64,000 nt of DNA from a virus. Taxonomy: Duplodnaviria > Caudoviricetes. The stretch lies in IMG/VR virus record IMGVR_UViG_3300026094_000002. One strand, given 5' to 3'. Under the pieces are notes generated by a model. The model worked only from the letters and a program-made list of their open reading frames with translations, ran no database searches and had not been told where the DNA came from. The position numbers were made by a program, and so were the translations under genes. Below are positions 1 to 64,000 of this stretch, in pieces; within the stretch, counting starts at the first letter, position 1, and each line of letters starts with the position of its first letter.

Positions 1-350
1 GTAAGATGATGTAACAATTGATCAAAACCAATCCAGTTCCAAAACCCTTTTTCTTGCGGAGTGAATTGCTTTGACATCTGCATTTTGCCCCAATCAATAT
101 GATAATGCACGAAAAACTCTATTGCTGCTATAGCAAACATTACAGTGTATTCAACGGGGAATACGAGATAATCAAATGCCACCAACACAGCAAATGTCAT
201 AACAGCATGGATAAGAGAATGATATATTCCACCCTTTTTACCATAATGACCTTTTTCTACTACCATTTGATAGTTTTGCAGCGGATAATCTGCAACGAAA
301 TGCTTGATTTGAAATGCAAGCAACAGAATAAAAGCATATTCTAAATTCAT
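1..350 (-). CDS. DUF3307-family membrane protein (runs off the window edge; not in the ORF track)
   Basis: Manual translation MNLEYAFILLLAFQIKHFVADYPLQN...HYHIDWGK...FWNWIGFDQLLHHL; His-rich KHF.AD / H..ID / DQ.LH motifs. Confidence 0.8.
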   Translation of the reverse strand, partial: MNLEYAFILLLAFQIKHFVADYPLQNYQMVVEKGHYGKKGGIYHSLIHAVMTFAVLVAFDYLVFPVEYTVMFAIAAIEFFVHYHIDWGKMQMSKQFTPQEKGFWNWIGFDQLLHHL

Positions 351-418
351 AGGTACCTATTGATTTTGAGATTTAGTAGTAAGGAGGCACTTCCTTGTGC
401 CCCTCTTACTTATGTTTT

Positions 419-694
419 TTACATACTCCAGTATGATTCGCTTGAGGGTGAGCAATAATGAGGCGTGTCATACCGCTCTTTGAACTCTTTGCCCGACATA
501 AAATTAGTGCGGGTTACCCAAGTTACATGCTGCTCAATACGATAAGATGGTGCTGGAAACTTTTCAGAGATTTCGTTTTGTGCCTTAACAACACCGGCGT
601 CCGAATCTCCGCAGTCAACCGTGACCTCTTTCAGAAACCGCTCACCTGCTTTGGTGCGACCATCTTTTTTATAGATTTCAAAGGTGTATTCCAT
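419..694 (-). CDS. hypothetical phage protein
   Basis: 91-aa ORF with GAGAG RBS-like sequence and early promoter upstream. Confidence 0.7.
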   Translation of the reverse strand: MEYTFEIYKKDGRTKAGERFLKEVTVDCGDSDAGVVKAQNEISEKFPAPSYRIEQHVTWVTRTNFMSGKEFKERYDTPHYCSPSSESYWSM

Positions 695-767
695 CTTTCC
701 GCTCTCTTTGCCATAAGTTGGACTACAGTATAGGGGAGAGTGGGGGGTGTGTCAACCCACGATCTTC

Positions 768-989
768 TTACTCTACCTCCATAGGAATAACTTCGTAGAA
801 GTCGTAGAGTGAGTTTTCGCTCAGGATCCTCTCGCCGTACTCCTTGGCCTTGTTCTCATCTCTGAACGACTTTGCATCGTCCTTCCACATGCCTTCCAAG
901 TTGTATCCGAATAGTACTAGGTAAATCATTCTGTTTATCCTCTTTGCTCTAACTGTGTACAGTATATGCTCTTGAGTAGAGTGTGTCAA
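768..989 (-). CDS. hypothetical protein
   Basis: ORF track; co-oriented with neighbours; true start probably downstream. Confidence 0.5.
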   Translation of the reverse strand: MTHSTQEHILYTVRAKRINRMIYLVLFGYNLEGMWKDDAKSFRDENKAKEYGERILSENSLYDFYEVIPMEVE

Positions 990-1239
990 CCCCTGTCTCT
1001 AACATACCCTCTACCGCCTCTATAGCGGCTAGACCGTTGACATCACACTTATACATTTCGTGGAAAGTGTCAATCTGTTCTTCTGTAAGTTCTTCGCCAG
1101 TATCTGTGAATCGTGCATTTTCAATATACGCATCACAGAGTTCCGGGTAGTCTCGCATATCAATTCCACCAAAACTAACAATTTCAACTTCACGTTCATT
1201 CAATTTCATTTTCAAGTCCTCTTGTTTAATAGTGTCCAT
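949..1239 (-). CDS. hypothetical acidic phage protein
   Basis: ORF track; promoter at 1245-1273. Confidence 0.65.
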   Translation of the reverse strand: MDTIKQEDLKMKLNEREVEIVSFGGIDMRDYPELCDAYIENARFTDTGEELTEEQIDTFHEMYKCDVNGLAAIEAVEGMLETGVDTLYSRAYTVHS

Positions 1240-1244
1240 ACAGC

Positions 1245-1273
1245 ATTGTATGATTGTAGTCTAAGAATGTCAA
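1245..1273 (-). promoter_or_regulatory. sigma70-type early promoter
   Basis: TTGACA (1268-1273), 17 nt spacer, TACAAT (1245-1250). Similar TTGACA boxes precede many minus-strand gene blocks. Confidence 0.75.
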
Positions 1274-1293
1274 TCCTTTGAATGTTATTCTTT

Positions 1294-1548
1294 TTACTTT
1301 GAGAAAAAGTTTTCCATTGCCGCGAGAGCATCGTTGACGTTATCGCACTTGACCACATTTCGTTTACTGTCATTGTAGTCAGTCAGTTCCTGACGAGTAA
1401 TGCTGTTGTCACGATAATAAAGGTGGGCTGCGTCTGTGGCATCAACGTATGCCTCTTCACTGCCTGTATTGTTCTCCCAGTAATACTCTGCTTCCTGAGC
1501 ATCGCGGGCAAGATTGAGGTAATTTTCAATGATTTGATTGCGATCCAT
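1294..1548 (-). CDS. hypothetical protein
   Basis: 84-aa ORF with AGGA RBS. Confidence 0.7.
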   Translation of the reverse strand: MDRNQIIENYLNLARDAQEAEYYWENNTGSEEAYVDATDAAHLYYRDNSITRQELTDYNDSKRNVVKCDNVNDALAAMENFFSK

Positions 1549-1619
1549 GATATATTTCCTTTCTTTGCCAAAAGTTCACTTGTAGTATAGGCACACTGAT
1601 TGATTATGTCAATAGTCTT

Positions 1620-1820
1620 TCAATCTACAAATTCTTCTTGATAATAAAGTTCTTCTTCTTGAAGACGAGCCATATTGTCCTCCATCAACTGTAACTCTTG
1701 ATATAGAGCGTTAAGTTCGCAATCAAGTTCAATAAAATCGGGGTCTATAGGAGAAAGCCCCTGCATTTTTACTTTAATGTTCTCAATCATTTTTTCAATT
1801 TCACTAGGTGTAAAATACAT
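1620..1820 (-). CDS. hypothetical acidic coiled-coil protein
   Basis: ORF coupled to the upstream gene. Confidence 0.6.
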   Translation of the reverse strand: MYFTPSEIEKMIENIKVKMQGLSPIDPDFIELDCELNALYQELQLMEDNMARLQEEELYYQEEFVD

Positions 1821-2652
1821 CGTTGTTCTCCGTGTCTGTTTCCTTTTTAAGTGTTTTCACAACATGTGCATAATGCATATTTTTTACTACACCATGCTGC
1901 ATTTTTGCCGATTCTAGAACTATCTTTGCCCATTTAGCCCTAATATTAGGTTCTGTTTGTAATAAATTTTCAAACTCTTTGTCATTTATGTTAAAACTAT
2001 TAAACCCACTTTGATATTTGCCAAATGATTTTAATAGTTGATCTTCGTCAAAACCAGTTTTTGAAATTTTTTCTATCGCAGCAACGCATTCCAATGCCCG
2101 TTCTTGTTCAGTTTTTGCATTTAAATGTTTTTTCTCGTTACTGAGATACCTTAAATTGGCATAGATGTCGTCAATCATTGTTTCCATCTTGGCTCTTAAC
2201 TTAGGCAAAAAGACTTTTTTCATATGAAAATATACACCATGTATGCCTCCAGCAAGTGCATCAAAATCATCAAAATAATATTTCCGCAATTCTTCTTGAG
2301 TAGGTTTTTTTGCCCTAAAATCAGTGCCAAAACTATCTGTCTCTATTGAAAAAAACTTACCTTTCACGCTCATTCCGCGAAGTGCCTCTTTGGCACCACG
2401 AACAGACCAATCCCATTGAGGGAATTTACCTGATTTCATGATTAGTTTAGCCCAATAATCTCCTGTTTCTGCAAAAACTTTAGCAGCACCAGTAGTGTCG
2501 CCATTCGGGAGAATATTTACTATAAAAACATCATCATCAAAATCATTAGATTTTGGTTTAGAAATCGCCTTTACTTCTGCATCATGATCGATATTGACTT
2601 TCTTTAAAAGTTTTTTTACAAACTCTTTGGGAATTTCCGATTCAAAAAGCAT
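1804..2652 (-). CDS. hypothetical protein
   Basis: 282-aa ORF, AAGGA RBS. Confidence 0.75.
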   Translation of the reverse strand: MLFESEIPKEFVKKLLKKVNIDHDAEVKAISKPKSNDFDDDVFIVNILPNGDTTGAAKVFAETGDYWAKLIMKSGKFPQWDWSVRGAKEALRGMSVKGKFFSIETDSFGTDFRAKKPTQEELRKYYFDDFDALAGGIHGVYFHMKKVFLPKLRAKMETMIDDIYANLRYLSNEKKHLNAKTEQERALECVAAIEKISKTGFDEDQLLKSFGKYQSGFNSFNINDKEFENLLQTEPNIRAKWAKIVLESAKMQHGVVKNMHYAHVVKTLKKETDTENNDVFYT

Positions 2653-2683
2653 TGTTAAAATTCCTTGTTCTTAACTTCACATC

Positions 2684-2968
2684 TCATGCTCGTTCTTTTA
2701 GCGGTCTATCTGTGAGTCTTTCAGCCACCCACCGGTGAGACAGAGATTTTTTCCAATCTTTACTACTCCACTCGAAAGTGGGGGCTACCGCCGACTTCAT
2801 TTCTTCCGCAAAGCCTGACCACACACTTTCTTTTATGGTAGTCCATACCAAATCTGGTTCATCTAAATCTGGTTCTGCATCATACCAGCAAGCCATACCA
2901 TCAGCATCCATTGCCCAACACTGGGCCCATTCTGGAGCATGATCCCAATCAACATTTGGATTACTCAT
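2684..2968 (-). CDS. Trp-rich small phage protein
   Basis: DWDHAPEWAQCWAMDADGMACWY resembles a recurrent phage hypothetical family. Confidence 0.7.
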   Translation of the reverse strand: MSNPNVDWDHAPEWAQCWAMDADGMACWYDAEPDLDEPDLVWTTIKESVWSGFAEEMKSAVAPTFEWSSKDWKKSLSHRWVAERLTDRPLKERA

Positions 2969-3036
2969 CTCTGTTCTCTCTATTTTCTAAAAACGACCCT
3001 AGGGTATAGACAATTTTAAAAGATGTCAAGAAAAAT

Positions 3037-3273
3037 TTATGTCTTTTGCGGAAACTCAATGACGTTCTCACCATCATTGAGTAAGTTTTGACGTTGAATT
3101 TCTAATTGAGCAATTTGTTCTTTAAGTTCTTTTATCTCAGGAGAGACATCGTCAAAGTCAACTAATCCTCCGTCATCAGGAACAAGTGGTTCATTGTCTT
3201 GTTCCCAGAGTCGTTGCTCAATTCGCTCAACTGCTTTTTCAAGGCGGGTTAAACGGTCATTGAAGTTAGCCAT
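3037..3273 (-). CDS. hypothetical coiled-coil protein
   Basis: ORF track; heptad-like pattern. Confidence 0.7.
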   Translation of the reverse strand: MANFNDRLTRLEKAVERIEQRLWEQDNEPLVPDDGGLVDFDDVSPEIKELKEQIAQLEIQRQNLLNDGENVIEFPQKT

Positions 3274-3296
3274 TTTGTCACCTACAAAGTTTTCTG

Positions 3297-3725
3297 TTAT
3301 TGAATTTCTGTAAAAGTGCCAAACCCAAGTCGTGAGTCTGGATTTGTTATGTGTGTTCTGACAACCATTTCGTCATTGTCATTGTATTTTATTAGCCAGT
3401 GTGAATAGGTGGGTATCCAAAAACATATATTAGTAATGGTACTCATCATTCTTTCTGGATAATCATATAATGCATACTGCTCGGCTAATTTTTTATCTCC
3501 TTGAATCAAATACCAAGTATGCCAACGCTTGAAGTATTCTTTTGTTAATATAAAAAAATCAACATGCCAGCGGTCTGTGAACCATTCAGGAAGATTTTCC
3601 CAGTCATACTCGCGGATAATCTGTTCTCGGGGCTGGCGTTTTTCTAATCTGGCTTTATGAGCGGTTTTTAAATCATAGGGTTCATAAAGACGATTAAATG
3701 TTGATTTGGCTTTTTGGAGAAGCAT
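3297..3725 (-). CDS. hypothetical protein
   Basis: ORF track; tight packing. Confidence 0.7.
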   Translation of the reverse strand: MLLQKAKSTFNRLYEPYDLKTAHKARLEKRQPREQIIREYDWENLPEWFTDRWHVDFFILTKEYFKRWHTWYLIQGDKKLAEQYALYDYPERMMSTITNICFWIPTYSHWLIKYNDNDEMVVRTHITNPDSRLGFGTFTEIQ

Positions 3726-3726
3726 T

Positions 3727-4029
3727 TCAAGTATTGCTGTCTCTCTTTTTAATTTTAATCATCTTGCCTTCCCAGAATAGGGCAATATAGATATCTTTGT
3801 CATCATAGAATTCTATACTGCCATCAAAATCTGGCACGGCTTCCCACTTTTCTGAGATGGGCTTTAGATAACCGCCAAGAATCGCGTCATCATCATTGAC
3901 CCACACACGCTCGACATTTTTAAGCCATAGTTCATCACCACGGATTTCATATGTATCTAAACACTGCACGGGAGTATCTTTAGTCTGATATTCTTTGCCT
4001 TCATAATAAATCCTATCAAACATTCCCAT
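3727..4029 (-). CDS. conserved phage hypothetical protein
   Basis: MGMFDRI...YQTKD...GSIEFY pattern. Confidence 0.75.
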   Translation of the reverse strand: MGMFDRIYYEGKEYQTKDTPVQCLDTYEIRGDELWLKNVERVWVNDDDAILGGYLKPISEKWEAVPDFDGSIEFYDDKDIYIALFWEGKMIKIKKRDSNT

Positions 4030-4046
4030 GATGAATACTCCTGTGT

Positions 4047-4238
4047 TTAGTAATTGTTGTCGTCATCTAAATCAAGGTCTTGGTCTGCCCACGCAGCCTG
4101 AACGGCTTCATGACGAGTGTCAAATGGTCCGTTTGGGATTTCAATATCATCAACCCAATACCATTTTTCATCTTCCTCAATCATTTTAACGCCAACTGGC
4201 GGTTGTGCACGGTTGCTATTATAAAGCATGTCACCCAT
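4047..4238 (-). CDS. hypothetical protein
   Basis: 63-aa acidic ORF. Confidence 0.6.
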   Translation of the reverse strand: MGDMLYNSNRAQPPVGVKMIEEDEKWYWVDDIEIPNGPFDTRHEAVQAAWADQDLDLDDDNNY

Positions 4239-4294
4239 TGTAGTTTTTCACCTCCAAAAAATATTTATCGAATTCTATAATAGCAACCACAGAT

Positions 4295-4567
4295 TTAATA
4301 GATGGCATATTCTGGGTTGGGTTCAAATTCAAAGTTAGTTACTGAATCTACCCGGAATGAACGCCATTCATACTTTTCCATGTCAAATACACGGATGACC
4401 TCTGGGTTATCTTTTACAGCGGATTCGCTGACTGGTCGCATGTAGTCTGGAATATTTCGCATTTCAAGGGTGCAAAGCATCTCACGAGTATCACCATTCT
4501 TTTTGGTGAAAGTTACTCGGTAAGCACCCTCACGAAGATTTGCAAGCATGGATTCACGGTTTGTCAT
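4295..4567 (-). CDS. WYL_2/SH3-like phage protein
   Basis: VTFTKKNGDTREMLCTL...VFDMEKYEWRSFRVDSV signature. Confidence 0.75.
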   Translation of the reverse strand: MTNRESMLANLREGAYRVTFTKKNGDTREMLCTLEMRNIPDYMRPVSESAVKDNPEVIRVFDMEKYEWRSFRVDSVTNFEFEPNPEYAIY

Positions 4568-4600
4568 TTTGGTTTCTCCAAATTTGTTTAACGAAGTTTG

Positions 4601-4629
4601 AATGTATCAGCATTCCTATAGCGTGTCAA
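4601..4629 (-). promoter_or_regulatory. sigma70-type early promoter
   Basis: TTGACA (4624-4629), 17 nt spacer, TACATT (4601-4606). Confidence 0.7.
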
Positions 4630-4640
4630 GAGATAAATTG

Positions 4641-5273
4641 TTAATCTAAACTAACAATACGATTATCATCTTCAAGCGTTGCCGGATCTACCCAAGAGTA
4701 ACTATGAGAAATGTGATTTACGCCACGAACAAGTTCATTTTTTAGAATACCCATGGTAGTTGCTTCTTCTCTCCACGGTTTAAAGTGTGTCCAGTCATCC
4801 TCAAAAAAACACATTTCCCATGTATATACAAGTGGACTTGTTAAATTGTTTTTAATACAATACGCAAATATTTCAGTCCAAGGGCTAAGTTCCCATCTGA
4901 ATCCATTGTTCATTGTGCCGTTTTCTATATGGACAAGTGAATTTTTTGTAGCCTTGTTAATCGGGCAGTATTTTTTGGGATAGTCGCCCAACCATAATAA
5001 CTTATCAACGCGTATACTCAATGACCCATAAAATCCGGGATAATACTTTAGTGTGTCAGGTTGGTTCTCTAAAAAATCAACGCCATTAACAGGAGAACAG
5101 TTCCTATTCGGGATTGCCGCAGTTGAGATAAACTCCCAAAAAAATCCTTGAACCTTGATTGCAGGTAGTGCGAGTTTAATATTCTCAATGACACACTTTG
5201 CCAGATAATCTGGAGTTGTTGGCTCTCCAAACTTCTGAACAAACCTGTCTTTTATTTCGGATTTTGTAGTCAT
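4641..5273 (-). CDS. hypothetical protein
   Basis: 210-aa ORF. Confidence 0.7.
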   Translation of the reverse strand: MTTKSEIKDRFVQKFGEPTTPDYLAKCVIENIKLALPAIKVQGFFWEFISTAAIPNRNCSPVNGVDFLENQPDTLKYYPGFYGSLSIRVDKLLWLGDYPKKYCPINKATKNSLVHIENGTMNNGFRWELSPWTEIFAYCIKNNLTSPLVYTWEMCFFEDDWTHFKPWREEATTMGILKNELVRGVNHISHSYSWVDPATLEDDNRIVSLD

Positions 5274-5312
5274 AAAAATAATTTACGACAAAAGTGAGAA
5301 AATGTCAAATGG

Positions 5313-5915
5313 TTATAGTTTTGTTACTTTCTCATATGGAAGAACATCAAAGTCCTCTGCATAATACTCATTAATAAGTTTCAAGGACTTGGAATTAATA
5401 TGTGCAAATGGATCTGGGTCTCTGGCGAGAACTGTTCTACCACCAACTAATGTTGTGGAATTTACTCTTGGCAAATCTTCATCACCGGTAATAAATGGAA
5501 GGTCTTTAAACTGTTCGTTTAGTTTTTCATTACGCAGCAAACAGTCAAACCGGTTATGCTTTAGATAATCATTTTGCTTTGATAATAAATTATTTTTACG
5601 GTCTGTCTTGAGCATGTAGGACAGTAAATCTTCTAATTTATCTGAACCTGCCAATACTCTAAAATCATCGCCCAAATATGTTTTTTCTGTGCTTAACTCT
5701 CTTTTACAAGTAGCCCACCACATAGAAACTACTCTATCATATGGGTTTCTAATTACCGTAAATGAATAAAAGTGTTTGAACTCATCCGGTATTACAGTAT
5801 GATGGTCTTTATATACTTCACCATCATAATGCTTTTTTAAAACTGTATATACCGATCTCGTTCCTGTTTTAGGAATAGCAGTAAAAACAAATTTATGTTT
5901 ATGAGAGATTAACAT
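5313..5915 (-). CDS. sulfotransferase family 2 protein
   Basis: 5'-PSB-like IPKTGTRS and 3'-PB-like IRNPYDRVVS motifs. Confidence 0.85.
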   Translation of the reverse strand: MLISHKHKFVFTAIPKTGTRSVYTVLKKHYDGEVYKDHHTVIPDEFKHFYSFTVIRNPYDRVVSMWWATCKRELSTEKTYLGDDFRVLAGSDKLEDLLSYMLKTDRKNNLLSKQNDYLKHNRFDCLLRNEKLNEQFKDLPFITGDEDLPRVNSTTLVGGRTVLARDPDPFAHINSKSLKLINEYYAEDFDVLPYEKVTKL

Positions 5916-5941
5916 TTCGGCTTATTTAGTAAGTATTATCT

Positions 5942-6679
5942 TTACTCAAAGTCAAAAAAATCTGATAGTTTTTCAGAATCTATTCTTTTTTTGGCGACAG
6001 CAAAGTAATCGGAGTCTAACTCAATACCTGTGAAATTACGACCGGTGGTGACACAAGCAACACCCGTGGTGCCGCTACCCATTGTATTATCTAAAACAGT
6101 ATCACCCAAATCAGTGTATGTTTTGACTAGATATTGCATTAGTTCTAATGGTTTTTGTGTTGGGTGCAATCCTTTATCTTGTTTACATTTAATAATTGTT
6201 TTGGGATATCTTGAACCATCTGGATTGTCTCTGTGCTTTGATTTTGCACTATTATACACCTCACCAATCTTTGCCGTTTCGGAAGAAAAACCAGAGTATG
6301 GTGTGCTATACCACATTTGAGGATTGTATGTTGGTTTTTTACGGTAGAAAACCGCAATATTCTCGTGGTTCTTCAACGGCATAACTTTTGCACACATTGG
6401 ATTTGTTCCCTGTGGTTTTTCCCAAATCCATTCATAACGGTAGTCGTTGATGTTAGATGCAATCAATGTTGTCGTAAATGGTTGAACACTTGTAAAGACC
6501 ATTGCTGCATTTTCTTTGCACACTCTGTAATAATGTTCCCACAATTTATCGAATGGAATTATACTGTCCCATTTACATGCGGTTGTTCCATAAGGAAGAT
6601 CAACCAAAACCATGTCAATTGAATTATCTGGAATTTCTGCCATCATTTCCAGACATTCACCTTGCATCAAATTTACCAT
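5942..6679 (-). CDS. beta-class N6-A/N4-C DNA methyltransferase (M1)
   Basis: Motif IV DLPY at the N-terminus; HPTQKP; motif I TMGSGTTG; GIELD. Confidence 0.95.
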   Translation of the reverse strand: MVNLMQGECLEMMAEIPDNSIDMVLVDLPYGTTACKWDSIIPFDKLWEHYYRVCKENAAMVFTSVQPFTTTLIASNINDYRYEWIWEKPQGTNPMCAKVMPLKNHENIAVFYRKKPTYNPQMWYSTPYSGFSSETAKIGEVYNSAKSKHRDNPDGSRYPKTIIKCKQDKGLHPTQKPLELMQYLVKTYTDLGDTVLDNTMGSGTTGVACVTTGRNFTGIELDSDYFAVAKKRIDSEKLSDFFDFE

Positions 6680-7194
6680 TCAGATATATCTCGCATTTCC
6701 TTTGTCAACTCAAAAAGTTTTCTGCTTGCAGTCATCCAATCATCATTGTCCGCACTGTTGCCACCTTGTTGTGGATTAAAATATTTACTCTTTAAAGAAA
6801 TAAAGTCATTTTTAGTCATCCATTTAATTACAGGATTTTTTGGGTCTGAGTTAATACCCACAAATATGAGCCTTTCCCAATCTTTCCCCTCGGCAACATG
6901 ATTCATTGTCCAACAATTATCTTTTATAATACCTTTTTTGTGATCACTGTGGGCAAGAGAGAATTTAATTTCTGTGGGGATTTTGTCAATGATTCTGTCA
7001 TGCCCTGCATTATTATATTTTGACGGTTGAATATCATGGTTTTTTTTCATTCCGCGTTCAACATATCTCTCCCCAAACTCACCTTTTTGTTTATTATCTA
7101 AGTATCTATATCCTTCAAATATAGTACCCGCCCACAAATCATTTAAATTTTCTTTAATATATTTTATATCAACTGCATCTTCAACTAAAAACAT
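6673..7194 (-). CDS. putative PD-(D/E)XK endonuclease
   Basis: GEFGE helix, GHD...TEIKFS catalytic spacing; lies between two MTases. Confidence 0.6.
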   Translation of the reverse strand: MFLVEDAVDIKYIKENLNDLWAGTIFEGYRYLDNKQKGEFGERYVERGMKKNHDIQPSKYNNAGHDRIIDKIPTEIKFSLAHSDHKKGIIKDNCWTMNHVAEGKDWERLIFVGINSDPKNPVIKWMTKNDFISLKSKYFNPQQGGNSADNDDWMTASRKLFELTKEMRDISEW

Positions 7195-7227
7195 AACTCT
7201 CCATAATTATTAAATTTTCATCATTTT

Positions 7228-7992
7228 TTACTCAAAGTCAAAGAAATTTGATAGATTGTCTGATCCAATTCTTGCTCTGGCAATCTCAACATATTCAGGA
7301 TCAAGTTCAATACCGATAAAATTTCGATTGAGGTTCGACGCCGCCACGCCGGTAGTTCCAGATCCCATTGTAAAATCCAAAATTGTATCGCCTTCGTCTG
7401 TATAAGTTTTGATAAGATATTCCATCAAAGCCACAGGTTTTTGGGTTGGGTGTAAACCAACTTCGGTGTTAAACTTTTGCCACGAGGATGGGACACGAAG
7501 ATCTTTCAGATTGTTAGTTTTTCTACCTTCAAAGTCACGATAATTTGACGATTTGGATTCAAATGCTACATTATATTTGACCCTATCAAGCCCCGATCCA
7601 GTCCTTGGCTGCATTTGTTTATTATAAGTCCATTTGCCATTACTGAAAACCAAAACAGATTCATGTTCTTTCATAGGTTCTCTTACTGTATTAGCAAAAT
7701 TGCTTCCTCTATTTTTGATCCAAATCCATTCATGACGAAATTTACTAATATTGGAAGTAATTAAAGTTGAAGTAAATGGTTGCGATGCGGTAAAAACCTT
7801 TGCTGCTGTATGTTCGCAAATATATTCAAGCCTATCCCACATTTTCTCTAAATCAATTACAGAATCCCATTTATTTGAAGTGGTACCATAAGGAAGGTCG
7901 GTTAAGACCATATCAACACAGCATCCGCTTTTTTCGTAAATTAGATCAATGCTCTCAAGACAATCGCCCTGCATTAGTGTTATTTCACTCAT
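7228..7992 (-). CDS. beta-class N6-A/N4-C DNA methyltransferase (M2)
   Basis: DLPY, HPTQKP and FTMGSGTTG motifs. Confidence 0.95.
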   Translation of the reverse strand: MSEITLMQGDCLESIDLIYEKSGCCVDMVLTDLPYGTTSNKWDSVIDLEKMWDRLEYICEHTAAKVFTASQPFTSTLITSNISKFRHEWIWIKNRGSNFANTVREPMKEHESVLVFSNGKWTYNKQMQPRTGSGLDRVKYNVAFESKSSNYRDFEGRKTNNLKDLRVPSSWQKFNTEVGLHPTQKPVALMEYLIKTYTDEGDTILDFTMGSGTTGVAASNLNRNFIGIELDPEYVEIARARIGSDNLSNFFDFE

Positions 7993-8182
7993 CGGTATTA
8001 TCTTTGTTAATGTGGATACCAGTCAAAATTTCATCATCATGATCAATGAATTCTTCTTTGATTGCTATTTTGGCGAGTTCTTCTTCACTAATATAATCCA
8101 TTACTGCTATTGCGATCGTTTCCCAAGTCTCAAATTGGTGGTCAGCAAGTTCAATCATCCTGCCCATTATTTTTCTTGTCAT
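7985..8182 (-). CDS. hypothetical protein
   Basis: 65-aa ORF overlapping the MTase start. Confidence 0.55.
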   Translation of the reverse strand: MTRKIMGRMIELADHQFETWETIAIAVMDYISEEELAKIAIKEEFIDHDDEILTGIHINKDNTDE

Positions 8183-8260
8183 AGATTTAATTTAAAATTC
8201 AAAAATAAAAACCCCCAAGCAGTCCTATAAAGCAACTGACGGGGGCCGTATTAAACTGTA

Positions 8261-8485
8261 TTACGCTACCTGATGGAAGTAAATATCTCCAGCGTCCAAA
8301 TCGTTCAGAATATCTTCATGCTCTTTATACTCTGCAATCGTAAATTCTTCACCGGTATCCACCCACTCTGCATAATCAATATATGCGTCAGCAAAAACAT
8401 CGGCACCCATGATAGCAGCAGCGGCAGCACCGTGACCATCTACTGTGGCAGATACATCAACTTCGCGTCCATTAATAGTAAGCAT
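8261..8485 (-). CDS. hypothetical acidic protein
   Basis: 74-aa ORF with GAGAG RBS. Confidence 0.65.
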   Translation of the reverse strand: MLTINGREVDVSATVDGHGAAAAAIMGADVFADAYIDYAEWVDTGEEFTIAEYKEHEDILNDLDAGDIYFHQVA

Positions 8486-8537
8486 GTTGGATCTCTCTAT
8501 ATTGCTAATAGTGTTTAAGTTTTACAATGAAGAACTT

Positions 8538-8654
8538 TTACTGACAAAGGTCTTCATATTTTGTAGTGTACTTGCGATGCTCTGATTTGTCAAGCCTTTC
8601 TTCTTTGGTAGGCTTTTTGGTGTTAAACACCTTCTTTAAAAAATTGCTAATCAT
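8538..8654 (-). CDS. 38-aa basic peptide (below ORF-track cutoff)
   Basis: MISNFLKKVFNTKKPTKEERLDKSEHRKYTTKYEDLCQ with GGAG RBS. Confidence 0.5.
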   Translation of the reverse strand: MISNFLKKVFNTKKPTKEERLDKSEHRKYTTKYEDLCQ

Positions 8655-8713
8655 TTCCAACTCCTTGGCTTATCTATGCGTATTATATATGATTATAATA
8701 CGGATATCAATAC

Positions 8714-9793
8714 TTATTGTATATTTTGTTTAGTTTTTTCTAAACAATATCTAATAAATTCATCATGTTTATAATCATGAGAACCAGAAAGATACATCAA
8801 ATGATGAAAATTGTGTTCTAGGATAGGCAAACATTCTTTGTAAACAGTTTTTGGGCCTTTATGCAAAATATTTTCTAGTTCATTCAAAATCATTCTTGAT
8901 CTATCTTCAACACGGTGTTCTAAATCATATGATTCATCAATAATCCCATCAAATGTCTTAAACCCTATACTTCGCAAAAAATCTAAGTAACCCATTGTTG
9001 ATAGTATTAAAAAAGGCGTCATTGTGGCAATTGGTTTGATAATTTTTTCTGTTATAAGATATAATTGCTTGTACTCAGTTTCTGGTACTAGTTCAAAAAG
9101 ACTATTATTATATAAATCCATAGATGGGTTTCCATCTTGCCAACCATGAACAGTAGTTTGCTCACCTATCCAATTGTTATGTGCATCTTCGCTGTTGTTG
9201 TGCATAATTATATGAGAATTATCTAAAAGATTGTTCCGTTGTCGTAACTGATTGGCGAGAATTTTTCTATGCGGTCTACAATGTTTAACGACTGTGGTTA
9301 ATAAAAAAAATTTCGAATCATCTCCTTTTTTTATTTTTTCAGATATTGTAGGAAATCTGGAAAAATCATCTGGTAATGGTTTGATATAATTTTTAATATT
9401 TTTAAATGAGTAAAAAAAAGATTTTTTTACAAGATGCGAATCATGTATTAAAAAAATATTAGAAAAAATAATATTTTTATCTATATAAAATAATATTTTC
9501 TTAAATTTCTGCGATGTTAGAAAGATTGTATTATCTATATCTTGATATACCCATAGTTTATTTTTTTTGTTTTTTAAGAACCTGAATATTGATTTAACAC
9601 CGGCATCCGTATTAAATAAATCTTCTAACATATGACAGTCAAATACGACAAGAGCATCGATAAATTCAGGAATTAGGTAACAATTCTCATCATTATCAAA
9701 AAAATTTATATGTTGAAACTTGATTTTATTATTTTCAAATGATTTTAATAAATTTTCTTTGTTATCAGTGTCTGCTTGGACAAGTATTTCCAT
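8714..9793 (-). CDS. glycosyltransferase-like protein (paralog 1)
   Basis: C-terminal ET...TEKIIKP...PF...GFKTFDGIIDESYD; start reassigned to 9793 because a separate small ORF occupies 9795-9944. Confidence 0.6.
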   Translation of the reverse strand: MEILVQADTDNKENLLKSFENNKIKFQHINFFDNDENCYLIPEFIDALVVFDCHMLEDLFNTDAGVKSIFRFLKNKKNKLWVYQDIDNTIFLTSQKFKKILFYIDKNIIFSNIFLIHDSHLVKKSFFYSFKNIKNYIKPLPDDFSRFPTISEKIKKGDDSKFFLLTTVVKHCRPHRKILANQLRQRNNLLDNSHIIMHNNSEDAHNNWIGEQTTVHGWQDGNPSMDLYNNSLFELVPETEYKQLYLITEKIIKPIATMTPFLILSTMGYLDFLRSIGFKTFDGIIDESYDLEHRVEDRSRMILNELENILHKGPKTVYKECLPILEHNFHHLMYLSGSHDYKHDEFIRYCLEKTKQNIQ

Positions 9794-9794
9794 C

Positions 9795-9944
9795 TCACCA
9801 CTCATTTCGCATTGCCTTAATTTCTGCTTTCCACGAACGAAGCAGTAACCGAGGAACACCAACAGCAAGTTCATATAGTGTAGTCCATACAAGAACAGGA
9901 ACAAATATGACTGCAATGTATAAACGGTTCATAATTTTTTTCAT
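9795..9944 (-). CDS. 49-aa membrane peptide
   Basis: MKKIMNRLYIAVIFVPVLVWTTLYELAVGVPRLLLRSWKAEIKAMRNEW; GGAG RBS. Confidence 0.5.
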   Translation of the reverse strand: MKKIMNRLYIAVIFVPVLVWTTLYELAVGVPRLLLRSWKAEIKAMRNEW

Positions 9945-10007
9945 GGTTTACTCTCCTAAGAAACCAAAGTTTATAATATTATAACAGTGACACAAAAGTC
10001 AACCGTT

Positions 10008-10490
10008 TTAATTGGCTAATCTTCGTGTTTCTTCTTCTGCGGCTTTAAGTTCTTCTTCGGTGACTACACCTTCTGCCAATAATCGTTTTCTATTAGCCAA
10101 GTGTTTAGCATCAATATCTTCTTTTGCACCACCGTCATATGGGACTGCGTAACCTTCTTCAACTAAAATTTCAGTTAATAACTTATCACCAATTTTAAAG
10201 TCACCCAATACTCGCCCAAACTTGCCTCGCATATCTTCGCCTTCTTTATTCAAACGAGTACAGAGAATGACATCACCTTCTAATAATTCTCCAACCCTTT
10301 TACCAGCAAGTTTGCCAAATAGTTTTTCTACTCTGTCTAATGTTCTTGACTCTGGTGTATCAATACCCATTATGCGTACTCTTTCATCTCGCAATATGAT
10401 GTCAAATCCTAAATCAATATCAACATCAACAGTATCGCCATCTACAACATTAATTACTTTTGCCCTGTATTCGTACATGATAATCTCCAA
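10008..10490 (-). CDS. thermonuclease (SNase-like)
   Basis: VVDGDTVD...RIMGIDTPES...GKFGRVLG motifs. Confidence 0.9.
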   Translation of the reverse strand: MEIIMYEYRAKVINVVDGDTVDVDIDLGFDIILRDERVRIMGIDTPESRTLDRVEKLFGKLAGKRVGELLEGDVILCTRLNKEGEDMRGKFGRVLGDFKIGDKLLTEILVEEGYAVPYDGGAKEDIDAKHLANRKRLLAEGVVTEEELKAAEEETRRLAN

Positions 10491-10508
10491 ATTATCATGT
10501 ACTTATCT

Positions 10509-11522
10509 TTAAATATAAATTGTCTCTGCTGGCTGAATTTGTCTCACATCATAGAAAAACAAATCTACAGACGGGATCTTGTCTCTGGACATTTTATGTA
10601 TAACAAAATCAACGCTTTCTTTTGAAAAAAAGTAATCTAAAAATGGACGCAGACGGTTTGAACGCTCACACCATATTCTATAGACATATTTTTCCTCATC
10701 CACCCAAAAATAACTTGCACCTGAATGTGAACTTCCGTTCCCACCACTTTTTCCTCTGGATGTTTTCAATACAGGGTAAAGTGTTTTAGCAATAGGCACC
10801 ATATCATTTTTATACGCTGACTTTTCTGAACGATAATGTGATTGTAGATGTTCTAATTTTAAATCTTCATCATAAAAATCTGGGATAGTTACCAACAAAG
10901 GAAAACAAGCAGAATTAACCGTTTTAGCAGAGAGGTCTTCTCTTAAAAGTCTCATCATCTTTTTTCTTGTGTCACTAACATCACCAGATTTTAATGCTGC
11001 CACCGTGAATTTACTTTCAAAGTGTTTTCTAATATCATCTGCTTTTTCTTTTGCAGCATTACTAGGGTTGTGAAAATGCTTCTCAAGTTCAGAGTCGCCA
11101 ATGTCCAGTGTACCAGATAGCAAAAATCCTTCCAGTATCTGAACAATTTCTACATTGCCAATTTGTTTATTCTTCAACTCACAGATAATAGCAAGAAGAT
11201 CAGATGGAAAAGTGAATTTTCTCAGTGGAGTACCCACATCAAATATATCAAATGGCCAGTCTATTGTTGCATCAATACTTGCATCTCCAGCACTCAAATC
11301 TATGCAATCGATGTCAATTGTAATATCATCATCACTAAACAATGCATCAGATATATCAATCGTGTTTTCTATCTGGTTGTTTGTTAGAGTCAGGGTTCCA
11401 AATTCTGTCCCACCCTTTTTTGTATTTGTCATCATCTGCACCTTTTCTTCGTTGATCACCTTTGCCACCTTCCCATTTACCGCCCATCTTTGTTGTCCTC
11501 TTGTTCTTTGTCTATACGCCAA
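10509..11522 (-). CDS. hypothetical protein
   Basis: Long ORF; start uncertain. Confidence 0.7.
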   Translation of the reverse strand: MAYRQRTRGQQRWAVNGKVAKVINEEKVQMMTNTKKGGTEFGTLTLTNNQIENTIDISDALFSDDDITIDIDCIDLSAGDASIDATIDWPFDIFDVGTPLRKFTFPSDLLAIICELKNKQIGNVEIVQILEGFLLSGTLDIGDSELEKHFHNPSNAAKEKADDIRKHFESKFTVAALKSGDVSDTRKKMMRLLREDLSAKTVNSACFPLLVTIPDFYDEDLKLEHLQSHYRSEKSAYKNDMVPIAKTLYPVLKTSRGKSGGNGSSHSGASYFWVDEEKYVYRIWCERSNRLRPFLDYFFSKESVDFVIHKMSRDKIPSVDLFFYDVRQIQPAETIYI

Positions 11523-11767
11523 TCTGGGCCAAGCGATACGAATACATTTTTACCAAGAACACATTGATACATTTTTGTAGATTCAACATATAACATTTCT
11601 AATATAGATGATTCGTTTATTTTGATAACCAATTTTTGTTTTGGTTCAAACTCCAGAATATCACCATTTTTGTCTATGTCATGCGTTAGATTTCTAACAA
11701 CGCAGCGGGATTCATTACCTATTGACCAAGCCATACTAATCCCAAAGTGCCCTAAAATATTTTCCAA
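11477..11767 (-). CDS. hypothetical protein
   Basis: ORF track. Confidence 0.5.
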   Translation of the reverse strand: MENILGHFGISMAWSIGNESRCVVRNLTHDIDKNGDILEFEPKQKLVIKINESSILEMLYVESTKMYQCVLGKNVFVSLGPDWRIDKEQEDNKDGR

Positions 11768-12437
11768 ACATTTTTAGGCCATAATCCACACGCTCCGAAT
11801 ATGCATCATATCCTTCTTTGTCAAAATGTCTAGTATCATTAGGACCTTTGTCCATTCTGTAATAAATTATGCCGTCATAGTCGTCATCAACTTCGTTGCC
11901 TTTTACATCAACTTTGGTCCATATAAGATCACTTTCTCCAGTAAAAAACTCTTCTTCGCCGGGCATGTCTTCGGAAATTTCTCTAAAACTCCAGATCATA
12001 GCGTCTAGAACGTAATCCCAGCGTTCAAAATGCTTGTCGTCTACTTCGCCATTTTCTTTCTGCTTTTTGGTAAGTTTGTCGCCATGCAATTTCTTGGGCA
12101 CGTCTTCTAAATCAACAAACGGAGCACCCTGTTTGGTTACGCGTAACTGCTCTAAAACAGGTAGAATAATGTGAGAAAGGGTTTCGTTTGCATTCCAAAC
12201 GTCCCATGGATCTACATGCACTCGTACTTTTTGCTTACGTCGACTCTGAATCAGGTTGATGGTATAATGCAGTACATTCTGCCATCCATCCAGGAACTTC
12301 AATACTGTTCGATCTAACCAATCGTGTTCGCTATCATTGACTTGCCAGTCATACTTACCGTGACGCCACTCTAGGTATCGTTTTTCTATACGCTGGGTGT
12401 TGAACCAGTGCACGTGTTTACCTATGGTCGCTTTCAT
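11736..12437 (-). CDS. conserved large-phage hypothetical protein
   Basis: DPWDVWNANETLSHIILPVL...WDYVLDAMIWSF...GLKMFGKYFRALWD. Confidence 0.8.
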   Translation of the reverse strand: MKATIGKHVHWFNTQRIEKRYLEWRHGKYDWQVNDSEHDWLDRTVLKFLDGWQNVLHYTINLIQSRRKQKVRVHVDPWDVWNANETLSHIILPVLEQLRVTKQGAPFVDLEDVPKKLHGDKLTKKQKENGEVDDKHFERWDYVLDAMIWSFREISEDMPGEEEFFTGESDLIWTKVDVKGNEVDDDYDGIIYYRMDKGPNDTRHFDKEGYDAYSERVDYGLKMFGKYFRALWD

Positions 12438-12634
12438 TCTTCTAATCCTGCATCAACTCGTTGTAAGTATAACTGATACTCTTGTTGATTTATCTTATCA
12501 ACTTCATCTTGCAAAGACTCTCCATGAAACTTTTGAAATTCAGATATCTGCTCTTCTACTGACGTCCATAGGTTGCCTTTTATTTTACTTCCGTGTTTTT
12601 CTAACCATTCTTCATAGGTTAATGTTTTGTTCAT
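12434..12634 (-). CDS. hypothetical protein
   Basis: 4-bp overlap with the next gene. Confidence 0.65.
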   Translation of the reverse strand: MNKTLTYEEWLEKHGSKIKGNLWTSVEEQISEFQKFHGESLQDEVDKINQQEYQLYLQRVDAGLEE

Positions 12635-12853
12635 TTTTCAAATACCTTCTCAATTGTTCTGTGTATTCTATTTCGCGTTCGCGTTCGGGAGACTGAATCC
12701 ACTTGTCTACATCAACATATATATCGCCGTCATGCGATACCTGAACATAATCAGGATATTTGTTTCTTTTAGTTTTCATGTTTTGGAACCATTTAATTTA
12801 CCAACTCCCATAGGAAAGGTCTTGGTTATATTTTTCATAATTGCCTCAATAAA

Positions 12854-13201
12854 TTATTGTGCTAGACTGAGCACGGTAAGATACTTTTCATATGCATCTT
12901 TCACAGCAGGATTTTCATTTCTAACACGACTTTCGTGTTCGTGTTGGTCAATTATTAGATCTATGCTTTTTCCAAAGTGTTTTCTAATCCACGTATCATG
13001 TTCCACAAGAGCATGAAACTGTGCTTGTGGCATGTGAATTGCGACCATTTGTTCATATTCAATATCTAGAGCAGGATCTGTAATTGCTTCTCTATCACTA
13101 AAAGTTACGCCAGTGTTTTTGACCTTATTAACGCGATAGGGGCTTTCTTCTACACGAGCACGATATTTTTTGGAAAAATTTTTAATAGTATCACCCATCA
13201 C
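12854..13201 (-). CDS. hypothetical protein
   Basis: C-terminal NPAVKDAYEKYLTVLSL, also seen in variant form in 13601-14080. Confidence 0.7.
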   Translation of the reverse strand: MMGDTIKNFSKKYRARVEESPYRVNKVKNTGVTFSDREAITDPALDIEYEQMVAIHMPQAQFHALVEHDTWIRKHFGKSIDLIIDQHEHESRVRNENPAVKDAYEKYLTVLSLAQ

Positions 13202-13604
13202 TTTCTACTTTCTTTATTGCTTTGTTAAGTGTGTTAGCATAGTTTAATGCTTGTTGCCGAGAAAGAAAAATGCTTGACTCATATTTTACATAACCACGGA
13301 ATAGAATATTCCAAATCAACCGACTGCGACGCACAGTTTCATTTAGAATGTATGCAGCCCAACTCCACACCCAATAGAGTGCTTCATTATCTACCCGAGG
13401 ATTTTGTTCAACAGTTGTACTCCAAAAGTCGGTTGATACTTCTGTAGTGATATCAACTGAAATCTGTTTTGTTTCTCGGTCTGCTTCTATCCAAATGCTG
13501 TGATAATGATCCTTTGATCCGCAATCACATTCAACTTCATACCACACAGCATCACCATAATCTTTTTTCTTCAAAATGCCTTCGGCGGGTGTTTCACTCT
13601 TCAT
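13191..13604 (-). CDS. hypothetical protein with CxC/H motif
   Basis: ECDCGSKDHYH; likely start MKSETP at 13604. Confidence 0.7.
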   Translation of the reverse strand: MKSETPAEGILKKKDYGDAVWYEVECDCGSKDHYHSIWIEADRETKQISVDITTEVSTDFWSTTVEQNPRVDNEALYWVWSWAAYILNETVRRSRLIWNILFRGYVKYESSIFLSRQQALNYANTLNKAIKKVESDG

Positions 13605-14080
13605 GATGTTGCCTTTTTTTGTTTTTCCTGACCACACAGTTTTGCCATTAAGACAAATTCTTCATAGGCTTTCTTAACACTCTCGTTGGATAACATTTCG
13701 TCAACCAGAAATTCCAACTCTGATATTGCTGCTTGAGCAACCTCGTGTGGGCTTGGATGTTGCAACCCAACTAAATCATTTCCAAATGCCTCTTTCATAT
13801 TGTCCCATGCTTCTTTCTGCATTGCAGTCACTGGCGTATGACTTGATTTTGCATAACTGTTTTCTACCAGTTCAACGATAATAGCATCACGGGCATATTC
13901 TAACGCAGCAATAACTGCGGCATTATCTGGATCAATGTGATAGCGTGTTGCACCACGACCGGGGGCTACGCGAATCAAGTGTGCACCGTAAGGCAAACTT
14001 TCCATTACATTGCTATCATAATGTGAAACAGGAACAAAATCTCCGTTTTCATCTTTCTTATAATAGGTTTCTTGAATCAT
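13601..14080 (-). CDS. hypothetical protein
   Basis: ORF coupled on both sides. Confidence 0.7.
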   Translation of the reverse strand: MIQETYYKKDENGDFVPVSHYDSNVMESLPYGAHLIRVAPGRGATRYHIDPDNAAVIAALEYARDAIIVELVENSYAKSSHTPVTAMQKEAWDNMKEAFGNDLVGLQHPSPHEVAQAAISELEFLVDEMLSNESVKKAYEEFVLMAKLCGQEKQKKATS

Positions 14081-14343
14081 TAGACTTCCTTTACATCACC
14101 GTTTTCATCAATTTTTGTATCTTCATACGGTGCTGCAATACGCCGGTATAACTCAAGTTTACAACCCTCTAATGCACCAATACAATCATTGACGTTCTGG
14201 TAATTTAATCCTTTATCTCTGAGATAATTTTGAACAACCACTGTAAAAATATAGTTCAGTTCTCCAGCGTTATCACAACAGTATCCCAAATTTTTTGGCA
14301 AATCTCTGAATATGTCACGCTGTTCTTTTTTAATATAAGGCAT
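14080..14343 (-). CDS. conserved phage protein (DUF6899-like)
   Basis: MPYIK...AGELNY...GALEGCKLELYRRIAAPYEDTKI..NGDV. Confidence 0.75.
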   Translation of the reverse strand: MPYIKKEQRDIFRDLPKNLGYCCDNAGELNYIFTVVVQNYLRDKGLNYQNVNDCIGALEGCKLELYRRIAAPYEDTKIDENGDVKEV

Positions 14344-14346
14344 TGT

Positions 14347-14808
14347 TCAACCTATAATTTTGTCATCAATAAAAATTTTCAATGTGTTATTATCGTCTTG
14401 TAGAGAATACTTTGGAATTTCTCTCTTGTCAAGATACCTTACATAACTTCTTTCATCGGCATCAATAACCTCAAGACGATTAATGCCCGACATTGCATTT
14501 AATTCTTCACCATCAAAGATAGCATTATGGATTGACATATATCCACAGTCTAAACCTCTGCCGTACATTCCAGTGTCAAAACCAAATACTTGGTAAAGTG
14601 TATGACGATAGGAACCTCTGTCCTGACCATCTGCCTTCCAGATTCTCTTACACACTGCGTAGAAGGCGTCTTCTCTTTCTTTCTCGGTAAGACCTTCCCA
14701 CCACGCATCGTTCTGTTTTTCGTATTCATCTTTCGCTGCTTGTATTTCTTCACTTATGTCGGTGAATTTTTGCAGTATATCATCTTTTTCAGTTGTCATT
14801 TTCTCCAT
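14347..14808 (-). CDS. conserved phage hypothetical protein
   Basis: GSYRHTLYQVFGFD...GYMSIHNAI; EVID..RSYV...QDD..TLKIF tail. Confidence 0.75.
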   Translation of the reverse strand: MEKMTTEKDDILQKFTDISEEIQAAKDEYEKQNDAWWEGLTEKEREDAFYAVCKRIWKADGQDRGSYRHTLYQVFGFDTGMYGRGLDCGYMSIHNAIFDGEELNAMSGINRLEVIDADERSYVRYLDKREIPKYSLQDDNNTLKIFIDDKIIG

Positions 14809-14817
14809 CCAATGTGT

Positions 14818-15117
14818 TTAAATTACGGCTTCTACCAAATTATAAACCAGCAAGTCTTCCATATTTTTAAGGTCATCTACCAAAGATATATCATTGAAGT
14901 AGACCGTGACATTACCCCACTGTGATACATCAGGGACAAGTTTTGTGTCTCGGCTGCTTATAGCACGGCGAGTTTCGTCAAGCGGTGGTTTATCATTCAC
15001 TGTTGTTCGGTGTGGGCAGCAGGTTTCTGGTTTTAGCACAACATATGACTGCACACTAACACGATAACGGTATTGATTGTAGAAAAATTTACTTGGGTGT
15101 ACCGCTTTTATCTTCAT
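14818..15117 (-). CDS. hypothetical protein
   Basis: ORF track. Confidence 0.6.
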   Translation of the reverse strand: MKIKAVHPSKFFYNQYRYRVSVQSYVVLKPETCCPHRTTVNDKPPLDETRRAISSRDTKLVPDVSQWGNVTVYFNDISLVDDLKNMEDLLVYNLVEAVI

Positions 15118-15280
15118 TATTCATATAATTTATTGGATTATATACTTCCGTGATACTTTTATGCACAGATTCTAACCACTTTTCATAAACTTGGCTACCT
15201 AATTCTGCTTGCTTTTCAGATGGTATAAAGAGTTCTTTTGCTTCATCTGTTGTCAAATCTAATTCAATATTAATTTTCAT
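15089..15280 (-). CDS. hypothetical protein
   Basis: ORF track; coupled. Confidence 0.6.
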   Translation of the reverse strand: MKINIELDLTTDEAKELFIPSEKQAELGSQVYEKWLESVHKSITEVYNPINYMNNEDKSGTPK

Positions 15281-15582
15281 TTTTTAATCCTTTCTGGTTT
15301 ATAACCAATTTCGGTAATTGCGTTTTCAACAATTATATCATTAGTCCATCCAACATTTATAGGCTCATCTTCTCTAAACTGCTTAATTGCTTCTTCTAGT
15401 GTAACCTCACGCGAACTAACAATTGTTTCGCCAAGATGTTTCTGTGTAAATTCTTTGACATCTTCGCAAACTACGGAATCTTCTGCATATTCAATCGGAT
15501 CGCATTCAGCATCATCGGGAACTTCTACAACATAACGCATACGAAACTGTGAAATTGCGTCAACCATTACATACTTGCTCAT
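15277..15582 (-). CDS. conserved phage hypothetical protein
   Basis: SQFRMRYVVEVP...EFTQKHLGETIVSSREV. Confidence 0.75.
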   Translation of the reverse strand: MSKYVMVDAISQFRMRYVVEVPDDAECDPIEYAEDSVVCEDVKEFTQKHLGETIVSSREVTLEEAIKQFREDEPINVGWTNDIIVENAITEIGYKPERIKK

Positions 15583-15604
15583 TTTTTAACCTCTTAAATT
15601 GTTG

Positions 15605-15856
15605 TTAAGCATTAGATTCTTCAAAACAGTTAAACCCAGATTGATGTTCAAAGGTAAGCAGTCCAAATCTTTCTGAACGTGGGTTTCTGCAATATCCATA
15701 ATCATCGTCTATACGGTCATACCAGATACAACCACAACTACAATCTGGATATTCTAAATTTTTGTTTTCCCAACGATCAATATCTCCACCGTACTCGGCA
15801 TAATCTGTGGGTTTCGCTTCTGTATTGACATCATTCATCTTTGACAAATTTTCCAT
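15605..15856 (-). CDS. small Cys-rich protein
   Basis: PDCSCGCIWY...CRNPRS...LLTFEHQ.C. Confidence 0.65.
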   Translation of the reverse strand: MENLSKMNDVNTEAKPTDYAEYGGDIDRWENKNLEYPDCSCGCIWYDRIDDDYGYCRNPRSERFGLLTFEHQSGFNCFEESNA

Positions 15857-16241
15857 CTTTTACTCGGTATACCTCGCATCCATTCAGAGACGAACGGATA
15901 TAGGTTCTTCCACCATCAATTGTGTTACCATTTTCAAATTGTTTATAGTCATGATGGCTCCGTGAATATTCTAAATCACCATCATCATTTTCTACTAAGC
16001 CAAACTCGAACTCTTCCACTCCATCAGCATTAGTAATCATTACCTGCCCATCGGGATGATAATATAAGCCAAAATAACGATTACCAAACTCTGGATGTGG
16101 TGTTTCACGGTAAAAAACATCTGCAGGTGTGTCACTGAGAGAAAGATCAGTGGTGCATACATACTGTACAGACACACCGTCTTTTTTAGTATAATGCTCA
16201 ACTACCTTTTCAGTTGGAAATACTGGATCATGTTTAATCAT
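15831..16241 (-). CDS. conserved phage hypothetical protein
   Basis: YSRSHHDY...IDGGRTYIR motif. Confidence 0.75.
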   Translation of the reverse strand: MIKHDPVFPTEKVVEHYTKKDGVSVQYVCTTDLSLSDTPADVFYRETPHPEFGNRYFGLYYHPDGQVMITNADGVEEFEFGLVENDDGDLEYSRSHHDYKQFENGNTIDGGRTYIRSSLNGCEVYRVKDGKFVKDE

Positions 16242-16525
16242 TTTTTCAACACCTGCATAAGAGTTTCGTTTTCTTGTTCTACTTCTTCTCGTGCATCATG
16301 CCAGTTATCAGAACAAAACACGAATAACCCATATAAGATTCCACCCAAGAAACAAACCAGTGGCACAATATAAAATAGGGCCAACACCACATGAGCAAGA
16401 GTATATCCCCACAGTGTCGCAGCAAAATGCGTTAATGAAATTGTTCCCAAAACTGTAGCAGTAGTAAGAACAGGCTTTGCAATCTTTTGAAGAAACCGTT
16501 TTTGTACTCTAGTCATAATTACCAA
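16238..16525 (-). CDS. two-TM membrane protein
   Basis: Two hydrophobic segments. Confidence 0.65.
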   Translation of the reverse strand: MVIMTRVQKRFLQKIAKPVLTTATVLGTISLTHFAATLWGYTLAHVVLALFYIVPLVCFLGGILYGLFVFCSDNWHDAREEVEQENETLMQVLKK

Positions 16526-16728
16526 GTCCCCGGGTCTGTGATATCTTTTTCTTTCAGTATGTCTGTGTTAATATCTTCAACCGTTGCTATCAAAACATCT
16601 GGGCCTATTCCGGTCAAGTTGTCTTTTGACCGAAGCCACATGTACCGTGCTTTATCATTTTCTTGAAGCAAATCGTACATTTTTTCTACTTGCTCTCGTG
16701 AAAGTAACATTTTATGGATATCTTTCAT
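16519..16728 (-). CDS. hypothetical protein
   Basis: 69-aa ORF ending DITDPGTW. Confidence 0.6.
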   Translation of the reverse strand: MKDIHKMLLSREQVEKMYDLLQENDKARYMWLRSKDNLTGIGPDVLIATVEDINTDILKEKDITDPGTW

Positions 16729-16748
16729 TGTCTATTTCCTCTATTAAA

Positions 16749-17366
16749 TTATGCAGGACCGGAAGTCAAAACTTTTTTCGCAATCGTTTTTTCAATTCCG
16801 GGATTAATGTGCTTTACATGCGGGACACATACATGCCTGACATAATTTCTGGTATATCGCATTTCACTATTGCTGGAATCTTCAACATACGGCACATTGT
16901 GTCGCTCAGCCCACTGTCTAAAAACACGCTTGGGTGTAAGACGAAATGGACGAATAACTGTGTTTAGACGATTCCACGGAATGATTTTTGGAATGCCATG
17001 CATTGCTGACCAAATCCAAGTCTCAATACAATCATCAAGATGGTGACAGGTGACAACTGGCAAATCGGTATCTTCAGATACGGCATCAATAATACGATAG
17101 CGTTCGTTACGCCAGTGTTCTTCTGGACTTTTATCATCTGGTCGGTTTGGGTTGTCAATATGTCTGACAATAACCTCAATGTCATTTTCCTGACAATAAT
17201 TGACCACACAATCTTGCATTGCAGTTGCTTGAACAGTGCCGTGATTGACATAGAGCACAACAACCTCGTGCTTTCGCTGCAAGAAGTCTAACGCACTCAT
17301 AGAGTCAACGCCGCCGGAACAGGCGAGAATGAATTTGTGTGGTAGTTGACCTTGAAGTTTAATCAT
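16749..17366 (-). CDS. tilS: tRNA(Ile)-lysidine synthetase, N-terminal PP-loop domain only
   Basis: SGGVDS PP-loop, VNHG, HHLDDCIET, IRPF, EDSSN, TRNYVR. Confidence 0.88.
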   Translation of the reverse strand: MIKLQGQLPHKFILACSGGVDSMSALDFLQRKHEVVVLYVNHGTVQATAMQDCVVNYCQENDIEVIVRHIDNPNRPDDKSPEEHWRNERYRIIDAVSEDTDLPVVTCHHLDDCIETWIWSAMHGIPKIIPWNRLNTVIRPFRLTPKRVFRQWAERHNVPYVEDSSNSEMRYTRNYVRHVCVPHVKHINPGIEKTIAKKVLTSGPA

Positions 17367-17426
17367 TATCCAGTTTTACAATGTGGCTACTTTCATACAG
17401 TAGGCTACATCATGTAAAACAGAATG

Positions 17427-17768
17427 TCAAGCGGTTTCTTTTGTTCCGTTATCGCTGATAATTTTTTCTAAGGTAAGATAAGGTATGCGTTCATTTGGTA
17501 CATATCTCCAGTAGTGTTTTACATCAACACTGTCTGGTTCCGTCCTATATGTTCCAAAAACTGTGGTAGTGATTCCAATTCTAATAATAACAGCGGGAGT
17601 ACCGTCTAAAATAACTTGATCACCTTCATTGAAATTTTTATCAAGTTTAAAAGCAAGTCCTTTTGCCATTTTGGTTGCTAAGTCTCTAAACCAAAGTGTT
17701 AGTACTAATATAAAAAGACCTGTTAGATACGGTGCTATAAGTTGTTCTAACTCTGCAGTATCAGGCAT
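17427..17768 (-). CDS. minimal MscS-like membrane protein
   Basis: TM helix followed by FNEGDQVILDG...IIRIGITTTVF...VPN, as in the MscS beta domain. Confidence 0.6.
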   Translation of the reverse strand: MPDTAELEQLIAPYLTGLFILVLTLWFRDLATKMAKGLAFKLDKNFNEGDQVILDGTPAVIIRIGITTTVFGTYRTEPDSVDVKHYWRYVPNERIPYLTLEKIISDNGTKETA

Positions 17769-17807
17769 ATTTCGCTCCTATATGCCTTATTTATGTAATA
17801 TTATCTA

Positions 17808-19547
17808 TTAATTGTCTTCACCAAACAATTCGTCAATCTCTTCTTGCAATTTTTCTTTGGCTGCATCCTCATCATAAGCATATACATTGTCAATGCTTAT
17901 AGTTGGCTCTGAAATACTGGTAAGTGCATCTAGTATGTCACCCCAGTCACCAAATTGAGAAACATTTATGGGGCGATCATCGGTGAGGGACTCCATAAAA
18001 TCTAACATAAGTTCAATAGATAATCTAAGTTGATATTTTTCAGAACCTTCTGTTTGTACGAAACCATTGTCTCTTAACCACTCACCTAGGTACTTTTCTG
18101 CTTTCGCAGTTGTACCAGAATATATTCCATCAAACAAGGCACTCATAAACATACGACGAATATCCAATGATTCTTCTATCATATCTTCAAAACTGTCAAT
18201 ATCAGCCGTTTCACCGGCATCTTCTCTTGCATATTTTTCGATTTTTTCTTGAACATCCTCGTCTAATTCGTCGTATAACTCTTTTGCATAGCCATCTTCG
18301 CCGAGTGTGCCATCAACCATATTGCTTATGTTTTGATAAGTGTCTGAATCTTCAAAAATATCTATAAGATCTGAAACTGTTCTATCAACTGAAAATTGAT
18401 TACTAATATCGATTAATTCGGAAAATTCACCAATAACAATATATGAATCTTCTCCATTTTTAACTATATCTTCATAATCTAGTTCAGAACTTCGTAATTG
18501 AGATTCAAACGCATTTATGACTTCCTCACTCATTCCCTGTTTTTCATAAATTGCAACTAAACCGCCCAATGCAGGTTTTGCATCTAATAATTTTTCGGCA
18601 ACACCATCGTCTAAATCTTCCATCTCAAAGTTATTTTCAGGCAAATAACCACCGCCTTTGATGCCTTTTACAAAATCTTTTTGTAGTAAATCAATTATAT
18701 ACGGATGATATTTCTCGCTGGGTTTGTCATTACCACGCCCTTTCATTTCTCCCAAATACCCGTTCTGGTCCAAAATAAAGGTAAGATGTGGCTTTTGTTT
18801 TGTTTCACCGACTTTTGAGCGGAAACTTAATATACGATCTCCACCAGACGGTGCACCTGTGTTGCCACAATGACCCATTGCTCTGCCTTCTATTTCACAA
18901 TATTCTCTGTCTAATTTAACCCAAGCGTATTTGCCGTAATCAATAATGATTTGGTCGTCAGGTTCAGGTTCAATTTCCTCACGCTGTTTTTGTTCCCACT
19001 CTCTTTCTGCTTCTTGTAATCGTCTAATAAGTTCAGTTGGATCAAGATTTGCTTCCCATTCTACTGCATTAACTTGGGGAGATTGCTCAAACATGGTAGA
19101 CCAGTGATTCCCTAAAGCTAAAACATTAAATGCACCTTGAAACTCTATTAAATTACTAGTGTTATTAACATAAAAGTCAAAATTTTTTTTGGTTATTTTT
19201 TTATACAGATTTTCTAATTGTTGAACTTGTTGTTTAAGCTCTTCCGCTGATTGTGGTGCGTCTGTACCAGCATCTCTATCAGATTGCACAAACTGCCATT
19301 TATTTTCCAATTCTTGTATTTTTGCATCAATAACTTCACCGGTCTCTTTTATTCTCCACCAGCGAAGCCACCAGATGATACGATCTGCTCTTTTAAGAAG
19401 AGTTCTTACTTCTTTTAGTTTCTCATTGGCTCTTTCTTGACTGATAATATCAGCATTCACCATGGTATCCATGATTTGCTTGTATTGCTGCTTATTCTCA
19501 AACAGGTGTGGCTTTATTATAAATTTGGAAAATTCTTGAAATCTCAT
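17808..19547 (-). CDS. large late protein with PcfJ-like motif and acidic C-terminus
   Basis: EGRAMGHCG...ILSFR...PHLTF motif; late promoter box upstream. Confidence 0.65.
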   Translation of the reverse strand: MRFQEFSKFIIKPHLFENKQQYKQIMDTMVNADIISQERANEKLKEVRTLLKRADRIIWWLRWWRIKETGEVIDAKIQELENKWQFVQSDRDAGTDAPQSAEELKQQVQQLENLYKKITKKNFDFYVNNTSNLIEFQGAFNVLALGNHWSTMFEQSPQVNAVEWEANLDPTELIRRLQEAEREWEQKQREEIEPEPDDQIIIDYGKYAWVKLDREYCEIEGRAMGHCGNTGAPSGGDRILSFRSKVGETKQKPHLTFILDQNGYLGEMKGRGNDKPSEKYHPYIIDLLQKDFVKGIKGGGYLPENNFEMEDLDDGVAEKLLDAKPALGGLVAIYEKQGMSEEVINAFESQLRSSELDYEDIVKNGEDSYIVIGEFSELIDISNQFSVDRTVSDLIDIFEDSDTYQNISNMVDGTLGEDGYAKELYDELDEDVQEKIEKYAREDAGETADIDSFEDMIEESLDIRRMFMSALFDGIYSGTTAKAEKYLGEWLRDNGFVQTEGSEKYQLRLSIELMLDFMESLTDDRPINVSQFGDWGDILDALTSISEPTISIDNVYAYDEDAAKEKLQEEIDELFGEDN

Positions 19548-19620
19548 AATTTTAATTGTAGTTTATAAAGTATTTATTTTAAAGCAGAAGTTAATATCCG
19601 AATTACACCTAAATAAAAGT

Positions 19621-20013
19621 ATGAGATCGTTCGCAACTGTACTATTATTAGCCACCATAACTGGTTGCTCAACAATAAAAATTCCAAGTTTTTGGGATCC
19701 AAATCAAGCAGAGTCTATTGTTGATATTCAAATTGCAGTTAATAATGTTGATTGTGATAATCTAAAACAAAATCAAATAACGGCAATAACAGATGAAATA
19801 GAATGGTTCCAAACATACAGCAAGAGTTCCGGTTGGAGACACCAAGATGTTCTACAATTAATCCAACCACTTGATGAAACAGTAGAAGCATTTGAAAACA
19901 GATTTGAGAAAGAGAATTCTATCAATCCTGTATATTGCAATTTGAAAAAGCGAAATATGCAACAACAGAGTGGTAGAGCAGCCGAAGCAATATTAGGGAG
20001 ATTTAAACTATGA
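19621..20013 (+). CDS. lipoprotein
   Basis: Lipobox ITGC; CTAAATA late box upstream. Confidence 0.75.
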   Translation: MRSFATVLLLATITGCSTIKIPSFWDPNQAESIVDIQIAVNNVDCDNLKQNQITAITDEIEWFQTYSKSSGWRHQDVLQLIQPLDETVEAFENRFEKENSINPVYCNLKKRNMQQQSGRAAEAILGRFKL

Positions 20014-20252
20014 GTGCAATGGATCAATTAGAAGAAGTAATGACTTCAGAGAAACGCTGGGCAAGAGAAAGAGCCGAAGTTGCCAAGGCTATTCATCAAC
20101 AATATCGTAGAGGAAATCTCACTGACTCTGAGTATAAAGAACTATTAGAAGATTTAATCAGAACAGATAGATTAGATCAAGATGGCGACGATATGGAATT
20201 ACGCAGCAACTTAGTGTCGGCTGTCAACGGATTATTAAAAGTAATTGGCTAA
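20010..20252 (+). CDS. hypothetical protein
   Basis: 4-bp overlap with the lipoprotein gene. Confidence 0.7.
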   Translation: MSAMDQLEEVMTSEKRWARERAEVAKAIHQQYRRGNLTDSEYKELLEDLIRTDRLDQDGDDMELRSNLVSAVNGLLKVIG

Positions 20253-27452: not shown

Positions 27453-27878
27453 TTATGCTGCCTTCTTTTTACTTTCTACAAACTTATATGAGCGGTTGCA
27501 ACGACCGATTTCCATATGAATGTAAAAAGCAGTGTCAAAGTAATCAACCATGGCATCAGAGTTGTTATACCATGCCCGACCACCTTCTGCATTTGCTGGT
27601 GCAGTCTTGATGACATCAAGAATTTCACCAAGAAGATACTGATGATCCCCATAGTTATAAAGATGATGGTGGTTGACCTGTATGTAACCACTGAAGTTGA
27701 CGATATCTCCAGTGATGAAGTTACGTAGTTCAATATCAGAAAAATCACAATCACCAGAAAGAATGGATACAGTAACTGCAAGACCATCATCTTTCCGTAC
27801 AGAAAACTTCATTGTCGGGAACCAGTTCTTGAGTTCATTGCGAATAGCACGGACTTCTTCGGTAGTGATGTAAGCCAT
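27453..27878 (-). CDS. LPD29-like domain protein
   Basis: MAYITTEEVRAIRNELK..FPTMKFSVR...DAMVDYFD. Confidence 0.7.
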   Translation of the reverse strand: MAYITTEEVRAIRNELKNWFPTMKFSVRKDDGLAVTVSILSGDCDFSDIELRNFITGDIVNFSGYIQVNHHHLYNYGDHQYLLGEILDVIKTAPANAEGGRAWYNNSDAMVDYFDTAFYIHMEIGRCNRSYKFVESKKKAA

Positions 27879-27922
27879 TTTCGTTGCCTCTTTTTTTAAC
27901 CAACAAGGATAGTATATCAATA

Positions 27923-28129
27923 CTACTGTAGTTCTGCAAGGGTTTTTTCAAATTCGGCTTTCATGACATAGATTGCATCGAGTGCCCGTTCACGCTCTTC
28001 TTTGTCTTCAATGAGCATATACTTTGCAATATTGCTGTCACAAGCATCAATATAAGACTGAATGGTTTCTTTCATGACTTGTTGCCTCTGCTTTGCCTTA
28101 AGTCTGAGTACGATTATACAGACTACCAC
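27923..28129 (-). CDS. hypothetical protein
   Basis: ORF track; start probably at the internal Met. Confidence 0.5.
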   Translation of the reverse strand: MVVCIIVLRLKAKQRQQVMKETIQSYIDACDSNIAKYMLIEDKEERERALDAIYVMKAEFEKTLAELQ

Positions 28130-28178
28130 AAAGAAGTCAACAGTTAGATATGTTTGCGTTTAGTTTTTATACGCAATA

Positions 28179-28610
28179 TTAGTTGCGTTTAGAATCATCA
28201 ACAACTTCTACATCAACATACTCAGAGTAGTACCCATTTGATGACCCATACCAACGAATAGTCACAAAACCTTTATTTGTGGCGAATTTGTAAAATGTCC
28301 ATGTATATGATTCATCATATTCATTTAGCGGGCCTTCGTCATCACGGTTACTGACTTCTTCTGCCTGAAGTAGTGGAGAACCAATTAAGTCATCTAAGTC
28401 ACCACAAACGTCTTCAATAAACACATCTTCACAGCAGTCTTGTTGATGATACATATGAACATATACTGCATCGCTTAGATACAATTTTAGTTCATCATGC
28501 TTTTTATCAATGTGAGTAATACAATGACCTAACAAGTCATCAAACTTTTCAACTGGTCCAACAAGATGATTAAATGTTTCCAAGGTATTCATGATTAACC
28601 CTCGTATCAA
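28179..28610 (-). CDS. conserved phage protein
   Basis: MYHQQDCCEDV..ED..GDLDDLIGSP...TWTFYK..T.KG.VTIRW.G.SNGYYSE. Confidence 0.8.
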   Translation of the reverse strand: MIRGLIMNTLETFNHLVGPVEKFDDLLGHCITHIDKKHDELKLYLSDAVYVHMYHQQDCCEDVFIEDVCGDLDDLIGSPLLQAEEVSNRDDEGPLNEYDESYTWTFYKFATNKGFVTIRWYGSSNGYYSEYVDVEVVDDSKRN

Positions 28611-29029
28611 GGTTTGCGGGTCATTTCTTGTGCACCACTCTCATCTGGCTCAAATCCAAACCGTTTATACCAATTTTTTAACTGACTTGTCTTGGTTGAT
28701 GCATACCCCTTGGCATACAAATGGAGTGGTACTTTGTGTTTTTCAGACAATCTTATGAGATATTGAAGTGCTCTTGTGCCAGCACCAGAACCGGGTTCAT
28801 GAGACTGAATATTTTTAATACGAACTCCGTCACCATCGTATTCTATTACTACATGAGCATTGCCAATAATTCTGGCGTTATTGTTGAATGGGTGCTGAGA
28901 CGTGTTGGCAATCAGTTCTCTCATAAACTGGTCACCACGCTTTCTATTTTCTTCTCCCTGTGCCCCCTGTGGGCCAAACCCACGAAGTTTGATTCTGTTA
29001 TCTGTAATATATTGTTTAGGATTAATCAT
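28607..29029 (-). CDS. GNAT-fold acetyltransferase-like protein
   Basis: PGSGAGTRAL (acetyl-CoA loop) and LKNWYKRFGF. Confidence 0.75.
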   Translation of the reverse strand: MINPKQYITDNRIKLRGFGPQGAQGEENRKRGDQFMRELIANTSQHPFNNNARIIGNAHVVIEYDGDGVRIKNIQSHEPGSGAGTRALQYLIRLSEKHKVPLHLYAKGYASTKTSQLKNWYKRFGFEPDESGAQEMTRKP

Positions 29030-29044
29030 TTTGATATTTATAAA

Positions 29045-29121
29045 TGGTTCGGGAAGACGGAATCGAACCGAGTCATCTCTGGATTCAAAGTCCAGCGTTC
29101 TGCCAATTAAACTATTCCCGA
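29045..29121 (-). tRNA. tRNA-Gln(UUG)
   Basis: CTGGA-CTTTGAA-TCCAG; encoded CCA. Confidence 0.92.
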
Positions 29122-29130
29122 ATAAAATCG

Positions 29131-29940
29131 TTATCCTACGAATGCACGTTCAAGAACAAATGAACAGGGAGTTTTTCTGCCACCTTGTACCCAGTTCTTG
29201 CTTTTTAGGATGTCACGAATTTCTACATTAAAATCCATGTTTCCACAAAGCATGACTTTATCTGTGTCTGGTGCAGCGTCAGTCATTAATATGCCTTTCC
29301 TAATCAAATCAGTAATACGCTGCGTAAATCCACCCCATGTACCATCTTGAGTGACAACAGGAATATAATCTACACCTGCATCTTTTAGAAATTCATCATA
29401 TGCCGCAAGTTCATCAGCGGTTCTCACACTCCAAACAAGGTGAAGATTTTCATACTTTTCCTTGGTAGCGGCGTCTCGTAGCAAACTAATAAATGGGGCA
29501 ATACCAGTGCCTGTTGCCAGCATCCAAAGGTCTTTACCATCGCTTAGATTATCAAGGATTAAACTGCCCGTTGGCTGGTTACTGACATAAACGGTATCTC
29601 CAACTACAATGTTCTGCAACTTACTAGTAAGAGGACCATCTGGAACCTTGATACTATAGAATTCTAAGTAATCGTCACTAGGACTTGAAGTAATACTATA
29701 TGCACGTTTAGGAGCGTCATCAATACTAATCATAGTAAAGTCGCCAGCAGTAAATTCAAAGTTGTCTGGCTTTGTCACTCTAAACCGAAAAAGATTATCA
29801 GTATAATGTTCTACTTCGGTTACAGTCATCAGTCCCTGTTCTTCTGCCAGAAACCGCTGATACTCAACCTGATATTCTTCTTCTGAGAGGTTGTGCCAAC
29901 CTCTACAACCGTCTGGTGATCTGCCACATCCACATGTCAT
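29131..29940 (-). CDS. fpr: ferredoxin/flavodoxin-NADP+ reductase with N-terminal CDGSH-like motif
   Basis: RAYSITS, GPLTSKL, LATGTGIAPFISLL, MLCGN, ERAF; N-terminal CGCGRSPDGCRGWH. Confidence 0.9.
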   Translation of the reverse strand: MTCGCGRSPDGCRGWHNLSEEEYQVEYQRFLAEEQGLMTVTEVEHYTDNLFRFRVTKPDNFEFTAGDFTMISIDDAPKRAYSITSSPSDDYLEFYSIKVPDGPLTSKLQNIVVGDTVYVSNQPTGSLILDNLSDGKDLWMLATGTGIAPFISLLRDAATKEKYENLHLVWSVRTADELAAYDEFLKDAGVDYIPVVTQDGTWGGFTQRITDLIRKGILMTDAAPDTDKVMLCGNMDFNVEIRDILKSKNWVQGGRKTPCSFVLERAFVG

Positions 29941-29965
29941 ATGTTTTATTTCCTATTTTAATGTA

Positions 29966-30041
29966 TGGTGGGTGCGGAGGGTCTCGAACCCCCGGCCAGC
30001 GGATTAAAAGTCCGATGCTCTACCAACTGAGCTACGCACCC
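29966..30041 (-). tRNA. tRNA-Lys(UUU)
   Basis: Cloverleaf with CTTTTAA loop; encoded CCA. Confidence 0.93.
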
Positions 30042-30108
30042 GTTTTAAAACTTATTTCAATATGTGTAGACTATCAGTAAATGATTTCTCAGTCAATGTT
30101 TTTTTAAA

Positions 30109-30318
30109 TTAATAATCTACAACAGAACGGTACATTGAATATGTCAAAACAGCCAACCCAGCTAATATTTTAACAACCCCAAGATACTCAACTGTCCAGC
30201 AATCAAAAAAACTGCCTGACTGTTGTGCTGCAACACCAATTGCTATTAATATTCCGGCTACTGTTTGTCGCCTTTCGCAAGAGTCTATTCTTGCTTTTAA
30301 TATTGAATTTTCACTCAT
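30109..30318 (-). CDS. small membrane protein
   Basis: Two hydrophobic segments. Confidence 0.55.
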   Translation of the reverse strand: MSENSILKARIDSCERRQTVAGILIAIGVAAQQSGSFFDCWTVEYLGVVKILAGLAVLTYSMYRSVVDY

Positions 30319-30500
30319 GATATACCCTGAAGTTCTGCATACTTTTCGTATGATACTTTAAACTCTGACCCACAAGTATCACAAATCATACGCCCCAAAT
30401 ACTCACTGGTTTCTTGTTTAATCATTGGACAGATAATGCCCTGCTCACATGCAGGGCACTGTCTTGGGTCATTTCTAATATCATCTACAATATCAACCAT
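30315..30500 (-). CDS. Zn-ribbon protein
   Basis: CPAC...CDTC. Confidence 0.65.
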   Translation of the reverse strand: MVDIVDDIRNDPRQCPACEQGIICPMIKQETSEYLGRMICDTCGSEFKVSYEKYAELQGIS

Positions 30501-30514
30501 GACTACTTTTCCTA

Positions 30515-30691
30515 TTACTTGATAGATCGTAATTTAGATCGTAGTTCTACAACAAAGTATGTTGCAAAAATCAGAAAGTAGATGCCGACTGCAACAAAGA
30601 TAGGAGAGAAAACATATAACCAACTCCAATCAATAACTGCGGTTAGTTTGAGTACGATGAATACAATTGTAAGTGTTTCAAGAAATCCCAT
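30515..30691 (-). CDS. 58-aa membrane protein (below ORF cutoff)
   Basis: MGFLETLTIVFIVLKLTAVIDWSWLYVFSP...; AGAGG RBS. Confidence 0.7.
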   Translation of the reverse strand: MGFLETLTIVFIVLKLTAVIDWSWLYVFSPIFVAVGIYFLIFATYFVVELRSKLRSIK

Positions 30692-30750
30692 TTTTAAATC
30701 CTCTTGGTATATTTCAAGTTATTTCAATATATGCTTTAACAGTTGAGTTG

Positions 30751-31002
30751 TCAACCCCGGCGTTGAAGACGATGTTCTTTGCCGCGATCATGTGCTCCAA
30801 TTAACCACACGCCACCAAACAACACAAGCATCATAACAGCACCTAATACACTACCCATCCAACCTCGCTCTGAACCAGCCACCGCATCTAGTACGACAGG
30901 GCCGATGAGCGGTAAGGTTCCCGGGTGCGATCCGTATCGTTCAAGATAACCTGAACCAGATATACAATCTTGAATACGCTGTTTGATCATGCTGTAACCC
31001 AT
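30751..31002 (-). CDS. possible small membrane protein
   Basis: One TM segment; composition atypical for this window. Confidence 0.35.
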   Translation of the reverse strand: MGYSMIKQRIQDCISGSGYLERYGSHPGTLPLIGPVVLDAVAGSERGWMGSVLGAVMMLVLFGGVWLIGAHDRGKEHRLQRRG

Positions 31003-31325
31003 TTTACTTCGTGTTCTGTGACTATTGCCTCTGAACCATCATACTCTTCGATAAAGAAACGAACACCCTCGGGCAACCACGCCACCTGAAGAGCATCTGC
31101 ACCGCCCGGGAAGAAATGGTTGTCACCCTGATTCCACTTCTCTCGTGCTCGCCCTTCAATTGCGTCTGCTTGTTCGCGGTCAAGTACCATTTGGACTATC
31201 TCAGGGTCAAAGATGCACTCTGGGCAGCCTGTGTTCCAAGAAAACCAACCGCCACCAAAGCCCGGCGAGTATAGCACTGCGACTTTTCTTTCACGAATAA
31301 TCTTGTTCATTGACATATCAAGCAT
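30987..31325 (-). CDS. conserved phage hypothetical protein
   Basis: VAVLYSPGFGGGW...FDP...FFIEEYDGSE. Confidence 0.8.
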   Translation of the reverse strand: MLDMSMNKIIRERKVAVLYSPGFGGGWFSWNTGCPECIFDPEIVQMVLDREQADAIEGRAREKWNQGDNHFFPGGADALQVAWLPEGVRFFIEEYDGSEAIVTEHEVKWVTA

Positions 31326-31392
31326 CCTTTTTAACTAACACTTGTGTGCAGAATACAGGCGAGGGGAGTGCTTGTCAAGTATTATTGTGCAA

Positions 31393-31920
31393 TTATTTGT
31401 AATAAGGATTGCTGGGGTCAGCATCGTTTGATTTGTCAGGCCACCAATCGTTTTCATATTTTTCGCCTTTCTCAAACATACGCTTCATTGATTTAATACG
31501 CTTTTCATATTCTGCTTTTGAAGGCTTAACATTATTAGTAACAACATCGATAACATATTGCAGCGTTACCGCATTAGCAGTAAGTGTAGCACAGCGTCCA
31601 CCCACTTCACCCTTAAGGTGGTCAATTAGGATGCTTTCTGAACTTTTGGCAAATTCATCAGAGAGTTCATGTGGGATATCCAAATCAATATATGAATAAA
31701 CAAAATCGTAATGTGGGGTTGGTGAACTATGAAGGATATATTCATCCAACACTTCAATACGCTTGAATCCATCTTTGTTGTACCAAACTGCACGTTCTGT
31801 TGTTAGTTCGTCAGGTTTGCCAAAAGTTTTTTGTAAGTGTTTAATATAATTTACTGGATCTTGGTTGTTCCACTGAGAAAGTGGATCTTTATCCTCGGAT
31901 AAGATATCTTTTATTTTCAT
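31393..31920 (-). CDS. late protein of unknown function
   Basis: AATAAATA box 6 nt before ATG; N-terminus MKIKDILSE. Confidence 0.75.
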   Translation of the reverse strand: MKIKDILSEDKDPLSQWNNQDPVNYIKHLQKTFGKPDELTTERAVWYNKDGFKRIEVLDEYILHSSPTPHYDFVYSYIDLDIPHELSDEFAKSSESILIDHLKGEVGGRCATLTANAVTLQYVIDVVTNNVKPSKAEYEKRIKSMKRMFEKGEKYENDWWPDKSNDADPSNPYYK

Positions 31921-31966
31921 ACAGTGTATTTATTAAGATATGGGAGATTGAGAAAGGATATGAATG

Positions 31967-32044
31967 CTCCGGCGGTAGGAGTCGAACCTACATAAATGAC
32001 GCTGATTAACAGTCAGCCGCTTTTACCATCTCAGCCACGCCGGA
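31967..32044 (-). tRNA. tRNA-Asn(GUU)
   Basis: GCTGA-CTGTTAA-TCAGC; CCA not fully encoded. Confidence 0.9.
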
Positions 32045-32077
32045 ATTGACTCTATAATTTATCTTGTGTTTTGAATG

Positions 32078-32599
32078 TTAAATTTTTTCTTTAATTTTTT
32101 GATAAAATGTTTGCATTGGAATTTGGCAGTTGGTTTCAGTTCGTATTAATTTTAACATAGCCGGGTCATTCAACTCGATATTATCAAAAAATCCCGGATA
32201 ATAATCATCATATTGATCATCTGCCATATCTAATAATTCGTCTGTGTTTGTTTTTCCTGTGCCATCGTAATACTGCCCATTTACTTTTAAAATAATATGA
32301 TAGATATCAGTTTCTGCGTTAATAACATCATCTATAGTTTCAGTGGACACAGTTGTTTTGCTGATAGTTTGAGTACCTTGATTAGATATTTCGGTGCTTG
32401 TAAGATCATCTACTTCTCTGAATGTAAAAGCAAGTTTTGGATTTAAGCCTTTTTCTTTAAGAATTTTACCTAATGCTAACGCAAAATTTCCACAGTTGCC
32501 ACTGCTAAGATTATCAGTGCCAAATATGTTTTGTGCAATTTTTATAATATTTTCGATTGTATTTGTATTGTTGTTTTCAACTTCAAAAATTTTAACCAT
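32078..32599 (-). CDS. putative Cys-His-Asp papain/transglutaminase-like protein
   Basis: GNCGNFALAL...YHIIL...YYDGTG. Confidence 0.55.
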   Translation of the reverse strand: MVKIFEVENNNTNTIENIIKIAQNIFGTDNLSSGNCGNFALALGKILKEKGLNPKLAFTFREVDDLTSTEISNQGTQTISKTTVSTETIDDVINAETDIYHIILKVNGQYYDGTGKTNTDELLDMADDQYDDYYPGFFDNIELNDPAMLKLIRTETNCQIPMQTFYQKIKEKI

Positions 32600-33477
32600 T
32601 ATCTATCTATCCATTTTTGATACACAAACTCGCCCAAATCATCAATCGTTCGCAAATTATTTTTCTTCATAAACGCGACAATTTGAGTCATCAAGTTTCT
32701 GTATTTTTTATCAGATACTGCATTGTGAAAATCTACACGCACAGATTCTTTGTCCATTCCCGGCCATTTTCTTAGAAATTTATCAATTCGGGTTTTTGCA
32801 TCTGCAGGAATGTTATCTTCTGGGTCAAACTTTAATCCTAAAAATATAGCAGGAACTGCGTCACCAACATACATTTCTTTTCTCGGTGGAGTGTATGGTC
32901 TACGCTTTTCTAAATTAGCAAGATTTCGCTTTAACTCCTCTCTTACCGCCTTTTCTGATAATGCATTTTTACCAAGGTTTCTATCTTCTTTACTATCATA
33001 AAATTTTATTGGTATGCCGCTTTTTTTAGCCATGCTATAAATTTTAAAAATATTGTCTGCTTGACCAGCATTGAACTCCATGACTAACTCTATCATTAGA
33101 ATATATTTTTTGGCATTGGTTATGTTAGGTTTTTGCGAGAAAACACGATCTTCTTGCTCATATTCACCACCACTGACTTCTCTCCATGATGGGCCATAAT
33201 AATCCATACCATAACCAGAATAATTTTGTTTTAGTTTTTGACCATCAAGTGTTAATACTGGAGATCCACTGTCACTAATATATTTGCTGTTTTTTGTTCT
33301 GGCAGTAGACATAAAGTACAAGTCTGTCTTTCGTCTGGTTGATTCTTGTTCTGATGGTTTAGCAAATGTTGGACGCAGTTCAAATTGGTCTTTTTCAAGA
33401 ATTTGTTTTAGATTTCCAAATCCAGTGCGATGAAAAATTATATCAGAAATACCTTCAAATAGGTCAGTAACTATCAC
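32599..33477 (-). CDS. putative ADP-ribosyltransferase-fold protein
   Basis: IFHRT...FMSTAR...EQEDRV spacing. Confidence 0.5.
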   Translation of the reverse strand: MIVTDLFEGISDIIFHRTGFGNLKQILEKDQFELRPTFAKPSEQESTRRKTDLYFMSTARTKNSKYISDSGSPVLTLDGQKLKQNYSGYGMDYYGPSWREVSGGEYEQEDRVFSQKPNITNAKKYILMIELVMEFNAGQADNIFKIYSMAKKSGIPIKFYDSKEDRNLGKNALSEKAVREELKRNLANLEKRRPYTPPRKEMYVGDAVPAIFLGLKFDPEDNIPADAKTRIDKFLRKWPGMDKESVRVDFHNAVSDKKYRNLMTQIVAFMKKNNLRTIDDLGEFVYQKWIDR

Positions 33478-33543
33478 TTCATAATCCTATGTTTATTAAG
33501 GTATTTAGTTATTAAAGAGGGTTTGGTTCAAATGACTTTACTA

Positions 33544-33578
33544 TAGAAGGCTGGTTCTATCCAACTGAGATACAGGCC
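33544..33578 (-). pseudogene. 5' half remnant of a canonical tRNA-Arg(UCU)
   Basis: GGCCTGTATCTCAGTTGGATAGAACCAGCCTTCTA; no T arm or acceptor 3' strand follows. Confidence 0.55.
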
Positions 33579-33586
33579 GAGTGTAT

Positions 33587-33660
33587 TGGTGCCCGGTGAG
33601 AGAATCGAACTCCCAACAACGGATTACAAAACCGTGGTTATACCATTTAACTAACCGGGC
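33587..33660 (-). tRNA. tRNA-Thr(UGU)
   Basis: Cloverleaf with TTTGTAA loop; encoded CCA. Confidence 0.92.
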
Positions 33661-33689
33661 AAAAAATTGCCGAGCGATTAACTCGGCAA
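33661..33689 (-). terminator. intrinsic terminator-like hairpin between tRNA-Leu and tRNA-Thr
   Basis: TTGCCGAG/CTCGGCAA stem followed by a T6 tract. Confidence 0.6.
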
Positions 33690-33743
33690 CTGTCTGATGG
33701 CAATTGTATTTAAACAGTTTAAAATACCATCAGAATTTTTATT

Positions 33744-33828
33744 TGGTGCCCGGAGCGAGACTCGAACTCGCACGCCTTGCGGCAAAGGATTTTAAATCCT
33801 CAGTGACTACCCATTCCACCACCCGGGC
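33744..33828 (-). tRNA. tRNA-Leu(UAA)
   Basis: TTTAAAA loop, variable arm, encoded CCA. Confidence 0.93.
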
Positions 33829-33862
33829 ATTTTTAGTATGCTACACCGTATAGCATCATATG

Positions 33863-34510
33863 TCAAGGGATTAGCACTTCTCTATTTTTTGCTTTTTGGT
33901 ACAGTTCAGAATCTTGAGATAGATATTTGTCAAAAATTTCTGAGTGGTCTTTATAGATTTTATCAATTATCCAATCTTTGTATGATGCATCATAGTCAGA
34001 GGAATTAACTTTGGTATTAGGAAGACTAATTCTGGATTTTAATCCAACTTGTTGAAGTCCAGATTCCACACCATCAGCAAAAAAATCTTCCATTGTGATA
34101 AGTTGGCATTGTTTTTTCCATTCAGATGGTGCGTTATCTACAAAAAACGATTGCGGCATTAGGTGTTCAACACCAACTTTTATATAATTCTCATTAGATA
34201 AATCTTTATCATACAAGAATGCTTGAAAGAACTCGTCAAATCTTTCTTCTACATTTATCATATATTTGTAAATGCTTATAAATCTTTCTAATGGCTCACG
34301 AACAATACAAAAACTTCGTGGTTCGGTGGATGGGTTATCAATAAAATGCATCGTGTTTCTAATATAGGACGATGCATTTTTGGGTATATTTAAGAAGAAT
34401 ATTTTATCAATCGCAGAATTACGATAGTAGTAATGCTGTCCTACAGTTTTTAAACTGGAAAAAATAATCTTGGCATTACTGTTTGCATGAATGTTGGCTG
34501 AAGGTATCAT
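33863..34510 (-). CDS. sulfotransferase family 2 protein
   Basis: IPKNASS, VREPLERFIS, HLMPQ motifs. Confidence 0.82.
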   Translation of the reverse strand: MIPSANIHANSNAKIIFSSLKTVGQHYYYRNSAIDKIFFLNIPKNASSYIRNTMHFIDNPSTEPRSFCIVREPLERFISIYKYMINVEERFDEFFQAFLYDKDLSNENYIKVGVEHLMPQSFFVDNAPSEWKKQCQLITMEDFFADGVESGLQQVGLKSRISLPNTKVNSSDYDASYKDWIIDKIYKDHSEIFDKYLSQDSELYQKAKNREVLIP

Positions 34511-34532
34511 AATACCTGTATTTAATCAGAGT

Positions 34533-34754
34533 TTATGCTGTGGCTTTTAATTCTGAAAAGCGTTGTATTCTGGCAGAATTGAGTGCATATAGTTCATTGG
34601 ACCAATGCCTTAATGGTTCCATATCAACCGTCGTATCGCCCTCAAGTGATATACTCAGATAATTTTCTATCCAGTCCGATCTATCTTGCACTGCACGGTT
34701 AATCTCTTCAATAGACATTTCAGAAATAGATTTTCCTAATGACATGATATACAA
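34533..34754 (-). CDS. hypothetical protein
   Basis: ORF with GGAG RBS. Confidence 0.6.
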   Translation of the reverse strand: MYIMSLGKSISEMSIEEINRAVQDRSDWIENYLSISLEGDTTVDMEPLRHWSNELYALNSARIQRFSELKATA

Positions 34755-34806
34755 CTTTATACTCCTTTTTTATGGGAGTATTTATGTTGCAGAGCACCAA
34801 ATTATA

Positions 34807-35151
34807 TTATTTGTTTTTGGGGGAGTTTCCAGTAGAATCAAATGTTTCACTTTGTGATTGATAGCGATGAATAATTTCTTCTAATTCATCTCGCTGTTCT
34901 GCTGAAAGATTTTGGTCAATATGAGATTTATGTTCTAAAACCATTGCGAGTTTTGTGTTGAGACGAATCATATCGTTATCCAACATTCTAACTCTATCTA
35001 CTAACTTAATAAGTGTTCCCATTGTCTCGCCAATAACTGGATCAACGGTTTCTGTTACCCATCGCCATATATAATAAATGAACCCACCCATTCCCACTGC
35101 GGCAACAATAGGAAAACCATATTCATTAATGGCATTGACAATGTTATCCAT
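34807..35151 (-). CDS. membrane protein, paralog of 35154-35432
   Basis: YGFPIVAAVGMG...LVDRVRMLDNDMIRL. Confidence 0.8.
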   Translation of the reverse strand: MDNIVNAINEYGFPIVAAVGMGGFIYYIWRWVTETVDPVIGETMGTLIKLVDRVRMLDNDMIRLNTKLAMVLEHKSHIDQNLSAEQRDELEEIIHRYQSQSETFDSTGNSPKNK

Positions 35152-35153
35152 TT

Positions 35154-35432
35154 TTAATCTCGGCGAGCATCATCCTTGCCCTCATTCGCAGCAATCCGCT
35201 CTATGTTTGGTTTAACTCCTAATGCATAACTCATAAGTGCATCTATTTTTACAAGATCATTGTTCATTGTTAAGACACGGTTATCTAATTGAGATATAAT
35301 GTTTTTGAGAGTGTTTAGAGATTCGGTAACACTTGCAAGTATAAATCTCAGCGATATAAAAACAAATGCTCCTGCTACCAGTGCACCAGCAATAGGGAAT
35401 CCAACTTCAGATACAAGTGTTAAAAACTCCAT
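35154..35432 (-). CDS. membrane protein, paralog of 34807-35151
   Basis: VGFPIAGALVAG...LDNRVLTMNNDLVKI; start reassigned to 35432. Confidence 0.8.
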   Translation of the reverse strand: MEFLTLVSEVGFPIAGALVAGAFVFISLRFILASVTESLNTLKNIISQLDNRVLTMNNDLVKIDALMSYALGVKPNIERIAANEGKDDARRD

Positions 35433-35440
35433 AAAAGTAT

Positions 35441-37495
35441 TTATTTGCTGGTTGCTGTGAATGTGCCATCCCAATCAGATGGCAAATCTTGGGCAAGCAT
35501 AAATTTACAACGCTCTATCCACAAATCATAATAAGCATCCATGGCACCATCAAAACTTCCACACAACTCATTGCATAATGTAATTGTTTCATCAAAGTTT
35601 TTAATGCGATACATCTCTAACATACGATCATGCTTTTCTCTTGCATCAAAATATTCGTCAGGTGTATTTTCGGCGTGTTCTAATACCGTGTAAATTTTTA
35701 ACGGTTTGCTCTTTCCTTTTACTGCTATTTTATCTAACTCCAGATAGAAAAACTGTTTGTATGTTAAATGAGCGGTTTCAGAACCTGTGACTATTCTTAC
35801 GCCATAGGACTTTGATTGTCCTTCTAAACGAGCGGCAACATTAACACTATCACCCAATACATCATAACTGTGACGCTGAGTACTACCAATTTCTCCCATA
35901 TAGGCTTTACCAGTATTAATTCCTACACCCATTCCAATTTGTGGTTTATTTTGTTCTGTCAAATGCTCATTGAACCGATCAACTGCAGATAACATCTTTA
36001 ATGCGGTGGATACAGCGTTTGTAGCATGCATATCGTCATCTATCGGTGCATTGTGAATATGCATGGTTGCATCACCAATGTACTTGATAATCATGGCATT
36101 ACTTTCAAGAACGGGCTTGGATATTGCATCCATATATGAGTTCATCATACGCGTCAAACCTTGAACATCATCACCAAAACTTTCACTTAGAGGAGTAAAT
36201 CCTCGGAGATCAGTCATTACGGTTGTGATTTTCTTTTTTGTGCCGTGTTTGATTAAATCAGGATTGGTCTGAAGTAGTTTTACAACTTGTGGGGAAGCAT
36301 ATCCAGAAAATTGCTTTTTAATTGCTTGTTTTTCTTTAAATTCTTTCACAAAGCGAAGAAATACTGAGTGTAATCCAACAAGAATTAATGCAGCAAGAGG
36401 CATTGTACCATCAAGCATGTACAAATAGTTAGACCAAGCATAATCTACAGCGAATACAAGTGTGGCACTAAGTGCAATCATTCCTATACCCACTACCCAA
36501 TAAGGCGTGAATCTTCCAAGAACAATAACCACCAAGCCTAACGCAAGAGTAGATGCAAGTTCTGCTTGAAATGCCCAGTAAGGACGCTCAATTTGTTCGC
36601 CGTCAATAAGTGTTTGTAAAGTTACTGCTGCGGGTTCGTAATTATATCTTGGTCCTGTTGGGGAGGCTATGATACCACTTATCCCTGCGGCTTGAGCACC
36701 AATGATTACAGTTTTGCCTTGAAACTCTGAAAAGTCAGATTCTGCTGCAGATATGGTGGGGAATTTTTTATTCCATCGTAACCATATTCTTCCATTGGGG
36801 TCTGTGTTTATTATGGGAAACCCGGGAACTCGGACTGCCTCTATTCCCGATCCAGATTCTTTTACTTGATAAGATGGTTGGCCTGTTGCTACTCTAATAA
36901 CTTCTACTCCCAAAGAGGGAAACACCTCGTCTTCTACTCGCATAAGAAGTGGCACTCTGCGAACAACGCCGTCTATCTCAGGAACTGTATTGATAACGCC
37001 CACACCATCTGCTGCTTTTCCTAGCTCTGGAATAGGACCCAAAACGCCTTGCCATTGGAATAGATAGGGCACAGGTTCGCCTATTTTTGCGATGCCTCTT
37101 GGAACAGAGTTTTGACTATACCTCTGTGTGCCTGTTTGTGATATTACTATGCTGTTGTTTTCAAGGGTTTCAGCAAGATACTCATCACCCCCTAACCTGT
37201 CAATTTCTGAAAATAAAATAGGAAGTACAATTACACCTGCCCCATCTTTTCTCAACTGCCATATTATATCTGCTATAGTTTCCCTGCTCCAAGGCCATTG
37301 TCCATATCGTTCTATTGCATCCTCATCAATAGTAACAACGCCAATGTCTTTGGAAACTTGAACGGGATCGGTTTGTTGTAGTAGGTCAAATTGTTTAAGG
37401 CGAAGCGTCTCGGTGATAAACCCATCACTGTAGTGTATAGATAGAATTAAGATTAAGGTTATGAGAGCCGTTGTCCAATGAGTTATCCACTTCAT
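35441..37495 (-). CDS. CHASE2-domain class III adenylate/guanylate cyclase
   Basis: CHASE2 (EDAIERYGQWPWSR, DGVVRRVPL), three TMs, TDLRGFT, KYIGDA, GVGINTG, YDVLGDSVNVAARLEG. Confidence 0.95.
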   Translation of the reverse strand: MKWITHWTTALITLILILSIHYSDGFITETLRLKQFDLLQQTDPVQVSKDIGVVTIDEDAIERYGQWPWSRETIADIIWQLRKDGAGVIVLPILFSEIDRLGGDEYLAETLENNSIVISQTGTQRYSQNSVPRGIAKIGEPVPYLFQWQGVLGPIPELGKAADGVGVINTVPEIDGVVRRVPLLMRVEDEVFPSLGVEVIRVATGQPSYQVKESGSGIEAVRVPGFPIINTDPNGRIWLRWNKKFPTISAAESDFSEFQGKTVIIGAQAAGISGIIASPTGPRYNYEPAAVTLQTLIDGEQIERPYWAFQAELASTLALGLVVIVLGRFTPYWVVGIGMIALSATLVFAVDYAWSNYLYMLDGTMPLAALILVGLHSVFLRFVKEFKEKQAIKKQFSGYASPQVVKLLQTNPDLIKHGTKKKITTVMTDLRGFTPLSESFGDDVQGLTRMMNSYMDAISKPVLESNAMIIKYIGDATMHIHNAPIDDDMHATNAVSTALKMLSAVDRFNEHLTEQNKPQIGMGVGINTGKAYMGEIGSTQRHSYDVLGDSVNVAARLEGQSKSYGVRIVTGSETAHLTYKQFFYLELDKIAVKGKSKPLKIYTVLEHAENTPDEYFDAREKHDRMLEMYRIKNFDETITLCNELCGSFDGAMDAYYDLWIERCKFMLAQDLPSDWDGTFTATSK

Positions 37496-37519
37496 TGGGA
37501 TATTTATGTTCGTGTATTA

Positions 37520-37846
37520 TTAATTTTGATTAATAGAAACAGAACACCCAGCGGGGTCTGTGCAAATTTTAGTCACGGATACAGAATCATTGTCATTTTG
37601 TTGAATATTTAAATTAACACCACCGCCAGAATTCGTTAAATCAAACGATGCAGAAGAACTCCCAGATTGCTCAGAGGTTATAGAGTGGTTATCTCCTACA
37701 ACGCTACCTTGTAAAAAGTTATCTCCAGATGATTGTAGAACAGAAAGTTCAAAATCATTGCCTTGTTGAAGGATATCAATTTCATCCGCATTAGCGACTT
37801 TGATCAATCCTAATACGATTATTGCCAATACCAGTTTGATAATCAT
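37520..37846 (-). CDS. secreted curlin-repeat-like protein
   Basis: Signal peptide; IDILQQGND...SEQSGS...NIQQN repeats. Confidence 0.7.
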   Translation of the reverse strand: MIIKLVLAIIVLGLIKVANADEIDILQQGNDFELSVLQSSGDNFLQGSVVGDNHSITSEQSGSSSASFDLTNSGGGVNLNIQQNDNDSVSVTKICTDPAGCSVSINQN

Positions 37847-38933
37847 ATTTTATAAAATTTCCTTGTAAAATGTCTATTGAATAACCATGTGATTCACTTA
37901 GTTTAAGTTCAAATGTGTTTCCCGCTTCATCTTTTCTTCTTACTGTAAATTCTGGTGGCGGGGCTTGAAAGAATATACCAGTTTCTGGATCTAATCCCTC
38001 TGGCCTGTCTCCAAACACATATTGGTTATCTAATTGATTTGCAAGTGCGGAATTAACGTTATTACGAAGATTTTGCATAATATCAAATATATCAACTTTT
38101 AATATATCTGCAGTATCACCTAATTCTGTATTCCATATTCCATCAATTGTTTCTTGCAAACTATCCTCATCTAATTCATCAAACTCAAGATAATCCACGT
38201 CCAACGCATCTGCCTGTTCTTGCAACTCTCTTGCAGTCAAGTCATAGTTGGATTCTTTTCTCACAATCAACATACTGTTTAATTGTGATGGGTCTATATC
38301 AAGCACCAACGGCTTAGATGGTGGCTTATTTCCTGTTTCTATTACTGTAGTTTGAAATGCTTCATTCATTACAACCATACCCGCATCGGATTCAACAGTT
38401 ATTTCACCCACAAAACATTGTGCGGGTTCTCTGGGATTCACTATTCTGCATGAAGGCAATAATGTGACTGTGGAGCCTCCTATTTCATCTACTACCATCG
38501 CAAAGTCAGTACCACGTACACCAATGGTAGCGGACGGCGTTTCTATTTTTACATTCTGCTGATGCTTTTTCGCGATTTGTCCAGATGCATATTTGACAGA
38601 ACCCAGACTGATTTTTAGGGCAAGTGAACCTTCGTTTGCAGCAGGATCATACACAAATTCATCTATAACAAGACGAGAATGCTCTGTGACATCAACACGA
38701 GTATCATCCACAAAGTCAATTCTCATCCTGCCTTTTTCGGTCACAGCAGTATCGTAGGATTCTACTTCTGTGCCTTGCTCACCCTGAATAACGGACTCTT
38801 CACGTTCTAACACGCCCGAGCCTGATATTTCTGACACGCTACCTATTGCGGCGTGTGCAGAAATATTAGTCAGACTGATCAATATCAACAGTAGCGTTAT
38901 CGCCTTCAAATGTTGCATCCACTGTGTTGTCAT
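37791..38933 (-). CDS. FecR-domain secreted protein
   Basis: IDFVDDTRVDVTEHSRL...IETPSATIGVRGTDF. Confidence 0.88.
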   Translation of the reverse strand: MTTQWMQHLKAITLLLILISLTNISAHAAIGSVSEISGSGVLEREESVIQGEQGTEVESYDTAVTEKGRMRIDFVDDTRVDVTEHSRLVIDEFVYDPAANEGSLALKISLGSVKYASGQIAKKHQQNVKIETPSATIGVRGTDFAMVVDEIGGSTVTLLPSCRIVNPREPAQCFVGEITVESDAGMVVMNEAFQTTVIETGNKPPSKPLVLDIDPSQLNSMLIVRKESNYDLTARELQEQADALDVDYLEFDELDEDSLQETIDGIWNTELGDTADILKVDIFDIMQNLRNNVNSALANQLDNQYVFGDRPEGLDPETGIFFQAPPPEFTVRRKDEAGNTFELKLSESHGYSIDILQGNFIKYDYQTGIGNNRIRIDQSR

Positions 38934-39552
38934 TTATGCCGCTCTGTGTCACGTTATAAACACCGCCGCCACCTGTAATATCAAGATTGAGTGAATGTCC
39001 GTTGACATCACCGTCACCATCCATATCAACATTAACAGTATTGCCACCTGCAAGACTGCTACTGTTGTCAATCACCACAGTAGCATCAGCATCTACACCG
39101 TCTACTTCAGCGTCAATCACGTTCGCATCACCGTCTACTGTGAATGTTGCTACAAGATCGGAAGCATCCGCAGTTTCGCCTATGCGAAGATCTATGTCTG
39201 CACCATCACCATTAACTGTAATATCTGCTGTCACAGTTTCACATTGAACTGCATCAACACTATCACAAGCAAGATCAACATTGTTGTTGTTGCCAGTAAG
39301 GCTAATAGTACCTGTGTAGGTATTACCATTGATAGTTGCTGCAATAATATTGTTATCGCCTATCTGATCTATGTCAAAAGTCATATCATCGCCATTCAGT
39401 ACCATTGGTTCTTCTGAAGTACCTGCAACGTTATCTGTGCCATCTTGTGTGATATCAAGATCAAGATTATCACCAATCTGATCCACATATATTTCATTTG
39501 CCCATGCCATACTAACCATTAGTATCAGCGTTAGAGTTAATGCCCCTCTCAT
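38866..39552 (-). CDS. secreted curlin-like beta-solenoid protein
   Basis: Signal peptide MRGALTL...AWA; repeated x-Q/N-x-G-D-N-N units; very Asp/Asn/Gly-rich. Confidence 0.75.
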   Translation of the reverse strand: MRGALTLTLILMVSMAWANEIYVDQIGDNLDLDITQDGTDNVAGTSEEPMVLNGDDMTFDIDQIGDNNIIAATINGNTYTGTISLTGNNNNVDLACDSVDAVQCETVTADITVNGDGADIDLRIGETADASDLVATFTVDGDANVIDAEVDGVDADATVVIDNSSSLAGGNTVNVDMDGDGDVNGHSLNLDITGGGGVYNVTQSGINDNTVDATFEGDNATVDIDQSD

Positions 39553-40348
39553 TTTTGTCGCTCCCTTTAAACTGCCAGAGTTCTTTTTCCGCTCCTTGAT
39601 AAACAAGTTCTATTACTCCGGCTTCTATTGCTGCCCTCACAGCATAATTTACAGGCTCGTTGGCTGTCATGCCCATTTCAGTCTCAACGAGTTCTGTTCC
39701 CATATCAAAAAAACGAAATAAATTTGCCCCCGTCTTTGTTGATAATATTGTTTTTTCTGTTGCCACAGACGTTAAAACTCTTCCTGAATTAACACTTACT
39801 AACCTCATTACAACAGTTACTGTATCTACCCTGTACTCGGTATCTACCCCAATTCCCAAGTACCTTGCCCCTGCACCTCCGGTTAAAACATTTGCATCAT
39901 AACCTACAATACCACCCTCTAATATTAACCCTGCAAATCGCATTGGGTCTAATTGGCGGCTCTCTTCGCCATAATTTTCTCTGGTATTTCGTATAAGTTG
40001 TCTTTCTTTTACTAAATTATCTAAACCTACTCGCTCAACAACATCAAACCACGAACTATTGCCGATATCTTGTAAACTTTTAATAACCCAAACCTCTGCA
40101 CCTTGTGTAACTGCGGTAGATAAACTTGCTATATTTTCATTGGGTTGTCTTTGTCCTGTTTTATCTGAAAAATCATAAACTGCTATCGTAATCTTTGGTC
40201 CATTTAACTCGGGGATATCATCTAATTTTTCCTGCATAGGAGCAGGTTGTATATCTGCAGGTTCAGATTGAAATCTATCTTCTCCAGTTGCAGCACACCC
40301 ACTTAAAATCGCTAAACAAAATACAAGATTTATAGGTGTCTTTATCAA
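39512..40348 (-). CDS. csgG: curli secretion channel CsgG-family lipoprotein
   Basis: Lipobox LSGC; IAVYDFSDKTGQ...STAVTQGA...VVERVGLDNLVKERQLIR. Confidence 0.93.
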   Translation of the reverse strand: MIKTPINLVFCLAILSGCAATGEDRFQSEPADIQPAPMQEKLDDIPELNGPKITIAVYDFSDKTGQRQPNENIASLSTAVTQGAEVWVIKSLQDIGNSSWFDVVERVGLDNLVKERQLIRNTRENYGEESRQLDPMRFAGLILEGGIVGYDANVLTGGAGARYLGIGVDTEYRVDTVTVVMRLVSVNSGRVLTSVATEKTILSTKTGANLFRFFDMGTELVETEMGMTANEPVNYAVRAAIEAGVIELVYQGAEKELWQFKGSDKNERGINSNADTNG

Positions 40349-40836
40349 AATAATAATTCCCCGGGACCGGGTATATCTATTTCTGTAAAGCCCTCTGGTC
40401 CATCTACAGTAAGTGTAATAGCACCTGATTCAGATCTATTCCAAGTAATAGTGGATCCTTCTATTTCCGTAGACCCACCGTCAGGCTGAGTACAAGATTC
40501 ATCCCCTTCCTCACATTTTGTAAACATATTGTCTACCATTTGTTTTGACAAAGTGGCGTAAATTCTTGATTCCATGTTAGTCACAAACTTCTTGAGAATA
40601 GAATCTTCCATTTCTCTTTCTAAACGTCGTTGCTCTGCTTCTTTACGTTCACGAATTTCTTTCTCGCGATTGTGCCTCAATTGTTCATTAGACAAGACGT
40701 GGTTTGACCATCCTTGTCCTGAAAAAGAAGGATTTTTAAATTGATGTGTTAGTTGGGATGCAAAAACTGTACCGCCAAAGAGGACCATGGCGGCAACAAG
40801 TACTGCAGTGATAAGACAATTTTTAAGTAAACACAT
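40345..40836 (-). CDS. csgF: CsgF-family curli assembly protein
   Basis: LTHQFKNPSFSG...KFVTNMESRIY; adjacent to csgG. Confidence 0.8.
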   Translation of the reverse strand: MCLLKNCLITAVLVAAMVLFGGTVFASQLTHQFKNPSFSGQGWSNHVLSNEQLRHNREKEIRERKEAEQRRLEREMEDSILKKFVTNMESRIYATLSKQMVDNMFTKCEEGDESCTQPDGGSTEIEGSTITWNRSESGAITLTVDGPEGFTEIDIPGPGELLF

Positions 40837-40899
40837 AGTATATACTTTCCTATGTGTTATTTAATTTATATTTTGGACAAATTAAGTATAGATTTTAAT

Positions 40900-41484
40900 T
40901 TATCTATTATAAATTAATTCGTCAGCCAAGCCATAATCAATTGACTCTTGTGCACCCATGAAGTTATCTCGTTCCATATCAGCCTGAAGTGCTTCTACAT
41001 CCTTGCCAGTATGCTTAGCATACACGCCCGTAAGAATTGTTTTCCAGCGAAGTAATTCTTTGGCTTGTATTTCTACATCTGATGCTTGCCCTGACGCACC
41101 GCCCAATGGTTGATGGATCATATGCCGAGCGTGAGGCAGAATCTTTCTTTTCCCTGCTGTTCCACTTGCAGATAACAATGACCCCATACTCGCGGCTTGC
41201 CCTATAACAATAGTTGAAACATCGCATTTAATAAACTGCATCGTGTCGTAAATGCTCATGCCAGCAGTGACGCTGCCGCCGGGGGAGTTGATGTAAAACA
41301 GAATATCAGAGTCTGGATCTTCTGACTCTAAGAATAGCATTTGTGCCACAATAAGGCTTGCAGAATGTTCACTAACCTCTGTATCAAGCATTATGATTCG
41401 GTCTTTTAATAACCGACTATAAATGTCGTAACTACGCTCGCCTTGAGCAGTTTTTTCCAAAACAATGGGCACTAAATTAGGCAT
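40900..41484 (-). CDS. clpP: ATP-dependent Clp protease proteolytic subunit
   Basis: [38 protein letters not shown]. Confidence 0.97.
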
Positions 41485-41545
41485 GTTTTCCTCTTTTTGT
41501 TTATATATTAATTTATGATTTATATTTCTTTAAGACAAAAAAATG

Positions 41546-41598
41546 CCCAGTCAGCGTAGACAGGGCAAAAGGGGCAAAGGAGACAGACGCTGACTGGG
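41546..41598 (-). terminator. 12-bp hairpin with a large pyrimidine-rich loop
   Basis: CCCAGTCAGCGT/ACGCTGACTGGG followed by CA and a T7 tract. Confidence 0.5.
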
Positions 41599-41632
41599 TT
41601 AATGACCGAATGGCCGTTGGTTAGATTTTTTA

Positions 41633-42229
41633 TTATTCAGAAGACTGGGCTTCTTCTCTGGTGTCAATCTCTTCAAAAACTTCACTAGAACGGTCTAGTG
41701 CTTTTTCTTGAATCTCCTGTTCACGTTTCCGCTCTAGGAGAACATTTGCATCACCAATTGGAAGTGCAACAAGAACATATGTACGATAACGACTATTTTC
41801 CTGTACAACTACCTCATCAGCAACTTCTGCTCCAGTAATGTCAGTTGATGTGCACATACTACGAATAGCCAATTCAGAATTTTCTACACTGGAGTTACCA
41901 GTATCAGAAATAAATGTCTGATTCTGTTGACTCACAGTACCACCTGCTGCAACACAAATCTGACCATAAGCCATATTTCGTGCTTTTGCCCGGCTCATTG
42001 ATAAATTGCTACTAGCAGCAGAACCATTCTGATAAATTGCAGACTCTGATTCTGGAACTTCTGTCATCCAGTCTGGCATATTATCAAGTGTGCTTTCAAC
42101 GGCCTTGCTGTCAAGTTCACGCTGCTTTTCTGCTCGCTCTTGATAAATGTCTGAAGTAGAGGAACAAGCAGCCAGTGTTAATGCTACGGCAGCAATACCA
42201 ACTGTGTTACGTGTAGTTTTAATAAACAT
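41633..42229 (-). CDS. lipoprotein (LPP20-like)
   Basis: Lipobox LAAC; PDWM...A. Confidence 0.75.
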   Translation of the reverse strand: MFIKTTRNTVGIAAVALTLAACSSTSDIYQERAEKQRELDSKAVESTLDNMPDWMTEVPESESAIYQNGSAASSNLSMSRAKARNMAYGQICVAAGGTVSQQNQTFISDTGNSSVENSELAIRSMCTSTDITGAEVADEVVVQENSRYRTYVLVALPIGDANVLLERKREQEIQEKALDRSSEVFEEIDTREEAQSSE

Positions 42230-42232
42230 TTT

Positions 42233-42643
42233 TTATACCTTTGTTGCGTTACGCTTCATAATTTCAATCATCTGGTAAAATCCATCTGATCGGTTCATTG
42301 ATAATAGTTGAGATATTCCCAACGGTTCAAATGATTCACTTGTTACCTTATTGACTTCTTCAAGTGGAATACTATTAAACACGTCTAAGAGTATATACGC
42401 ATATCCACTAGAAATCAACCCATTTGAATATGCATGCCATTTACCATTTTCCCAATCTACAAACAAATCATATTGACATTTGCTTACACGGCTATGCTCT
42501 GTTCTTTTTTCTTCTGACAGTGGGTCTGCCTGTAACTTTTTTCCAAGATCAATAATATACTCAAACACAGCAGTATTGTCATTCGACAACTCTCTCACCA
42601 TATCAAAGTTTTCGCGATATTGATTGATCTTTTCTTCTAACAC
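42233..42643 (-). CDS. sufE: SufE-family Fe-S metabolism protein
   Basis: FEYIIDLGKKL...RVSKCQ...LGISQLLSMNRSDG. Confidence 0.8.
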   Translation of the reverse strand: MLEEKINQYRENFDMVRELSNDNTAVFEYIIDLGKKLQADPLSEEKRTEHSRVSKCQYDLFVDWENGKWHAYSNGLISSGYAYILLDVFNSIPLEEVNKVTSESFEPLGISQLLSMNRSDGFYQMIEIMKRNATKV

Positions 42644-42661
42644 GTTTTTGCCTCGGCGTAA

Positions 42662-42823
42662 TTATATAATTCGTAAAAAGAATATATCAAAATACCAAGC
42701 ATCTTCGTCTTTGGCAATGGCAAACAGGCATCTTTCTCTTTCACCGGTAATGCCCACAGAAAAGACACTGAATCTAACCCCTTCATAATCTTTTGTAAAA
42801 GTACACAACTGAATATTAAACAT
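42662..42823 (-). CDS. 53-aa hypothetical protein
   Basis: Manual ORF MFNIQLCTF...WYFDIFFLRII; GAGG RBS. Confidence 0.5.
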   Translation of the reverse strand: MFNIQLCTFTKDYEGVRFSVFSVGITGERERCLFAIAKDEDAWYFDIFFLRII

Positions 42824-43097
42824 CAGATACCTCAGTGTTCATAAAATAGCCCACACAATACTCACAATCCCAGTATGCCACGGGCTCTCCTTCCTTTTCC
42901 CAAACCATCACGGGAAAAGCACGTTTATTACAAGTGTCCCATTGAAATCTACTTGCAAACTCATCGGGAATCTCTTCATATAGCACACTATCATCATCTG
43001 CTTTTACTTGTGTGCTCATATCAATACAACGTCCACGAGATGGAGCAATATAATTTACAAATTCATCGATGTAGTATTTTTCCATAATTTTATGCAC
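42816..43097 (-). CDS. hypothetical protein
   Basis: ORF track. Confidence 0.7.
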   Translation of the reverse strand: MHKIMEKYYIDEFVNYIAPSRGRCIDMSTQVKADDDSVLYEEIPDEFASRFQWDTCNKRAFPVMVWEKEGEPVAYWDCEYCVGYFMNTEVSDV

Positions 43098-43302
43098 TCA
43101 TCCGAGAACGATTAGGCAAGACAAATAGATCATTTACCGTGATTTTATCATGACGCTTGCCATCAACATAAATTGGCTCAAAAAGGTCAATAGTGTGCTG
43201 AATTTCTCCACCAGACTTTGCTCGGGAGTTAGTTACACGTCCGGCGTAAGCAACGCCTTCGTACATCCCGCTAATAATATGACCGTTTCTATCCCAATTC
43301 AT
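43090..43302 (-). CDS. hypothetical protein
   Basis: ORF track. Confidence 0.65.
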   Translation of the reverse strand: MNWDRNGHIISGMYEGVAYAGRVTNSRAKSGGEIQHTIDLFEPIYVDGKRHDKITVNDLFVLPNRSRMSA

Positions 43303-43368
43303 TATTGTATCCTTCTGTTAAATTTAGTGGCACTTGGTATTATATTAATTAATAAACCTAATGTCAAG

Positions 43369-43941
43369 TTAAAATTTATCAACAACAACCCACTTATCAG
43401 GTTTAGTTTCACAAATAACACCTTCATACTTGCGAATTTCTGTACCTGTAAAGTTTGCATCCACAAACCAACGGCACTCTGCTCCCTGATGATAAAAAGA
43501 ATTATCATATTCTGGATGGGGACGAAACTGTTCAATAGAACCAACTGTACCGACATCAATGTTTTTTAACTGTTCATATCGTTCATCATCATTACAAACA
43601 AGAACTTGTTCATTGCTAACATCTCGTTCAGCAACGCGTTCAATTACCATTTTTTCAGCAAGTTGAACTGCCTTGGCACATGCCTGTTGGTGTGGTTTGT
43701 TTCCAGACCACTCCCATTCACCAGTCGCCATTTTCCAGTCTTGATTAATTCTGACACTAAAGTGAACTGTGCATTTACGGTTGCCATTGCCAACATCAGT
43801 TACATCTCGGACAATGTTACTACGCTCACTAATTTCAAGGTCGTTTTTTGTGACCGTTCGTGATTGATACACACATTCCTGTGCCTGTGCAGAAATCGCA
43901 ATACCAAAAGTTAGTGCCAACAAAGATGTGATTTTTTTCAT
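43369..43941 (-). CDS. exported Cys-containing protein
   Basis: Signal peptide ending AQA; six Cys. Confidence 0.8.
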   Translation of the reverse strand: MKKITSLLALTFGIAISAQAQECVYQSRTVTKNDLEISERSNIVRDVTDVGNGNRKCTVHFSVRINQDWKMATGEWEWSGNKPHQQACAKAVQLAEKMVIERVAERDVSNEQVLVCNDDERYEQLKNIDVGTVGSIEQFRPHPEYDNSFYHQGAECRWFVDANFTGTEIRKYEGVICETKPDKWVVVDKF

Positions 43942-43954
43942 AACTGTTTATCCA

Positions 43955-44080
43955 TTATGATAGGTTAAGCATCCGCTTAACTTTACGAATGTCAGATTCT
44001 AATTTATCAATTCTTCGCAGAGTTTTTTCACGCTGTTTGCGAGATTCCTCAATACTCTTTTTTAGTGAATTAGAATCCAT
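43955..44080 (-). CDS. 41-aa coiled-coil peptide
   Basis: MDSNSLKKSIEESRKQREKTLRRIDKLESDIRKVKRMLNLS. Confidence 0.45.
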   Translation of the reverse strand: MDSNSLKKSIEESRKQREKTLRRIDKLESDIRKVKRMLNLS

Positions 44081-44092
44081 AAAATTTTATAC

Positions 44093-44317
44093 CTAAAAGT
44101 TGGATAAAATAGTCCTTACCTGTGCACAATCAACTTCTGATTGAACTTCTTCATCTAAAACACCCAAAGCAATTGCTTCAACCAACAAATCAAGCGTGTG
44201 CCACTGATCGGGGTCCATAGCCAGACGAAGTTCATGCACATCATCCTCAGACTCACACGCCCAAAGTTGATCAAGGATCTCTGCTTGTTCACGGGTTACG
44301 CCCTGAATATCAATCAT
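44093..44317 (-). CDS. hypothetical acidic protein
   Basis: Likely start MIDIQG at 44317 with GGAG RBS. Confidence 0.65.
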   Translation of the reverse strand: MIDIQGVTREQAEILDQLWACESEDDVHELRLAMDPDQWHTLDLLVEAIALGVLDEEVQSEVDCAQVRTILSNF

Positions 44318-44452
44318 TGTATTCTCCAAGTTTATTTGCTGCAAACTGAAACGCATCTCGGGTAATGTCGATAACACCACTGATGCTATCGACGTTTTCC
44401 ATACCAAAATAATACCCGACTGTGATTCCAATTACAAGAATAATTAGTGATT

Positions 44453-44923
44453 TCATGCCACACGCTCGATATAAAGTTGTCCTTCGGTTTCAGGACGCCC
44501 CCTAAGATACATCTGTGAGATGCGTCGCTGAATATTACGATTGGGACGACGGAAATAACCCTTAATTACTTCATTGTTATACTTAATGGCCCACTTGTAA
44601 TTTGGCTTAGTATCACCGGTTGCATTACGCTTACATTTGGGGTTTTCTACGCCAAGGCGACGAGCAACCATTTTCCACTCTGGTCCATGACCTGCATGGA
44701 ACCCTGCGATAGCGTGAGCGATTTCATGAAGAATAGTCTGCCGCGTGGCATACTCGGATTCTGTTTCAGTAAGGATCCGACTCAATTCAATTGTGTTACG
44801 ACCATAATGGCAAAGTCCGAATGCTCTTTGACGACGGTTCCAGCGAAAAGACCATGTGCCATCAAGGTGCTTGTTAATCAACTCAATTGCGAGGGTTTCT
44901 GCTTCCTGAAGATTCATTTCCAA
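44453..44923 (-). CDS. SprT-like zinc metalloprotease
   Basis: RAFGLC...TILHEIAHA...GHGPEWK. Confidence 0.9.
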   Translation of the reverse strand: MEMNLQEAETLAIELINKHLDGTWSFRWNRRQRAFGLCHYGRNTIELSRILTETESEYATRQTILHEIAHAIAGFHAGHGPEWKMVARRLGVENPKCKRNATGDTKPNYKWAIKYNNEVIKGYFRRPNRNIQRRISQMYLRGRPETEGQLYIERVA

Positions 44924-45206
44924 TCTCTCTTTGCTGTATTGCCCTAAATGATGTGATCAGTATATTACTTCCGGACTATCGTGTCAACCCAGTGCACCTA
45001 TCAATCTTATTCGGTCCCAATGTGCCTGTGATTGGGAAAGTTCGCGATACAACTGATCACGCTCTTGATTGTTTTTGGCACGATCAATATCTCGTTGAAT
45101 ATCCCCGGGTTGGCGAATCATTTCTAATCTCTTGTTGGCTGATGAATAGTGTAGTTTTAATGCTGTTTCAAAAAATGTGGGCAGAAATCCTACCCACACT
45201 TCTTAA

Positions 45207-45392
45207 TTACATATACTTTTCAAGATTTGGAGTGCAATCAAGTTCTGAGTGCGTTTCAGTTAGCATGTTGATATCATCATTAGTAAAAATTTCGCCCATA
45301 TCAACCCAACCACTTTCATGTACAGGAGAAATTTCACGCTCAAAAATATCTTCAATCAGACTGTTTACTGCTTCGCGATCATCAAGAAACAT
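45207..45392 (-). CDS. hypothetical acidic protein
   Basis: GGAG RBS. Confidence 0.6.
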   Translation of the reverse strand: MFLDDREAVNSLIEDIFEREISPVHESGWVDMGEIFTNDDINMLTETHSELDCTPNLEKYM

Positions 45393-45438
45393 TTTAGTTA
45401 CTCCTTTACTGTAAATGAGGTTTAAGTTTAGTAAACGA

Positions 45439-45993
45439 TTATGTGATTGTCAAGTTCTCTAAATTTACTGGTTTATAATCCGTCTGTTCCACGCAAATGC
45501 AACGGTATGGCCCCGGTGGCGATGGTTCATCATGAATATGACCATGCACATTGAGTAGATGATTATCCATATAATCATGTTCCTCGCCGGGTGGACCACG
45601 TCTTAATTGTTTCTCATGCAAAGGAACATGTGATAACAGCAATCCAAAATCTCGCATCTGCTTCCACATATGAATTTTTGTGACTAATTCATTTTTAGCA
45701 AAGAACTTAACATCATCATGATTACCAACTATTAATTCTTTGGAACCATGCAACTGTTTCCACATAGGAAGAAATTCTTCTTTTGGTCCAAAGAATACAT
45801 CACCAAGATGAATAACTTTATCACCCGGATTGATATGAGAATTCCACTGATCAATAATATACTCATTCATCTGATGAATATCATCAAACCCGGGTCGAAT
45901 TAATTCTCCGGTATGATAATTTCTAAAATGAAGAATGTTTTTATGATTCAAATGTGTGTCTGCAATCAGCCATATATTTTTTTCTAAGGGCAT
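45439..45993 (-). CDS. calcineurin-like metallophosphoesterase
   Basis: ADTH, HLGD, GNHD, SHVP, HGHIH. Confidence 0.92.
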   Translation of the reverse strand: MPLEKNIWLIADTHLNHKNILHFRNYHTGELIRPGFDDIHQMNEYIIDQWNSHINPGDKVIHLGDVFFGPKEEFLPMWKQLHGSKELIVGNHDDVKFFAKNELVTKIHMWKQMRDFGLLLSHVPLHEKQLRRGPPGEEHDYMDNHLLNVHGHIHDEPSPPGPYRCICVEQTDYKPVNLENLTIT

Positions 45994-46415
45994 CGATTTA
46001 ACTCCATAAGAATCTGATTTAACATCCAGTCTTTGCGGCCAGACGCTACTTCACGCTGACCAGAATAATTCCCAACATCACCCATCCATGCGAATGGTAC
46101 TGTCGCAACAATCGCTGCCATATTACGCTGTGGCTCTGTTGGTCGCATACTCTGAATAAAGTGTATCTGTTCTTCTTTTTTTGAACAATCAACTTGATAG
46201 TGATTTAAACTATCAACACTCATTGAATATGTCGGTGCAGATGATGTGCTACATGCTGTCGTCAGTAGGCTCACAATGATAACGCATGCTCCAAATACGG
46301 TGTTTAATTGCACGAATACTCTCCTGATGTTGAGCGTTGGATTGGAATACGCCTTTAGGGCGTTCAAGTTGGCTCTCCAGCCACGGAATAATATGATGCG
46401 TATTTGCACAGTCAT
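45984..46415 (-). CDS. lipoprotein (start probably well downstream of the ORF-track start)
   Basis: Lipobox TTAC; VDCS...QIHF. Confidence 0.6.
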   Translation of the reverse strand: MTVQIRIILFRGWRANLNALKAYSNPTLNIRRVFVQLNTVFGACVIIVSLLTTACSTSSAPTYSMSVDSLNHYQVDCSKKEEQIHFIQSMRPTEPQRNMAAIVATVPFAWMGDVGNYSGQREVASGRKDWMLNQILMELNRCP

Positions 46416-46515
46416 TTGGAATGAGTGCTACATCAGTAGGTGGGCTTTGTGACGTCAATCCAGCACACCCACTTAGTGACAGTGCAAATGCACTTGTGAT
46501 TATAATCCGTTTCAT
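46249..46515 (-). CDS. lipoprotein
   Basis: Lipobox LSGC. Confidence 0.75.
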   Translation of the reverse strand: MKRIIITSAFALSLSGCAGLTSQSPPTDVALIPNDCANTHHIIPWLESQLERPKGVFQSNAQHQESIRAIKHRIWSMRYHCEPTDDSM

Positions 46516-46582
46516 AAAAAATCCGGTCTTGCTAAACTTAGATGAAGCCTAACATAGACCGGATTGCAAATCAACAATTATT

Positions 46583-46774
46583 TTAATTATTATTAACGGG
46601 GAGTGCCTTTTCTACTTCAGCAACAGTTGCACGAGCAACCTCAAAGTTTGCTGCAGTTACAGTTTCATAATATGAACGCAACCACTCTGGCTGAATGAAT
46701 CTGGACACAGAATTATAATTTTTCTCAATGTTGTTGAGAAGTTCTTGTGTTGAAAAATGTTGAATGTAACTCAT
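46583..46774 (-). CDS. hypothetical protein
   Basis: GGAG RBS. Confidence 0.65.
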   Translation of the reverse strand: MSYIQHFSTQELLNNIEKNYNSVSRFIQPEWLRSYYETVTAANFEVARATVAEVEKALPVNNN

Positions 46775-46912
46775 AATTATCTCCTTTTGGTAAGCGAGTT
46801 ATAATTGGCAAACCTATAATAGCGTTTGACAACTGATTTTATTTATCATTTTATTGTGCAGTGCAAAATAAATTTAAGATCTGAGAATTTTACTAACATC
46901 ATAAATATTAAG

Positions 46913-47188
46913 ATGAATAAAAACACTGCTGACCAAATTCGTGAAACAATCAACTTGCTTGAACAAGAAGAACAACAGTTAATCACACAACCAAACGTCA
47001 TGCTTTTAGATATTAGTTCTTATGAACTGACATCTTTAATGAAAGAGTTTCGTTCAGAGCAAGAATCATATAGTAAAGCCGGTGACAGAGCCCAAGTAAT
47101 GTTTTACGACCCCTCCGAAAAAGAAGAGTTTAAAAAATTTCTCAAGTCCAAAAACATCGGCTATGATGAAATGGGCGGTGATTCTTAG
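46913..47188 (+). CDS. late hypothetical protein
   Basis: CATAAATA box 5 nt before ATG at 46913. Confidence 0.7.
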   Translation: MNKNTADQIRETINLLEQEEQQLITQPNVMLLDISSYELTSLMKEFRSEQESYSKAGDRAQVMFYDPSEKEEFKKFLKSKNIGYDEMGGDS

Positions 47189-47364
47189 AATTCTGGCTGC
47201 AGAATAGTCCAAAGACCATACAGTACGGCAAGTGCTGCTACAATTGATGCAATAGGCTTAAGCAGAAAGAAAGATAATCCAGCAGCAATTAGCACTACTC
47301 CGTCCCATGTCGTCCTTTCTGAAAACCGTGAAGTAATCCAATTAAAAATAAAAAAGTCTTTCAT
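47185..47364 (-). CDS. 59-aa two-TM protein
   Basis: MKDFFIFNWITSRFSERTTWDGVVLIAAG...; AGGAG RBS. Confidence 0.7.
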   Translation of the reverse strand: MKDFFIFNWITSRFSERTTWDGVVLIAAGLSFFLLKPIASIVAALAVLYGLWTILQPEF

Positions 47365-47433
47365 TTGTTTCTCCTATAATAAAATTCATTGACCTAATAA
47401 TATCTATACATAAATAACCAAAAGGAGGAAATT

Positions 47434-47718
47434 ATGTTTAATTTTATTAAACGCCTGTTTGGTGGAAATACACCAACAGAATCTCAGCAAGTTGCATCAC
47501 AAAAACCTGCTGAAAAGAAACCAGCCACGCGGTCAACTACTAAAAAAACCACTACTGGTTCAACTAAGAAGGCAACTGCCACCAAAACTAATACTGCTGG
47601 TGCCAAGAAGACCGCGAGTAGTACCAGCAAGACTGGCACCAAAAAGAGTGCAACTACTGGAAGAAAAACCAGCACCACAGGTACCAAAAAGACAACTACT
47701 AAAAAGTCGAACACTTAA
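47434..47718 (+). CDS. Lys/Thr/Ala-rich basic protein (histone H1-like composition)
   Basis: Repeated (T/S)KK(T/A) units; AGGAGG RBS; late box. Confidence 0.75.
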   Translation: MFNFIKRLFGGNTPTESQQVASQKPAEKKPATRSTTKKTTTGSTKKATATKTNTAGAKKTASSTSKTGTKKSATTGRKTSTTGTKKTTTKKSNT

Positions 47719-48785
47719 AGAACCTCGACACATTCAGTTTCAGCCGGGCAATTTGTCCGGCTTTTTTGTATCCATCGGTCTAACAAATCAGCCGATGCAA
47801 GATTCTTGGCCTTGGCTTCCACTTGAATATCAGCCCATTCCCAAAATTCTAACATTTGTTCATTTTGTGCATTGTTCCACATAAAGTCGGAGTGTGCTCT
47901 CAACTTTGTCTTCTTGAATCCAGCAGATAACAGTGACTGCATATCTGGGAAAATATCGGGGTCATGTCCGTCAAGAAGATCTTCACGACACTGACTATAG
48001 TGCACTACAGGACGAGCACCCCGCCAACTTTCCAAAATATAATTTACACGATCATCATGCGGACTAAAATATTCACCTGTCTTAACCCAATGATGATGCA
48101 CATCAAAGACAATCGCAGCAACATCTCGCAATTCAATGAGGTCATCAATGCCAATTGTAAACTCATCGTTTTCTAATGTAAGGCAATTGCGAAGTTCTGG
48201 GCTCATGCGATTGATTACTTCACGCATTGCCCCCGGTCCACGGCGACCACTTACATGCACATTGATTTTGAAATCCTGAAACTCTTTTCCATAACCCATC
48301 CAACGAGCCAAGTCTGTATGGTATTCCATTTCTGCAAGACTGCTCTCTACAATCTCTGGATTATCAGAAACTAAACAGCAGAACTGTCCGGGGTGGAAAC
48401 TAAGACGAACATCTAACTTACGTGCAAGGTTGCCCACAGGAGCAAAAATTGACTCAAGGTGTTGCTGAACGCTCGGCTGCTGCCACCAGTCTTGCCAATT
48501 AGATTCTGTATATCCTTGCAACATCTCAGAGCCAAGTCGGACTTGTCGCAACTCAGGCTCTAAGGAGCCCACGCGTTCAACAAGGTTATATGCAGCACGG
48601 GCGTTAAAATTCATTAACTCCCACTGTCTTTCTACAGCATCTTCAGGGTGTTCACGAAGCCACTTCATGGTAGTTGACCTACCATTTAAGTCGCGGTTAA
48701 GGGAATTAGACTTAGCACTCATGTCGCTAAGCCACTTACAGCAAAATCCGATACGTTTATTTGTCATAGTGCTATTATATGACAA
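47715..48785 (-). CDS. uvsE: UV damage endonuclease UvsE/UvdE
   Basis: IGFCCK, RLSFHPGQF, INVH, LTLENDE, FDVHHH, HYSQ, AHSD, EAKAK. Confidence 0.92.
   Translation of the reverse strand: MSYNSTMTNKRIGFCCKWLSDMSAKSNSLNRDLNGRSTTMKWLREHPEDAVERQWELMNFNARAAYNLVERVGSLEPELRQVRLGSEMLQGYTESNWQDWWQQPSVQQHLESIFAPVGNLARKLDVRLSFHPGQFCCLVSDNPEIVESSLAEMEYHTDLARWMGYGKEFQDFKINVHVSGRRGPGAMREVINRMSPELRNCLTLENDEFTIGIDDLIELRDVAAIVFDVHHHWVKTGEYFSPHDDRVNYILESWRGARPVVHYSQCREDLLDGHDPDIFPDMQSLLSAGFKKTKLRAHSDFMWNNAQNEQMLEFWEWADIQVEAKAKNLASADLLDRWIQKSRTNCPAETECVEVL
47742..47767 (+). terminator. intrinsic terminator
   Basis: AGCCGG..CCGGCT stem followed by a T-tract. Confidence 0.7.
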
Positions 48786-48817
48786 TGTGTTCGGTTAGTC
48801 AATCTATATTGAGAAAT

Positions 48818-49357
48818 TTATGAGAGGAGAGATACTACATTTTCGGTAGTATCTTGTGTAAAGTTTTCTAACTTACTGAATCTTTCATCAAGTGGTTTAA
48901 CATGATCAAGGGCAACCCACTGAATATTTTCAGAAGTCTCTATAATGCGTCTCATACTATTAAGAAAATTATTTGCTCTATGCCGTTCATATTCTTCTAA
49001 ATTTTCAAATTCTGCTGAAAAATCAAATCCACCTAACAATACTATATCACTTACATCTTTTACAAGATGAGCAGCAACCACTTCTTCTTTTTGATCCACT
49101 TCGTCAGAAAATCCACCACCAACGAGATGAACAGATGATGGGCGATTTAAATCACTAAAAAACTTTTCTGGTATGTAAAAGTTGCACTGCTCTTGGAAGT
49201 TTCTGGTAACTAAATCAGATGCACGACGATAATCAAAACAAATTACATTATCAGTGTTAAACATTCTCCAAGTGATATCAGAACCCCATATTGGTCCTAT
49301 CTCTTTAATATCTACTTGTGTTTGATATTGCGGTGTGACAATCCAACTTATATTCAT
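48818..49357 (-). CDS. hypothetical protein
   Basis: Last gene of the overlapping run 48818-53052. Confidence 0.75.
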   Translation of the reverse strand: MNISWIVTPQYQTQVDIKEIGPIWGSDITWRMFNTDNVICFDYRRASDLVTRNFQEQCNFYIPEKFFSDLNRPSSVHLVGGGFSDEVDQKEEVVAAHLVKDVSDIVLLGGFDFSAEFENLEEYERHRANNFLNSMRRIIETSENIQWVALDHVKPLDERFSKLENFTQDTTENVVSLLS

Positions 49358-50391
49358 ACAGACTTCAGTGTTTTCCAGCGATAATCACCTAAACAAATCC
49401 ACCCAAACACATTGTCTTTGCCGGGAGCAGTATTAATAATGAAATCACCTTTTGTTCCAGACCACCCCGGAACTTGATCAGCATGTCCTATTGTATTACG
49501 ACCAACACGAAGGTTCTTTATAGTTGTATTGCCATCAGAATCAATAACTATATCACCTTGACGATTTACGCCTAATGCAATTTCATGCTTTCTATTGCTA
49601 CCAATGAATGCACGGTTGGAAGAAATTTTACCAACAGATATTGACACTTCTTCATCCCATATATTTAAAGACATGTCAGGGGTGTCAGTGTTTACGCCGA
49701 TTCGTCCATTGACTACATGTAAGGTATCAAAAATATCTGCATTGCCTGATACATCTAATGACTTTAGGGTACCAGTTTTTTCTATTTTAGTATCAGTAAT
49801 GCGGCTGGACAATTGATTTCCATCAACCAGTAACTGATCTCCAAGTCGTACATTTGAGAACTCAATTCCGCTATTTTTAGCCGTATCTAATACTTTATCT
49901 ACAGTATCAGTTACAAACCTTTCTCCTAACTGATCAAGTGTTTTGGTGGATACAGTGTCTGCTAAACTTTGCCAACTCTCATTGTCAACGTTTACGCTGC
50001 CAGTCACTGACAAATCTTTTACAGTCACAGATTCAGCATTAATACTTTCAATTGCACGTATAACTCGGGAAACCAATTCATTTTCAACAACTACTGTACC
50101 ATCTAAGACAGTAAGTTCTTTTTCAGTTTTACTTAAGTCTGTAATACCGGGAAATGTTTTCGTGAGAACATCTTGGTTAAGACTTAAACTTTCTCTAATT
50201 ACCTGTGAAACAACCTCACTGTTATCAGTAGATGACATCATCTCCCCTGTCATTCTACTAACAACTTGATTTATAATTGTCTTAAGGTGATTTTGCCATG
50301 TTGGCTGTTGTATAGTTTCAGCAACGTACCCTGATATAACCTGTTTAATTTGGTCTTCTATTGTACGTGCTAGTTGATCTTTATCAATCAT
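49354..50391 (-). CDS. fibre-like structural protein
   Basis: GRIGVNTDTP repeat; C-terminal PGWSGTKGDFIIN.AP....GWIC. Confidence 0.6.
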   Translation of the reverse strand: MIDKDQLARTIEDQIKQVISGYVAETIQQPTWQNHLKTIINQVVSRMTGEMMSSTDNSEVVSQVIRESLSLNQDVLTKTFPGITDLSKTEKELTVLDGTVVVENELVSRVIRAIESINAESVTVKDLSVTGSVNVDNESWQSLADTVSTKTLDQLGERFVTDTVDKVLDTAKNSGIEFSNVRLGDQLLVDGNQLSSRITDTKIEKTGTLKSLDVSGNADIFDTLHVVNGRIGVNTDTPDMSLNIWDEEVSISVGKISSNRAFIGSNRKHEIALGVNRQGDIVIDSDGNTTIKNLRVGRNTIGHADQVPGWSGTKGDFIINTAPGKDNVFGWICLGDYRWKTLKSV

Positions 50392-51307
50392 TTTGTCTCC
50401 ATGTATCTAATGTAACACAATGAAAACCGCCACCAAGTGTCCTGCTGTGTCTTAATTCAAGCGGAATTACATCAAAATTTTTCTTCTCTAATAATGTAAT
50501 TATCTTTTTTTGCAAATTATCAACAATGACTGTGGATGAATCTACGCTTAAACAGTTCATTCCAATCCACTTACTGGCATATGGATAACGATAAAACGCA
50601 CGTGCAGCACAATCATCTATCCATATTTTGTCCCATTCATCAAATACTGCTGGGCAATTTTCTTCAGTTACTCTTTGAGCATTTAACATTACAGTATGAT
50701 CATTTAAAGGAACAATTGTACTGTCTATATGGACACCAGAGTAAAAATTGACTACTTGAATATCTATTTCAGGAAATTGTTCTTTCAACCAATTTGCTGC
50801 GTTTCTATTCCCACTCGGGCTTTCAAGGTATAACCACGTGTCTCCCAATCTGCATATATTGGCGGCGTCTAATGTCATTCCAGAATTTCTTGGCATTTTT
50901 ACAACATCAGCAAAATCGGCAACAAAATCTAGTGCCTCTATTTCTTGATCTCTACATGGATACATCATAGCAGGATCAACAACCTTTTCTCCTGCTACGA
51001 GAAGCCTATCCCGTGGACAATAATTATACATTCCTTCACGAGTGACAAAATCCATTTCATTTGGACGAAGAACATCTACTCCAAGATCTTCTAAAACAAT
51101 ACATAGTTTTTCTAAATCTCTTTCTGTATCACGTACCACCCAATCTGGGACGGGGCCAGATGGTACTGGAGTTGCAGTCCAAGAAGTTTTTTCTGATTCT
51201 TTGGAGAAAACTGAGTCATTAGATGGCCAGTTAGCATGTAATGCAGAACCAACTACCACCTGTTTCAGTTTATCCCATTCATTATATGAATGAACATTGA
51301 TATCCAC
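50384..51307 (-). CDS. amidinotransferase (glycine/inosamine-phosphate family)
   Basis: SYNEWDKLKQVVVG, CPRD, LDAAN, HIDST, RTLGGGFHCVTLD (Asp-His-Cys triad). Confidence 0.9.
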   Translation of the reverse strand: MDINVHSYNEWDKLKQVVVGSALHANWPSNDSVFSKESEKTSWTATPVPSGPVPDWVVRDTERDLEKLCIVLEDLGVDVLRPNEMDFVTREGMYNYCPRDRLLVAGEKVVDPAMMYPCRDQEIEALDFVADFADVVKMPRNSGMTLDAANICRLGDTWLYLESPSGNRNAANWLKEQFPEIDIQVVNFYSGVHIDSTIVPLNDHTVMLNAQRVTEENCPAVFDEWDKIWIDDCAARAFYRYPYASKWIGMNCLSVDSSTVIVDNLQKKIITLLEKKNFDVIPLELRHSRTLGGGFHCVTLDTWRQND

Positions 51308-51308
51308 G

Positions 51309-51833
51309 TTAATCTACAACCCCGGTAATCTGTAATGTATAACGATCTGTGACACCAACATTCGCTGCACTATGAGGAACATCATTTTCCCATATCACAC
51401 CTTCACCTGCTCGCCACTGCAAGATGGGGTTATCATCTACATCAAAATAGTGTCCGCTTTGCCAATCATCAAGGAAAACAACTGCACGTCGAATTTTACT
51501 TGCATCTTCTATATTGTGTAATTTTCTAAACCGGACATAAAGGTCGCTATGCTTAGGTAATGCACATCCCGGAGTCATTCTGTATATTGACCAAGAAAAG
51601 TGTTTCCACGGCAGGTACTCGCGAAATCTGTTCATCCACTCCGGTTCTTCTGATCTCATATCGTACATGTCACCAGTAAATTTTGTTTGTGTATACCCAA
51701 GAGACCGCCACCAAGCCAGTGAGTCAGGATCATTAAATTGTTCATTGTAATATGCGAGCGTTTCGTGACCTTTCCACCAAACTTCTGGAAGTTTAAAACG
51801 AGACCATCTGTCTTTACTTTCTAGTATTTCCAT
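51309..51833 (-). CDS. 2OG-Fe(II) oxygenase / cupin
   Basis: HSD...HSAAN...RYTLQITG facial triad plus Arg. Confidence 0.82.
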   Translation of the reverse strand: MEILESKDRWSRFKLPEVWWKGHETLAYYNEQFNDPDSLAWWRSLGYTQTKFTGDMYDMRSEEPEWMNRFREYLPWKHFSWSIYRMTPGCALPKHSDLYVRFRKLHNIEDASKIRRAVVFLDDWQSGHYFDVDDNPILQWRAGEGVIWENDVPHSAANVGVTDRYTLQITGVVD

Positions 51834-53052
51834 AATGTATTACCTTTATATTATATTTTTCTTCAGTTGCTCGCCATGGGTCAACCACGACACTTCCGGG
51901 AGCAAATTCAAAGTATGCTTCGTCTTCTGCCTCTTCGCCAGTATAACCATAAGTTATTTTTCTGTTATGTGCTAATAATATTACAGCGGGTGAAGCAACA
52001 TCATCAACAACTTCAGTAGTGTCATCTGCCAATGGATCAACATAACAAACAGAACGGCCCAATTCTTTTACGTAATGTCCTACTAATGTTGAATAACTTC
52101 CTATACAATATGGGACATTTGGTTTATAAGATTTTCCATGAATTACAATAGGCAGATCATTATGTTCTTCACTCTGCTGCACCAAAAATTTAGCAAGATT
52201 TTCTGCTTGTCTTTCCCGGGCTGTCATAATTGTATCAAATAGATCATAGCCAAGTTCATATTCTTCTGCCAACCAGCGGAGTGCTATGTTGTCACGTGGA
52301 TGACAAGCCCCTGAATCGCCCATCCCTGCTGTCATATATTTTGGGCCCATTATACGCATTGTACTATTTGCCAATGCATCAGTAACAACATCAACATCGA
52401 TATTACCTATTTTCATAGCACAATCTTGTATCATATTCACAAGGCCAATTTTTGTTGAAATAAATGTATTATAGAAAATTTTAATTGCCTCACACTCATC
52501 CCAAGTGCCAGTGACGTATCTGGGATTGTTTTGCATAATTGGCTGATATATATCGATCAATTTTTGTACTTCAACATCATCTCCACTTTCTGTTCCAATC
52601 ATGATCATTTCAGGGTTAACCATGTCCCATTTGACACTCCCCATAGCGATAAGATATGGATTATAAAATAACCTATGCTTATCATTTAATAATTCAGCAA
52701 AATGTTTGCGTGTTGTGCCGGGCAAAACTGTTGAAATTAGCACAACTTTCTTAGAACTTTCTGCATGTGTATTGACAGAGGTCAGTGCTTCTTTCACTGC
52801 AGAATGATCAAAATCCCGTGGTTCCATATGAGAACTTGGAACACTTCCATCATAGCCCTTATCGTGTGGAGTTGGAACCGCAATAAAAATCCAGTCACTT
52901 TTATTAACTAACTCTTTTATTGATTCACAAATATTGACTGACTGACTTTGACGTGGGTAAATATCGTAACCATAAACCGTATACTGTTCAGCAAAAACTT
53001 CTGCACAGTCTAGGCCCAATTTGCCTAACCCGATAAAACCTATTGAATTCAA
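51814..53052 (-). CDS. UDP-glucose/GDP-mannose 6-dehydrogenase family
   Basis: GLGKLG, AVPTP, STVLPG, YNP, IKIFYN, GDSGACHPRD, KSYKPN. Confidence 0.92.
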   Translation of the reverse strand: MNSIGFIGLGKLGLDCAEVFAEQYTVYGYDIYPRQSQSVNICESIKELVNKSDWIFIAVPTPHDKGYDGSVPSSHMEPRDFDHSAVKEALTSVNTHAESSKKVVLISTVLPGTTRKHFAELLNDKHRLFYNPYLIAMGSVKWDMVNPEMIMIGTESGDDVEVQKLIDIYQPIMQNNPRYVTGTWDECEAIKIFYNTFISTKIGLVNMIQDCAMKIGNIDVDVVTDALANSTMRIMGPKYMTAGMGDSGACHPRDNIALRWLAEEYELGYDLFDTIMTARERQAENLAKFLVQQSEEHNDLPIVIHGKSYKPNVPYCIGSYSTLVGHYVKELGRSVCYVDPLADDTTEVVDDVASPAVILLAHNRKITYGYTGEEAEDEAYFEFAPGSVVVDPWRATEEKYNIKVIHYGNTRK

Positions 53053-53053
53053 A

Positions 53054-54430
53054 ATGACTATACCTCTTGATAACTTATATGATTATATATTCAGTTTGAC
53101 TGGGCACACAAATAAAAACCTAATCATGTACAGATTTGATCCACATGGCTCTAAAAATATAAAAAACTTGACTACGCAAAATCATATTCAGAATATTATG
53201 CTTAACTTAAAATCATCATCAAGAAGCGTCAGGAGTTGGCACCATAAAATACTAATATGTAATGACCAAGAACCATTATATTATACTTTATATGATGGAA
53301 AAACCGAAGAAAAGAAAGAATTATATCAAAATGCTGATTATATACGACATGAAAATTCTTTAGAACAAAAAATAGCAGAAAAGAAAAAAAATATAGATGG
53401 TTCTCCGGAAATAGTTTTTTCCGTGTATGACAAGAAAATTTTATTACATTCTGAAAAAGAAAGTAAAGATTTAGAAAAGTACGAAAAAAATGGATTTGTG
53501 GGTGCGTATTACTGGTCACATGCTTTTATCTCCTTAGATTGGTATCGGTTTGCTGAACATGATGAATATCTTAATTATTCCTCTTTTTCTAATTTCAGTA
53601 AGCATTTTAATATCTATTGCCGAGGATGGTCAGGAGTGAGAGAATATAGACTTAAATTTTTAAGCACAATGATTAAAAATAATATAGACAAATACGCAAA
53701 TATATTTTTCAGTGAGTATAATGACCAGTCACACTTTAGTAATAGTCTATCAAAAACAAAAGAATGGAATATTTCAATAAAAGAAAAAGAATTAATTGAT
53801 AAATCAGAATATATTACAAAAAATAATTCTGACCCTTCATTAAGTGCATCATATTCTGTAGATGACTATAAAAATTCTGCAATTGATGTAGTACTAGAAA
53901 CAGTCTTTGACCAAAATAAAATTTTTCTAACAGAAAAAATCTTGAGACCAATTGCTTGCGGGAAACCTTTTATTTTGGTTTCTGAAAAAAACGCATTACA
54001 ATATTTAAAATCATATGGATTCAAATCATTTGATGGTTTAATTGATGAAAGTTATGACACTATCACAGACCCATCAAAAAGAATGGAAAAAATAATTGAA
54101 ACAATGAAAAAAATATCTAATTTGACACAAAACGAAAAAAATGAATTGTTTTGTAAAATGCATCTGATTGCCGAAGAAAATAAAAAATGGTTTTTTTCGA
54201 ATGATTTTTTTAATTTAATAAAAACCGAATTAAAAACAAATTTGCAACACTCATTAAGTGTGTTAGATAACCCAAAGAACCAGACTGCGAAAGAATTATG
54301 GCTTGTATATCGGTCAAACAGGCTATATAAAAAATATTTGAAAAAAAATGCAAAACATAGGTCTGATCAAATTGTATCTGAATATCCAGAAAGAATAGAA
54401 TTAAGCAAGAAAAATATAGGAATATCTTAA
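53054..54430 (+). CDS. glycosyltransferase-like protein (paralog 4)
   Basis: VVLETVF...LTEKILRPIACGKPF...GFKSFDGLIDESYD; likely start MTIPL at 53054. Confidence 0.62.
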   Translation: MTIPLDNLYDYIFSLTGHTNKNLIMYRFDPHGSKNIKNLTTQNHIQNIMLNLKSSSRSVRSWHHKILICNDQEPLYYTLYDGKTEEKKELYQNADYIRHENSLEQKIAEKKKNIDGSPEIVFSVYDKKILLHSEKESKDLEKYEKNGFVGAYYWSHAFISLDWYRFAEHDEYLNYSSFSNFSKHFNIYCRGWSGVREYRLKFLSTMIKNNIDKYANIFFSEYNDQSHFSNSLSKTKEWNISIKEKELIDKSEYITKNNSDPSLSASYSVDDYKNSAIDVVLETVFDQNKIFLTEKILRPIACGKPFILVSEKNALQYLKSYGFKSFDGLIDESYDTITDPSKRMEKIIETMKKISNLTQNEKNELFCKMHLIAEENKKWFFSNDFFNLIKTELKTNLQHSLSVLDNPKNQTAKELWLVYRSNRLYKKYLKKNAKHRSDQIVSEYPERIELSKKNIGIS

Positions 54431-54786
54431 TACTTTCGTAAAATTCCATCCCATTCAGATACAATATTGCCTTTTTTATAGTCTCGGATTCGTGATTCTA
54501 ATACATCATAAAATGAATCCATTTCTCCTTTAAACTTTCCTCTAAGAGACTCTATTGCTTGCTCACAAAAATCCCAATTCTTTTTGCGATAATTGTTCAT
54601 TAATGCTTTATGCATATCAGCAGTTTGTTTAAGAACAGAAACCTCTTCTAAGGTAACATTTTCCCCACCAATGACACAATAAGCAGTTATCGGCTCTGCA
54701 TCTTCAGCATACTTTATGGTATCCAATTCTAATACCACATACTTCTCAACTATTTCTTGTGGTGGTTCACCAAATATTATTTGCAT
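54427..54786 (-). CDS. stand-alone homolog of the adenylate cyclase C-terminal region
   Basis: LELDTI...HKALMNNYRKKNWD...GEMDSFYD aligns by eye with cyclase LELDKI...HDRMLEMYRIKNFD...GAMDAYYD. Confidence 0.72.
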   Translation of the reverse strand: MQIIFGEPPQEIVEKYVVLELDTIKYAEDAEPITAYCVIGGENVTLEEVSVLKQTADMHKALMNNYRKKNWDFCEQAIESLRGKFKGEMDSFYDVLESRIRDYKKGNIVSEWDGILRKY

Positions 54787-54816
54787 AAGTTTTTCCTTTT
54801 ATTGTAAATATGTATT

Positions 54817-55605
54817 ATGTACTTGTCATTTGATTTAATTTCAGATTTACATCTTGAAACTCGAGATGGCTTTAACTGGGATGGACAGCCAACCAGCCAA
54901 TGTTGTGTGGTGGCTGGAGATATTTCTAAAAATATTCAGGATACGGTTTCTTGTCTTACCCATTTGTCCCAATGCTACAAAAAAGTCGTTTATATTGATG
55001 GTAATGCAGAGCATCGTTGGAATTATTCTGATCTTGGTTCAAGTTATCAAACCTTAGTTGAAGAATTGCAAAAAATACCAAATGTTATTTTCCTGCAAGA
55101 TAACATGGTCATAATCAATGGTGTTGCGATAGTCGGTACCAATGGCTGGTGGACATACGACTTCAATCCCAACATGGATTTTGAAAACTCAGTAAAATAC
55201 GCTGTTGATAGATATGACATTAATGTTGGTGATGCAATGACACTACGTGCTATGGCAATTAATGATGCGAATTATCTTGCAAACACTGTCAACCGGTGTC
55301 AGACAATGCCAGATATTAAGAAAATTGTTGTTGTTACACATACTGTTCCTCACGAAATGATTACAAAACACGATGAAGAATTTGACGATGATCTTCAGTA
55401 TAATCTGTTGGGCAATTCATATATTAAACAAATTTTAGAACAAGACACGGAAAGAAAAGTTGATACGTGGTGCTTTGGACATTACCACAAAGATGTTGAT
55501 TCTGTTATTAATAATATCCGATATGTTAATAACTGCTTGGGTGAAAAGGGATCAACTTGGGCCAAGTCTGTTTATCACCCAAAGCGTATTGAAGTAATAA
55601 TTTAA
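54817..55605 (+). CDS. metallophosphoesterase
   Basis: SDLH, AGDI, GNAEH, THTVP, FGHYH. Confidence 0.9.
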   Translation: MYLSFDLISDLHLETRDGFNWDGQPTSQCCVVAGDISKNIQDTVSCLTHLSQCYKKVVYIDGNAEHRWNYSDLGSSYQTLVEELQKIPNVIFLQDNMVIINGVAIVGTNGWWTYDFNPNMDFENSVKYAVDRYDINVGDAMTLRAMAINDANYLANTVNRCQTMPDIKKIVVVTHTVPHEMITKHDEEFDDDLQYNLLGNSYIKQILEQDTERKVDTWCFGHYHKDVDSVINNIRYVNNCLGEKGSTWAKSVYHPKRIEVII

Positions 55606-55916
55606 TCTGCTTCGGGCTCAATTTTAATATTTAAAGGATACCCGTTGCTACGTGCACTTACTGTAATCTCAATGCCCTTTTGTTCTGCAATCTCATATGG
55701 AAGAACTGCCACACACGCAGATCCCGCTTCATGAACTTCTTCAGTAATCTTTTGAGCAGTAGCCTCAGTATAATTAAGATGATTCATCAAACTTTCAACA
55801 ACAAAATCATATGCAGTACTATTGTCATTAATATAAATTAGTTGGTACATTGGTGGCTCACGCAACTCTGTATTAATTTCTACTTTTGTCTCGCTTGATG
55901 CGGATGATGTTGTCAT
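55602..55916 (-). CDS. clpS: Clp adaptor ClpS
   Basis: PPMYQLIYINDN.T..DFVV...EVHEAG...EIAEQK...YPL. Confidence 0.9.
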   Translation of the reverse strand: MTTSSASSETKVEINTELREPPMYQLIYINDNSTAYDFVVESLMNHLNYTEATAQKITEEVHEAGSACVAVLPYEIAEQKGIEITVSARSNGYPLNIKIEPEAD

Positions 55917-55940
55917 TTGTTTCCTCGTAAATTAAATTAG

Positions 55941-55967
55941 TAGAGCAGGGTCTAAGACCCTGCTCTA
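55941..55967 (-). terminator. perfect 12-bp hairpin downstream of hsp20
   Basis: TAGAGCAGGGTC/GACCCTGCTCTA. Confidence 0.65.
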
Positions 55968-55985
55968 TAGTTTGCAAGAGACTGA

Positions 55986-56423
55986 TTATCCCTTTTGGGT
56001 AATTGCAATAGACTTAGGCTTCATTGTCTCAGGGACAATACGCTCTAAACTAATAGTAAGAATTCCATTCTCAATAACCGCATTATTTACCTCTACATAT
56101 TCGGCAAGCGTAAATGAACGCGTGAAGTCTCTTGATGAAATACCATGGTAAAGATATTCAATATCTTCGTTTTTGTTTTCCTGTCTACCTGTAACAGTTA
56201 GGTGTCCTTCATGGTATTCAATATCTATCTCTTCTTTATTGAAACCAGCAACTGCCACCTGAATTTCATAACGATCTTCATCAACACGAACGATGTTATA
56301 TGGTGGATAATTGCCATTGGAACCAGCGGTATCAACTTGATCCATTACGCGATCAAAAATTCGATCCATTCCAATTGTATTTCTGTAAAACGGTGATAGG
56401 TCTAATGAAGTAATTTTAGTCAT
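55986..56423 (-). CDS. ibpA: small heat shock protein Hsp20 (IbpA-like)
   Basis: YPPYNIV, AVAGF, YLYHGISSRDF, NGILTI. Confidence 0.93.
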   Translation of the reverse strand: MTKITSLDLSPFYRNTIGMDRIFDRVMDQVDTAGSNGNYPPYNIVRVDEDRYEIQVAVAGFNKEEIDIEYHEGHLTVTGRQENKNEDIEYLYHGISSRDFTRSFTLAEYVEVNNAVIENGILTISLERIVPETMKPKSIAITQKG

Positions 56424-56480
56424 TGTTGTCCTCCTTTATTAAGCAAGTGACTAATAGTGCAACCCAAGTTGGCGTTGCAC
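56424..56480 (-). promoter_or_regulatory. ROSE-like RNA thermometer candidate
   Basis: CUUGCUU-AAUA-AAGGAG pairs the SD with a bulged G; upstream hairpin GTGCAAC..GTTGCAC. Confidence 0.55.
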
Positions 56481-56511
56481 ATGTATTTATTATACACTAA
56501 TTACGGTTCAT

Positions 56512-56751
56512 TTAAAAGGGCTGATTCTTTTTTTCATCGTTTAATTTTTTAAGCCAACGCTTTCTCGCAGCGGCTTTTTTAGCCTTTCTTTCTTGGCAGG
56601 GCTTTTCATAGAATTCATGTTTCCGAACATCTTTTAGCACACCAGATTCATCAACTTTTTTCTTAAACTTTTTAAGTGCACGTTCAAATTGTCCGTCACG
56701 AACCTCTACGCGATTTCCTTTAATCTTTATTTCGTCAGTTTTCTTTCTCAA
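56512..56751 (-). CDS. rpsU: ribosomal protein bS21
   Basis: [12 protein letters not shown]...RKHEFYEKP...[11 protein letters not shown]. Confidence 0.93.
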
Positions 56752-56795
56752 TTGTCAATACCTTTGAGTTCCTTTAATTACATTTATGTGTTGTT

Positions 56796-58001
56796 TTAGA
56801 AATTGTAAAATTTCTTATCAATTAAACTTGCTGGTTGTTCAACAAGTTCTTTATTTACAATAATTTTGTTAATATTGTTTTCTCTATACCGAACCATTTC
56901 AAACATATGTGGGAGCAATGATTTTTCTATGTTTGAATGCAACCCACGGGCACCTGTTCCACCGACCAGCGTTTTATCAGCGATCTCATCAAGTGCATCT
57001 GGAGTAATTTCAAGTTCAATATCTTCTTGAGCAAATAATGTTTTGTATTGATTAACTAAATTTCCATCAACTTCTGTTAATATTGATATTAATGCACCCT
57101 TATCTAATTCTGTTAGCGGGACAACATTTGGGAATCTTCCCACAAATTCAGGAATCATTCCAAAACTAACAAGATCGTCTGGGGTAACCTTGCCTAAATC
57201 CACTTCTTCCGACGGAGAGACAATGTGTGCAGTAAAACCAGATGCTGTTCCTGATTGACGGCGACGGACAATATCACCCAGACCGATAAACGCTCCACCT
57301 GCAATGAACAGTATGTTTGACGTATCAATATCAACTGTTCCCGAGTTTGGATTTTTTCTACCACCCACTGGAGGCACCCGGCATACAGTGCCTTCTACTA
57401 TTTTTAACAGTGCCTGTTGAACGCCTTCGCCAGAAACATCTCTAGTGATAGAAGAGCTTTCGCTTTTTCTGGCAATTTTGTCAATTTCATCAACAAAAAT
57501 AATGCCATTTTCACATTTTTTAACGTCACCATCAGCAGCAATTAATAATCTTGAAACCAAACTCTCAACATCATCACCTACATATCCTGATTCGGTTACT
57601 GAGGTAGCATCAGCAATAGTAAATGGAACATCCAAATACTTTGCTACAGTTTGTGCTAATAATGTTTTTCCTGAACCAGTGGGACCAATCATTAAGACAT
57701 TTGATTTTGCCAAATTATTTTCATTTGTATTTGAAATTCTTTTATAGTGGTTTGCAATTGCTACACTTAAGACAATTTTGGCCCAATCTTGTCCAAATAC
57801 ATTTTTATCAAGAGTGTTTTTAATTTCTATTGGATTAATATTAACACTATCAGAAGAACCATTAATTTGTTCTTTTAATAAATCTTGGCACATTACAACA
57901 CATTCATTGCATATACCCACAGAATTATTAACAATAAGTTTCTGAACTTCAGATTCTGGGCGATTACAGAAATTACAGATATGAGGAGAATTATCAGTCA
58001 T
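56796..58001 (-). CDS. clpX: ClpX ATPase
   Basis: CNFC...C..C zinc-binding domain, GPTGSGKT, GYVGDDVE, VDEIDK, RDVSGEGVQQALLK, GARGL. Confidence 0.97.
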   Translation of the reverse strand: MTDNSPHICNFCNRPESEVQKLIVNNSVGICNECVVMCQDLLKEQINGSSDSVNINPIEIKNTLDKNVFGQDWAKIVLSVAIANHYKRISNTNENNLAKSNVLMIGPTGSGKTLLAQTVAKYLDVPFTIADATSVTESGYVGDDVESLVSRLLIAADGDVKKCENGIIFVDEIDKIARKSESSSITRDVSGEGVQQALLKIVEGTVCRVPPVGGRKNPNSGTVDIDTSNILFIAGGAFIGLGDIVRRRQSGTASGFTAHIVSPSEEVDLGKVTPDDLVSFGMIPEFVGRFPNVVPLTELDKGALISILTEVDGNLVNQYKTLFAQEDIELEITPDALDEIADKTLVGGTGARGLHSNIEKSLLPHMFEMVRYRENNINKIIVNKELVEQPASLIDKKFYNF

Positions 58002-58003
58002 AA

Positions 58004-59923
58004 TTACCGGTCTTTTAGTCTCTCTTCTAATTGTGTTCTTTCTAGATCTGTTAATAATTCTGGATCATATTCGCCCGTTGATATTTTTTCAATGAGGTGA
58101 TCAATATATGCATCGTGATATGCATACTGGTCTGTTTGTTCCTTATCTACTGGAATCCATTTTTGACCATTCCACTTAAACAATCTGGTTGGCAAATAAT
58201 CTACTCGGAGAAAAAGATCTCCCCGTTCTGGATTGGTTGGGAATTCTGTACCAAACCCAGCATTTGTTTCTCTTGGATCATTGTCTGATTGAAGTTGAAT
58301 CTTGGGATATAATCGTTGGAAAACATCTCTTGTGTATCGTTTTCCTCTATACTCAACATACCCAGTTGTTAGTTCATAAGGATGTTCCTCACTCAAATTT
58401 TCAGTAAAATCTGTAGTTTCTAAATCATTGGTCTCATCAATAGTATAAAAGTGCTCTGGGTTCTCTGTTTCGCTGGATACTGGGGCCTCTAGATCATAAT
58501 TGGTTGCAAGCCTATCATCATTATAAACATCATTATATGCAGTTTCGTAATCCAAAGTATAGTTATAGTGTGGAGTATCTACCTTCTGAGTCCATTCAAA
58601 ATCACTATTACCAAAAGTTTCATCAATATTTGAATATTTTTCGTTACTTTCGGTAACAGGCTGAGCATTGTTAGTGTTATTACTGTTAGTATTTTCAGTA
58701 CTTCCGCCATTATTTTTGTTTGTGGGCGGACTTGTAGGCGGTGGTGGTGTAACGTGGTCAAACAAGTCTTGTCCATTCCATCTAAATGTATATTGACTTG
58801 CAATGAGCAGAAGAACTGCGAGCGGATCAAATACAAAAATTATAATAACAATAACCCATTGCACTGCTTTTTCAAGAAGATTTTGATCAGCCTCTTCTCC
58901 ATATACAAATTCCGCAATATATTTTATAGGACCAACCTCGGCTTCCAACTGTCTAGTTTTGGCTTCTATTTCAAATTTTTCTTCGGTAAGATTATCAATT
59001 TTGCCAGATGCTGATTCTATTCGTGCAGTTTGTTCATCAATTACAGCGTCAATATCTTCGCCAGTGTTTGTTCCTAATTGAGACCGTAATCTTGTAATCA
59101 AATTTTGGGAATCTTCAACTTGCGATTCAACGCGTTTTCTCAGACGATCAATTTCTTCCCTTGCCTCAATGACACGTGAATCATTATCCACCTCGTCTAA
59201 TCGTTCTTCCAAAGCATCTTTGTCATCTGATTTTCTATCGCGATAGTTTTCAATTGCCTCTCTGGTATTAGGACCCATTATACCATCTGATTGAACACCT
59301 ATAATACTTTGTGCTGTGGCGATTTCACCATTTGAAACTGCAGCGTCTAGACTGTCTAATTCGGTATCAATTTCTTCTATATCATCAAGTATGCGTCCCT
59401 CTTGACGATCTATGATATCGCGTTGTTCTTGAATAGCAGGTTCTACTCTTTCGTATGCACGATCAATTCTTTCTTGTTCTCTGTCAATCTGTGATTGAAT
59501 AATTGAATCACCACCTACACCTTCACTTTGTGCAGATTCAATTTTGTCTTCAGCCCGGGAAACAACAGCCTCTTGTCGTGCAATTTCTGAATTGATTCTT
59601 TCTAATTGTGCAGTGGCACTGTCGCCTTGGGCAGTCTGCTGAACGTGGGCGTTTGATAATCCGCCGAAAATTCCCATACTAGTTATAAACATTAAAACGA
59701 TAACAGCAATTACAAGGTATGTTTTTAACCACCAAGTAGCCTGATGCCAATATCTATGAAGCCAAACTACTGTAACTAGTTTAGAAGACTCCAGAATAGT
59801 TCCCATTATCAATGTAGTTAATGCAGCCCCAGCAAAAATAGCGGCGAGTCCAGTGACTGAATAATATATGGCTGATACTGATAAAATTAATGCCGTAGCA
59901 AGTGTTACATAACTAAAAATCAA
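58004..59923 (-). CDS. large membrane-anchored coiled-coil protein with peptidoglycan-binding-like segment
   Basis: N-terminal TMs; AQSIIGVQSDGIMGPNTREAI; EAEVGPIKY; FDPLAVLL; Pro/Asn-rich linker. Confidence 0.75.
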   Translation of the reverse strand: MIFSYVTLATALILSVSAIYYSVTGLAAIFAGAALTTLIMGTILESSKLVTVVWLHRYWHQATWWLKTYLVIAVIVLMFITSMGIFGGLSNAHVQQTAQGDSATAQLERINSEIARQEAVVSRAEDKIESAQSEGVGGDSIIQSQIDREQERIDRAYERVEPAIQEQRDIIDRQEGRILDDIEEIDTELDSLDAAVSNGEIATAQSIIGVQSDGIMGPNTREAIENYRDRKSDDKDALEERLDEVDNDSRVIEAREEIDRLRKRVESQVEDSQNLITRLRSQLGTNTGEDIDAVIDEQTARIESASGKIDNLTEEKFEIEAKTRQLEAEVGPIKYIAEFVYGEEADQNLLEKAVQWVIVIIIFVFDPLAVLLLIASQYTFRWNGQDLFDHVTPPPPTSPPTNKNNGGSTENTNSNNTNNAQPVTESNEKYSNIDETFGNSDFEWTQKVDTPHYNYTLDYETAYNDVYNDDRLATNYDLEAPVSSETENPEHFYTIDETNDLETTDFTENLSEEHPYELTTGYVEYRGKRYTRDVFQRLYPKIQLQSDNDPRETNAGFGTEFPTNPERGDLFLRVDYLPTRLFKWNGQKWIPVDKEQTDQYAYHDAYIDHLIEKISTGEYDPELLTDLERTQLEERLKDR

Positions 59924-60786
59924 AATTTTCTTCCCGGTTTAAAGCCATCTGGTACATCATCTTCAAAAAACATTTTAGAAACAAATCCATTATTGTACCA
60001 TTTTCTGCCTTTCATTTTTTTACTTAACTTATTACTTATTTCATTTAATTGTTCTTTAGACATTTGCTCATAAGTTTTTTTGCGTTTTTTTACGGTATTT
60101 TTTATTTCGCTAGGTGTTCTGTTGTTTTTTGATATTTTTTGTGCTTTTGATCTATTTTCAAAATCTTTTTTTCTTTGTTCATTGTCCCATTTAGATTTTG
60201 TTTCTAAAATTTTTTTGGTTCTTTTTATTTTTTCTTCTTCTGAAATTTTTCTCCACTGTTCTTTCACAATCTCAGACATTTTATTTTTAAAATTTATTTT
60301 TTCTTCAGGCGTTTTGTCTTGCCAAATTTTTTGTCTATAAAGTTTATATTGATTTCTTTCCTCGTCGGTTTTTTCTTTCCATGTATTTTTAAACTTTTCA
60401 ATTTGTTCTTTTGTTACTTTTTGTTTTTGGCGTTGTTTCTTTATTTTTTCTATTGTTTCTGGTGAATGATTTCTTCCGTACCAACTAAATCCTTCATTTC
60501 TAGCATTGTGTTTATTATAAAATAAATCATTCTTTTCTACATCAAAAAAATTATGTAACTCAATTTCATGCTGCATTGCTTCTTCGCGATTATTAAAAAT
60601 ACCTAAAATTTCCTTCGTAAAACTATTTTTTCCTTTTTCATTGATATCCTCTTTAAGATATTCACTGGATCCAAAGTATTCTGTATCTTCATGTGGCATA
60701 TTCAATGAAGTCCTGACACCAATATAATATTTTCCATTATCAGTTGTTTCATTATTATTAGTAATGATATAAGTGTAGTGGTACAT
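59920..60786 (-). mobile_element. Seg-like GIY-YIG homing endonuclease
   Basis: YTYIITN...YYIGVR...YFGSS...EAMQHE; HSPETIEKI NUMOD3-like; KWYNNG. Confidence 0.88.
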
Positions 60787-60845
60787 CTGTAATTCCTCCG
60801 AAAAAAGTATTTATCTCATAGAGGTGATAAACACAAACTACATTT

Positions 60846-61913
60846 TTATTGGGCATTAGAAATACTAGGCTTCCATTTGAGCCACGCACTACTATTCCCA
60901 CAAAAATATGGAGCGTTTAGATCTTTTATCATAATACCTTCAAATCCATCATTGACTGATGAGCGAGCGTACCGATGCATAATATTATGCCCTTCAGATG
61001 TTGATAAATCTACTTCAATACCATTGAGACCACGAATAAAAGGAGTTCGTTGATGTAATTTTTTAGTTATATTCTGGATAATTTCGTGTCGGTAATGCTG
61101 CTGTATTTCACAACTGCCATCTATAAAATCACTAAGTGGAATAACGTCAAATATGTAAAAAACGGCGTCATCAAGCATTTCATCTTTTGTTATGATCTCG
61201 CCATCAATGACATACCGAGTACCAAGATTTGCTTGGCTGTCAAAAATATCAATATTTTCAAGTATCAGTTTTTCAAGATGTTTAAAGTTTTTTAGTACTT
61301 TGCCAGTTCTACTATGCATAACAACTGAACTGGCTGTTATAACTGCTAATGCTCTTGAACCATCTAACTTTGGTTCTATCCATTTTCTTCCAGAAAGTTG
61401 TCGTGGGTGATTTTCACTATCTTGAGAATGTTGGCAATCAAATACAGGAATTTTCCATTCGGTTGAACCCAAAACATTATTAAGTGTTTTTGTTGAAATT
61501 CCGCAGCGTAAATCTTTTAAGATAACAGGTCGTGCAACTAAGTTCCATTCATCTGAATCAAACCGAGAACTCATTCTTTCAATGGACCGTTCTGCTTTGT
61601 ATCCAGATACTTTTGTTGTTCGCAAATCTTCTATCAATCCCCAAAACTCAATCCACGGATTTTCCTTGTCAGACAAGTCTTGTGTTTCTGGGACAGATTT
61701 TGTGTGATAAACAAAAAATGGATTATATGCCAAATAACAATTGTAAAGAAAACATTGTGCACTGCTACTCCCAAGTCTTGATGCAATTAATGCCCGTTCA
61801 ATAACTCGTTCTTTTTGTTTTCTGCTATTTGAACTATTGAGATCGTAAATCCAGTCTGCAGCCACTCTTAACCCTTCAAAAACCTTAGAACCTAAACTGG
61901 TTATTTGAATCAT
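60846..61913 (-). CDS. ATP-dependent DNA ligase-like protein lacking the OB domain
   Basis: EPKLDG, IDGEI, IFDV, EGIMIKD, WLKWKP followed by a stop six residues later; likely start MIQ at 61913. Confidence 0.8.
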   Translation of the reverse strand: MIQITSLGSKVFEGLRVAADWIYDLNSSNSRKQKERVIERALIASRLGSSSAQCFLYNCYLAYNPFFVYHTKSVPETQDLSDKENPWIEFWGLIEDLRTTKVSGYKAERSIERMSSRFDSDEWNLVARPVILKDLRCGISTKTLNNVLGSTEWKIPVFDCQHSQDSENHPRQLSGRKWIEPKLDGSRALAVITASSVVMHSRTGKVLKNFKHLEKLILENIDIFDSQANLGTRYVIDGEIITKDEMLDDAVFYIFDVIPLSDFIDGSCEIQQHYRHEIIQNITKKLHQRTPFIRGLNGIEVDLSTSEGHNIMHRYARSSVNDGFEGIMIKDLNAPYFCGNSSAWLKWKPSISNAQ

Positions 61914-61919
61914 CCCGCT

Positions 61920-61948
61920 ATTATACAAGTATTATGTTAAAATGTCAA
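61920..61948 (-). promoter_or_regulatory. consensus sigma70 promoter 6 nt before the ligase-like ATG
   Basis: TTGACA, 17 nt spacer, TATAAT, AGCGGG, ATG. Confidence 0.75.
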
Positions 61949-61951
61949 TGT

Positions 61952-64000
61952 CTATGTAAGACGGTCTCTGGATTCATCAACTGAATATTTTGATGTTTCA
62001 AACTTAATACTGTCACCTTCTGGAGGAGAATTAATAGATCTGGTTGAAATCCCGATAGATTCAAGGCGATCAATATTGCGTCCTTCTCGTAATGCAGAAA
62101 TTAATGCTTGACCACCCTCTGTACTTCGGTCAGCAATTCCTTCTAAAAGTTGTCCTGCACCACCAACTGTAATGTCTAATGCTCTTTGAGGCAATTGCTG
62201 AGCAAATCTTAGGGAATCTTCTCGGGAGTGTGGTAGATCATAGAAATTTGGTTCTATTAACCTGTCTCTGTTGAGTTTTTCTCTGGCACGGTGAATCTGC
62301 CAACGTTTGGTGTTTTCAATAATGGTGTTTGCGGTTTCTGGATTATTATTAACAATGGCTTTTGTTGCTGCTACTAACTCTGGATAAATGCCATTGAACC
62401 AAGCTGAATTAAATGCTTCTCCAAAAGTATCTTTTACGTACTCTCCCTCTCCTTTTACTCCTGATGGTATTGTTATTGTAACTGAAATAATTTCTGGCTC
62501 TTGTCCGCCTGTAGTCTGGACAGTTGTATATTCGTTATTTAAAACATGTTCAATAACTTGAAAAAACCCAATGCTTGGATCTTCGGGTCCACCTTTTTTA
62601 GTAAATGGCAAAAACACCCCCGCAGATTCTAATTCTAAGAACAATTCTCTATTTTGCTGTATTGGAGCAACGATATTATATCCTGAAGCAATACCAATTA
62701 AATCGGTTAGCAATAGTCTTCCTCTAGGACCTGTGCCCAAATCAATAGGACTGCTCTCATCAAACCATATATCTTGAATATTATCCTCTACAAGTTCTGG
62801 TTGGTCTTGGATAGAATCAATGTCTTTTAAAGTTTCAACATCTTGTAATACTTTTGCGAAATCATCAACTGGGACAGAAAAGATATTCGTTATTTGCCCC
62901 AAACTTCTTGATAATGCTGCATTTGCCGCTGCAATTTCTGGTGGCATAACGCTTCTTAGCGACCCACCTAATCTGGTAAATTCTTGAGATAAGCCACCCG
63001 AATTGTCAGAGTAAATTGGTTTAAATTCTACAGTAGAACCAAAAACAGGTGATTTTAATGTAAAATAACTTTTAGGGAATATTTTTCTTGGATCCAATAA
63101 ATCTGCTACTGTTTCTATTCCTTCTGTTCTTATTTGTAAAACCTTTTTAACACTATCTAAATCATTCCCACCAATTTCAGTCAGTGCATTATATAATGCT
63201 TTTAATATAACAGGAGGCGTTGAACCCCGACGTTCAAGTATTGTTCTTACATCAATATTTTTTTCTTCTAATTTACCAACAATAATAGACAAGGCACTGG
63301 TTTGTGATAATCTACCAATCAATTGTCCGGGGTTGCCAAGTTGTGAAAGTTCAGAAAAATCAAGAAGTCTTCCTATTTTTTCAAGATCTTCACCAAATGC
63401 GGTTGTTGCTAAAGTTACACCAGAGATTCCTGATGTAATCCAATTGTTCATGTCTGTAAATGTAGGTTCTGCACCTTCAAGTGCTGTTACAGAATCAGTA
63501 AATTGATTGTTTTGTCTTGCATATGATTCTGACAATGCGATTGCTGCAGAAAATCTTTCAACATTTCCTGTTATAGAATTTATGTTGTTTTCTGAAACAT
63601 CTGCGGAACCAACCAGTGTCTCTGCAATCCAGTCGGGTAACAGTTGTAAAGGGGTGTTGAAATTTTCAGATGTAACAGAAGGACCTAAAATATCCCTTGT
63701 TGTTTTGTTATAAATTCCCAATATATCAAAAAATACACCATCTTCATTAACTACATTATTCCAAGAATCAATTATTTCTTGATCAGAAGTGCCGCCTTCA
63801 AAATTCTGCAAAAACTCTATTAATCGCTGATACCAATTTTGTGATGATAGTGAGTTTATTTGAAAAACTAAATTATTGAGACTTAATTCTACTTCAAGTT
63901 GAGTTTCTTCATCTAAGACAGTACCAATACCTTGACTACCCCCTGAGCCAAGTGCATTTCCTAAACTACCGGGATCGACGAATGCAGCACCCGCTTTAAG
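61952..64000 (-). CDS. large probable virion structural protein (5' end beyond the window)
   Basis: The reading frame stays open from 61952 to the window end (over 680 codons), so the ORF-track start at 63811 is internal. Confidence 0.75.
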   Translation of the reverse strand, partial: LKAGAAFVDPGSLGNALGSGGSQGIGTVLDEETQLEVELSLNNLVFQINSLSSQNWYQRLIEFLQNFEGGTSDQEIIDSWNNVVNEDGVFFDILGIYNKTTRDILGPSVTSENFNTPLQLLPDWIAETLVGSADVSENNINSITGNVERFSAAIALSESYARQNNQFTDSVTALEGAEPTFTDMNNWITSGISGVTLATTAFGEDLEKIGRLLDFSELSQLGNPGQLIGRLSQTSALSIIVGKLEEKNIDVRTILERRGSTPPVILKALYNALTEIGGNDLDSVKKVLQIRTEGIETVADLLDPRKIFPKSYFTLKSPVFGSTVEFKPIYSDNSGGLSQEFTRLGGSLRSVMPPEIAAANAALSRSLGQITNIFSVPVDDFAKVLQDVETLKDIDSIQDQPELVEDNIQDIWFDESSPIDLGTGPRGRLLLTDLIGIASGYNIVAPIQQNRELFLELESAGVFLPFTKKGGPEDPSIGFFQVIEHVLNNEYTTVQTTGGQEPEIISVTITIPSGVKGEGEYVKDTFGEAFNSAWFNGIYPELVAATKAIVNNNPETANTIIENTKRWQIHRAREKLNRDRLIEPNFYDLPHSREDSLRFAQQLPQRALDITVGGAGQLLEGIADRSTEGGQALISALREGRNIDRLESIGISTRSINSPPEGDSIKFETSKYSVDESRDRLT

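Follow-up and report, generated by a model that had tools for sequence, protein, structure and literature searches.

Organization of the Locus

The 64,000-nt window analyzed here, taken from IMG/VR record IMGVR_UViG_3300026094_000002, carries between positions 48818 and 54430 five minus-strand genes whose ends overlap or abut and one divergent plus-strand gene (Table 1), an arrangement already described in the initial annotation and reproduced by our reading of the open reading frames. The dehydrogenase (UGD) and oxygenase (OXY) genes overlap by 20 nt, OXY and the amidinotransferase gene (AMT) are separated by 1 nt, and the AMT/FIB and FIB/unk179 junctions overlap by 8 and 4 nt, respectively. 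On the other side, the TTG start of UGD (53052) and the probable ATG of the glycosyltransferase-like gene (53054) lie back to back; the longest open reading frame of the latter spans 53021–54430 (+) from a TTG at 53021. Every protein of the module is predicted to be soluble, with no membrane segment found in any of them, and no sugar nucleotidyltransferase, flippase, or polymerase gene lies within the module. The source of the locus is an uncultured giant freshwater phage.

Table 1. Genes of the module and GT-B-like paralogues located in the window
Feature	Coordinates	Strand	Remarks
GT-B fold glycosyltransferase-like	53054..54430	+	458 aa from probable ATG 53054
UGD-family nucleotide-sugar 6-dehydrogenase	51814..53052	-	412 aa; TTG start; first gene of the operon
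Small Fe(II)/2-oxoglutarate oxygenase (OXY)	51309..51833	-	174 aa; H95-x-D97...H154...R164 motif
StrB1-like L-arginine amidinotransferase (AMT)	50384..51307	-	307 aa; GTG start
Fibre-like protein (FIB)	49354..50391	-	345 aa; predicted intertwined homotrimer
unk179	48818..49357	-	179 aa; soluble; final gene of the operon
GT-B-like paralogue	8714..9916	-	A1 profile, G000:53729-54223 (window 8798-9292), E 3.9e-30
GT-B-like paralogue	21125..22150	-	A1 profile, G000:41267-41824, E 1.4e-26
Weaker GT-B-like paralogue	25689..26687	-	A1 profile, G000:36958-37278, E 2.4e-6

The Amidinotransferase Resembles StrB1

In a phmmer search of PDB sequences, the best solved relative of AMT was StrB1, the L-arginine:inosamine-phosphate amidinotransferase of Streptomyces griseus (PDB ID code 1BWD; E = 6.8e-55), followed by HsvA (3e-24), AGAT (5e-23), and SxtG (2e-20); Pfam PF02274 did not detect it. 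Residues D147, H193, and C297 align with D179, H227, and C332 of StrB1, bearing out the earlier statement that the Asp/His/Cys triad is retained. H193 and C297 show no variation in either family alignment, and D147 shows none in 43 sequences from the window's clade. D100, D195, and R212, predicted to bind arginine, are likewise kept. The two enzymes have the PRD, HxDST, and GGGFHC motifs in common, although the phage enzyme is ∼40 residues shorter (307 vs. 348 aa).

The segment preceding the catalytic His (Y-S-G-V-H) is short and resembles that of StrB1 (Y-A-S-T-H). The two additional residues of HsvA are missing here, as is the “DPNPM” flap of AGAT (PMC4887976), features that together fit a bulky acceptor. 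Acceptors in the family span glycine to polyamines, and homology alone would not fix the one used here. Unlike StrB1, AMT is phage encoded and linked to UGD and GT-B genes.

More than 7,400 metagenomic relatives of AMT were found at E ≤ 1e-10. In a phylogenetic tree, the window's AMT and a set of aminotransferase-linked sister AMTs form one clade (100/100 support) separate from bacterial homologues. The nearest cellular homologues are 34–39% identical and neighbor SbnA/SbnB-like genes and an NRPS-like adenylating protein, a setting that implies amino-acid rather than sugar chemistry and thus counts against a sugar substrate.

Dehydrogenase, Oxygenase, and Glycosyltransferase

The UGD gene matched Pfam PF03721 (7e-16) and PF00984 (3e-16) and phrog_9148 (2e-93); its match to TIGR03026 (5.8e-44, 150 bits) fell under the 189.8-bit NCBIfam cut-off, and Pfam did not detect the C-terminal UDP-binding domain. 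G8/G10/G13, K191, N195, C250, and D254 are kept in at least 97% of 32 relatives. By sequence, the protein belongs to the UDP-glucose/GDP-mannose dehydrogenase family, with the catalytic Cys, Lys, and Asn present.

The AF2 model of OXY (pLDDT 95.5) adopts a double-stranded beta-helix fold, and its four motif residues are unvaried in 38 sequences. The model matched 3dkq (Z 15.2), PiuC (13.7), P4H (13.3), SnoN (13.0), AlkB (12.4), and PolD (12.4). That protein prolyl hydroxylases and AlkB appear among the nearest modeled folds would count against a sugar substrate.

The glycosyltransferase-like protein, which has an invariant motif set (DQEP...RxYR...TETVF...HLTEK), matched nothing in Pfam, PHROG, or NCBIfam. 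In its AF2 model (pLDDT 82.5, pTM 0.81), however, every top Foldseek match was a GT-B enzyme, so that the initial label of “GT-like” can be sharpened to a GT-B fold by structure. The top VIA matches were to T4 beta-glucosyltransferase (Z 11.8; range 11.3–11.8; rmsd 4.4, 273 aligned, 9% identity), followed by Helicobacter pylori alpha1,3-fucosyltransferase (Z 10.6), exostosin and POGLUT (Z of about 10.3–10.5), and T4 alpha-glucosyltransferase (Z 10.3). A DNA glucosyltransferase as the closest structural model may speak against a sugar cassette, although sugar- and protein-directed enzymes tie with it within about 1 Z.

The pairing of a 2OG oxygenase with a glycosyltransferase is also the paradigm of base J and TET-GT systems. 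Accordingly, the cassette might hypermodify DNA for protection from restriction or as a packaging aid: OXY would hydroxylate a base, the BGT-like GT-B would add a UGD-derived uronic sugar, and AMT would add a cationic group. The T4 glucosyltransferase matches of the GT-B model, the AlkB fold match of OXY, UvdE and DNA ligase genes among the neighbors, and a distant amidinotransferase in Campylobacter phages with modified DNA are in line with this reading. Yet the 194.5-kb record (CheckV, 56% complete) holds ThyX and neither a ThyA-family dCMP/dUMP hydroxymethylase nor a C5 DNA methyltransferase, and proteins of the GT family are acidic (median net charge -11 over 39 members). T4 BGT ties with fucosyl-, glucuronosyl-, and protein O-glucosyltransferases, and nine GT-B paralogues plus a sugar aminotransferase (below) sit poorly with a decoration of DNA in one or two steps. 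We therefore regard DNA hypermodification as very unlikely.

The nine GT-B paralogues were found in the genome by an A1 profile search, and three of them adjoin dehydratase/epimerase-family, DegT, and carbamoyltransferase genes. A natural fusion, P0123, joins a UGD (52% identical, 3e-134) to a GT-like C-domain (5e-16) and a methyltransferase; BFVD holds a further 788-aa match annotated as UGD.

A Conserved Core and a Clade-Specific Fibre Gene

The gene arrangement is far beyond chance, since it recurs in 61 related IMG/VR contigs at 53–66% protein identity, which formed our comparison set. The OXY–AMT pair is present in 61/61 loci, with OXY directly upstream of AMT in 54 and a homing-endonuclease-like gene inserted between them in 7. 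GT-B was found in 58 loci, that is, in all 58 with upstream sequence, the other 3 being cut off upstream. UGD is present in 50 loci and absent from 11. The fibre-like gene is present in 46, and about 11 of the loci without it do have enough downstream sequence. This neighborhood survey shows strong co-conservation across viral loci of the genes that the initial annotation had grouped, with GT-B, oxygenase, and amidinotransferase as the conserved core.

The fibre-like protein combines a variable helical N terminus with a conserved C-terminal domain (RVGVNT..P...WDEE...GW.CLG..W; alignment A3). Residues 75–345 were predicted to form a homotrimer with an ipSAE of 0.89, compared with 0.00 for the best of 3 controls; in calibration this mark was reached by 20/30 proteins solved as one-chain pairs and 1/23 solved as single chains, and the fibre run departed from that calibration in using a custom alignment and three copies. 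Between runs, at least 85% of contacts agreed, and partner pLDDT was at least 80. In the Atlas, the protein was placed in clusters of exclusively viral members, with weak leads to PTL_trimer and Peptidase_S74, and it matched nothing in Pfam, PDB, or phage records. The original “fibre” label thus gains a predicted trimer and weak leads, but no family match.

The last gene, unk179, is limited to a window-like subclass (13/61 loci). Its sole lead, a feature match in the Atlas to MptE-like/WaaZ clusters (0.85–0.89), falls below the trusted level, and no PDB profile matched it.

A Sister Clade Links the Module to a Sugar Aminotransferase

The sister clade of AMTs comprises 36 loci, 29 of which carry a shrunken DegT sugar aminotransferase (mini-DegT) upstream of AMT, directly abutting it in most and with one gene between in 7. 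OXY occurs in 34 of these loci, UGD in 30, GT-B in 30, and the fibre gene in 1. In one locus (L174), an operon of overlapping genes comprises UGD, a TobZ/NovN-like carbamoyltransferase (1.6e-48), OXY, mini-DegT, AMT, p221, and GT-B. Because almost the entire sister clade lacks the fibre gene, as do about 11 loci of the comparison set with enough downstream sequence, we consider this gene a clade-specific neighbor rather than a fixed part.

The window's genome has its own mini-DegT about 112 kb from the module, where neighboring genes encode an SDR dehydratase/epimerase-family protein, a sulfotransferase, a methyltransferase, a radical SAM protein, and a GT2. This mini-DegT keeps the SF..SK lysine motif and is 39% identical (E 7e-41) to ORF305 of Synechococcus phage S-SCSM2R. 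Mini-DegT is present in 3/3 complete module-bearing genomes and in S-SCSM2R and absent from phages HTVC008M and Bellamy, both of which lack an amidinotransferase. Loci of the window's own clade lack an adjacent aminotransferase, and the amine step of any proposed route is therefore borrowed from the sister clade and the distant locus.

These data bear on whether the fibre itself is the substrate, with OXY hydroxylating Pro, Lys, Asp, or Asn of the trimer, the GT-B enzyme glycosylating the new hydroxyl, and AMT converting lysine to homoarginine. Hydroxylation followed by glycosylation of protein is known from collagen, Skp1, and plant HRGP systems, and known amidinotransferases, against this reading, act on small molecules in a buried active site. 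The overlap between the two genes couples translation of the fibre gene to that of AMT, GT-B genes flank the fibre gene on both sides in the larger subclass, and certain Pro, Lys, Asn, and Asp residues in the C-terminal domain do not vary across the fibre family. Among the close folds of OXY are prolyl 4-hydroxylases from bacteria and algae as well as PHD2 (Z 12–13), and the S-SCSM2R virion proteome holds an AGAT-like amidinotransferase and a 2OG oxygenase (PMC12801897). Nevertheless, the loci that lack the fibre gene despite sufficient downstream sequence, the sister clade's retention of OXY, AMT, and GT-B along with a sugar aminotransferase and UGD, and the UGD–GT fusion, which points to a nucleotide-sugar donor relationship, make direct fibre modification unlikely.

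Comparison with Known Phages and Sugar Pathways

S-SCSM2R is the only cultured phage we found with an oxygenase (ORF308; 30% identical to OXY) directly upstream of a related AMT (33%). Its ORF305–310 hold mini-DegT, radical SAM, GT, OXY, AMT, and GT2 genes in one row. This AMT, however, sits on a long, poorly placed branch, the row lacks UGD and fibre genes, and its glycosyltransferases are of GT2/GT25 type rather than TEK-motif GT-B. The S-SCSM2R report (BMC Biol 2025, PMC12801897) is alone in naming such a gene, calling it by annotation an “antibiotic synthesis gene.”

This name raises the possibility of a free product: a soluble aminoglycoside-like or guanidino metabolite, or rerouted host arginine/ornithine metabolism, with nothing attached to virion or host. 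The StsC-type aminotransferase, StrB1-type AMT, TobZ-type carbamoyltransferase, GT-B, 2OG oxygenase, and radical SAM genes do mirror aminoglycoside tailoring, and cellular AMT homologues sit in natural-product-like clusters. We nonetheless judge a free product improbable: the surveyed flanks hold no cyclitol synthase, exporter, or resistance gene, a structural, predicted trimer-forming gene lies inside the operon, and nine GT-B paralogues with sulfo-, carbamoyl-, and methyltransferases better fit a polymeric glycan.

In pelagimyophages and cyanomyophages such as HTVC008M and Bellamy, a related UGD gene (∼67% DNA identity across 470 nt) is grouped with genes for glycosyltransferases, a carbamoyltransferase, and a methyltransferase. 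These LPS-like or “host recognition cluster” sugar genes have been read as modifying the host O-chain (PMC7029224). HTVC008M and Melnitz have other genes in common with the window's genome. The HTVC008M/Bellamy clusters differ in lacking an amidinotransferase and mini-DegT and in pairing UGD with a NadE-like amidotransferase.

The streptidine route runs through a dehydrogenase, the StsC aminotransferase, a kinase, and StrB1. The sister-clade pairing of AMT with a DegT/StsC-family aminotransferase suggests the same logic of oxidation, transamination, and amidination; in the phage, a 2OG oxygenase takes the place of the NAD dehydrogenase as partner, and the module has no kinase or cyclitol genes. 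In Pseudomonas aeruginosa, WbpA/WbpB/WbpE/WbpD produce UDP-2,3-diacetamido-2,3-dideoxy-uronic acids through a UGD-family C6 dehydrogenase, ring oxidation, a DegT aminotransferase, and N-capping, followed by GT transfer. The phage route proposed below would follow the same order of step types, except that a 2OG oxygenase would replace the NAD oxidoreductase in ring oxidation and the new amine would be capped with an amidino group from arginine instead of an acetyl or acetamidino group.

A Proposed Route to a Guanidino Sugar

We consider it probable that the cassette is a phage nucleotide-sugar tailoring and transfer route that yields a guanidino sugar; we infer its chemical steps, their order, the donor sugar, and the acceptor. 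The UGD-family enzyme would oxidize an NDP-hexose or NDP-HexNAc at C6, giving the uronic acid, a dispensable step given that about one in five loci lacks UGD. The small Fe/2OG oxygenase would then oxidize a ring position, either creating a keto group for transamination or hydroxylating the product. A mini-DegT-type aminotransferase would install a primary amine, onto which AMT would move the amidino group of L-arginine via a Cys297 thio-adduct, giving the guanidino sugar and ornithine. Finally, the divergent GT-B enzyme would transfer the sugar to its acceptor. By analogy, such logic would copy streptidine synthesis and the WbpA/B/E route, with amidination replacing acetylation.

The initial annotation had envisaged a phage pathway to a guanidino-bearing, hydroxylated, uronic-acid glycan. 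Co-conservation, the sister-clade aminotransferase, the UGD–GT fusion, and the nine GT-B paralogues favor its sugar-tailoring element, but UGD and the fibre gene are not fixed parts, and “hydroxylated” may be replaced by a keto intermediate.

The product, putatively a guanidino uronic sugar, may be destined for the virion, the host surface, or DNA. In order of likelihood, the acceptor would be a virion protein (the co-encoded fibre, a predicted trimer, or another), a host envelope glycan, and DNA. Mimivirus fibrils and the mycobacteriophage capsid and tail offer precedents in which virus-encoded sugar-making enzymes and glycosyltransferases decorate the virus's own surface fibres in the host cytoplasm; here, by comparison, virion attachment is suggested by the position of the fibre gene only. 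We know of no guanidino sugar in virus-encoded virion glycosylation, or indeed in any glycan. If the proposed route is correct, the guanidino sugar that the phage builds and attaches would carry a positive charge, and such chemistry has yet to be demonstrated for any virus.

Gene Layout and Viral Context

The viral record that holds the window runs to 194.5 kb (completeness 56%, CheckV), and the complete genomes bearing the same module are 329–357 kb long (n = 3). Several genes have their closest relatives in Methylophilales phage Melnitz and Pelagibacter phage HTVC008M, as with a 684-aa cyclase that is 57% identical to its Melnitz counterpart and 45% to that of HTVC008M. The metagenomes matching the stretch at the DNA level are lake-water, “aquatic,” and soil-labeled; the sequencing runs listed as matching it included no RNA. 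Taken together, the size of the relatives, the Melnitz- and HTVC008M-like genes, and the metagenome sources indicate a jumbo myophage from aquatic habitats, not yet cultured, that carries pelagimyophage-like genes.

Between 48818 and 53052, ORF calls returned five minus-strand genes that overlap by 20, 8, and 4 nt, the remaining junction being a 1-nt gap, confirming the packed operon and divergent glycosyltransferase (GT)-like gene described in the initial annotation. The operon encodes a nucleotide-sugar dehydrogenase (UGD), an oxygenase (OXY), an amidinotransferase (AMT), a fiber-like protein (FIB), and a 179-aa protein. UGD starts at a TTG (53052, minus strand) and the GT-like gene at an ATG (53054, plus strand), a single base separating the two divergent start codons, an abutment that recurs in related loci; the promoter and ribosome-binding site of each should therefore lie inside the coding sequence of the other. 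Scans for sigma-70–like promoters and terminators gave nothing beyond shuffled expectation, and no T4 late promoter (TATAAATA) was found near the module. UvdE, downstream of the module, has strong sigma-70–like hexamers of its own and is probably a separate transcription unit. The module proteins contain no membrane segments.

Just upstream of the module lies a minus-strand proteostasis set of ClpS, HSP20, and AAA+ genes, and related loci also carry ClpP. The product of a 119-aa ORF beside the GT-like gene falls into one cluster with the C-terminal tails of CHASE2-type adenylate/guanylate cyclases (670–690 aa) from related loci.

Features of the module, its surroundings in the window, and related loci
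Feature	Position or loci	Strand	Match
GT-like gene	53054-54430	+	
UGD	51814-53052	-	
OXY	51309-51833	-	
AMT	50384-51307	-	
FIB	49354-50391	-	
179-aa ORF	48818-49357	-	
119-aa ORF	54427-54786	-	
ClpS adaptor	55602-55916	-	Pfam 1.6e-20
HSP20 small heat-shock protein	55986-56423	-	3.7e-21
AAA+ ClpX/Lon-like protein, 401 aa	56796-58001	-	phrog_4339
684-aa cyclase	35441-37495	-	
GT-B paralogues	8714-9916, 21125-22150, 25689-26687		
N6/N4 DNA methyltransferase	5942-6679	-	PF01555 2.5e-25
N6/N4 DNA methyltransferase	7228-7992	-	PF01555 1.8e-33
Staphylococcal-nuclease-like gene	10008-10490	-	
Extra AMT paralogues	L004 11212-12779; L026 5750-8906; L028 11240-14390		
176-aa NUMOD3 protein between OXY and AMT	L007, L008, L009, L026, L027, L061, L062		
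286-aa endonuclease-I-like protein splitting UGD into 355-aa and 205-aa pieces	L031, L032, L063		

Module Enzymes

The initial annotation had called an amidinotransferase with an intact Asp/His/Cys triad, a 2OG-Fe(II) oxygenase, a nucleotide-sugar dehydrogenase, and a GT-like gene, and each of these calls held. By phmmer against PDB sequences, AMT (307 aa) matched StrB1 (6.8e-55, in two stretches covering residues 6–126 and 145–304), HsvA (3e-24), AGAT (5e-23), and SxtG (2e-20), and its sequence places it in the AGAT/StrB1 family as a putative enzyme with the guanidino-group–modifying fold. D147, H193, and C297 align with StrB1 D179, H227, and C332; H193 and C297 never vary in either family alignment, nor does D147 within the window’s clade, and the motifs PRD, HxDST, and GGGFHC are in place. 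Ahead of His193, AMT has a short segment like that of StrB1, and the AGAT “300-flap,” which narrows the active site for glycine (PMC4887976), is absent. Pfam gave no match to AMT even at E ≤ 10, which we attribute to insensitivity of the PF02274 model to this branch; PF02274 is precomputed on a few cluster representatives close to AMT. Its relatives number more than 7,400 metagenome proteins.

UGD (412 aa) matches PF03721 (7e-16, N-terminal domain), PF00984 (3e-16, central domain), and phrog_9148, and conserves G8/G10/G13 (GxGxxG), K191, N195, C250, and D254, as expected for a member of the UDP-glucose/GDP-mannose dehydrogenase family with a Rossmann domain and a central domain bearing the catalytic Cys and Lys/Asn. 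It nevertheless scored below the cut-off of TIGR03026 (150.5 against 189.8 bits) and far under those of the UDP-glucose 6-dehydrogenase equivalog models in NCBIfam, and Pfam reported no C-terminal UDP-binding domain (PF03720). UGD is thus a divergent family member whose sugar these models do not specify.

OXY (174 aa) was modeled as a double-stranded beta-helix (pLDDT 95.5) with Z scores of 12–15 against many Fe/2OG oxygenases, including PiuC-like enzymes, prolyl hydroxylases, SnoN, AlkB, and PolD. Together with the invariant H95-x-D97, H154, and R164 (the iron triad and the basic residue for the C5 carboxylate of 2OG), the model supports a predicted Fe(II)/2-oxoglutarate–dependent oxygenase, whose fold does not tell whether it acts on sugar, protein, or nucleic acid. 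A match to Pfam Asp_Arg_Hydrox (7e-4) fell under the gathering score. CP220 gp085, encoded upstream of that phage’s amidinotransferase, showed no BLAST similarity to OXY.

The GT-like protein has no family match, but its AF2 model (pTM 0.81) has two Rossmann-like domains and is that of a predicted GT-B fold glycosyltransferase: all significant Foldseek matches were GT-B enzymes, with VIA Z scores of 9–11.8 over residues 2–405. An invariant TEK motif sits in the C-domain, where, by analogy with GT10 biochemistry, it presumably binds the donor. A CsgE match to the C terminus (8.5e-4) was below cut-off and judged spurious. The top VIA match, T4 beta-glucosyltransferase (BGT; Z 11.8, 9% identity), is the resemblance that speaks for DNA as the acceptor of the sugar, although H. 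pylori fucosyltransferase, exostosin, POGLUT, and T4 alpha-glucosyltransferase are nearly tied with it (Z 10.3–10.6). Arguing against DNA, the GT family is acidic, and the 194.5-kb, 56% complete record contains ThyX and no ThyA-family (PF00303) or C5-methylase (PF00145) gene. The literature that we searched held nothing relevant on guanidino hypermodification of DNA.

Conservation of the Module

The initial annotation had suggested a survey of AMT neighborhoods, and this found the genes co-conserved across viruses. AMT is encoded in 61 IMG/VR loci (53–66% identity), all with OXY, which lies directly upstream in 54 and is separated from AMT by a NUMOD-type homing-endonuclease gene in the other 7. 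The GT-B gene is divergent and upstream in 58/58 loci with enough sequence. UGD is present in 50/61, and where it is absent GT-B abuts OXY. Downstream genes are more variable: the fiber-like gene is found in 46/61 loci, a 243-aa ORF (c7) stands between AMT and the fiber gene in 35/61, the 179-aa ORF follows the fiber gene in 13/61, and in many loci another GT-B paralogue comes shortly after the fiber gene. These counts define a conserved core of GT-B, OXY, and AMT. Genes for ClpP, a desaturase, isocitrate lyase, and TctA make up an assorted auxiliary set in the flanks.

In some relatives, one or two additional, longer AMT paralogues (375–423 aa) lie immediately beyond the fiber gene, adjoined by a 145-aa protein with a below-cut-off match to the arginyl-tRNA-protein transferase C-terminal domain (1.4e-3). 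These paralogues group with ORF266 of the cultured Synechococcus phage S-SCSM2R, an ORF that neighbors KdsA and KdsB and has been reported from the virion proteome (PMC12801897). We rejected the Kdo link suggested by KdsA and KdsB beside this second amidinotransferase, neither gene being in the window’s record. The whole phage module also occurs on five “bacterial” MAG contigs (L074–L078; 54–60% identity) labeled Bacteroidetes, Haliscomenobacter, Terrimicrobiaceae, and Legionella; most probably these are phage sequences that binning assigned to MAGs.

Cellular homologues of AMT, 34–39% identical, occur in 75 bacterial loci (L079–L153), collected with a single peptide pattern to which StrB1-type “HCAT” sequences do not conform and so giving a partial cellular picture. 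A ∼1,416-aa protein joining an AMP-binding domain to hexapeptide repeats follows the homologue in 47/75, SbnA-like (PALP) and SbnB-like (ornithine cyclodeaminase) genes often precede it, and a phosphopantetheinyl transferase is nearby; in cyanobacteria, Halieaceae, and others, these loci look like a widespread, uncharacterized guanidino-amino-acid natural-product cluster. Such neighbors (SbnA/SbnB-like, NRPS-like adenylating, and phosphopantetheinyl transferase genes) imply amino-acid chemistry and count against a sugar route for the viral enzyme. The bacterial homologues are without OXY or GT partners, and in the AMT tree, which excludes StrB1, the window’s clade and a sister clade of 36 viral loci are joined with support of 100/100, apart from the bacterial sequences.

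Links to Sugar Chemistry

In the sister clade, a shrunken DegT sugar aminotransferase (mini-DegT) is encoded upstream of AMT in 29 of the 36 loci, abutting it in most, alongside OXY (34), UGD (30), and GT-B (30). One locus reached by the mini-DegT search (L174) has UGD, a TobZ/NovN-like carbamoyltransferase, OXY, mini-DegT, AMT, a 221-aa ORF, and GT-B in a single overlapping operon. All three complete module-bearing genomes encode mini-DegT, whereas HTVC008M and Bellamy lack both it and AMT. Between 118 and 130 kb, the window’s record carries a 206-aa mini-DegT, located at G000:124721–125248 and accompanied by genes for an SDR-family protein, a sulfotransferase, a methyltransferase, a radical SAM protein, and a GT2; this mini-DegT is 39% identical to S-SCSM2R ORF305, which lies three genes upstream of an OXY–AMT pair homologous to that of the window. 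At 145–156 kb, a full DegT aminotransferase, a separate SDR dehydratase/epimerase-family gene, and a carbamoyltransferase lie near three tandem GT-B paralogues (150.4–154.0 kb), which an 805-aa ORF on the opposite strand also adjoins. UGD and the GT-like family are joined outright in the metagenome protein P0123, where a UGD (52% identical to the window’s) is fused with the C-terminal domain seen in GT-like proteins and also with a methyltransferase, and BFVD returned a 788-aa UGD-annotated match to the GT-like model.

The TEK-motif GT-B family has nine paralogues in this one record (G000:C1 36958–161709). The first of those in the window is flanked by two N6/N4 DNA methyltransferases and a staphylococcal-nuclease–like gene.

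The initial annotation read the cluster as a pathway for a guanidino-bearing, hydroxylated uronic-acid glycan. That reading is partly supported: co-conservation, mini-DegT coupling, and the UGD–GT fusion favor it, and every chemical step is one that we infer. The route would comprise an optional C6 oxidation, ring oxidation by the 2OG enzyme OXY, transamination, arginine-dependent amidination through an adduct on AMT Cys297, and transfer by a GT-B enzyme. Streptidine synthesis and the WbpA/B/E/D route parallel this order of steps.

Fiber-Like Protein and Candidate Acceptors

Residues 75–345 of FIB (345 aa) were predicted to form an intertwined homotrimer with ipSAE 0.89, against at most 0.00 for three controls. 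In calibration, this mark was attained by 20 of the 30 proteins solved as pairs of one chain and by 1 of the 23 solved as single chains; the trimer run departed from the calibration setup in its custom alignment and three copies. Contacts extend along residues 79–345, at least 85% of them are shared between runs, and pLDDT is at least 80; the model thus points to a homotrimeric architecture like that of phage tail or whisker fibers. FIB matched nothing in Pfam, PHROGs, the PDB, or phage records, and its Atlas leads to phage trimer and S74 clusters were weak (PTL_trimer 0.92; Peptidase_S74 TM 0.39). Neither FIB nor the GT-like protein had a tblastn match among 50,697 phage records. For both, and for the 179-aa protein and c7, Pfam, PHROGs, and NCBIfam gave nothing usable, and PDB profile searches with these four and OXY gave nothing significant. 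An Atlas lead from the 179-aa protein to MptE-like/WaaZ (0.85–0.89) was not confirmed, the GGG stretch in the window’s copy is not conserved, and c7 had no detectable relation to this protein (hhalign probability 1.3).

A fiber gene within the operon, soluble enzymes, and the S-SCSM2R virion proteome, in which both an amidinotransferase and a 2OG oxygenase were detected (PMC12801897), favor the virion as acceptor, and the interpretation published for the sugar genes of pelagimyophages favors the host surface (PMC7029224). A specific version of the virion reading, in which a cationic guanidino (amidino-N) uronic sugar is made and then attached by GT-B enzymes to the phage’s own trimeric fiber, is one that we put forward tentatively and consider rather unlikely as a whole.

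Discussion

Sugar islands of cyanophages and pelagimyophages are already known, and those of large aquatic phages are usually dismissed as “LPS genes” without known purpose. To our knowledge, guanidino (amidino-N) uronic sugars are not a known class in any glycan. An “inosamine amidinotransferase” gene has been published in one cyanophage, as an annotation only (PMC12801897). In the literature searched we found neither the conserved GT-B/OXY/AMT core nor the abundance of the AMT family (>7,400 relatives), the sister form with its coupled aminotransferase, the UGD–GT fusion, or the guanidino-sugar model.

The cassette offers concrete, testable chemistry, the arginine-derived amidination of an amino sugar, in a small, soluble core where three conserved enzymes are joined by an aminotransferase encoded at a distance and, optionally, by a dehydrogenase, and its enzymes could be tools for putting guanidino groups on sugars. 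If confirmed, the product would be a new sugar class for glycobiology, a new case of aminoglycoside-like tailoring logic in viruses, and a handle on whether such islands target virions, host surfaces, or DNA. If the fiber does carry such a cationic sugar, uncultured freshwater and marine jumbo phages would possess a charge-tuned, enzymatically decorated adsorption organelle.
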